Shown here: positions 1 through 38,464 of the stretch, in pieces
Layout of the letters: every line of letters starts with the position of its first letter
Numbering within the stretch: position 1 is the first letter of the stretch
Source: Bacteriovoracaceae bacterium
Lineage (GTDB): Bacteria; Bdellovibrionota; Bacteriovoracia; Bacteriovoracales; Bacteriovoracaceae
Length of the DNA stretch: 38,464 nt
Direction of reading: 5' to 3'
NCBI GenBank assembly: GCA_049599895.1
Contig: JBMYPC010000011.1
Span: 1-38,464, forward strand
Program-made: the position numbers and the translations under genes
Notes under the pieces: model-generated
Told to the model about the DNA's origin: nothing
Database searches by the model: none
What the model saw: only the letters and a program-made list of their open reading frames with translations

Positions 1-316
1 AACAGTAGGCTTTACTAAAACTTTGCAATTAGAAGCAGAGGTTTACGCTTGGCCGATTGATTTCATCCTCGTTTCCCCAGGTTTTGTAGAGTCTCAGATT
101 ATGAATGTTGGAAAAGACTACGGCTTTCCTGAAGAACTCCAAAAGATTGTCGCAAGCCCAGCATCCTGTGCAAAAGAAATCATTCAAGGAATCAAGAAAA
201 ATAAACTTGAGATTACCCCTACTCTCAATGGCAAGGCCGTGATGCAAATGAATAAATTCCTTCCAGGAACACTTAAGCTTCTTGGGAAACAGGCCTTCAA
301 AAAAGTGAAAAAATAA
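1..316 (+). CDS. SDR family oxidoreductase, C-terminal part (5'-truncated by window)
   Basis: Frame open from position 2 (TVGFTKTLQLEA...ILVSPGFVESQI...PASCAKEIIQGI), typical of the SDR region after the YxxxK motif. Confidence 0.75.
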   Translation, partial: TVGFTKTLQLEAEVYAWPIDFILVSPGFVESQIMNVGKDYGFPEELQKIVASPASCAKEIIQGIKKNKLEITPTLNGKAVMQMNKFLPGTLKLLGKQAFKKVKK

Positions 317-327
317 AAGGATTACCA

Positions 328-1269
328 ATGAAATCACTTACGGACATGCTCAATATCAAACATCCGATTATTATGGCCCCAATGTTTCTTGTGACCAATA
401 AAGAAATGATGATCTCTGCAGATAAAGCAGGCATTGCTGGCTGTATTCCAGCTCATAACTTTAGAACCATTAAAGAGTTTGAAAATGTCATTGATGAATT
501 AAGTGAAAAATGTGAGCACTCCTTTGGAGTTAATATTATTACAAACAGATCAAATCCTCTTGCGAGTAAACAAATCGATGCTGTTGTGAGGTCCAGGACA
601 GACTTCATCATCACCTCTCTTGGAAGCCCTGAAGAGGTCATAAAAAAAGCGAAAGAAAAAGATATCAAAGTCTTTTGTGACGTCATTGACCATAATTATG
701 CAATGAAAGTTGAAAAACTTGGAGCCGACGCCCTTATTGCTGTTAACAACAGTGCAGGAGGACATCTTGGAAAGTGGCCAGCTTCAATCCTGATCCCCTA
801 TCTCATCAAGCAAACAAACCTTCCCGTCATCTCAGCCGGAGGAGTTGGAGATTACAAAGGTCTTCAAAGTATGCTCAGCCTTGGCGCTATTGGAGCTTCA
901 ATTGGCTCACCATTTATCGCAACTTTTGAAAGTGGAGTCTCAAAAGAATATAAAGAAGCCTGTGTGAATTATGGGGCTCAAGACATTGTTGTTTCAACTA
1001 AAATTTCAGGAACTCCTTGTACAGTGATCAACACTCCTTATGTACAAAAAGTTGGAACAGAACAAAACTTCATTGAAGCCTATCTCAATAAAAATAAAAA
1101 AATTAAAAAATACGCAAAAATGGTCACTGCGTACAAAGGAATGAAAGCGATTGAAAAAGCAGCATTCTCATCCACTTACAAATCAGTTTGGTGTGCAGGC
1201 CCATCGATTCAAATGACTGAAAAAATTGAATCTGTGACTGATGTTGTTCAAAGAATCATCACTCCGTAA
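328..1269 (+). CDS. Nitronate monooxygenase / FabK-like flavin oxidoreductase
   Basis: HPIIMAPM N-terminus, AGGH motif, PVISAGGVGD, LGAIGASIGSPFIAT; RBS AAAGGA upstream. Confidence 0.88.
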   Translation: MKSLTDMLNIKHPIIMAPMFLVTNKEMMISADKAGIAGCIPAHNFRTIKEFENVIDELSEKCEHSFGVNIITNRSNPLASKQIDAVVRSRTDFIITSLGSPEEVIKKAKEKDIKVFCDVIDHNYAMKVEKLGADALIAVNNSAGGHLGKWPASILIPYLIKQTNLPVISAGGVGDYKGLQSMLSLGAIGASIGSPFIATFESGVSKEYKEACVNYGAQDIVVSTKISGTPCTVINTPYVQKVGTEQNFIEAYLNKNKKIKKYAKMVTAYKGMKAIEKAAFSSTYKSVWCAGPSIQMTEKIESVTDVVQRIITP

Positions 1270-1326
1270 GAAGAGTAGTTGAAAAAATCAATCAACTATG
1301 TATTCTTTCGAAGACTTTGACATCAC

Positions 1327-1356
1327 TTGAAATTTAACACAGTACAGCCCTATAAT
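1327..1356 (+). promoter_or_regulatory. Sigma70-type promoter, probably leaderless transcript of the M23 gene
   Basis: TTGAAA(1327-1332)-18 nt-TATAAT(1351-1356); ATG 7 nt downstream, no SD. Confidence 0.6.
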
Positions 1357-1363
1357 ATGAGTC

Positions 1364-2392
1364 ATGAAAATTGCCCTTCGAGCTTTACACTTTTTGCCAT
1401 TATTAATTCTTTTTGCATGCAGTGACATTGGGATTACTCCCGTCCAAAGAAAACCAAACAGTCTTAGCATGTCCAAGAAGACTCAAAAACTAGCTAAGCA
1501 TTACAAAAAGAAAGTCGAAAAACAAAAGCTGCAAGACCTCTTTTTAATTAAAGGTAAACTCGATCAACTTGATGGAAAAAATGGAGATGTCATTGGCATC
1601 AATTATCAACTCACTAAAAGCCAATACAAGTTTATAAAAAAGCATAGGCCAAATCTTGTTTGTGGACCTGTTGATAAAATTGCTTATAACACAAGTACAA
1701 GCTCACTGGATTTCTACCTACCTATTCCCTACAAGTTTAACAGCTCAAAGATGACTTGTTATTTTGAGCTTGATGAAAACAACGACGATAAAAATATCAA
1801 TGTCTTTGAAGTCAATGTTTCTCAGCAAGATTATCCAGTAAGGCAACTTAAAGTTTCAAAAAAACACGTTGAACTTTCCCAAAAGGCCATTAATCGTTGG
1901 TTAAAAGAAAAGGCAGTTCAAGAAAAAATCTATGGATCACGGACTCACAAAAAGCATTTTTTCTCTCCATTTGAAATGCCTTTAACATCTAAAATCACAA
2001 GCCCCTATGGATACAAAAGACTTTTTAATAACAAGAAATTCTCTTGGCATTCAGGAACAGATTTCAGGGCCCGGATCGGAACAAAAATCACTCCTTCAAA
2101 TCGTGGGGTTGTTCGATTTGCAGGAGACCTCTACTTCAACGGAAAAACCGTTATTATCGATCATGGAATGGGAATCTTCACCATGTACTGCCATCTCAGC
2201 AAACTCAAAGTTGCTGAGGGAGAAGTTGTCACAAAAAAGACAATTCTGGCGTTATCCGGAAATACGGGGCGATCTACAGGTCCACACCTTCACTGGGGAA
2301 CCAAGGTCAACGGAGAATGGGTCAATGGCCCAATGTTAGTTGAGCAGACTAACCAGCAGTTTTCACGCACTCGTCTACCTGCTTCCAAGTAG
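1364..2392 (+). CDS. M23 family metallopeptidase, lipoprotein
   Basis: Lipobox LILFAC; HSGTD (HxxxD) and STGPHLHW (HxH) zinc motifs. Confidence 0.92.
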   Translation: MKIALRALHFLPLLILFACSDIGITPVQRKPNSLSMSKKTQKLAKHYKKKVEKQKLQDLFLIKGKLDQLDGKNGDVIGINYQLTKSQYKFIKKHRPNLVCGPVDKIAYNTSTSSLDFYLPIPYKFNSSKMTCYFELDENNDDKNINVFEVNVSQQDYPVRQLKVSKKHVELSQKAINRWLKEKAVQEKIYGSRTHKKHFFSPFEMPLTSKITSPYGYKRLFNNKKFSWHSGTDFRARIGTKITPSNRGVVRFAGDLYFNGKTVIIDHGMGIFTMYCHLSKLKVAEGEVVTKKTILALSGNTGRSTGPHLHWGTKVNGEWVNGPMLVEQTNQQFSRTRLPASK

Positions 2393-2430
2393 TTGCAAAA
2401 CTAAATATTAAGAAATCAAGAAAAACATTG

Positions 2431-2459
2431 TTGAATCTGATCAGATCTTCACTGATAAT
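2431..2459 (+). promoter_or_regulatory. Sigma70-type promoter with internal 12-bp palindrome
   Basis: TTGAAT(2431-2436)-17 nt-GATAAT(2454-2459); perfect palindrome ATCTGATCAGAT at 2435-2446. Confidence 0.45.
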
Positions 2460-2494
2460 AAAATTAACTATTTAACACGATAAGGGCTTCTCCT

Positions 2495-2947
2495 ATGATG
2501 AATCAATCACCAAAAGGCAATATCCTCATAGTCGATGACAATGTTGAATTATTGGAGAAGCTTCAATTTCTTCTTGAAGACCTCGCTGAAGAGATCTTTA
2601 TAGCAGAAGATGCGGCCAAAGGATACGATGCCATTCAAAACCATGAAAAACTCCACTGTGTGGTCTGTGATATCAATATGCCTGGAAAAGATGGGGTTGA
2701 ATTTTTAAAAGATGTTCGAGCAGCGGGAATCAAAATCCCTTTTGTCTTTTTCACGGGCCACGGTGACGATGATCTTATGGTCAAAGCAGGAGATCTTGGA
2801 ACCTATGATTTTATCATGAAGCCACAATTGGATAATCTTGAAAAAGCTGTGATTGAGGCGATGAAGATCGGACAAGGAATCACTTCAGGAGATGAGCATA
2901 CAAGTGAAGAGAAGTTTCAAGAGCTCGTGGACATTCTCAAGAAATAG
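2495..2947 (+). CDS. Stand-alone response regulator (REC domain plus short tail)
   Basis: ILIVDD, VVCDINMPGKDG (phosphoacceptor D), FTGHG, KP motifs; no output domain. Confidence 0.92.
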   Translation: MMNQSPKGNILIVDDNVELLEKLQFLLEDLAEEIFIAEDAAKGYDAIQNHEKLHCVVCDINMPGKDGVEFLKDVRAAGIKIPFVFFTGHGDDDLMVKAGDLGTYDFIMKPQLDNLEKAVIEAMKIGQGITSGDEHTSEEKFQELVDILKK

Positions 2948-2953
2948 TATTCT

Positions 2954-3148
2954 TTAACTTAACCCTTGTTTCTTTTTTGCAGTTTCACATTCATCTTTTT
3001 TATCACAAAACATACAATCATCGCCTAGAACTTTTCCTAAGCCCCCACATGAACCTTGAAGTTTCTTTTTTGCAACAATGTAGCCAATGGCCATTCCAAA
3101 AAGAGAGAGAGTCACAATCAAAGAAGAAACGAGAATTGTTTTAATCAT
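2954..3148 (-). CDS. nqrM: Na+-NQR maturation factor NqrM (DUF539)
   Basis: One TM, GMAIG...LQGSCGGL and four Cys (C-CMFC-C); directly after apbE with 4-nt overlap. Confidence 0.88.
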   Translation of the reverse strand: MIKTILVSSLIVTLSLFGMAIGYIVAKKKLQGSCGGLGKVLGDDCMFCDKKDECETAKKKQGLS

Positions 3149-4164
3149 TTTTTCACCAGTTGGTTAAAACTTGAGTTTGCTTTAGTAATAAACTCTTTTG
3201 TCCCTTCTTTGGGATAAACAAAAAGAGCTGCAATATTATTTTCCTTGGCGTATTCCATCGCCTTTGAACGTTCCATTGCCATTAATGCAGTAGCAAGTGC
3301 ATCGGCTTTCATGCAAGATTCTTTGTGAAGAACAGTGACTGACGCCAGAGCAAACTTAACAGGCTCACCTGTTTTAAAATCAATCGTATGAGAATAACGT
3401 TTCCCAGCGTTTTCAAAAAAGTTTCGATAATTTCCTGATGTTGCCATGGCAACATCATTGATTTCAAGAATTTTTTGAATTGATCTTTTATTAACATCGG
3501 GAGTCTCAATACCGACTCTCCACGCCCTACCATTATTAGTTCCTGAAGTTCGAACCTCACCACCAATTTCAACCATAAAGTCTGTAAGTCTTCTTTTCAA
3601 AAGAAACTCTGCGATCAGATCAACTCCATAGCCCTTCGCAAGAGAAGAGAAGTCTAAATACATATTATCTTTCTTTAAAGTCAGTTTACGAGCGGCTTTA
3701 TCTAAAGAAACGTACTGAAAACCAACTCGCATTTTGGCCTTTTCGATCTCTTCTTTCGAAGGAACCTTTTTCTCTGCACTAGGTCCAAAGCCCCAAAGAT
3801 TAACTAAAGGTCCAATAGTCGGATCATAAACACCGTCTGTACTTTTTGAAAGCTCAAGAGCATAGTCCAAAACGTGAGCAAACCCTTCTGTTACGGCTTT
3901 TTCTTTAATAGGCTCCGATGAAAAATTAATTAATGAAATCTCAGAGTCCTTTATATAGGTCGACATGGATTGATTAACTTGAGCTAAGATTTTATCCACA
4001 TCACCTTGTCCAGGAAGAACAGCACCATCAGGAGCGGTGAGAACCTTCACAGAATAAGTCGTTCCCATGGTTTGACCAGTCCAAGTGACAAGTTGGTTTT
4101 GGACTCCACCAGTGCAGCCGACAAATACAAAAAGTATATAAAGGATAAAAGGCATATTTCTCAT
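3145..4164 (-). CDS. apbE: FAD:protein FMN transferase ApbE
   Basis: TMGTTY, YDPTIGPLVNLWGFG, DFSSLAKGYGVD, ATSGNYRNFF, ADALATALM; lipobox FVGC; start placed at ATG 4164 from promoter geometry. Confidence 0.95.
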   Translation of the reverse strand: MRNMPFILYILFVFVGCTGGVQNQLVTWTGQTMGTTYSVKVLTAPDGAVLPGQGDVDKILAQVNQSMSTYIKDSEISLINFSSEPIKEKAVTEGFAHVLDYALELSKSTDGVYDPTIGPLVNLWGFGPSAEKKVPSKEEIEKAKMRVGFQYVSLDKAARKLTLKKDNMYLDFSSLAKGYGVDLIAEFLLKRRLTDFMVEIGGEVRTSGTNNGRAWRVGIETPDVNKRSIQKILEINDVAMATSGNYRNFFENAGKRYSHTIDFKTGEPVKFALASVTVLHKESCMKADALATALMAMERSKAMEYAKENNIAALFVYPKEGTKEFITKANSSFNQLVKK

Positions 4165-4171
4165 AGGCCCA

Positions 4172-4200
4172 AAGATAGCGAATGTTCTTAAGGTTATCAA
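4172..4200 (-). promoter_or_regulatory. Sigma70-type promoter of apbE-nqrM (leaderless)
   Basis: Minus strand TTGATA(4200-4195)-17 nt-TATCTT(4177-4172)-7 nt-ATG(4164). Confidence 0.6.
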
Positions 4201-4399
4201 TCATTTCTAAGGGAAAGATCATCAGCTTGTGTCTTTGACTAAAGAAATATGTCAGACAGAGTTAGAAATTCTCTTCAAATCTTAGCATTCTATACTTTTT
4301 ACTCTAAAGACTTTACACCGGCAACGCGTCACTAATGCAAACTTAACACTTTTTTGTGAGTAATTTGTTCACGGAATTGTAATTTTTGCTGGGGGGCAA

Positions 4400-6469
4400 T
4401 TGTTGAAGTCCATAAAATTTTCAAACTTAGGTCTTATCTCTCTTCTCTGTGGTTCATTTCTGTTTTTGCATACGGTCTGTGCAAATGCTAACGAAAAAGA
4501 AGCTCTTATTGATCCTGGCTGCCAGCAAATTATGCTTTTGGCCCAGGAAGACTTTGAGCGATCTATCACGGAAAATACCGACCCTTTAGAACAATTCCAA
4601 AGAACTTCTGAAACTTTAACAGAATGTCAGTTTGAATATGCTTTTGCGGCTCTTCAAACCCAAACCAACTTTGAAAATATGCTGGCATTGCAGCTAGCTC
4701 TAGAAGCTTGGCAGGTAGGGCCCGAAGCGAAAGAAGAATATGCACTCGCCCAGGCTTTAACGACAATTCAGCTTGAAAAAGCAGGGATAACTATCAGTCA
4801 CTTTCAACAAGAGCAATTCAAATCAAAAGTAAAAACTTTTGAAGAAAACCTCGATGAGCTCTTTAAAGAATTTCAAGCGAAGGCCAAGGAGCAAAACCAA
4901 CCTTTAACTATTGGAAGATTTGTTTTTACCAGAGGAAGACCAGCTCCTTACACTCTTTATGACTATCCCGAAAAGATGAGGTCTTTTTCAAAAGATCAAT
5001 TAAAAAGTGTTTTAGAATCGTCTGAAAAAGAAAATGAGCTTCTTGATGGAAGCTATATTCGACTGGCCAAGCACTTCTATCAATCAATGCATGATGAAGT
5101 AAAAAGATATCTTGCTTGGAATCCACCTCTCCTTGGAAAGAAATCAAGACTTGGAGGGGCCTTCTGGCGACTAATTGGACTGGATAAAACTCAATCTCTT
5201 GTGGATCAAGAAATTGATAATGCTTATTACTTTTTAAATTCACAGTTTAAGAAAGTGATGGGCATGCATCTCGATCTTAAGCCTTTTAATCAACTTATGA
5301 ATGCCTATTTTGATAAAACCAGGGCCATCAATGATAGAGACTACAAGGCCTATAGCAGACTTAGAATTGGCGTGGCATTAGCACCATTAGTACCGGTTTC
5401 AATGTATCTTAGTGCAGGGCTACTCTCATCTGCAGGTCTCGCCACTTTAAACGCAACAAGTTTTACATTAACAACCACAGGCCTTCTTACTTCGGCGAAT
5501 GTTTCAGCTTTTATCACATTGGGACTTATGTCCACAGTTGTTGGAACGACAGTTTATTCTCACCACCTTGATAAAAAGTATGGAGTGAGCGACGGATTAG
5601 GACTATTTGATAAACTTCTTTTCAACCTTACAACTTCAATGCCGAGTATTGCAGCATCTAATATTCTCATCGCTTCAACAGCCTATACAATCACGTCATT
5701 TGCCGTTGGAGCAAAAGAGCTTATGGCTTCCCTACCAACTCTTATGAGAAATGCCAGTGCACTCTCAGGAAATGCTTTAATGGCAAAACTTAAGACAATG
5801 CCCATTACCCTTCTTAAGAAGTATGCTTCGGCTTGGTGGAGCAATAAAGTCTTATTCTTTAAGTTTTTTGTCGATACCGGAGTTGCCATCAGTCTTGAAA
5901 TCGCAACAAGACAACTTCTGGCAGATGGACCAGATAGAAAGTTCTTTATTAAGGACGAAGATGGTAATGTCACGATCAACCCAGACTCGCAGTATTCAAT
6001 CATTGCAGGAACAATCTCAAGAGCAATTGCTTATCCACTTGTAAAAGTTGATAACTTTGCCCTTCGTTATCTCATGTATAACCTTATTGGAACAATCTCT
6101 GGTGCTACTAGTGCCATCATAATGAATGGAGAGATAGACTTTAAGAAGATTAAGTTTTCAAGGGTTTATTCGATTGTCGTTGCCTCAGCGATGGGAGAAT
6201 TTAATAGGAAGCTTCGTTTTTCTAAGATGAACTCAGGTGATCAAACAAAAGTTGGTGTGAAAGATGCTTTGATCGATTTTTTAATGTCTCTTGCTTATAA
6301 ATCAGTCTCCACAACCATCAGCAATGCCATATATGATGACTACGCCGACAATGAGAGCAGTTTTCTTAATATGATCAGATCTCAGGTTGAAACATCTCTT
6401 AATCTTGATCTTGAAGGAGTTTCTAACCTCGAGCTAAAGCAATCCTTAGAAAGGTTAGAGATTCTTTAG
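4400..6469 (+). CDS. Hypothetical exported/membrane protein, 689 aa
   Basis: Long ORF, TTG start after GGGGG, signal-peptide-like N-terminus, helical N-half and several hydrophobic Ala/Gly/Ser/Thr-rich segments in the C-half. Confidence 0.75.
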   Translation: MLKSIKFSNLGLISLLCGSFLFLHTVCANANEKEALIDPGCQQIMLLAQEDFERSITENTDPLEQFQRTSETLTECQFEYAFAALQTQTNFENMLALQLALEAWQVGPEAKEEYALAQALTTIQLEKAGITISHFQQEQFKSKVKTFEENLDELFKEFQAKAKEQNQPLTIGRFVFTRGRPAPYTLYDYPEKMRSFSKDQLKSVLESSEKENELLDGSYIRLAKHFYQSMHDEVKRYLAWNPPLLGKKSRLGGAFWRLIGLDKTQSLVDQEIDNAYYFLNSQFKKVMGMHLDLKPFNQLMNAYFDKTRAINDRDYKAYSRLRIGVALAPLVPVSMYLSAGLLSSAGLATLNATSFTLTTTGLLTSANVSAFITLGLMSTVVGTTVYSHHLDKKYGVSDGLGLFDKLLFNLTTSMPSIAASNILIASTAYTITSFAVGAKELMASLPTLMRNASALSGNALMAKLKTMPITLLKKYASAWWSNKVLFFKFFVDTGVAISLEIATRQLLADGPDRKFFIKDEDGNVTINPDSQYSIIAGTISRAIAYPLVKVDNFALRYLMYNLIGTISGATSAIIMNGEIDFKKIKFSRVYSIVVASAMGEFNRKLRFSKMNSGDQTKVGVKDALIDFLMSLAYKSVSTTISNAIYDDYADNESSFLNMIRSQVETSLNLDLEGVSNLELKQSLERLEIL

Positions 6470-6677
6470 ATTAAGGCATGAAATTTCTTCATGGTTCCTG
6501 ACGATTATTATCCGCTCCCTTTATATTCAAGTAAAGGAACTTCGAAACACGGGCGCTGACGCTTCCTCGGTTTGCAAAAAAAGTTGCCAGTGGCATGCTT
6601 TAACGCAAACCGGTCTGGAATGCCAGAAAACTCAACCGTTTTCAGTATAGTTTCACTTTAACAATTTGGAGGCCAAT

Positions 6678-7169
6678 ATGAAGATCTTATCTTTACTCGT
6701 TCTATGCTTATTAAGTGTTCAATCATTTGCAATAACAACTAAAACTGCCAAAGTTCAATATGAATTTGATGTTGAATATCAAAAGATCAAAAACCTAGAA
6801 GTCATCTGCGTTAATTCTTATGATGCTCGTGAAGACGGTGATGGTGACCAAATTGCTTTCAATGAAATCTGGTATTCAGGAAACTCTTATCTCAAAGTAA
6901 AAAATCTTCTTGAAAAAGGTTTTCAACCAAAGCTTAACGCTGAAGCTGGTGAGCAATGTGAAAGTCAGTACGGCTCGACACCCACGATCCATGTTTATAC
7001 ATATGCCTACCTTAGTAAGGCTTTGGTTAATGCAGAAATGGCAAGGTCAAATAAAAGTTTTGTCAAAAGAGATGTTCTCTTTGTCAAAACAAAGTTTGAT
7101 CGAGAGACATTACTTGAAAGAGTCAGCACCGAGAAAGATGATATTCTTAGTGATGCTTGGGCTGAATAG
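6678..7169 (+). CDS. Hypothetical secreted protein
   Basis: GGAGG (6668-6672) precedes ATG 6678; signal peptide MKILSLLVLCLLSVQSFA. Confidence 0.8.
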   Translation: MKILSLLVLCLLSVQSFAITTKTAKVQYEFDVEYQKIKNLEVICVNSYDAREDGDGDQIAFNEIWYSGNSYLKVKNLLEKGFQPKLNAEAGEQCESQYGSTPTIHVYTYAYLSKALVNAEMARSNKSFVKRDVLFVKTKFDRETLLERVSTEKDDILSDAWAE

Positions 7170-7185
7170 AAAATCAAAATTTCAT

Positions 7186-7206
7186 GGTGCCTTTTTTAAA
7201 GGCACC
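7186..7206. terminator. Probable bidirectional intrinsic terminator
   Basis: GGTGCCTTT-TTT-AAAGGCACC hairpin between convergent genes (hypothetical and nqrF), T-rich on the plus side. Confidence 0.65.
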
Positions 7207-7238
7207 TCTCTTTTATCTGTTTAATCGTACTTATGCTT

Positions 7239-8462
7239 CTAACCACCAAAGTCATCAAGCATGATGTCTTCTCTTTCAACACCAAGAGAGACAAGCATAT
7301 CAATCACACACTTGTTCATAATTGGAGGCCCACAGAGGTAATACTCACAATCCTCTGGGTTTGGATGATCTTTTAAGTATTCATCATGAAGGACTTGGTG
7401 GATAAATCCAGTATATCCTTCCCAGTTATCTTCAGGAAGAGCATCTGAAAGAGCACAATGCCATGTGAAGTTATCGTTTTCTTTTTGAATGGTATCAAAA
7501 TCTTCAACGTAGAACATTTCTCTTTTTGAACGAGCACCATACCAAAAAGTCACTTTTCGGTCGGTCTTGATTCTTCTGAACTGATCAAAAATATGAGATC
7601 TCATCGGTGCCATCCCTGCTCCACCACCAACAAAGATCATTTCTTTTTTAGTGTCTCGAGCAAAGAATTCCCCAAATGGGCCTGAGATAGTGACATCATC
7701 TCCTGGCTTTAAATTAAAGATATAAGATGACATTTTCCCTGGAGCAACATTAGGAAGTCTTGGTGGAGGAGAAGCAATCCTTACATTAAGCATGATAATT
7801 CCGCGCTCCTCAGGATAGTTGGCCATTGAATAGGCCCTAATCGTCTCTTCGTCTACCTTTGATCGGTATTGCCAAAGATTAAAGGTATCCCAATCTCCTC
7901 GATACTCTTCTTCAACATCAAAGTCTTTATAGTCAATATCAAGACCAGGAGGTCTTTCAATTTGGATATAACCACCAGCTCTAAATGGAACCGCTTCCCC
8001 AGCTGGAAGCTCAAGAACAAGTTCTTTAATAAAGGTTGCAACGTTATGATTTGATCGAACTTTACAGTTCCACTTTTGAACACCAAAGACCTCTTCAGGG
8101 ACTTCAACTTCCATATCTTGTTTTACAGCAACCTGACATGAAAGACGGTCACCTTCTCTGGCCTCTCTTTTTGTAATGTGACTCAGCTCAGTTGAAAGGA
8201 TATCTCCCCCACCATCGAAAACCTTAACCTTACACTGGGCACAGGTTCCACCGCCACCACAAGCTGATCCCACAAAAATTTTGTTATCAGCAAGGACACC
8301 AAGAAGTTTTCCACCTGGAGAAACTTTAAGTTCTTTTTCTCCATTAACTTTAATTGTCACTTCGCCAGAAGGAACAAGCTTTGATTTTGCCACTAAAATT
8401 ACCGCCACCAACGCTAGGACGATAAGAGTAAACATTAAAACACCTGTTACGATAACTTCCAT
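7239..8462 (-). CDS. nqrF: Na+-translocating NADH:quinone reductase subunit F
   Basis: [12 protein letters not shown] 2Fe-2S motif, RAYSMAN FAD motif, [16 protein letters not shown]-terminal DDFGG. Confidence 0.98.
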
Positions 8463-8535
8463 TATCTATAATCCTTTATATTGTTTTTAATTTTTATATT
8501 TTTACATTCCACTTATAAGGACCTTAGTTTCGCTA

Positions 8536-9153
8536 TTAAAGCTGAATCCCCGAAAAGGAAAGAAAACCAATCGCCATAAGCCCAACAGTAATAAAAGTGA
8601 TTCCTAATCCCTTTAATCCATCAGGAACATCAGCGTATTGAAGTTTTTCTCTAATACCAGCTAATGCCATAATCGCTAATGCCCATCCTACACCAGCACC
8701 AACTCCATAAACGATACTTTCAGAGAATGTATAATCTCTTTCTACCATAAAAAGAGAAGCACCAAGGATGGCACAGTTCACAGTAATAAGAGGGAGGAAG
8801 ATTCCAAGCGCTGAATAAAGAGCTGGAAAAAACTTATCAAGTGTCATTTCAAGGATCTGAACAATCGCAGCAATAACCCCGATGTAACTGATAAGACCTA
8901 AAAACGTAAGGTCCATTTCAGCAAGAGCTTCAATTCCCGTCCACTCAAGGGCACCTTTTTTAAGTAGCAATTTATAGATCAAGTTGTTCACAGGAACAGT
9001 CACAACCTGAACAACAATAACCGCAATCCCTAAACCAATTGAAGTGCTCACTTTCTTTGAAACCGCTAAGAAAGTACACATCCCTAAGAAAAACGCTAAG
9101 GCAAGGTTCTCAACGAAGACTGCTTTTAAGAATAAACTGAGATAATGTTCCAT
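8536..9153 (-). CDS. nqrE: Na+-NQR subunit E
   Basis: [42 protein letters not shown]. Confidence 0.97.
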
Positions 9154-9184
9154 ATATATTTCCTTAAAAATTCTTTAAATTTTA

Positions 9185-9811
9185 TTAAGCTTGGACCCCG
9201 TGTTCCACTTGATCTTTTTTGAATGTTCTTAGTCCCCAAATGAAAAAGCCAATTAAGAAAAAGGCACTTGGTGAAAGTAAGAACATCCCATCGGCTTGAT
9301 ACCAACCACCATCTTTAGCAAGTGGAAGAATAGTCACTCCTAATAACTTTCCGGATCCAAGGAGCTCTCTAAAAACAGCAACAAAGATCAGAACGATACT
9401 GTAACCAACACCGTTTCCAAAACCATCGAGCATACTCATGAGAGGATTATTTTTCATGGCGTAAGCTTCTGCACGCCCCATAACAATACAGTTTGTAATG
9501 ATAAGACCGATATAAACCGACATACTTTTGGCCACATCATAAACAAAGGCCTTAAGAAGCTGGTCGGTTAAAATCACAAGAGATGCGATAATTGTCATCT
9601 GCGCGATGATACGAATACTTGATGGAATATAGTTTCGAATGAGGCTGACAAAAAACCCTGAAAAACTACAAACAAGGATAACGGCAACAGACATAACAAG
9701 TGCCGCTTCAAGCTTTGTGGTAACAGCAAGAGCCGAACAGATCCCAAGAATCTGAAGAGCAATTGGGTTGTTGTTAAAAACCGGATCAAATAAAACTTTT
9801 TTTACACTCAT
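9185..9811 (-). CDS. nqrD: Na+-NQR subunit D
   Basis: [36 protein letters not shown]. Confidence 0.97.
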
Positions 9812-9838
9812 AATTTTATTCTCTTTATATTTGTATAT

Positions 9839-10633
9839 TTACAGTGAAGACACTGTGTTTTTCGTTCTATACTTCTTTAAGAATGGTCCAAAACCTTCTT
9901 CGCCCATCCAATACTTAATCATTCCAGTCACACCGTTACAGGTAAGAGTTGCTCCTGAAAGACCATCAATTTTGTATTCTTTATTGGCAGTATTATCTGT
10001 GACACTTCCTTTAATAACAGAAAGGATAGGGTTAAAGCTTTCGTCATAAACTCTTTTGCCTTTCCACGAAGCTTGCCACTGGGCATTCTCAATCTCTCCT
10101 CCAAGACCAGGAGTTTCACCATGCTGATAGAACCCAATCCCTTCGACAGTTGTTGTGTCTGTTGAAAGAACAAGAAAACCATACATCGTCGACCAAAGAC
10201 CCTTTCCATACATCGGAAGAATAATCTGCTTTACAGTTTCTCCTTCTTTAATAAAGAAAACCTTTGAAAATCGCTCCCTTTTTTTAATTGAAGCATAGTC
10301 TTTCTCAGAAGGAATTTTTGTATTGAGTTTAGGATCAGAAGCCGCAGACATTTGATCGTAATTATCTGGGTTCATCTCTGTGTTGTACTGACCAGTTGAA
10401 AGATCAACGATCTTAGTTTCAACAACTGAGAAGGCTCTTTCAATTTCTTCTTTGCTTGCTGATTTATTCTCAAGTAGTCCGGCACTAAGAAGAAGATTCT
10501 TTTTCACATCAAGTTTTTTATTTTGTTCTTGTAAAGGCTTCAAAGAAACCGCTGATGTCGAAACCATTACTGAACAAAAAATACAAAGAACTCCAGCGAC
10601 AATAATTGTCCCTAACGTACTATCCTTTTGCAT
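9839..10633 (-). CDS. nqrC: Na+-NQR subunit C
   Basis: [31 protein letters not shown] (FMN-threonine motif). Confidence 0.97.
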
Positions 10634-11825
10634 TTCTAAGCTCCCTTCTTTTTACGTTTGCATCCACAACAAAATAATCAATAAGCGGTGCAAAAGTATT
10701 GGCAAATAAAATTGCTAGCATAATCCCCTCAGGGAAAGCTGGGTTAATAACTCTTACAAGAACCGTCATGACTCCAATGAGGGCCCCATAAAACCACTGA
10801 CCTTTTAAGGTCATTGCTGAAGTCACTGGATCCGTGGCCATAAAGACCATACCAAAAGCAAAACCACCAAGAACCAGGTGCCAAGCAGGGCTTACCATGA
10901 ACATTGGGTTCGTTTCTGATCCCACCATATTAAGAAATAATGAAAAGACGATCATTCCAAGAAGAAGACTTACCATCGTTCTCCAAGACCCAATTCCAGT
11001 TGCCACAAGATACCCTGCACCTAAAAGACAAGCGAGAGTTGAAGTCTCACCCATTGAACCAGGCATTAGCCCAAAGAAAGCTTCCCACCAGGTCCAAGAA
11101 ACGGCATCAATTCCACCAAGAGCGGCTTGTCCTAAAGCTGTCGCTCCTGTGTAGCCATCAACTGCGTACCAAACCGCGTCCCCTGAAATTTGAGCAGGAT
11201 AAGCAAAGTATAAATAGGCTCTTGATAAAAGAGCGATATTAAGAAAGTTCTTCCCAGTTCCACCAAAAATCTCTTTTCCGACAACAACACCAAAAGAGAT
11301 TCCCACAGCAACCTGCCAAAGAGGAATTGTTGGAGGGAGAATTAAAGGAAAAAGAAGTCCCGTAACCATGAACCCTTCGTTCACTTCGTGCTTACGGATG
11401 GTTGCAAAAAGGACTTCCCAAAAACCACCAACAACATTTGCCACGATAAAGATTGGAACAAAATAAATAGCCCCAAGGATAACGTTTGCAAAAATGTTCG
11501 CTGGATCGTGAATAAGTCCGAAGGCAGCAAATAGAGTTCCTCGCCAACCGTCAATCGCTGCTCCTCCGTTAGCAATAACAGAGTTTGCTTGATACCCAGT
11601 ATTGTAAAGAGCCCACAGGATACATGGCATGAGGGCCATGGCGACAGTTACCATCATTCTTTTAAGATCAAGTCCATCTCTTAAGTGAGTAGAACCTTTA
11701 GTGACAGATGAAGGTGTGTAAACGAAAGTATCAAGTGCTTCATAAAGTGGGTAAAACTTTTCGAATTTCCCACCATGTTCAAAATGCTTTTCTTGCTTAT
11801 CTAAAAAATCTCTTAAAAATTGCAT
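10620..11825 (-). CDS. nqrB: Na+-NQR subunit B
   Basis: [31 protein letters not shown] (FMN site), FMATDPVT; start placed at ATG 11825 just after the nqrA stop. Confidence 0.97.
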
Positions 11826-11829
11826 GAGC

Positions 11830-13173
11830 TTAACCTTCCTTTTCAATCAATGTGAGATTTTCTCTTAAAATCGGTCCGTAATCAGTTTTTCCAGGGCAAA
11901 CATAAGTACAAAGAGCGAGATCTTCTTCATCAAGCTCAAGACAACCAAGGGCCTGAGCTGATTCAGTATCGTTAGTGATCAGTGCTCTTAAAAGTTGAGT
12001 TGGAAGAATATCAAGAGGCATAACCTGCTCAAAGTTTCCAACCGGAACCATAGCTCTTGGAGAACCGTTAGTTGTTGTATTGAAATTGAACAGCTTATTA
12101 GGGATCAATTTTGAGAGGTAGATACTCTTCACAGAGAACTTATCAAGTCCTGGTGAATGCCATCCTAACAACTCTCTTGCCCCACCCTCTGGGATAATTG
12201 TGACTTGAGTGTGAAACTTTCCAAGATAAGGATATTCCTCGCTGGCAGTTCGTCCTGCTAAAACAGAACCTGAAATCATTCTGAAACTTCCTTCATGAAG
12301 TTCTCCACTAAGGGCTTCATGAAGATTGGCCCCAAGCTTAACTTTAACAAGTCTTGGCTTTTTTGCTCCAGTTCCAGAGATTGCAATCACTCGATCCGTC
12401 CAGATCTTTCCTGTACTTGCAACTGCACCAATTGAAATCACATCTTGGTAACCAATATGCCAAACCGTTTTATTAGCACTTACAGGGTCAAGAAAATGAA
12501 TATGTGTTCCAACGTTTCCAGCTGGATGCACACCCTCAAACTCTTCCAATTGAATTTGCTCATCAGAGCGAACTTCAATATCAGAAAGTTTCTCACGGCA
12601 AACGAAAACTTTCCCCTCAGTTAACTTCTTAAGAAGCTTGATGCCGAGTTGAAAATATTCGCTATAACCTTTGATCACAACCGCAGGATCAGCTGCCAAT
12701 GGGTTTGTATCAATACAAGTAACAAAAATAGAATGAGGAGTTGAACCCACTTCAGGGGCTTTTGAAAAAGGTCTTGTTCGAAAAGAAGGCCATAGACCAG
12801 AATCGATAAGAAGCTTTGTGAGCTCTTCAGTTGTGTAGTCTTCAGGGTTTTTACTGATGTAAGAATCGTAGCTATGAAATTCATTGCTCTGATCTTTTTC
12901 AATCACTAAGTTTTGAAAAACCCTTCTCTCACCTCTTTGAATTTTTACAACTTTTCCAGATGCCGGTGCTGTGTAAAGAACACCTTCAACTTTTTTACAT
13001 GAGAAAACCGGCTGACCAGCTTTAACTGTATCGCCTTCTTTCACAAGCATGGTTGGCTTCATTCCAATATAGTCCTGTCCAACGACAGCAACATGCTTTG
13101 AATCAAGAACATCTTCTAAGAACTGCTCTGGTACACCTTTAATGGGTAAGTCGAGACCTTTTTTAATTCGCAC
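11830..13173 (-). CDS. nqrA: Na+-NQR subunit A
   Basis: [52 protein letters not shown] 7 nt before GTG 13173. Confidence 0.97.
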
Positions 13174-13236
13174 GATTGCGCCTCCGATCAATTAATGTCT
13201 TGGGTAAATCACTTACTCTTTTATTTTGATTTAAAT

Positions 13237-13263
13237 ATATCGGAATACTTTTATCAAATTTGA
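13237..13263 (-). promoter_or_regulatory. Sigma28 (FliA)-like promoter upstream of nqrA
   Basis: Minus strand TCAA-N15-TCCGATAT versus consensus TAAA-N15-GCCGATAA. Confidence 0.4.
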
Positions 13264-13300
13264 ACCTAGTTGTAACCTAAATAAAGAGAATTCTTAGGCT

Positions 13301-13939
13301 TTAAGGAAAGCGAAACAGCTCATCACAAAATGAGCTTGTCTCGTAGCGAAAAAACTTTTTACTTTCGAGTAAGCGAAAGCCAACAAAGGTCCAATCTTTA
13401 GAAAGGTGCAACATGTAATCTTCGTAGCTTCTTCGAATGGCAAAGCTGTCTACGAAGTCATGATCATTAAGCTGTCTCGAGTATTCGTTTACTGTCGGCA
13501 CTGAGAAATAAAGAAAACGACAAACTTTTGACAGACGCTTTGAAACCCCTTCAAGGTCTTCATCTGGCAAATATTGAAACACAGAGTTACAAATTCCAAG
13601 GTCATATTTTACGCTCTGCTTTCTTTGGCACCACTTCTGCAAAGTTTCGTTATAAAGTGTGTAATTAACTCTCCCCCTCATCCACTTTGACTTTGAAACT
13701 CGTAAAAAAGCCTCTTTTGACGGCTCAACTCCAGCAAGTTCAATGGGTCTAAACTTTTTTTCAAAGCTTTTAAGGAGATAACCTAAGCCGAATCCGAGAT
13801 CGACAATTGAATTAACAGCAATCCCCTGAAGATCAAAAAGACTTTTTACATATTGAGCATGTCCCTTAGCGTTGGCGACACCATCCATTTCATCAAGATC
13901 ACAATAGTTTTGTTTCCAATACTCTTCTTTAAACTTCAT
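13301..13939 (-). CDS. Class I SAM-dependent methyltransferase
   Basis: IVDLGFGLG motif I, GVEPS, YDLGICNSVFQYL. Confidence 0.85.
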   Translation of the reverse strand: MKFKEEYWKQNYCDLDEMDGVANAKGHAQYVKSLFDLQGIAVNSIVDLGFGLGYLLKSFEKKFRPIELAGVEPSKEAFLRVSKSKWMRGRVNYTLYNETLQKWCQRKQSVKYDLGICNSVFQYLPDEDLEGVSKRLSKVCRFLYFSVPTVNEYSRQLNDHDFVDSFAIRRSYEDYMLHLSKDWTFVGFRLLESKKFFRYETSSFCDELFRFP

Positions 13940-15260
13940 ATTTAAAATCTCGGCTCAGGCCTTGCCAAAAAAACCATCCCGAACAAAATCGATAAAGACC
14001 TAATAAGCTTAAGCCTATCCATAACAGACTCAGATTAAAACCATTTATTGTGCCATAGATTTGAATTGGCACAATTGTAAGGAAGAACCCTATCGCCATA
14101 TGCTTTTTTAAATATGAAAATGCTCCAGCACCAAATAAAAAACCATCCATTAAGTAGCTAGGCCCTAGAAAGACTTGTGAAAGAGAAAGAATCGGCCAGG
14201 ACCAAACTAAGAGATCTCCAAACTTGACATCACGACTAAAAACTAAAACAAGTTCTTGTCTGCCAAAATAATAGACAAGCCCTAAAACAGAGCTTGTCGC
14301 CAGGGTAACAATAAAAAGCCTTTTAAAAATCAGCTTTAAATAAGAATAGTTTTTTAATACCAAGGCATCAGCAACTAAGATCGTTGCCGTCATGGCAAGG
14401 CCATCAATAAAATAGGAACTCAATAACCACACTTGAAGCCCAATATGAAAGGCTGCTAATTCATCTGCACCAAGAGACGCTGCTGAGCGAGTCATAAGAT
14501 AAAATGAAAAAGTGAGAAAGGCTGTTCTCACAAACATATTAAAGCCATCTTTTCCTATCGAAAGAAGCTCTCCTTTTTCTTTGAGCACATTGGTGAGTTC
14601 AAGTTTCACTGTTGTCGCCACTTTTCTCCAGATCGCAACTCCTACCGAACCAAGGACGTAACTCAACAATGTCCCATAGGCCACTCCTGTAATAGAGAGT
14701 TCAAAAACATAGACGAACAACCAGGACAAAAAGACGTTTAAAACTGTCACAAGGGCAAAGCTTATAAGGGCCAACTTTACCTTTTTCATGCCTCTTTGCA
14801 GGCTTAAATGAACTGTAAAAAAAAGACTCATCGGAATCGCAAGGGCCCTCATGAGTAAATAGTCTTTCGTCTCATTAAAAAGTGCTATCGGAGTGTTTGA
14901 GATCTTCAAAAGACTTTCATGAAAGAGAAAAAGAACAATTGTAATAAATGGCCCTAAAACTAAGGCCAAGAATGTTGCACTTGAAAAACTTTTATTAAGC
15001 CTTTGCCAGTTCTTTTCAGCGATCAATCCAGAGAATTTCTGAGTGGGAACATGAACGAGGAAATTAAAAATCCAGGCACAGGAACTAACAATCATCGCTC
15101 CTATTCCTAATGCGCCCAGGACGTGGGGTTCTTTATGACCTATTAAAGCTGTATCAACAACTCCCGAGAGAGGTTCAATTAATGTTGTAAAAATTGAGGG
15201 CAATGAAAAAAGAAGAATCTCTTTATAAGATTTTGGAGATGACTCAATTTCTTTTTTCAT
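13929..15260 (-). CDS. MATE family efflux transporter (DinF-like)
   Basis: About 12 TM segments, EPLSGVVDTALIGH, two-fold internal repeat, LAAFHIGLQVW. Confidence 0.9.
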   Translation of the reverse strand: MKKEIESSPKSYKEILLFSLPSIFTTLIEPLSGVVDTALIGHKEPHVLGALGIGAMIVSSCAWIFNFLVHVPTQKFSGLIAEKNWQRLNKSFSSATFLALVLGPFITIVLFLFHESLLKISNTPIALFNETKDYLLMRALAIPMSLFFTVHLSLQRGMKKVKLALISFALVTVLNVFLSWLFVYVFELSITGVAYGTLLSYVLGSVGVAIWRKVATTVKLELTNVLKEKGELLSIGKDGFNMFVRTAFLTFSFYLMTRSAASLGADELAAFHIGLQVWLLSSYFIDGLAMTATILVADALVLKNYSYLKLIFKRLFIVTLATSSVLGLVYYFGRQELVLVFSRDVKFGDLLVWSWPILSLSQVFLGPSYLMDGFLFGAGAFSYLKKHMAIGFFLTIVPIQIYGTINGFNLSLLWIGLSLLGLYRFCSGWFFWQGLSRDFKYEV

Positions 15261-15311
15261 TAAACCCTAAAACTCTTTTGGTTCTCTCGTTGATACCTAA
15301 GTGAGATTTTT

Positions 15312-15659
15312 TTATTGGTTAATAACGACGTGAGCGGCAGTATAACCAAGAATGAGAATAAAAAGCCAAGCAAGTGTTCGCTTTGAACCAACTCTTTTAT
15401 TAAGAACAGGAGTTAAAATTGCGATGATGGCCCAGATTACAATTTTAATCCAAACCCATGCAGGGAATCCCTCGCCATGATTGACCCCAATTCTGGCCAG
15501 AAGCCCCATCCCACCAACAAGAATGAAAAATGAGAGAACCCCAGCAAGAATTTTGATCCACTTGGCCTTAGCGTCTCCTAGAAATTGAGCTCCAACCAGA
15601 GAGAAAAAGCCAATGATGGCGATAATATGAAAAAATTTATAAAACTCGTAACTTAACAT
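15312..15659 (-). CDS. Small 4-TM membrane protein
   Basis: Four hydrophobic segments; AGGAG RBS. Confidence 0.75.
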   Translation of the reverse strand: MLSYEFYKFFHIIAIIGFFSLVGAQFLGDAKAKWIKILAGVLSFFILVGGMGLLARIGVNHGEGFPAWVWIKIVIWAIIAILTPVLNKRVGSKRTLAWLFILILGYTAAHVVINQ

Positions 15660-15676
15660 TATTGTCTCCTATACTT

Positions 15677-16306
15677 TTATTTTCTTTGAATAACATCTTC
15701 AGTTGCATAGCGGACCTTGGCCGCAGTTGCATACTTATCAGTCTCCGCTCTAAAGCCAAGACAACATGCGACTGCCGTTTTGAGTCCTTGCTCTTTTAAC
15801 CCTAAGATTTCATCGTATTGATCAGGAACGATTCCTTCCATTGGGCAAGTATCAACACCCATAAGGGCCGCAAGGCTCATTAAACTTCCAAGTGCGATAT
15901 AAGCTTGTTTTTGCATCCAAGCAAGTTGAACCTCTGGAGATTGTGATCCAGTAAAGCCTTTCATCACTTTTGCATATCCCTCTAAGCTTTCAACTTCTGC
16001 ATTTCGAACTTGGGCGGTGGTATTAACAAGTTTATCAATCATTTCATCAGTGACTGACTCAGGAGTTGTAAACACAACCAGATGTGAACATTGCTCAATT
16101 TGTCCTTGGTTCCAAGAAGCTCCCTTAAGCTTTGTTTTTAATTCTTGATCGCTGACGATCACAAATTTCCAGAGCTGCAATCCAAAAGATGAAGGAGTGA
16201 GCCTTAGACTCTCTTCTAAAGTCTTAATTTGTGGGTCATCAAGTTTTTTACTTGAATCAAACTCTTTGACAGCATAACGCCAATTCAAACTTTCAATAAT
16301 GTCCAT
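15677..16306 (-). CDS. NAD(P)H-dependent nitroreductase (NfsB-like)
   Basis: WRYAVKEFD, LTPSSFGLQLW, DTCPMEG, KVRY. Confidence 0.92.
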   Translation of the reverse strand: MDIIESLNWRYAVKEFDSSKKLDDPQIKTLEESLRLTPSSFGLQLWKFVIVSDQELKTKLKGASWNQGQIEQCSHLVVFTTPESVTDEMIDKLVNTTAQVRNAEVESLEGYAKVMKGFTGSQSPEVQLAWMQKQAYIALGSLMSLAALMGVDTCPMEGIVPDQYDEILGLKEQGLKTAVACCLGFRAETDKYATAAKVRYATEDVIQRK

Positions 16307-16503
16307 AGTTCCTCACTTCTCTAGTTAATAGATCTTCATATCTGAGTAAATTGATTATTTTAAAAATCAATCTACTTGAAACTACTGTAATCCGCCAAAG
16401 AAAAGTCCTAATATTTGCTCTATCTTATGAAAATTCAGGCCCCTTGAAGGACGACATTACGCTTTGCACACACAGAAAGTCGGTTTTCCGCTATAATAGT
16501 CCT

Positions 16504-17250
16504 ATGCTGACTCTTCCAACATTTGAAACCAACTCTTATAAAATTTATCGCGGGGCTTACACCTATCTTAAAGGAACAAGTATCTACTCTGAAGAAACCT
16601 TTGAAGTCTTTCGCGAAAGAAAAGATATGTCGATTCATTTTGTTTCAGAACTGAATACTCGTGTTTCGACGGGAGAGCTTCTGAATATTAAAGTGAATTA
16701 TTTCGTCAATAAAGATTTTATTCCCCTCAGAGTTCTCATTGATAAAAAGCTTGGATCAGAACACGTCGCCGAATACTATGTTTATGAAAAAAGAAACGAC
16801 AAAATCATTTATGAATTTATTGATAGCGTGGGAACAACAACAAAAGAGCTTGCGACTCCGCCAAAGTTTCACATCACTACGCCAACAGTATCAACTAGCA
16901 CGGCATTTTTAAGATCAAAGAAATTTGATGGAAATGGGCTTAACCACTTTACTGTCTGGACCAGTCAAAACCAATGGAGTTATCAAACAGAGCCTACCAC
17001 AAAGAATATTCATGCCAAACGAATGAACACCGCGCATGAAAATATCATGATTGAGGGTCATAATGTTCAGGCCGTGCATTATCGAATATTTGAATTTCAA
17101 GAAGACTTTAATGACGGAGACGTGGACACACAACCCTACGTCAACATTTACCTCAGTAAATATGCTGGGATTCCCTACACTTTGAGAAGTGACGCTGATG
17201 GCACAAAAATTCAGATTAAGTATTTTAACAGTCTTGATGATCACACTTAG
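16504..17250 (+). CDS. Hypothetical protein (beta-rich, cytoplasmic)
   Basis: Long ORF; TATAAT (16492-16497) 6 nt before ATG 16504 argues for this start rather than TTG 16351. Confidence 0.75.
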   Translation: MLTLPTFETNSYKIYRGAYTYLKGTSIYSEETFEVFRERKDMSIHFVSELNTRVSTGELLNIKVNYFVNKDFIPLRVLIDKKLGSEHVAEYYVYEKRNDKIIYEFIDSVGTTTKELATPPKFHITTPTVSTSTAFLRSKKFDGNGLNHFTVWTSQNQWSYQTEPTTKNIHAKRMNTAHENIMIEGHNVQAVHYRIFEFQEDFNDGDVDTQPYVNIYLSKYAGIPYTLRSDADGTKIQIKYFNSLDDHT

Positions 17251-20140
17251 ATAAAATAAATTCCGTGATATTTTCTACAGCCAAGTCCGCATTTTCTCGT
17301 TTGAGATCATAAGGTTTCATAAGGTCAAAAAACTGACCAATGGTTCTCGACTTCCATCTTTTAATTCGAGAGTCTGCAATCAGAACTCCTCCATAATCAG
17401 TCTCTCTTCGAATAAGCCTTCCTAGTTTTTGATGGAGTGCTCTTGCTCGATGGGAAAGATAATAATCCTCAAATTCATTACCAAGATTGGCATCATAAAA
17501 GTCTCGCCTCTCTTTCACCACAAGATCCATGCGCATATCTGGAACCTTGTCGATAAAAACAAACTGAAGACTTTCGCCAGGTATATCAATTCCTTCTCCA
17601 AGAGATTCCATGCCGACAAGAATTCCATTTCCCGAAGCCTTAAATTCTTCAATGACATTTCGGCCCATTCCTTGAAAGAAAATGGGAAACCGTCCTTCAT
17701 ATTTTGAAAGGATTAATTCAAGGGCCTTTTCAAAACGTGTTCGTGCGGAAAAAAGAAGAAGAGTTTTTCCATCAATGGCCTCAATCACTTTTGAAATTTT
17801 AAGAATTGATTTTTCAACAAAGCTTGAGTCATGAAGATTCGGAAGGTCATCACAAAGATAGACTTTCGCTTGATTCTTATAATCAAAAATCGCAGGAAGA
17901 AATAACCCTGTTCTAAATCTTCTTTCAGGTTCAAGGTAGGTATAGCCTGTGGCCCATTCAACACCGCGAACGCCTCGATCCCCTAATGCATTGGCAAGAG
18001 TCGCAGAGGTGAAAACGACAGACTGGCTATTTTCGAGTAATCCGTCATGAATAATTCTTCCCACATCGACAGGGGCAGAACTTATCACAAATCCATCACC
18101 TTCTTTGAACAAAAAGGCATGAGCAAATCCCTCTTTTAAATCTAAGGCCGTCTCCATTGCCACAAGGGCATCGTTAATTGAGTTATAAAAAGAATCAAAC
18201 CTTGTATAAGCATTTAAAGCGGCTTCTTCTTTAAACTGAGAAGCTTCATAACGTGAATAATGAGTCAGAAGTTCTTGGACAAGTCCCTTTAAAACAAAGC
18301 GAATACTATCGAGATGATTGAGAATTGAGATTGCAAAGGGGTCTTGTTTTTCTTTGAGGTATTGAAAAGGTAACTCATTCCAATACTTATCAGTGTATTT
18401 AATTTTTGCTTTAAAAAGCCCTTCAACTTTTTCATCTAAAGGAGACAAATGATCCTTTAAGATTTTTGCAGACTCTAATGAGAATTTTCGAAGTTCATTG
18501 ATTTTAGGAGTCGACTGCCCTTCAAATTCCTCATTCTGAGCAAGTAGATAAAAAAGTGAGCCAATTCCTTGAGAATGACTTAATTGGCTTTCAATGAGAT
18601 TTAATTGCTTGTGGCTCACTTCAAGACTAAAAGATTTAGTCGCCTCATGTTCGGTTCGATGGGCCTCATCGACAATAATATTAAGTGGTCTTGGGATTCC
18701 TTTGGGCCATTGAAACATCAATGCATGATTACCAATAATGATTTGGCTTTCTCGGGCCTCCTTTAAGCCTTCGACATAAGAACAGCTATGCTTAAAAGGA
18801 CAACGAAAACCTGTGCAGGAACGAAAATCAACAGCCGTTTGAGAGTCCATGTCTCTAAAACTTGGAAACTTCATTTTAAGAACATGAGGAAGGGAGTCTC
18901 TTGTGATTTTAGTATTATAATCTCTTCGGTTGTTATGAAAAAACACAAGTTCAAAAAAGACTTTTGAGAACTGTGCCTCATAGGCCCTCTCTGAAAACAT
19001 ATCTTCTTTATCAAGAAGCTGCCTAAAAAGGGATTCGCATATATGGTTTGAAGAGCCAATTAATCTTGTGAACTTCACTTGATCATGATCTTTTCCCATA
19101 ATTTTTTTTAGAGCAGGAACGTCCTTTGAGATGGCCTGATTTTGCAAGGCCTTAGTCCCAGTTGCCACCAAAACCTGTTCGCCTTCATTTTTTGTATAAA
19201 GAGCTGCGGGTATCAGGTAACCAAGAGTTTTCCCTGTTCCTGTCGGGGCCTGAATCAAAGAGTGAATTTGATTTTTAAAACATTGCCCTACTTTTAATGA
19301 AAGCTGTTCCTGCGAACTTCGGTAATGATAACTCGAAAAGAGTTCTCGCATCTTATCTTCATCTTGATAGAGAGATTGGATACTTTTTCCATCAAACTGA
19401 AACTCTGAAAAATTGGTTTCTCTTGAAAGGTCTTCTTGAACCTCTGAGACTTTTTCCTCTTCACTGAATTGCCACTGACTGTCCCAATCCATTGGCGCGC
19501 CATCTTGATCAAGAATCTCTTTGATTCCCAAAATTTCACTTTCACTTAGCTCAATCCACTGTGCCCAAAAGTTTTTTTGCAGTCCATGGGTATAAAAAAG
19601 CGAGCGCATAATCTCAAAAAGCTCACGATCAGAAGAGATATAATTAAAACCGCAGATCATAACCTTTAAAAGGTCCACTGAATCTTGAAACCCTCTATGT
19701 TCTTCTTTCTCAGCAAGCTCAAAATCAACAATGAACGATTCGAGGCTAAGAGAGCTTCTGTCGGGAAAACACCAAGCGAGAAAATCAAGGGAGTCCACAA
19801 ACTCCACTTCTTCATCTATGTTTCTTCTAAAGAAATCACTTAAAAAAGATTCTTCAAACTTAGCGTTGTGAGCAATAATTTTATGTCCCGCAAGATCTTT
19901 AAGTTCCTCGCTTACCTCTTCCCAATCTGGGGCTTTATTCACCATAGACTGAGTAATTCCTGTAAGCTTTGTAATAAAAGAGCTAATGGGAACATCTGTA
20001 TGGATAAGACTTTGATACTTTCTAACCAGTTTTGCTCCTTCAAACTGAAGAAACCCAATATCAATAATCTTGTCCTTACCGGGATCAATCCCAGTAGTTT
20101 CAATATCTAAAACTGCCCATTTAATATCTTCAAATGACAT
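17225..20140 (-). CDS. dinG: DEDDh 3'-5' exonuclease fused to DinG-family Fe-S helicase
   Basis: N-terminal VLDIETTG / AHNAKFE / EHRGFQD; APTGTGKT, VDEAH, FTSATL, QKLGRLIRRETDYG; Cys cluster NHIC...CTGFRCPFKHSC. Confidence 0.9.
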   Translation of the reverse strand: MSFEDIKWAVLDIETTGIDPGKDKIIDIGFLQFEGAKLVRKYQSLIHTDVPISSFITKLTGITQSMVNKAPDWEEVSEELKDLAGHKIIAHNAKFEESFLSDFFRRNIDEEVEFVDSLDFLAWCFPDRSSLSLESFIVDFELAEKEEHRGFQDSVDLLKVMICGFNYISSDRELFEIMRSLFYTHGLQKNFWAQWIELSESEILGIKEILDQDGAPMDWDSQWQFSEEEKVSEVQEDLSRETNFSEFQFDGKSIQSLYQDEDKMRELFSSYHYRSSQEQLSLKVGQCFKNQIHSLIQAPTGTGKTLGYLIPAALYTKNEGEQVLVATGTKALQNQAISKDVPALKKIMGKDHDQVKFTRLIGSSNHICESLFRQLLDKEDMFSERAYEAQFSKVFFELVFFHNNRRDYNTKITRDSLPHVLKMKFPSFRDMDSQTAVDFRSCTGFRCPFKHSCSYVEGLKEARESQIIIGNHALMFQWPKGIPRPLNIIVDEAHRTEHEATKSFSLEVSHKQLNLIESQLSHSQGIGSLFYLLAQNEEFEGQSTPKINELRKFSLESAKILKDHLSPLDEKVEGLFKAKIKYTDKYWNELPFQYLKEKQDPFAISILNHLDSIRFVLKGLVQELLTHYSRYEASQFKEEAALNAYTRFDSFYNSINDALVAMETALDLKEGFAHAFLFKEGDGFVISSAPVDVGRIIHDGLLENSQSVVFTSATLANALGDRGVRGVEWATGYTYLEPERRFRTGLFLPAIFDYKNQAKVYLCDDLPNLHDSSFVEKSILKISKVIEAIDGKTLLLFSARTRFEKALELILSKYEGRFPIFFQGMGRNVIEEFKASGNGILVGMESLGEGIDIPGESLQFVFIDKVPDMRMDLVVKERRDFYDANLGNEFEDYYLSHRARALHQKLGRLIRRETDYGGVLIADSRIKRWKSRTIGQFFDLMKPYDLKRENADLAVENITEFILSKCDHQDC

Positions 20141-20290
20141 TTCTGACTCACTAAGGCTTTAAATTCATCGCTAAAGTTCAGCCTAATATAATTTTGGCCA
20201 TTCAAATTACGGTTTTCCTTGACTCTAATGCCCAGAATCCATAATTATAACTGCTCAACCTACAAAAATTAATTTAGGAATAGAGCCATC

Positions 20291-20677
20291 ATGCCTTTAT
20301 CGACGGTCATTTTTCAATCACAATCCCTTATTATCTTGATTCTTTTCTACATCGGGATTGCCAAAAGAAAGTCTAGGTCACTTCATGTGAAACTCATGAC
20401 CATTGGCATTATCTGGGATGTCTTGCTTGTCCTTCAAATTGAATTAACGAGAAGCGCAATAAACACCGCAAGCAAAGTCACAAGTAATAACTGGCTTATG
20501 AACTTTCATGTAACAATTGCGATCACGACAGTGGTTCTTTATTTTGTGCAAATCTACTTTGGACGAAAGCTCATGAAATCAAATGGGTCCGTCCGCCTCA
20601 AGCACAAGCTCATCGGCTACACGACAATCGTTTTACGAACTCTTGTCTTCTTTACAAGCTTCATCATTAAAAGCTAA
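20291..20677 (+). CDS. DUF420-like 4-TM membrane protein
   Basis: Four TM segments with His residues (LHVKLM, FHVTIA, KHKLIG) in a DUF420-like pattern. Confidence 0.6.
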   Translation: MPLSTVIFQSQSLIILILFYIGIAKRKSRSLHVKLMTIGIIWDVLLVLQIELTRSAINTASKVTSNNWLMNFHVTIAITTVVLYFVQIYFGRKLMKSNGSVRLKHKLIGYTTIVLRTLVFFTSFIIKS

Positions 20678-20712
20678 GTTAAGTCATAGAATTTTCACCT
20701 TTTGAGGCCTCT

Positions 20713-20973
20713 ATGGATTTTGAACAACTGAAAAGTTTAATTACCGCAACTATCAATGATGCTGAAGTCTTTATTACTGATTTAACAGGAACTAAAGACC
20801 ATCTTGGAATCACTATTGTCAGTGATGAGTTTAAAGACATCTCTCTCATTAAACAGCATCGAATAGTTATGGATATCTTAAAGCAGAAACTTTCTGAAGA
20901 CCTTCATGCTGTCCAATTGAAAACTCTCACTTTTGAAGCCGCAAGAACGGCTGGCTTAATTAAAGAAGGATAA
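20713..20973 (+). CDS. bolA: BolA/IbaG family protein
   Basis: DLTGTKDHL..IVSDEF...LIKQHRIV..LHAVQLKT; adjacent to grxD. Confidence 0.9.
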   Translation: MDFEQLKSLITATINDAEVFITDLTGTKDHLGITIVSDEFKDISLIKQHRIVMDILKQKLSEDLHAVQLKTLTFEAARTAGLIKEG

Positions 20974-20976
20974 ATT

Positions 20977-21357
20977 ATGAGCGACAATGAAAATCCCTTT
21001 AAAATCTTAGGCGACGGCCCTCAAGGAATGCCAATTGATTCTGTTGATAAATCAATTGACCTTACTAAACAAATTGAATCCCTCATTGGCTCCGCTGATC
21101 TTTTTCTTTTTATGAAAGGAACACCTAACGCTCCAATGTGTGGTTTTTCGGCAAATGTCATCAACATTCTCAACCATATGGGAAAAACCTATAAGACTTT
21201 TGATATCTTAACAGATATGGAAATTCGCCAAGGGGTTAAAGAGTATGCCAGTTGGCCAACTTTTCCTCAGCTTTACGTTAAGGGTGAGCTCATTGGCGGA
21301 AATGATATCATCACTGAAATGTATCATTCCGGCGACCTTGAAAAAACTCTTGCTTAA
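20977..21357 (+). CDS. grxD: Monothiol glutaredoxin Grx4
   Basis: LFMKGTP..PMCGFS, WPTFPQLYVKGELIGG. Confidence 0.95.
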   Translation: MSDNENPFKILGDGPQGMPIDSVDKSIDLTKQIESLIGSADLFLFMKGTPNAPMCGFSANVINILNHMGKTYKTFDILTDMEIRQGVKEYASWPTFPQLYVKGELIGGNDIITEMYHSGDLEKTLA

Positions 21358-22395
21358 ATGACCATAAAAGTCGGTATCGTTGGTTTCGGCCCTTCCGGAA
21401 AAATCCTTCATGGAAGGCTTCTAAGAGGACTCTCTCAGTTTGAGATCACTGATATTGTGACCTCGCAAAAAGAACTCGCTCTTTCTGAGCATGCAAACGC
21501 CAACATCCATCAAAACTTTAATGACTTTCTTGAAAAGAAAAACTGTGAGCTTGTGGTTATTGCAAGTCCCAATCAATTTCATTTTTCTCAAGTCAAAGAC
21601 TGCCTCAACCAAGGTCTTCATGTGGTTGTGGAAAAACCCTTTACGACAACCTCTGAAGAAGCATTAGAACTGATTAAACTCGCTAAAGAAAGAGATCTTG
21701 TTCTCTCAGTCTTTCAAAACAGAAGATTTGATAGTGATCTTCTCACTGTGAAACGAATGATTGATGATGGAAGGCTTGGTAACGTAAAACTCTTTGAAGG
21801 AAACTACCATCGCTATAGCCCAGGGATTTGGGATAATTGGCGTTATCATAATAATGTCCCAGGCGCAGGGACTTTTCTTGATCTAGGAGCTCACCTTCTT
21901 GATCAGGCCCTTTATCTTTTTGGAAAACCAAAAGCCGTCTTTGCAGACATTCACTCCCAAAGAGACCCTAACCTTCCAGATGATTATTTTCACGTAACGT
22001 TCTTTTATGAAGATAAAAGAGTCATTCTGAAAGCTGGCACATTAATCCCCTCTTCTGAGCCTCGCTATATTGTTCACGGAGATAAGGCCAGTTTCTTTAA
22101 AAAAGGAATCGATCCCCAGGAAGCTCAGCTTAGAGTTGAAAACCTTTCTCCTCTTGATTCAAAATTTGGAGTTGAACCTGAGAGTCTCAGTGGAAAAATT
22201 TGCTTTCCGGATGGTAAAGAAGAAGTCATTGTTAGTGAAAAAGGTTGTTCGCAAAATTATTATTTTCAAATCTCTGAAGCGATTCAAAAGAAAAGGCCTC
22301 TTCCAGTGAGTCACGAAGAGGCGTTAGATCTTATGAAGCTTTATGAGCTTTGTTTTAAAAGCTCTGACTCTGGATCAAGACTTAAGTTTGGTTAG
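21358..22395 (+). CDS. Gfo/Idh/MocA oxidoreductase (YdgJ/IolW-like)
   Basis: VGIVGFGPSG, VVEKPF, VFQNRRFD, DLGAHLLDQ. Confidence 0.92.
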   Translation: MTIKVGIVGFGPSGKILHGRLLRGLSQFEITDIVTSQKELALSEHANANIHQNFNDFLEKKNCELVVIASPNQFHFSQVKDCLNQGLHVVVEKPFTTTSEEALELIKLAKERDLVLSVFQNRRFDSDLLTVKRMIDDGRLGNVKLFEGNYHRYSPGIWDNWRYHNNVPGAGTFLDLGAHLLDQALYLFGKPKAVFADIHSQRDPNLPDDYFHVTFFYEDKRVILKAGTLIPSSEPRYIVHGDKASFFKKGIDPQEAQLRVENLSPLDSKFGVEPESLSGKICFPDGKEEVIVSEKGCSQNYYFQISEAIQKKRPLPVSHEEALDLMKLYELCFKSSDSGSRLKFG

Positions 22396-22406
22396 TAATA
22401 CCTCCA

Positions 22407-23246
22407 TTAATTTTTCAAATGGATGAGTGTCTGCTTAAAGACCTCTGAATAGTAAGGCTTATCAAAATAATAAAGACAAAGAGGTCTAAAATACTTCTTA
22501 TAACCTTTGATAATTTTCACCTTCTTATTATTTTCAATTAAATGACGACTCATAACCGCCCTTCCAAAACCATTTTCAACACCATCAATAATGGCATAAA
22601 CTTCTCCAAGATAAGATCTTCGATAGGGTTTGATTGCTTTTCCTTGGGCCTTTAAAAAGGACTCAGTGGCGTTATCATGAGGCCCATGATCAAGAAAGAC
22701 ATCGCTGTGAGTTTTGTATTTTGAGCTTTCAATGACGACATATTCCTCTTGTCCTATGATCTCTTTTTTAATTCCTTTCATCTCTACTTCATAGTCAGTG
22801 AGAATAAAATCCGCTTTTCCTTTTTTAAGAGCATCAAAAAGATCAATCACCTCATAGGTCTGAAGATCGATCCTAAGGCTTTGATTTTCACGGACAAAAC
22901 CAGATAATCGCTTCATTACAATTGAGCGCATAATTGATGAAAAGCCAGCAATTCGAATCACTCCCCCAAGCTCGTTCTCATGGAGGCCAATCTTTGAGAA
23001 AAGCTCATTTTCAAGATTCTCTTGAACTCGACAATAACTTAGGATCTCCTCTCCCATTTCTGTCAGGATGAGTTTCTTTCCCTCCCTTAAAAAAAGAGTG
23101 GTTTCAAGGTCATCTTCAAGCTGAGAGATTCTTTGGGAAAGAGCGGACTGACTGACTCCAAGAACCTTCGCTGCCTCAGTCATATTCTGAAGTAAAGCAC
23201 ACTGATGAAAAGCTGAAAGTCCAAGATTATTGATTCTCACACTCAT
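22407..23246 (-). CDS. LysR family transcriptional regulator
   Basis: HTH TEAAKVLGVSQSALSQRISQLEDDL..LFLR..LTEMGE. Confidence 0.93.
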   Translation of the reverse strand: MSVRINNLGLSAFHQCALLQNMTEAAKVLGVSQSALSQRISQLEDDLETTLFLREGKKLILTEMGEEILSYCRVQENLENELFSKIGLHENELGGVIRIAGFSSIMRSIVMKRLSGFVRENQSLRIDLQTYEVIDLFDALKKGKADFILTDYEVEMKGIKKEIIGQEEYVVIESSKYKTHSDVFLDHGPHDNATESFLKAQGKAIKPYRRSYLGEVYAIIDGVENGFGRAVMSRHLIENNKKVKIIKGYKKYFRPLCLYYFDKPYYSEVFKQTLIHLKN

Positions 23247-23259
23247 TAGATATTCTAAT
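23245..23259. promoter_or_regulatory. LysR-type operator (T-N11-A)
   Basis: Perfect inverted repeat ATTAGA-TAT-TCTAAT overlapping the LysR start, in the divergent intergenic region. Confidence 0.6.
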
Positions 23260-23337
23260 TAATAAATTAAATCAATTAATTTTACAGTTTTTATAAAAAA
23301 ACCCATATTCCCTTTAACGAAAAACCGGGAGGGAAAC

Positions 23338-23775
23338 ATGAAAACACTTTTTTTTATCTTTATGACTTTAATTGCAACGAATTCTTACGGACTTGTTCAA
23401 TGTGAGGAGCAACTGCGAGCTGGAAATAATAAGCTTATTTTTTCGAAATCAGCAAACCATGCAATTTTATATCAAGCACATTTCACTTATATGGCAAATG
23501 GGGATAAAAAATGGCATGTGATGGAATCAGTTTATCTTATAACAAGTGACTATTCGACAAGACTAGGTCCCGTATATGAGCTTCAAAAAGAAGACGGAAA
23601 TGGGCCAACCTATCTTACCATTGAAGAAAAAAATGAACCTGTTTGGGATAAAAAACCGAGAGGTGGCTATATCGGAACAAAGAGCACTTATACAGTCATC
23701 GACAAAACAGCTGCTGCTTATAAAACCATCATGAGCTGCTCACATATTGATTACGATCAATTTCTTCAAATCTAA
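23338..23775 (+). CDS. Hypothetical secreted protein
   Basis: GGGAGG RBS; signal peptide MKTLFFIFMTLIATNSYG; two Cys. Confidence 0.8.
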   Translation: MKTLFFIFMTLIATNSYGLVQCEEQLRAGNNKLIFSKSANHAILYQAHFTYMANGDKKWHVMESVYLITSDYSTRLGPVYELQKEDGNGPTYLTIEEKNEPVWDKKPRGGYIGTKSTYTVIDKTAAAYKTIMSCSHIDYDQFLQI

Positions 23776-23782
23776 ACATTCT

Positions 23783-23809
23783 CCCTAGAGGCAGCACTTG
23801 TCTCTAGGG
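23783..23809. terminator. Intrinsic terminator between convergent genes
   Basis: CCCTAGAGGCA-GCACT-TGTCTCTAGGG hairpin followed by TTTT. Confidence 0.65.
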
Positions 23810-23811
23810 TT

Positions 23812-24555
23812 TTAAACCTCACTCATCAAAGATTCATCAAACTCAACATTATGATAAACCTTCTGAACATCATCATCATCTTCAAGGGCATCAATCAGTT
23901 TCATAAAAGTGGGAAAACTGTCTTTTGAAATTTCTTTTGTTGTAATCGGGAGTCTTTGTAGACCTGCCTCAGTCGTCTCAAGACTAAGCTCTGAAAGCTT
24001 ATTTTGAACATTTCCAAAGTCTTCTCGGGCCGTTGTGATCGAAACCATTTCCTCATCAACCTCGACGTCTTCAGCACCAGCATCAATCATCTCCATGGTG
24101 AAATCATCTTCATCACCAATGGATTCTTTCGAGAGATTAAAAACGCCTTTTTGTTCAAAGATAAATTGCAAACAGCCATCTTTTCCAAGTGAGCCATTAT
24201 ATTTTCGAAAATAAGAACGGACGTTAGAGACAGTTCGGGTGTTATTGTCGGTGGCGCATTCAACAAATACCGCCACTCCATCTGGACCGTAGCCTTCAAA
24301 AGTGGTTTCAATAATTTCTTCGCCACCAGCACCAGACGCTTTTTTAATCGCTCTTTCCACATTATCTTTTGGCATATTCGCGCCACGGGCATTTTGGGTC
24401 GCAAGGCGAAGTCTTGGATTGGTCTCAGGATCAGGTCCTCCAGCTTTCACGGCAACAGTGATCTCTTTAATGATCTTGGTAAAGATTTTACCTCTTTTAG
24501 CGTCCTGAGCACCTTTACGATGCCGAATGTTTGCCCATTTACTATGACCTGCCAT
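23812..24555 (-). CDS. yebC: YebC/PmpR family protein
   Basis: MAGHSKWANIRHRKGAQDAKRGK, EGYGPDG, LEDDDDVQKVYHN. Confidence 0.97.
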   Translation of the reverse strand: MAGHSKWANIRHRKGAQDAKRGKIFTKIIKEITVAVKAGGPDPETNPRLRLATQNARGANMPKDNVERAIKKASGAGGEEIIETTFEGYGPDGVAVFVECATDNNTRTVSNVRSYFRKYNGSLGKDGCLQFIFEQKGVFNLSKESIGDEDDFTMEMIDAGAEDVEVDEEMVSITTAREDFGNVQNKLSELSLETTEAGLQRLPITTKEISKDSFPTFMKLIDALEDDDDVQKVYHNVEFDESLMSEV

Positions 24556-24594
24556 AATTTACTCCGAAAGTTTTAATGAACTTGAAAAAGAATT

Positions 24595-25968
24595 CTAGCG
24601 AACTTGCTGGCGGCGGAAAAGGGCCTTGAGAGCAAATCCTAGAAGAATCACACCTAAGACTTGAAGAAGTATGAGTTTCCAAAAGTTTACGACGATGTAT
24701 GCTGCGTAGAGAAAGACTCGGACAAGTGGTCTTGACCAAGAATTGAGAAGCATCCACTTCGCAATCGGCGGTGAATACTTATAATAAAGGGCCACAAAAG
24801 CTTTCCCCAGAGGAGTCTTTAATAGAATCTGATCTCTAATGGCCCTAAAGTTTGCCACCACAAAGTTTTCATCTTTAAAACCAGCTGTTGCAATAAAACA
24901 GGCGGTTTGTTCAAGGAGTTGTTCGATTTCAAATGGTGTTTGAGATTCTACATTGGAAGTTCTTGAAGCAAAACCAAATTCATTAACGTAAACCACGGCC
25001 ATGCAGTATTGGAGACCATTGGTAAGACCTGTCACTGAAATTGATGAGTCTTCAACAGCGGGAAAAAGTTCTGAGTTTAAATTACAAGCAGACGCTCCAC
25101 CAATTGCCGTTCCAATAGGCTGGCCTGCTTGTAACGTACAGGTGCTCGCTTGCTCCTGGCAAACACGAACACTATTCACATCAGTTGAACTTCCTGAATA
25201 ATTGAGGGTTAGAAGAGTATCCCCTCTTGTAATGGAATCAAGGTTAGCAACATCTGCGCCGATATCATCAAAGTCATCAGAGAGGTTTAAACGAATGTAG
25301 AGACCATCACCATTTCCATCATGATCATCGGGAGTTTGACTATTATCACCTATAGTATGATCGGTATCATCATCATCAATAAAGAAATAGAGATACCGAA
25401 CTTTCGTTTCATCACTACCAATCAAAGTTTCACAATCAGCGAGATCTCCTGAAGCATCAGTTCCACAAACATCACCAAGATTTAAATAAATCGTTTGTTC
25501 GCTATCAGTTGTTCCATTTGAAAATGTCGTTGTGTAATTATTTGAAGAGGTATCAGCATAAATTTGCACGTATTGCCATTCAGCATCTGTACCACTGATA
25601 TCATCATCATCAGAGACCATCAGATGAAGATCAGCTGTATCCCCAAGACTGTTCGTAATATCGAGTTTGATTTTTATCCAACCGGTATAAGTCGTAGCTC
25701 CAGTGTTTTCAGGAATATTACCATCACCATAAATATGATAGGGCCCAGAACCATCAGTCGTATCAATAGGAACATGGAACTGCATCGCCGAAGAGATTGA
25801 AGACTCATCCCCTTCATCTTCTAGGTTCACATCATAAAAAGTGAGCTGAGTAGCATTGGCCATCTGAACTTCCATGTCTTCCACATTTTCTTCAGAAAAC
25901 TCCACCTTAAAAGTGGCTAAAGCATCACTTGCAAAGAGGAGTAAAAATAAGGAAATCCATGTTTTCAT
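24595..25968 (-). CDS. Acidic secreted protein with Fn3-like segment and CFI-box-CTERM tail
   Basis: Signal peptide MKTWISLFLLLFASDALA; Asp-rich; GLTNGLQYCMAVVYVN Fn3-like; CFIATAG...RAIRD..L...PLGKAFV.LYY.YSPPIA followed by TM segments and basic tail. Confidence 0.85.
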   Translation of the reverse strand: MKTWISLFLLLFASDALATFKVEFSEENVEDMEVQMANATQLTFYDVNLEDEGDESSISSAMQFHVPIDTTDGSGPYHIYGDGNIPENTGATTYTGWIKIKLDITNSLGDTADLHLMVSDDDDISGTDAEWQYVQIYADTSSNNYTTTFSNGTTDSEQTIYLNLGDVCGTDASGDLADCETLIGSDETKVRYLYFFIDDDDTDHTIGDNSQTPDDHDGNGDGLYIRLNLSDDFDDIGADVANLDSITRGDTLLTLNYSGSSTDVNSVRVCQEQASTCTLQAGQPIGTAIGGASACNLNSELFPAVEDSSISVTGLTNGLQYCMAVVYVNEFGFASRTSNVESQTPFEIEQLLEQTACFIATAGFKDENFVVANFRAIRDQILLKTPLGKAFVALYYKYSPPIAKWMLLNSWSRPLVRVFLYAAYIVVNFWKLILLQVLGVILLGFALKALFRRQQVR

Positions 25969-25975
25969 TAATTTA

Positions 25976-26004
25976 ATTATCCGCGTCATTTAGTTTCAAG
26001 TCAA
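25976..26004 (-). promoter_or_regulatory. Sigma70-type promoter (leaderless) of the CFI-box gene
   Basis: Minus strand TTGACT(26004-25999)-17 nt-GATAAT(25981-25976)-7 nt-ATG(25968). Confidence 0.6.
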
Positions 26005-26098
26005 ACCTAAGAAAATCAGCACACCATAACATAGACAAACTCGGCAAATTTTACAACTTCGTGAATTCATTGAGATAATGTCATTTCAGGAGAAAGTG

Positions 26099-26962
26099 AT
26101 GATCGTTAGTATTAATGGGATAGTTGTCCCTTTAGAAAATGCCAAGATTTCTGTTTTTGATCGAGGCTTCCTTTACGGAGATTCAATATACGAATCTTTA
26201 ATCACAATTGAGGGGAAAATTTTTCGCTTTGATAAGCACCTTGGAAGGTTAAAAAGATCCGCCAATCTTATGGGTATGGAAATTTCTTATACTGATGAAG
26301 AAATTGAAAACTTCATCAAAGAAACCATCAATCAATCCCAAACCAAAAACTTAAGAGTTAGACTTGTGGTCACTCGAGGAACATCCGAAGAACCGAACCT
26401 CGATCCCACTCTTTCCACTGAAAACAATATTGTTGTCATGGCCTATGAACGAAAGCTTAACCCTAGTTGGTGGTATGAAAAAGGTGTGGAAGTCATTATT
26501 GCCGACGTTCAAAGGGTCTCTCCTAAATCAGTTGATCCCAATATCAAATCGGGAAATTATCTCAACAATGTTTTGGCCTATAAGCAGGCCAAAGAAAAAA
26601 ATGCCTTTGAAGCAATCATGCTTAATCAATCCGGCTTTGTCACAGAGGCCACAACTTCTAATGTTTGGATGGTCAAAGACAATATCATTTGCACGCCACC
26701 AATTCATGAAGGTCTCCTTGGCGGTCTTACTCGGGAGACAATTCTTGAACTTGCAAAAGCAAAAGGTCTTTCCATAGAAGAAAAGCCAATCAGACCTCAA
26801 GAACTTCTCTCAGCAGATGAGTGTTTTCTCACCAGCACAGCCCGTTTTGTGGTCCCCATCATAAAAGTTGACGAGATTACTATTGGAAATGGTGAACCAG
26901 GCCCTATTTCAAAGCGACTTTTAGAACTTTTAAAGGAAGAAGCCTTTAGTTATTCCAACTAG
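26099..26962 (+). CDS. Aminotransferase class IV (branched-chain / D-amino acid type)
   Basis: DRGFLYGDSIYE, HLGRL, IKSGNY (PLP lysine), EATTSN, LGGLTR; AGGAG before ATG 26099. Confidence 0.92.
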   Translation: MIVSINGIVVPLENAKISVFDRGFLYGDSIYESLITIEGKIFRFDKHLGRLKRSANLMGMEISYTDEEIENFIKETINQSQTKNLRVRLVVTRGTSEEPNLDPTLSTENNIVVMAYERKLNPSWWYEKGVEVIIADVQRVSPKSVDPNIKSGNYLNNVLAYKQAKEKNAFEAIMLNQSGFVTEATTSNVWMVKDNIICTPPIHEGLLGGLTRETILELAKAKGLSIEEKPIRPQELLSADECFLTSTARFVVPIIKVDEITIGNGEPGPISKRLLELLKEEAFSYSN

Positions 26963-27105
26963 TTACAGCTCTTTTAAAGACTCATTCCTATTGCCAAATT
27001 TACTTATCATTTTTTTAAAGGAATACCTCAACTCCTAAGCCCTAAGTACCGAAAAATAAAGAGATTAGGACATTCAAACCAGTGTCCAAATTAAAATGAT
27101 ACTTA

Positions 27106-30100
27106 ATGATGGCAAAAGAGAAAAAGTTCACATTCATGCAATGGATTTTCCGTTTGGGATTTTTTCTCATTCTTGTCAGTTGTAATCCTCTTGAACAAGT
27201 TCAAGATGCTACCACGGAAGCAGAAGAAAACGTTGTCGATGGTGGAACAGCTCCAGCAGAAATTAGTGTTGTTCAAACAATCAATATTCTTGAAAACACT
27301 TCATCAGCTGACATTAGTCTCTACGCCAAAAATATTACAAGTGCAGGAAAACCCTGTTCAAGCTATATCAGTTTCACCTCAACAAATTACGACGTGGTAA
27401 ATCCCTACCTCATCAGTGTTTGGGGAAAAATGCCAAGCTGTAAATTTAAAATTGATCCGATTTTTAATGCCAATGGAATTGCCTATCTCACAGTTAAAGC
27501 AGCTTCAAAAACGAAGTCAGTAACAAAAAATGTTTTGGTTAATTTTATCGCAACGAATGACCCCCCTAGCTTTCCACCAATTTTAAACTATGGAATGACA
27601 GAAAGTACTCTTAGCGCCCAAACCTACATACCGGCTTTCAATCTCAATATTTCTGACGACTCTCAACTTAACTGTAAAAACTCTGTTAAAGTGACTTCAG
27701 ACAATCCCACTCTTTTCTCTGAAGATTCAATTACAATTTCAGGAGACTATAATTACCAAGGCTGCTCTCTATCTCTTGCACCAACAATAGGAGAAATTGG
27801 CACAGCAGGTATTACTGTCGAAGTAGACGATGGCTTTTCAAAATTTTCAAGAACCTTTTTTGTAACAGTTCACAACATCATAGAATCTCCAACAATTTCT
27901 GCACCAAACGAAATTTCCATTGTTGAAGATACATCGAGTGAGGAAATCGTATTTATCACTCTCGATCAGGACGACCTCAAGAATTATGCTGCTGATATTA
28001 CAATCACTTCTAGTAACCTAGACCTCATTCGTTCTAGCGATACGAGTGATATTGATATTAAAGCAGATGGGAATCATTATGTTGCAACTCTAAAAGCAAG
28101 ATCAAATCAAACAGGATCAACAACCCTTACTGTTAAAATAACAGATCCATCATCGTCTAATCCGAAGACCACAATTGAAGAAAAGACGATAGACCTTAAC
28201 GTCTCTGCCATTAATGACACTCCAACAATTAGCGATATTCAAGATCAAAATTCACTCGAAGACATGACTATCAATGCTCTTACCTTTACAATTGATGATC
28301 CCGATGACTCTTTAGACTGCTCATCTAGTCTTTCAGTCTCAACTTCAAATTCATCTGTTGTAGAAGCATCGTCTATTCTGTTTTCTGGAACTGCACCAAA
28401 CTGTAATATGAGTATTACACCTGTAACCAACGCAACGGGAAGTTCCGTTATCACTATCACTGTAAGCGACGGCAATTCAAATTCAAGCGATAGCTTCGTT
28501 GTAAACTTCTCAGGAGAGAATGATACTCCAACAATGATCCCTCCAAGTGATATTGTGATCAATCAAGATCAAGGACCTATTCAGTATTCATTTAAGATTT
28601 CAGATAGCGATAGTTTTATCACTTGCCCAATCAATGTAACGGCAAGCTCGTCCAATACCGCCCTTCTCTCAAACGCAAAACTCTCAGTCTCCGGTGGAAC
28701 CATTGATTGTGAGTTAACTCTTGAGACAGAGGCCAATAAATCAGGAAAAAGCGTCATTACTCTTACAGTCTCAGATGGCATCACTTCTAACAATTACCTT
28801 GTCAATCTCACGGTGAATATCGATGAGTCTTATACTGCTGATGACTTTACTCTCTCAAATACCGAACATCTTGAAGTGATTAATGGAAGTATTCGTTTAA
28901 AATACACTGATACCATTCATAACTCCACTGAAGACTTTAATCATGCAAACGCCACTCTTGAAAATATCACTTATTCAAATAATTTCCTCACGATTGATAC
29001 AACTTCAGCTTCAGAAGAACTCAACTCCAACTGGGCCCCCCAGTGGGCCAATCTCATTGCCAATTGGAAGTTTAATGAAAGCTTTCTTGTCAGCATGACT
29101 GTGGACCAAGTTCAAGAAAGCCGAAATGCTCTTCATGGAACTCCCATCGATGGAATCGCTTCAACTCGACTTTCAAGAATCGGAGGCTATGCCATTTCCT
29201 TTTTAGGAGGAGACGGTCGAGTTGATCTTAGCAATCCAGCAAGCCTCAATGACCTTAGTCTCTTTTCGGCTCTCGTTTGGATTAATCCCAGTGATTATGG
29301 AGAAGGAGGAGCCGGAAGAATTTTTGATAAAAACGAAAGGTTTCTCTATCTCGACGGCACTAATAATCGTCTTTGCTTTCAACAAAACTTTTCTACGACG
29401 AATGGACTTTGGTGTACGCTGACTAACAGTTTAAACGCCCATTGGGGAGACTGGTTTCAGGTCGGTCTCATTTATGACAGTAGCTCAGTTTCAAATTCTC
29501 CAAGTTTTTATCTCAATGGAGAACCTGTTACCAGTGCTGCACTTGTTAGTCCCGTAGGAACAATTTCATCTGATGCTGCAAGTTCTGCTCTCATTGGAAG
29601 CAACAACACTCAATCAGCAGACTATAATGGACTTATTGATGATCTTCTTCTCTGGAATGTTAATCTCAATGCAGACGAAGTAAAAAGAGTCTACTTAGGA
29701 CAAAAATCAAAGTTCACCGGAATTTATACTTCAAGAGTTCTCGATCTAGGATCAGTTGATGATTGGACATCTCTAAGTTTAATCACTCCCATCCCCTTCT
29801 CTAAAGAGCTTCCAAACACAAGTGAAACCAGTACTCACTACAGCGAACTTGAAACCAATAGTCTTCTTCTTTCTCTTGAAGGGCTTTGGCACTTTAACGA
29901 GAGCGCTTTAAACAGTGTTATCGCAACACATGACTTTGATGACTTTAGTAATAACGACCTTTACGCCAATGAATCAGGTGGAGTGTCTCTCACCTCTAAA
30001 GGACTCTTCTCTGGTGCCATTAGCTTTGATGGTACGGACGACTTTCTTGAAGTTTCCGATTCAAATGAACTTGATGTAAATCTCACTAGCCGCTTTACGA

Positions 30101-31206
30101 TCTCTGTTTGGTATAAAGTGACAGAAGGAGATAATGGGATTGATCAGACGCTTTTTGGGAAATGGAATCCAACAGGCAATGACCGAAGTTATCGCTGTCA
30201 TCTAACTTTTTCAACAACCAATGAAATTCAATGCTCGGTAAGTTCAAATGGAGTGACAGAGACCTCCGTAGAAGTTCTTCCCACAATTGATAATCGTTGG
30301 CACAACCTGGTTTTTAACTACACCGGAAGTCAAATTCACCTTTATCACGATGGTGAGCTTCAGCAATCAAAGAGCTATTCAAGTGGTGTTTATAATGGAA
30401 CTCAAAATCTTGAAATCGGAAGATCGAATCTTACCGATGGAGAATACTTTCCAGGCCTTATTGATGAAATGGCGATCTGGTCGAGATCCCTCACATCCTA
30501 TGAAATTCGACAACTCTACAGAAGAGGGGCCAATCGAATCTCCTATCAAGTCAGGTCTTGTGATGATGCCGCCTGCCTTGGAGAAACCTGGCAAGGTCCA
30601 GATGGTACAAGTGCGACATATTTCTCAGAAATTCATAACTGCCTAAGCCCTAGTGCTGATCAATGCCAAAGTGGCCCACGCTCACAAAATTTAGACACTT
30701 TGTTCAGCCGCTATAGTGGTTTTGCCACAGCTCCTAATGCACGCTACTTTCAATATAAGCTCATTATGGAATCTGACGACTCGCAAGATGTCTGTGACAA
30801 TAACGATGACAATGTCTTTAATGAAAAATGTCTTCCGGAACTTTCAGAACTTAGTATTGAACCAGATGATCACTATTATGCAGGAAATCCCTATGTCACC
30901 CTCAAGTCTTCGGCTCGGCATAGTTATACAAGTATCACTTCAATTACCGACACCGGATCAACTCTTGGTGTCGCTTGTCAGCGATATTATCAAATCTCAG
31001 AGGATGGGGTGAATTACTCCTATTTCAACTCCCCGAACTGGCTAAGTGCAACATCAATAGCAGAATCTTTTTATCCAAATACACTAACTTCCACTAATTT
31101 GAGCTTTTTCAGTGCCGGAGAACTCTCTATAAGAGTCTATTTTGGCGCAACTGGCAATCAAGGACATTGCCAACTTGATCAAGTTGACTTTACAGGCACC
31201 CTATAG
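27106..31206 (+). CDS. Large lipoprotein with cadherin/Ig-like repeats and two LamG (concanavalin A-like) domains
   Basis: Lipobox ILVSC; repeats bounded by NDxPT/PS motifs; two W.FNE...F.G..D...W.H/Q...F.GLIDD/E..W LamG signatures; true start may be a downstream ATG. Confidence 0.88.
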   Translation: MMAKEKKFTFMQWIFRLGFFLILVSCNPLEQVQDATTEAEENVVDGGTAPAEISVVQTINILENTSSADISLYAKNITSAGKPCSSYISFTSTNYDVVNPYLISVWGKMPSCKFKIDPIFNANGIAYLTVKAASKTKSVTKNVLVNFIATNDPPSFPPILNYGMTESTLSAQTYIPAFNLNISDDSQLNCKNSVKVTSDNPTLFSEDSITISGDYNYQGCSLSLAPTIGEIGTAGITVEVDDGFSKFSRTFFVTVHNIIESPTISAPNEISIVEDTSSEEIVFITLDQDDLKNYAADITITSSNLDLIRSSDTSDIDIKADGNHYVATLKARSNQTGSTTLTVKITDPSSSNPKTTIEEKTIDLNVSAINDTPTISDIQDQNSLEDMTINALTFTIDDPDDSLDCSSSLSVSTSNSSVVEASSILFSGTAPNCNMSITPVTNATGSSVITITVSDGNSNSSDSFVVNFSGENDTPTMIPPSDIVINQDQGPIQYSFKISDSDSFITCPINVTASSSNTALLSNAKLSVSGGTIDCELTLETEANKSGKSVITLTVSDGITSNNYLVNLTVNIDESYTADDFTLSNTEHLEVINGSIRLKYTDTIHNSTEDFNHANATLENITYSNNFLTIDTTSASEELNSNWAPQWANLIANWKFNESFLVSMTVDQVQESRNALHGTPIDGIASTRLSRIGGYAISFLGGDGRVDLSNPASLNDLSLFSALVWINPSDYGEGGAGRIFDKNERFLYLDGTNNRLCFQQNFSTTNGLWCTLTNSLNAHWGDWFQVGLIYDSSSVSNSPSFYLNGEPVTSAALVSPVGTISSDAASSALIGSNNTQSADYNGLIDDLLLWNVNLNADEVKRVYLGQKSKFTGIYTSRVLDLGSVDDWTSLSLITPIPFSKELPNTSETSTHYSELETNSLLLSLEGLWHFNESALNSVIATHDFDDFSNNDLYANESGGVSLTSKGLFSGAISFDGTDDFLEVSDSNELDVNLTSRFTISVWYKVTEGDNGIDQTLFGKWNPTGNDRSYRCHLTFSTTNEIQCSVSSNGVTETSVEVLPTIDNRWHNLVFNYTGSQIHLYHDGELQQSKSYSSGVYNGTQNLEIGRSNLTDGEYFPGLIDEMAIWSRSLTSYEIRQLYRRGANRISYQVRSCDDAACLGETWQGPDGTSATYFSEIHNCLSPSADQCQSGPRSQNLDTLFSRYSGFATAPNARYFQYKLIMESDDSQDVCDNNDDNVFNEKCLPELSELSIEPDDHYYAGNPYVTLKSSARHSYTSITSITDTGSTLGVACQRYYQISEDGVNYSYFNSPNWLSATSIAESFYPNTLTSTNLSFFSAGELSIRVYFGATGNQGHCQLDQVDFTGTL

Positions 31207-31368
31207 CGCAGAGCACCTGCTCAACGACTTCTCCCTAACCATTGACAGTTTCGCTGCTCGTTGATAGCTATATCCACCTAAAACCTGAAAAGTTTCGCAG
31301 TTTTTGGATAAATCACTTCCAAAAATGCTCTATAAGTTGTAAAACTTGCGGATCTTTAAAGGTATTAA

Positions 31369-31434
31369 ATGGCGAAATTTATTGAAGTTATTGATGCTGT
31401 TGAAATAAAAAAAGTTGAAACTAATAAAGGTTAG
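31369..31434 (+). CDS. Putative 21-aa upstream ORF before rpsD (MAKFIEVIDAVEIKKVETNKG)
   Basis: AAAGGT SD-like sequence just upstream of ATG; stops 17 nt before rpsD. Confidence 0.35.
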   Translation: MAKFIEVIDAVEIKKVETNKG

Positions 31435-31451
31435 ATTAGAGGATTTAAATT

Positions 31452-32081
31452 ATGGCCAAGGCAACCACACAAGTTCCTAAGTTTAAAATTCAAAGAGCTC
31501 TTGGAGTTGAGCTTCCAGGTCTAGGTAAGGCCGGTGCTCTCGAGCGTAGACCATACGGTCCAGGTGTTCACGGAAATAGAAGAAAGAAGATTTCTGACTT
31601 TGCTGTTCGTTTAAAAGAAAAGCAAAAGCTTAGATACCATTATGGAATCAGAGAAAAGCAACTTGTTCGCTACGTAAAGCAAGCGAAAAAAGACAAATCA
31701 AGAGCGTGGATGGACACTCTTCTTATCACTCTTGAAGAAAGACTCAGTAACGTTATTTTTAGACTTAACTGGGCCCCTTCAATTACAGCTGCTGCACAAA
31801 TGGTTGTTCACGGACATGTTCTTATCAACGGTAAGAAAGTTACAAGAGCAAGCTTTGTTGTTAAGCCAGGTGATGAAATCAAATTAACAACAAAAGGTTA
31901 TAACAACCAACTTTATAAGCAATCACAAGAGTCTCCAAGACTTCCTTCAGTACCAGCTTGTTTTGATGTAACAGGATCCGAGCAAAAAGTTGCAAAGATG
32001 GTTGCTGAGCCTCTTCCATCTGATATTCCATTTGAGTACGACGGACAGCTCGTTATTGAATATTACTGGAAAGTTAAATAA
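31452..32081 (+). CDS. rpsD: 30S ribosomal protein S4
   Basis: RPYGPGVHG, RLKEKQKLRYHYG, LEERLSNVIFRL, MVVHGHVLINGKKV, VIEYY. Confidence 0.96.
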   Translation: MAKATTQVPKFKIQRALGVELPGLGKAGALERRPYGPGVHGNRRKKISDFAVRLKEKQKLRYHYGIREKQLVRYVKQAKKDKSRAWMDTLLITLEERLSNVIFRLNWAPSITAAAQMVVHGHVLINGKKVTRASFVVKPGDEIKLTTKGYNNQLYKQSQESPRLPSVPACFDVTGSEQKVAKMVAEPLPSDIPFEYDGQLVIEYYWKVK

Positions 32082-32103
32082 TCACAAACTGACATTGATA
32101 TTG

Positions 32104-32127
32104 AAAAAGCCTTTATGGAGGCTTTTT
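32104..32127. terminator. Bidirectional intrinsic terminator
   Basis: AAAAAGCCT-TTATGG-AGGCTTTTT between convergent rpsD and nadD-like genes. Confidence 0.8.
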
Positions 32128-32888
32128 TATTTCTTATTTCTTGTCTTGTTTCTTATCTCGGTTGAAGAAACTTCTTCGTAGTCATGATGAGAAAGTATGT
32201 GAATCTCAAGTTCGGGGTTTAGGCTAAGAATTTTTTGAACTTGCTCATCTCGATGAGTCTTAAGCTCAAGTCTTGGAAGAACATACAAAGACTTTAAAAG
32301 ACCAATCAACCTCTTTGCATCCTTCCATTTCAAAAGGGACATAAAAGAATCATCTCCCATTAAAAGACTGCGATTTTCTTTTTCAAGCTTTTCTATCCAG
32401 GTAATAGTTGGATTGATTTTTTTTAGAGGGAGAAAACCAGGATAATAAACCACGGAATCATTTTCCTTTAAGGCCTTTTCGATCTCTAGAAAAACTTCTG
32501 AAGGAGAACGAAGTTTATAGTCTTTCCAAGGATTAAAGTCTGGGGCAATTATGACCTTTTTGCCTTTTTTAATGAGTTGAGTAACACATTCTGTATGACC
32601 AGAATGCCAAGGATCAAATGTACCGGGAAAAAAAACGAATGATTCATCATCGCCTACGATGACAAACTTCTTCATAAGAGGAGGCAGATCGAATTTACTG
32701 TCTTCAGAAGAGAGAATCTTCGATTTTTTCCCTAGGACCAAACAAAGCTCATTTTGAAAGTCTAAAGAACAATTGGCTAAGCGATTGAGAAGTCCAGATA
32801 ATTTCTCATCCGTGGGAAAGACAAGCTCCTCACCAAGCTTTGATGAGGATAATATATAGATATTTTCTTTAAGTTCACTTTTCATCAT
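32127..32888 (-). CDS. nadD: Nicotinate-nucleotide adenylyltransferase-like protein with N-terminal extension
   Basis: FPGTFDPWHSGH (HxGH), LLMGDDSF..L.KWKD, VSSTEIR. Confidence 0.8.
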   Translation of the reverse strand: MMKSELKENIYILSSSKLGEELVFPTDEKLSGLLNRLANCSLDFQNELCLVLGKKSKILSSEDSKFDLPPLMKKFVIVGDDESFVFFPGTFDPWHSGHTECVTQLIKKGKKVIIAPDFNPWKDYKLRSPSEVFLEIEKALKENDSVVYYPGFLPLKKINPTITWIEKLEKENRSLLMGDDSFMSLLKWKDAKRLIGLLKSLYVLPRLELKTHRDEQVQKILSLNPELEIHILSHHDYEEVSSTEIRNKTRNKK

Positions 32889-32912
32889 TAATAAAAATCA
32901 ATACTATGCCCT

Positions 32913-33269
32913 ATGAGCTATAAATTTGATATCGAAATTGATGAAGAGTCAGCCCCAATAAAGATTGAAGTGATCGCGACTCCCAGTTTCGAGCCTCCTA
33001 CAATTTTAGCACCTGAACTTAAAAATGAAACGCTTGATTCAGATGAATCTTATTGTGAAGTTTGGTTTCAAGGTGAAATTCAAGGTTATGAAGTCAATAT
33101 GCATCTCCAAGGAGTCATTTTCTCTCTTGAAAGTGATCAAGATGTTATTGATGGTTTAGAATCTCTTATTGAAGAAAATGAAGTTTTAGAGAATATCCTC
33201 TCCAAAATTGAGATTTATCAAAAGTCTAAAAAAACGAAGAAACCCTTCCTTGGAAATGAAGAAGTTTAG
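32913..33269 (+). CDS. Hypothetical acidic protein
   Basis: 118-aa Glu/Asp-rich ORF; TACTAT 5 nt before ATG. Confidence 0.65.
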   Translation: MSYKFDIEIDEESAPIKIEVIATPSFEPPTILAPELKNETLDSDESYCEVWFQGEIQGYEVNMHLQGVIFSLESDQDVIDGLESLIEENEVLENILSKIEIYQKSKKTKKPFLGNEEV

Positions 33270-33508
33270 AGACAACGGCCCTGCATGACAAACTGATCAT
33301 AAAGTGATCGAACTTCATCAACAGTGTACCAAAATTCAGAATATGACTTTCCAAACATTTTGAACCTGTAAACTTCCTGAGAAGGATGTTTTTCAATCGT
33401 ACAAAGAGGAGAAAAACTCGCAACATCACGTGATTGAACTTCTTGCTTCTCAGCACTTGAACAACTGACAAAAAGAAAAAGTCCTAGTGTAAATAATATT
33501 GATTTCAT
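33266..33508 (-). CDS. Small hypothetical lipoprotein
   Basis: GGAGG RBS; lipobox LFVSC; RDVAS motif of the kind common in Bdellovibrionota exported proteins. Confidence 0.75.
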   Translation of the reverse strand: MKSILFTLGLFLFVSCSSAEKQEVQSRDVASFSPLCTIEKHPSQEVYRFKMFGKSYSEFWYTVDEVRSLYDQFVMQGRCL

Positions 33509-33584
33509 TATTCCTCCACAAAAAATATACCTTAATTATTATCCTAGAAAATCTCATTATTTAAAATCGGAAAAAAGCTCTAGG

Positions 33585-34019
33585 TTAAAATTCAAAATGA
33601 AATGTAACTGGTCCGTCGTTAAGTATTGAGACTTTCATATCTGCCCCAAATCGTCCGGTCGCCACAGAACAAAACGATCGCATTTTTTCACAAAACTGAC
33701 TAAAAAGCTCTTGCGCCTTATCAGGACTTAAAGAGAAATCAAAACTTGGCCTATTTCCCTTTCTTCCATCCCACGAAAGAGTGAACTGACTGATGATTAA
33801 GGCCTCGCCTTTAACATCTTGAATTGATAGATTCATTTTTTGATTTTCATCTTCGAAAATGCGGAGTTTTGATAGCTTCTCAGCTGCTTTTTCAACATTT
33901 GAAAGAGTATCGCCTGTCTCCATGCACACAAGGAGAACAAATCCACTATTGATTGAACCAACAATGTTGCCATCGACTAATACAGAACTCTCAAGGGATC
34001 GTTGAACAACGACTTTCAT
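33585..34019 (-). CDS. dtd: D-aminoacyl-tRNA deacylase
   Basis: MKVVVQR, LRIFED, SQFTL, GNRPSF, NDGPVT. Confidence 0.96.
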   Translation of the reverse strand: MKVVVQRSLESSVLVDGNIVGSINSGFVLLVCMETGDTLSNVEKAAEKLSKLRIFEDENQKMNLSIQDVKGEALIISQFTLSWDGRKGNRPSFDFSLSPDKAQELFSQFCEKMRSFCSVATGRFGADMKVSILNDGPVTFHFEF

Positions 34020-34031
34020 GAAATGACTTAA

Positions 34032-34379
34032 TTAACGACTAGGCTTCGTTTCGTTACCTGAGTCTAGTGGATCAATAATATCCGTGAGACGAATGCCATA
34101 CTTCTCATTCACAACAACAACCTCACCTTTTGAAACTAATCGTTCATTAACAAGAACTTCAAGAGGTTCACCAGCAAGCTTCTCAAGCTCAAGAACTGAT
34201 CCCTGTCCAATTTGAAGAAGTTCTCGAAGTGAAATCTCTGTTCTTCCAAGTTCGACCCCTACATTAAGAGGGACGTCTAGCATAAAATCAAGTTTATGAA
34301 GATCATCTACGAGTTCTTGTTCAGGATTTCCTTCACTTGCCGTATTCTCTTCTTCAGCAGCACCAGACATAAGATCCAT
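34032..34379 (-). CDS. fliN: Flagellar motor switch protein FliN
   Basis: LDVPLNVGVELGRT..LL.IGQGSVLELEKLAGEPLEVLVN..GEVVVVNEKYGIRLTDI; AGGAG RBS. Confidence 0.93.
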   Translation of the reverse strand: MDLMSGAAEEENTASEGNPEQELVDDLHKLDFMLDVPLNVGVELGRTEISLRELLQIGQGSVLELEKLAGEPLEVLVNERLVSKGEVVVVNEKYGIRLTDIIDPLDSGNETKPSR

Positions 34380-34556
34380 TAAAAACTCCTTCGAAATTCA
34401 CTGTGATGACAACAAGACTCACCATCTTCATCATAATTTATCGTACAAAAAATTACCTGATCCTTTATAGTGGGAAATTGTTTCCCCCTACTCTCAGCTT
34501 AGATAAATCAAGCATTTAAAGGCATAATTTTAGAGGATTACCAAAAAGGAAAGTTC

Positions 34557-34673
34557 ATGTGCCAGAAATTACGAGAAGTTTTCTCAATTTTTATCACAAT
34601 CGTTAAAAATGGTGATGTCACCAATGAAAATCTTAATTGGTTAAGAAACACAATCCTTGGTCTCTTTAAATAG
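34557..34673 (+). CDS. Putative 38-aa amphipathic small protein (MCQKLREVFSIFITIVKNGDVTNENLNWLRNTILGLFK)
   Basis: AAAGGA SD 6 nt before ATG; TAGATA-17-CATAAT promoter-like sequence at 34500-34528; fills the gap up to the convergent TIR gene. Confidence 0.5.
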   Translation: MCQKLREVFSIFITIVKNGDVTNENLNWLRNTILGLFK

Positions 34674-34686
34674 AAATCGAATGGCC

Positions 34687-36249
34687 CTAGAGAGTTCCTT
34701 TATCATAGATGATGGCTTCAATAATTTGTTCCATTTGCCTTGAGACGAGACTTCTCAAATAAGACTCTTTCATTCCCTCTTTTTTCAAATTAATTTCAAT
34801 TAAAGCCATAGGTCTAGACTTTCGAGATTCTAAAAAAGATTCTTCAAACTCAAACTCTTGCTGTGAAGCAATCTCTTGAATTTTTGAAGAAGCTGAAATC
34901 AAATTTAAGTTCTCTGTCTTTTTCAATTCGATAAAAGAAGACTCTCCAAGCTTTACTGAAAATTGAATGATCACTCCTCCATCAGAGTCGATATTGGCAA
35001 TCGATCCACTTGGAGTGTAGCGATAAGGCATCAAAGTGGCAGTATTTCCATAAATATGTCCTTCAAACATTTTATAGAGATTAACCCAAATGCTTCTTGA
35101 GGTTTCCAAGTTTGGAGCATCTTCAGTTTTAAACTCAACATAAAACTTTTTGCGGCTCTTTTCTTGATCTGCGATTAGCTCACTTAAAAGAAAGAACTTT
35201 AAAAGGAAAAGATTATGCATTTCAAACTTATTCCAGGGTTTTTCAATCAATCCCTCTCGACTTTCAATAAATGCTTCTCCGTTGCGCTGAAGGATTTGTT
35301 CATGAAGAAGCTTCATTTTTGAAGAACTTAGTCCCTGAACAAACTCGAGTTCAAGAAAGGCCTTATCAAGAGTTCCCTCCACAAGTTCAATCGAATTCAG
35401 TTCAAGACCCTTGTATTTTTTCTTTTTATTTTTGAGGAGAGCTCTGGTCTCATTAGATTTTTGGCGCTTAGAATTGAGCTCAAGTTTTGCATAAAAAGTG
35501 AGAAGAATCACACCAAAAAAAAGGTATATATAGGCTTTGTTTCTTACAAAAAGGTTTGGCTTAGTATTTATTTCTTTTTCGGGCTTTACCTTCTCTTTTT
35601 TCACCTTTTTTTTGGTTAAAACGATTTGAGATTCTTTTTCTATGTTTTTAAGAGTGAAGTTTGTCTTATTTCTTTCTTCAAGACTCTCGAGTTCCTTCTT
35701 TTCTCTTTCCTGTTTTTTGATAAACTCGAGCCCTTGCTCTTCCTCTTCCTTGGCTTGAGTTTCGAATTTCTTAATAATGTTTTCAAGTTGTTCGCTTGGC
35801 TTAGTATTAATTGTTTCAGTGACTCTTGTTTGTTGCCCAACACCAGAGAGATATTCGTGTAAAGTATGGACAAGTGATTCAAAATAGCTTTGAGAAGTTC
35901 CATCAAAAGCATCAAGCCAATGAGTATTACAAAGATAATAATCCATTGCTTCTGTAGGCATTGTTTGATCAATACGAAAAGGGATTACAGGAAGTTTTGC
36001 ATTAACAGCTCGATCCACTTCTTTTAAAACTTGTTCCGACTCGTTAGAAAAATAACTAAAGACGATAACAAAAGCATTTGCAGATCGGATAGCCTCCAAT
36101 ATTGAACTCGCGTAATGTGTTCCAGGGAGGATATCTCTTGGTGCAAACCAACAAGAAAGACCTTTAGATTCAAGGTATTCGACTAACTCATTAACAAGGA
36201 ATTTATCCTTTGAAGAGTAGCTAATAAATACGTGTTCCTGTACCTTCAA
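34687..36249 (-). CDS. TIR-domain protein with coiled coil, single TM and unknown C-terminal domain
   Basis: HVFISYSSKD, CWFAPRDILPG, AIRSA..FVIVFS..SNESEQVLKEV (TIR_2 with catalytic Glu); TM YIYLFFGVILLTFYA; TTG start with AGAGGA SD inside the upstream gene. Confidence 0.9.
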   Translation of the reverse strand: MKVQEHVFISYSSKDKFLVNELVEYLESKGLSCWFAPRDILPGTHYASSILEAIRSANAFVIVFSYFSNESEQVLKEVDRAVNAKLPVIPFRIDQTMPTEAMDYYLCNTHWLDAFDGTSQSYFESLVHTLHEYLSGVGQQTRVTETINTKPSEQLENIIKKFETQAKEEEEQGLEFIKKQEREKKELESLEERNKTNFTLKNIEKESQIVLTKKKVKKEKVKPEKEINTKPNLFVRNKAYIYLFFGVILLTFYAKLELNSKRQKSNETRALLKNKKKKYKGLELNSIELVEGTLDKAFLELEFVQGLSSSKMKLLHEQILQRNGEAFIESREGLIEKPWNKFEMHNLFLLKFFLLSELIADQEKSRKKFYVEFKTEDAPNLETSRSIWVNLYKMFEGHIYGNTATLMPYRYTPSGSIANIDSDGGVIIQFSVKLGESSFIELKKTENLNLISASSKIQEIASQQEFEFEESFLESRKSRPMALIEINLKKEGMKESYLRSLVSRQMEQIIEAIIYDKGTL

Positions 36250-38464
36250 AGTCTTTTCCTCTTAAATGAAAAATAGGATGTTGTAATTTATCTTTTGAAA
36301 CATAAATCTTTCCTATATAAGCACATTCAAATGACTCAACCAGCTCAGCATTAGCAAGGGAAGCAAACTCGAGAGTCGTATAAATCTGTCCTTGTGGAGT
36401 AATTGGCTCAATTCGGGCTGTTCGACAAATATGGGCTCCAACATATTGAGCTTTTGAGTTCATGAGTCCAGCTGACTTAAAAATGGGTCCCGCATGAACA
36501 GCTGTCCGAATCTGAACCGGTTGACTCAGACCACTTCGACTCCAAGGATGACCTTTAAGAGCTTCATTAAACTTTAAAGCAAAGATTCCAGTTTCCTCTA
36601 CACCTTTAAATACGAGATGTATGGCATCTCCCCAGGTATTAAAACTTAAAATATTAAATTTATATGACTTCATAATTTGATCAATCACATCTTGAATAAT
36701 TCTTTCATAAAGAACAAACTCTTGATCTTTTAACTTTGAGTAATTCACAGCATCCATAAAAAGGATTCCACGAGTTTCACTGCTTCCAGATTTATCATGA
36801 AGCTTTATATTCCCAATGAGATTAGGAGCACTCCTAAAAAAAGCTCTTCCTGTTTTTAAGTTCGTAAGATCAAAATAATCCACTTTGTGGCCATTTTTTT
36901 GCCAATGAGTCATAAAGTGTGAGGTTCCTCCTCGAGAAACCTTCCCTCCCTCAATCACAGAGGGGTTCCATACTGCAAGTGTTTGAAGAGTTGTATCCAA
37001 GTGGTCGGCCTTCATTTTAGCCAGTCCATACATAACCTTATTTGAAAAAGTAAAAGATTCATCTTTAAGATCAATACTCAAAGCCTTTAAGTTGATTAGC
37101 TTAACTTTGTCCTTAATGTTTTCAAATCTCTCAACCCATTCATCATTTTCTTCTGTTGACCAGCGCACACTTTCTTCAATAAATTGTTTTTCCTCGAATG
37201 GAATCAAGCAATAAACTTTGTTTCCCGCCTTTACCATTTTATCAATAAAGATAAGGTCAGCACCATTTGCAGCAGAACAATAACCAATACATGGCCCCAG
37301 TGAATCAATATATTTTTCAACCTTATCTTCAAGATGTTCAACAAGATCACTTGGAAAACGTGGAACCTCTCTATCCGGAGCATCTACTCGATGTCCTGAA
37401 AAAAGAATCACTTTAGGAACTGAAAGAATCCCCTCTATTTTATGTTTGTACTTGAGAGGAACATTAAGCTTCTCAATAATTAATTTCATATTTCGTCTTG
37501 TTGAATTGATATTGCCAAGATTGTCTGGATCGAGGTCAACACCTTTTTGAAACCAATAAAGAGCTTTTTGATAATTCTTTTCAAGAAGGTTTGCTTCCCC
37601 CATAGTAGCATAAGTCCAATATGTTGCCTGATCACTATTAATTTCATTCATACAAACTTTTTTGACTTCTCCTAAAATTTCTTGGCCCATCTCAGGTTTA
37701 TCATTAAGTTTGTAAAGAGTTGCAAGGTTAATTCCAGCCCATGTACTCTTGAACTTTTTATAGCTCATTCCATAAATGGCGATTGACTTATCAAAATGAC
37801 TTTCTGATTTTTCTAATAACCAAAGATCCTTATAAGTTCTTGCGAGGAGACCAATGGTTTCTTCATCAAGATTCTGGTCTTCTTTAAATAGCTTCTCAAG
37901 CATTCGGTTGGCTTCTTTGGTTAATCCTAATCGTGCAAATGTAAGCCCCATTAACTGTCTGACTCTAAGATTTTCGGGATAATAATGAGAGGCTTCTTTG
38001 AGAATATCAAAAGCAAGAAGTGGTTCTGCTGCAGAGAGAGCTTTCTCAGCAAAGGCAGTATAAATATCATTTTTTTTAAGCCACTTTGCTTGAGAACGGT
38101 TATGCCATAGGTAATAAACCTGCTCGACATCAACTGTTTTTCCTTTAATGAATTCAACAAGGTTTTTGGCAACTGATGGATCATCAGTTTGCATTTTATC
38201 AGGAGGAAGTTCAATATTATAACCAAGACTTAAGATCGTTCTGATGGTTTCCATAGCCGTTTTTCGATCATAATCTTTTTCCACCTCAGGGAGTTCTTCA
38301 TAGGGAACAAGACAGGGATGAGTTTTTTTATTATCATCTCTTTTTTTACCATAGACCCAACCTTGAGACATTCTTTGAGAGCTCCAAACTTCATGAGTGT
38401 TCTTGGCTAAAAACTCAGTGAGTTCAACAAGCCCTTCATCAAGTTTGATGTCATGGTTATTTAT
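36221..38464 (-). CDS. RyR-repeat + TRAFs-binding/TPR (DUF4071-like) + SLOG-like + class III nucleotide cyclase protein (5' end outside window)
   Basis: Frame open to the window edge; LAKNTHEVW..QGWVYG..RDD..KTHPCLVPYEELPE.EK.YDR (RyR); GLLARTYKDLW/GINLATL/YWTYATMGEA; ILFSGHRVD..SAANGADLIF; LFMDAVNYSKL..TWGDA..RTAVHAGP..TARIEP. Confidence 0.88.
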   Translation of the reverse strand: MNNHDIKLDEGLVELTEFLAKNTHEVWSSQRMSQGWVYGKKRDDNKKTHPCLVPYEELPEVEKDYDRKTAMETIRTILSLGYNIELPPDKMQTDDPSVAKNLVEFIKGKTVDVEQVYYLWHNRSQAKWLKKNDIYTAFAEKALSAAEPLLAFDILKEASHYYPENLRVRQLMGLTFARLGLTKEANRMLEKLFKEDQNLDEETIGLLARTYKDLWLLEKSESHFDKSIAIYGMSYKKFKSTWAGINLATLYKLNDKPEMGQEILGEVKKVCMNEINSDQATYWTYATMGEANLLEKNYQKALYWFQKGVDLDPDNLGNINSTRRNMKLIIEKLNVPLKYKHKIEGILSVPKVILFSGHRVDAPDREVPRFPSDLVEHLEDKVEKYIDSLGPCIGYCSAANGADLIFIDKMVKAGNKVYCLIPFEEKQFIEESVRWSTEENDEWVERFENIKDKVKLINLKALSIDLKDESFTFSNKVMYGLAKMKADHLDTTLQTLAVWNPSVIEGGKVSRGGTSHFMTHWQKNGHKVDYFDLTNLKTGRAFFRSAPNLIGNIKLHDKSGSSETRGILFMDAVNYSKLKDQEFVLYERIIQDVIDQIMKSYKFNILSFNTWGDAIHLVFKGVEETGIFALKFNEALKGHPWSRSGLSQPVQIRTAVHAGPIFKSAGLMNSKAQYVGAHICRTARIEPITPQGQIYTTLEFASLANAELVESFECAYIGKIYVSKDKLQHPIFHLRGKDFEGTGTRIY

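Follow-up and report, generated by a model that had tools for sequence, protein, structure and literature searches.

In this study, we analysed a 38,464-nucleotide stretch of DNA from a Bacteriovoracaceae bacterium (the window; contig JBMYPC010000011.1) and asked what a gene for a TIR receptor and a gene for a class III nucleotide cyclase, overlapping at its far end, might do together. An earlier note had read the two as a candidate undescribed, coupled messenger pair matching neither canonical Thoeris nor Pycsar. Our analyses suggested that the pair, judged by its sequence, is a variant of the TIR/TPR-S (Thoeris-like) systems. The coupled pair itself, distinct from both canonical systems, was supported by conserved linkage and intact catalytic residues, and the direction from TIR to cyclase is favoured; signalling from the cyclase to the TIR was not upheld, nor was the word undescribed.

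Both open reading frames were recovered on the minus strand, with the previously reported overlap of 29 nt. Gene 1 (36221..38464) encodes a RyR domain, a TPR-S region, a putative SLOG domain and a class III cyclase in 747 codons, a frame that runs off the contig still open. The window takes in the entire contig, and the earlier reading has to be corrected in that gene 1 is 5'-truncated, about 7-8 N-terminal codons falling past position 38464; full-length relatives start just ∼7-8 residues earlier, and the whole protein would measure about 755 aa. Gene 2 (34687..36249, minus strand) encodes a predicted single-pass TIR receptor of 520 aa with a TTG start, and the Shine-Dalgarno-like AGAGGA attributed to it was found within gene 1 (36257..36262, minus strand), 7 nt upstream of the TTG. 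A public contig, possibly from the source sample, matched positions 33500-38402 with 0 differences. The GC contents of the two genes (0.36 and 0.35) are close to that of the genome (0.377), so recent transfer is not indicated. Scans for promoters (16 vs 13.5) and terminators (3 vs 3.0) gave results at chance level.

The RyR (Repeat12) domain of gene 1 (residues 1-85; 38210..38464, minus strand) was matched by Pfam at E 7e-30. BLAST to RyDEP, a stand-alone phage anti-defence protein described as binding or cleaving 2'/3'cADPR (PMC13232231), showed that H24, W27, H49 and D66 correspond to RyDEP H75, W78, H100 and D117, the first three lying within the ungapped alignment and D66 being placed by ungapped extension. 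All four pocket residues were kept in 42 of 45 aligned relatives; as judged from these alignments, the RyR domain of gene 1 retains the full four-residue ligand pocket of RyDEP, an observation that is new here. The ASK1-like TPR-S solenoid (residues 128-348; 37421..38083, minus strand) was delimited by Pfam and conservation. Pfam TPR-S matched residues 152-250 (E 2e-17; 64.5 bits vs a cut-off of 27.6) as well as all 45 relatives, Pfam MAP3K_TRAF_bd matched residues 183-331 (E 1e-11), the TPR profile matched the ASK1 structure 5ULM (E 5e-5), and NCBIfam returned nothing beyond weak TPR matches. Residues R209, K212, N246, Y282 and W283 were invariant in the TPR-S region.

A YpsA-like Rossmannoid SLOG domain (residues 349-538; 36851..37420, minus strand) is suggested by SGH, SAANGAD and GGT motifs and by indirect profile support, profile searches having given no direct Pfam or PDB match. 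Its GxD motif is GAD 401-403, with G kept in 100% and D in 97% of 152 rows. The SLOG profile matched (E 2e-28) a domain whose own match to Pfam YAcAr falls below the cut-off (E 5e-4), and HHalign against DprA gave E 0.004 over 133 columns with a TIR control close behind (E 0.008, 62 columns). Pfam YpsA was not found in the 61 genomes of the phylum and five other genomes scanned. The class III cyclase (residues 562-737; 36254..36781, minus strand) retains D571, D613 and R684. No Pfam match was obtained for the window cyclase, Pfam cyclase was matched in 38 of 45 aligned relatives, the domain profile found class III cyclases among PDB structures (best E 5e-9), and the metal-binding Asp pair was invariant in all 45 relatives. 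The base-specifying and transition-state positions are occupied by N609, Q673 and C680. The cyclase may be slow, or may make a different product, because the canonical Lys is missing and so, mostly, is the transition-state Asn, whose position among 70 cyclases held S in 53, N in 9, C in 7 and T in 1.

The four domains first assigned to gene 1 are thus backed by Pfam (RyR and TPR-S), through relatives and the PDB (cyclase) or indirectly (SLOG), and three of them (RyR, TPR-S and SLOG) are likely binding modules for an NAD-derived TIR signal. Among 13 same-family copies, TPR-S and cyclase were present in 13, the latter always with its Asp pair and Arg, while RyR was absent from four and SLOG from two. 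The SLOG domain had been proposed to sense the TIR signal and so switch on the cyclase; the direction of that proposal is favoured, and SLOG as the sensor is doubtful because SLOG and RyR are lost in some copies and TPR-S and cyclase never.

In gene 2, Pfam TIR_2 matched residues 7-118 (E 5e-21; TIR domain at 35893..36231, minus strand), and Glu77, the catalytic Glu already noticed, did not vary among the 15 TIRs aligned. Gene 2 is the sole TIR_2 match in this genome; six genomes checked held 1-10 such matches each. A K/E-rich linker follows (residues 140-238; 35536..35832, minus strand), with K or E at 41 of 99 residues and a length that varies among relatives, and the coiled coil once claimed for gene 2 may be this low-complexity segment. 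The transmembrane segment claimed earlier was again predicted, as a helix at residues 240-258 (35476..35532, minus strand) with a modest mean hydropathy of 1.6, and was seen in relatives too. Beyond it, alignment to the partner protein of genome G116, whose outer domain carries Pfam YARHG (E 5e-11), suggested a degenerate YARHG-like segment (35194..35352, minus strand). Pfam PF13308 (YARHG) gave no match in the window protein and was matched in one of ten aligned outer domains; the window segment scored 21.9 bits against the profile of the other nine (leave-one-out), the best of 200 shuffles reaching 6.4. The C-terminal part (34690..35157, minus strand) showed a weak and tentative Amidase_3-fold likeness by HHalign, at E 7.5e-4 over 122 columns after trimming (controls 0.26-0.64), E 0.012 before trimming and E 0.033 with a four-row subset; profile searches with the outer domain gave no PDB match and none to Pfam Amidase_3, and the His of the SIH motif of that fold is not retained. 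Neither word search (one run: proteins of 595-2000 aa) nor Atlas (best 0.80) yielded a close relative of the outer domain. We cautiously suggest a YARHG-like outer domain with weak amidase-fold likeness, which is new here.

Relatives were obtained by an alignment-based scan of genome contigs, a single-sequence scan having given no match, and the surveyed loci are kin, so that the following counts are not independent. Gene 1 occurred in 13 of 237 same-family genomes, at differing chromosomal sites. Of the 12 further same-family genomes that carry gene 1, ten had a TIR gene directly downstream, at gaps of -8 to +21 nt, and two (G118 and G138) had gene 1 without an adjoining TIR. In the wider set, a TIR adjoined gene 1 at 33 of 71 loci (25 of 46 where at least 3 kb flanked both sides) and none was present at 30 (14 of 46 with wide flanks), three of these 30 having a cut partner. 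A general lack of linkage between cyclase homologues and TIR genes, named beforehand as evidence against the pair, was therefore not what we found. The adjoining TIRs belong to at least three unrelated types, with eight label changes on the tree, and 6 of the 33 genes lie on the opposite strand (divergent or convergent). A hydrophobic helix was found in 23 of 33, and the outer parts differ (TPR, Sel1, WD40, CHASE2, YARHG or unassigned); the partner would usually be a membrane TIR whose outer domain can be exchanged. Viewed in reverse, loci of gene 2's TIR clade had a TPR-S neighbour in 2 of 80 cases, and in 0 of 20 with wide flanks. Separately, the single Logan sequence P0026 was rejected as a true cyclase-TIR fusion and read as a frameshifted pair, because its cyclase end deviates from the family.

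Several described systems resemble this pair. Thoeris VIII (ThsB and ThsI) likewise combines in two genes a catalytic TIR and a TPR-fused enzyme, and the ThsI TPR is proposed there as a cADPR sensor (bioRxiv 10.64898/2025.12.03.692087). In contrast, the enzyme domain of ThsI is a CMP hydrolase and its action is lethal, whereas a class III cyclase stands here, with RyR and SLOG added and a predicted membrane receptor as the TIR. The main text of that preprint mentions no adenylate or guanylate cyclase, its 29 putative types standing in a figure and a table. As in Thoeris, a TIR with the catalytic Glu shares its operon with a separate gene for the effector; by Pfam, gene 1 contains none of the described types of Thoeris effector domain (SIR2-SLOG, Macro, caspase, SLATT, CMP hydrolase and others), and the location shows no defence-island signal, PADLOC at E 1e-10 having matched 7 of 113 neighbours (window and 21 loci), mostly generic domains in our reading. 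The TPR-S systems (Burroughs and Aravind, 2020, per 10.1101/2023.05.26.542521; Pfam PF20308), with TIR, YpsA, patatin, LSDAT, calcineurin, caspase, OB and TM partners, share a TPR-S core adjoining a TIR and, putatively, YpsA-type SLOG partners, but their summary in 10.1101/2023.05.26.542521 includes neither cyclase nor RyR; the original 2020 paper might. At a plasmid locus, the SLOG of a SLOG-patatin protein beside TPR-S belongs to the same family as the putative one of gene 1. The Figure 1 legend of a 2019 paper on YpsA-family SLOG contexts (PMC6459960) names, by an abbreviation, an adenylyl/guanylyl cyclase in connection with YpsA architectures or neighbourhoods, whereas its text, which holds no experiment on these, brings in no TPR, TIR or RyR. 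With TIR-linked TPR-S systems bearing YpsA-type SLOG and this legend in print, calling the pair undescribed was too strong; the full RyR-TPR-S-SLOG-cyclase architecture was not found in the literature searched, and figures and supplements (Thoeris Table S1, Pucsar Table S1) may include it. RyDEP and the phage RyR sponges belong to the same Pfam family as the RyR domain of gene 1 and share its four ligand residues, but in gene 1 this domain is joined to a host cyclase. Animal Toll-like receptors have an outer sensor, one helix and an inner TIR. Gene 2 resembles them in receptor layout, and gene 1 has the type of TPR found in the ASK1 regulatory region, whereas the topology of gene 2 is opposite (TIR N-terminal) and its TIR likely enzymatic; the likeness is one of layout, and descent is not implied.

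We tentatively propose, with somewhat less than even confidence, that the pair is a two-tier messenger relay sensing the cell envelope or surroundings. Domains, residues, linkage and predicted topology come from the sequence, and the biochemical steps, ligand, product and outcome are what we infer from them. The outer domain of gene 2, perhaps a peptidoglycan binder because it is YARHG-like with a possibly inactive amidase fold, would cluster the receptor, and the clustered cytoplasmic TIR would cleave NAD+ to a cyclic ADP-ribose isomer. This signal would bind the gene 1 protein, for which the TPR-S pocket is the most likely site; RyR and SLOG would offer second sites or serve to buffer or erase it, and binding would turn on the class III cyclase dimer. 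The cyclic nucleotide would then act on general cNMP-binding proteins of the cell, not on a dedicated killer; elsewhere in this genome there are five such proteins, one of them CRP-like, and cNMP-binding genes lay near gene 1 at only 3 of 71 loci.

The same wiring might instead serve anti-phage defence, as a new Thoeris-like type whose membrane TIR senses phages attacking the envelope and whose cyclase, as the effector, drains an NTP or floods the cell with a cNMP, a possibility that we regard as real but doubtful. TIR plus TPR effector has been validated in Thoeris VIII and BcTir/Tpr, the patchy presence of gene 1 at varied sites fits a mobile defence cassette as well, RyR domains are widespread in phages (292 records), some TIR partners adjoin nSTAND1-TPR genes, fusions of gene 1 with nSTAND1 or NB-ARC-like domains occur in 2 of the 30 relatives that were scanned, and gene 2's TIR clade also occurs beside SLOG-SLATT-type and TrkA-N+RyR proteins. 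However, the flanking genes are housekeeping, 1 of 56 neighbours around same-family loci matched PADLOC, and by this measure a defence-island signal is absent around the pair. As the earlier note had expected, gene 1 itself matched no PADLOC model, PycC models included, in the 2023 set, which is older than Thoeris types V-XI. No plasmid copy of gene 1 reached at least 80% coverage, matches on viral contigs were confined to RyR, and conserved synteny in Pyrinomonadaceae suggests long residence.

It is improbable that the TIR serves for docking, the way it does in animal Toll-like receptors, and activates the cyclase by direct contact with no diffusible ADPR signal. The apparent translational coupling suggests stoichiometric co-expression, the TIR profile finds animal TIRs as its best PDB matches, and BcTir and BcTpr are reported as a complex (10.1101/2023.05.26.542521), but the catalytic Glu is invariant, and with unrelated partners in varied placement a shared small molecule is easier to envisage than a shared interface. 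Slightly less probable still is that gene 1 chiefly limits or removes the TIR signal, with RyR as glycosidase or sponge, SLOG as hydrolase and the cyclase as a low-activity nucleotide-binding or reporting module. Equivalents of the RyDEP catalytic dyad (H24, D66) and non-canonical cyclase residues would suit this; the loss of RyR and SLOG from copies that keep the cyclase Asp pair and Arg speaks against it, as does the report that none of the eight homologues tested in the RyDEP paper showed hydrolysis and that six of them bound the signals (PMC13232231). The most unlikely reading is that the cyclase makes a cNMP which activates the TIR as an NAD+-depleting effector. A class III cyclase with both metal Asp beside a TIR is the Pycsar/Pucsar layout, in which the cyclase acts upstream and the TIR bears a cNMP-binding domain (bioRxiv 10.64898/2026.08.12.744502). 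No such domain was found in gene 2 or the partner TIRs scanned, which argues that the pair is not Pycsar and undercuts the earlier suggestion that the cyclase product acts on the TIR; PycC matches and a 3TM effector are also missing, and the ADPR-type sensor domains sit on the cyclase, not the TIR.

Among the literature searched, the characterised bacterial TIR signals all end in a killing or growth-arrest effector. With a cyclase at its end, the proposed relay would link two messenger systems in series and could place TIR chemistry outside phage defence; if true, it would provide the first host RyR and ASK1-type TPR to act as enzyme-controlling cADPR sensors in that literature. A broader version, which we consider possible but unlikely, is that Toll-like single-pass bacterial receptors use TIR-made cADPR for ordinary signalling instead of suicide, through a RyR/TPR-S/SLOG-gated cyclase to a second, possibly non-standard cyclic nucleotide, the receptor sensing peptidoglycan in this predatory family. 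The authors of the RyDEP paper raise a cADPR-type response for animal ryanodine receptors (PMC13232231). Because the gene 1 protein is a soluble enzyme with a simple read-out that carries both a RyR repeat and an ASK1-type TPR, two questions become testable, namely whether RyR Repeat12 responds to cADPR-type molecules and whether the ASK1-like TPR senses nucleotides. In addition, the SLOG-bearing family of gene 1 is large, its SLOG profile alone matching 929 clusters at E 1e-30.

As far as sequence can indicate, the gene pair at the edge of contig C11 is a real, conserved and new variant of the TIR/TPR-S messenger systems. The genome comprises 3.27 Mb, and the contig is entirely covered by the window. 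On the minus strand, the open reading frame of gene 1 enters at the contig end and stops at 36221, and a TTG at 36249 opens gene 2, which extends to 34687; the 29-nt overlap and the AGAGGA ahead of the TTG, both claimed in the earlier note, were confirmed, the AGAGGA lying 7 nt 5' of the TTG. The closest named homologues were Bacteriovoracaceae proteins (42–44% identity), and further homologues reached 51–52%. The contig ends at gene 1, leaving the neighbourhood upstream of the pair outside the window; relatives of gene 1 (741–790 aa) start ∼7–8 residues before the visible frame, and therefore little of the gene is missing. Housekeeping genes (fliN, dtd and rpsD-type) lie 3' of the pair.

The RyR, TPR and class III cyclase domains previously claimed for gene 1 were recovered by Pfam and profile matches. 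Pfam identified RyR, TPR-S and MAP3K_TRAF_bd, the TPR profile matched the ASK1 structure 5ULM (E = 5e-5), and the C-terminal profile matched class III adenylyl and guanylyl cyclases. D571, D613 and R684 of the cyclase were invariant in all 45 rows from the protein search. Canonical adenylyl cyclases carry Lys and Asp at the base-specifying positions and Asn at the transition-state position. Alignment to 3ET6 placed N609 (invariant) and Q673 (mostly N among relatives) at the former and Cys at the latter (Ser in 53/70), and the cyclase product is therefore not predictable from these residues. The claimed SLOG-like domain stood in part: SLOG motifs lie within residues 349–538, and in a plasmid SLOG-patatin protein the profile of this region matched the N-terminal domain (E = 2e-28), which in turn matched Pfam YAcAr (E = 5e-4), but the region itself had no direct match in Pfam or PDB. 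HHalign against DprA gave E = 0.004 over 133 columns with the motifs aligned, but a TIR control reached 0.008. We assign residues 349–538 to a putative YpsA-like SLOG with moderate confidence. A Rhodococcus plasmid block (L142:88-5671) encodes a WD40 protein, a TPR-S protein and SLOG-patatin, consistent with published TPR-S systems, and a viral contig (L143:3881-4537) encodes a candidate anti-TIR-signal protein, a stand-alone representative of the SLOG family of gene 1 (E = 2e-34).

Phage RyR-domain proteins, according to a 2026 preprint, hydrolyse or sequester 2'cADPR and 3'cADPR by means of residues H75, W78, H100 and D117 (PMC13232231). Residues 23–58 of gene 1 aligned without gaps to residues 74–109 of the phage protein RyDEP (E = 2e-9), with H24, W27 and H49 mapped inside this alignment and D66 placed by extending it. 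All four residues were kept in 42/45 gene 1 relatives and in 48 of the 57 RyR-bearing rows from loci. These pocket residues appear to link gene 1 with signals made by TIRs on grounds that do not depend on gene order. Eight viral contigs (L105–L112) matched the RyR part only, at 46–66% identity. Among the 13 same-family copies of gene 1, RyR was absent in four and SLOG in two, never both, and TPR-S and the cyclase were retained in all; elsewhere, the N-terminal RyR is replaced by GAF, nSTAND1 or cyclase-NB-ARC.

A TIR with the catalytic Glu had also been proposed for gene 2, and this agreed with an N-terminal TIR_2 match in which Glu77 was invariant (15/15). The TIR is followed by a K/E-rich linker and a single helix (mean hydropathy 1.6), and no database relative was found for the outer part of ∼260 residues. 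Same-family partners may resolve this outer domain in part. The partner in genome G116 has a clear YARHG outer domain (Pfam E = 5e-11), a domain hypothesised to bind peptidoglycan (PMC3355149), and the window outer segment scored 21.9 bits against a profile of the other nine outer domains, with 200 shuffles reaching at most 6.4. The C-terminal half of the gene 2 outer part aligned weakly to Amidase_3 (E = 7.5e-4, SIH His absent), with the target chosen by eye, the alignment trimmed, and reversed and unrelated controls at E = 0.26–0.64; this likeness may serve as a lead.

Conservation of the TIR neighbourhood was upheld across gene 1 homologues. Gene 1 was present in 13/237 family genomes, the window genome included, and a TIR gene lay directly 3' of it in 10 of the other 12; none directly followed it in G118 and G138. 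Among 71 wider loci, derived from the best 80 of 615 matches, TIR was adjacent in 33, elsewhere in the locus in 8 and not seen in 30, the two sets partly overlapping and holding many kin, so that counts are not additive. Where both flanks spanned 3 kb or more (n = 46), the counts were 25, 7 and 14, respectively, and a cut piece of the partner lay upstream in 3 of the 30 loci without visible TIR. Six genomes checked held 1–10 TIR_2 matches each, and by simple arithmetic chance adjacency is therefore well under 1%. Genes flanking the pair vary from genus to genus. The partners were of at least three kinds: TIR-helix proteins whose outer domain varies, members of a second TIR clade whose outer domain is long, and soluble TIR-DUF4062 adjoining nSTAND1-TPR; the type labels switched eight times on a quick tree, and 23/33 adjacent partners carried a hydrophobic helix. 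The second receptor type was seen at L013:4044-5954 and ∼15 Pyrinomonadaceae-type loci, its 400 aa outer domain having no Pfam match and resembling, by eye, an alpha/alpha barrel. At L056:4890-10447, L058, L068, L070 and L073, gene 1 stands in a four-gene block with TIR-DUF4062, nSTAND1-TPR and a secreted protein, and at L061:2185-4143 a CHASE2 + cyclase gene lies directly 5' of TIR and gene 1, so that the block holds two cyclases.

From the TIR side, the result speaks against the link: TPR-S was a neighbour in only 2/80 metagenome loci of the gene 2 TIR clade (0/20 with wide flanks), and a helix followed the TIR in 57/80. Other neighbours were a SLOG-SLATT-type cluster in seven loci and TrkA-N + RyR proteins, five confirmed by Pfam; those at L151:2657-4621, L182:2649-4499, L200:1934-3709, L203:1757-3697 and L220:2113-3798 adjoin same-clade TIRs, have hydrophobic N-termini and resemble channels that a TIR signal would gate. 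With TPR-S rare and other RyR or SLOG neighbours present, the receptor clade is therefore broad and gene 1 one of several outputs. Several of the predicted alternative outputs likewise bear RyR or SLOG.

In Thoeris VIII, a TIR that makes cADPR is paired with an enzyme bearing a TPR (bioRxiv 10.64898/2025.12.03.692087), whereas the present pair is predicted to combine a TIR with a TPR-S-bearing cyclase; the TPR-S assemblies summarised with TIR and YpsA include no cyclase (BcTir/Tpr preprint 10.1101/2023.05.26.542521), which gene 1 adds. A figure legend of the 2019 YpsA paper names an adenylyl/guanylyl cyclase context, and its supplement text held no match (PMC6459960). Gene 1 architecture was not described in the searched passages of PMC8195603, PMC7159879, PMC9503650 and bioRxiv 10.64898/2026.10.19.760177, the last presenting a parallel receptor-like ParA-helix-periplasmic system. 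The architecture of the pair was undescribed in the literature searched, a scope outside which the TPR-S-defining 2020 paper, figures and preprint supplements fall.

We infer every biochemical step of the wiring that we consider probable, from TIR through a cADPR isomer and TPR-S to the cyclase. An outer cue would reach the receptor, the receptor would cluster, its TIR would convert NAD+ into a cADPR isomer, TPR-S would bind this isomer with RyR and SLOG helping or damping, and the gene 1 cyclase dimer would be switched on. Activation of gene 1 by direct contact with the TIR is unlikely, and a gene 1 that erases the TIR signal is slightly less credible still. The Pycsar direction is the least probable; gene 1 matched no PADLOC model, and Pycsar and Pucsar employ cNMP-binding TIRs (bioRxiv 10.64898/2026.08.12.744502). 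The pair belongs to none of the described Thoeris or Pycsar types, as the earlier note had suggested.

We tentatively read the TIR-to-cyclase wiring as serving signalling, and a defence role is somewhat less likely. Gene 2 matched PADLOC only via its TIR; at E 1e-10, 7/113 neighbouring proteins matched in the window and 21 loci, and 1/56 among same-family-locus neighbours. No full-length gene 1 copies were found in plasmids or viral contigs. cNMP-binding genes occurred in 3/71 loci, and the window genome carries five elsewhere, together with two other cyclases. The PADLOC-poor neighbourhood, the lack of plasmid or viral copies and the cNMP-binding genes elsewhere lean towards general signalling, and the patchy distribution and STAND partners keep the defence reading close behind.

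In the remainder of the window, fliN (34032-34379, minus strand) lies directly 3' of the pair, isolated from other flagellar genes, with dtd next. The nqr genes for Na+-translocating NADH:quinone reductase occupy 7239-13191 (minus strand), with apbE close by. In addition, 27106-31206 (plus strand) encodes a protein of 1366 aa, a possible adhesin, whose start resembles that of a lipoprotein and which carries two LamG domains and, by eye, repeated Ig/cadherin-like segments.
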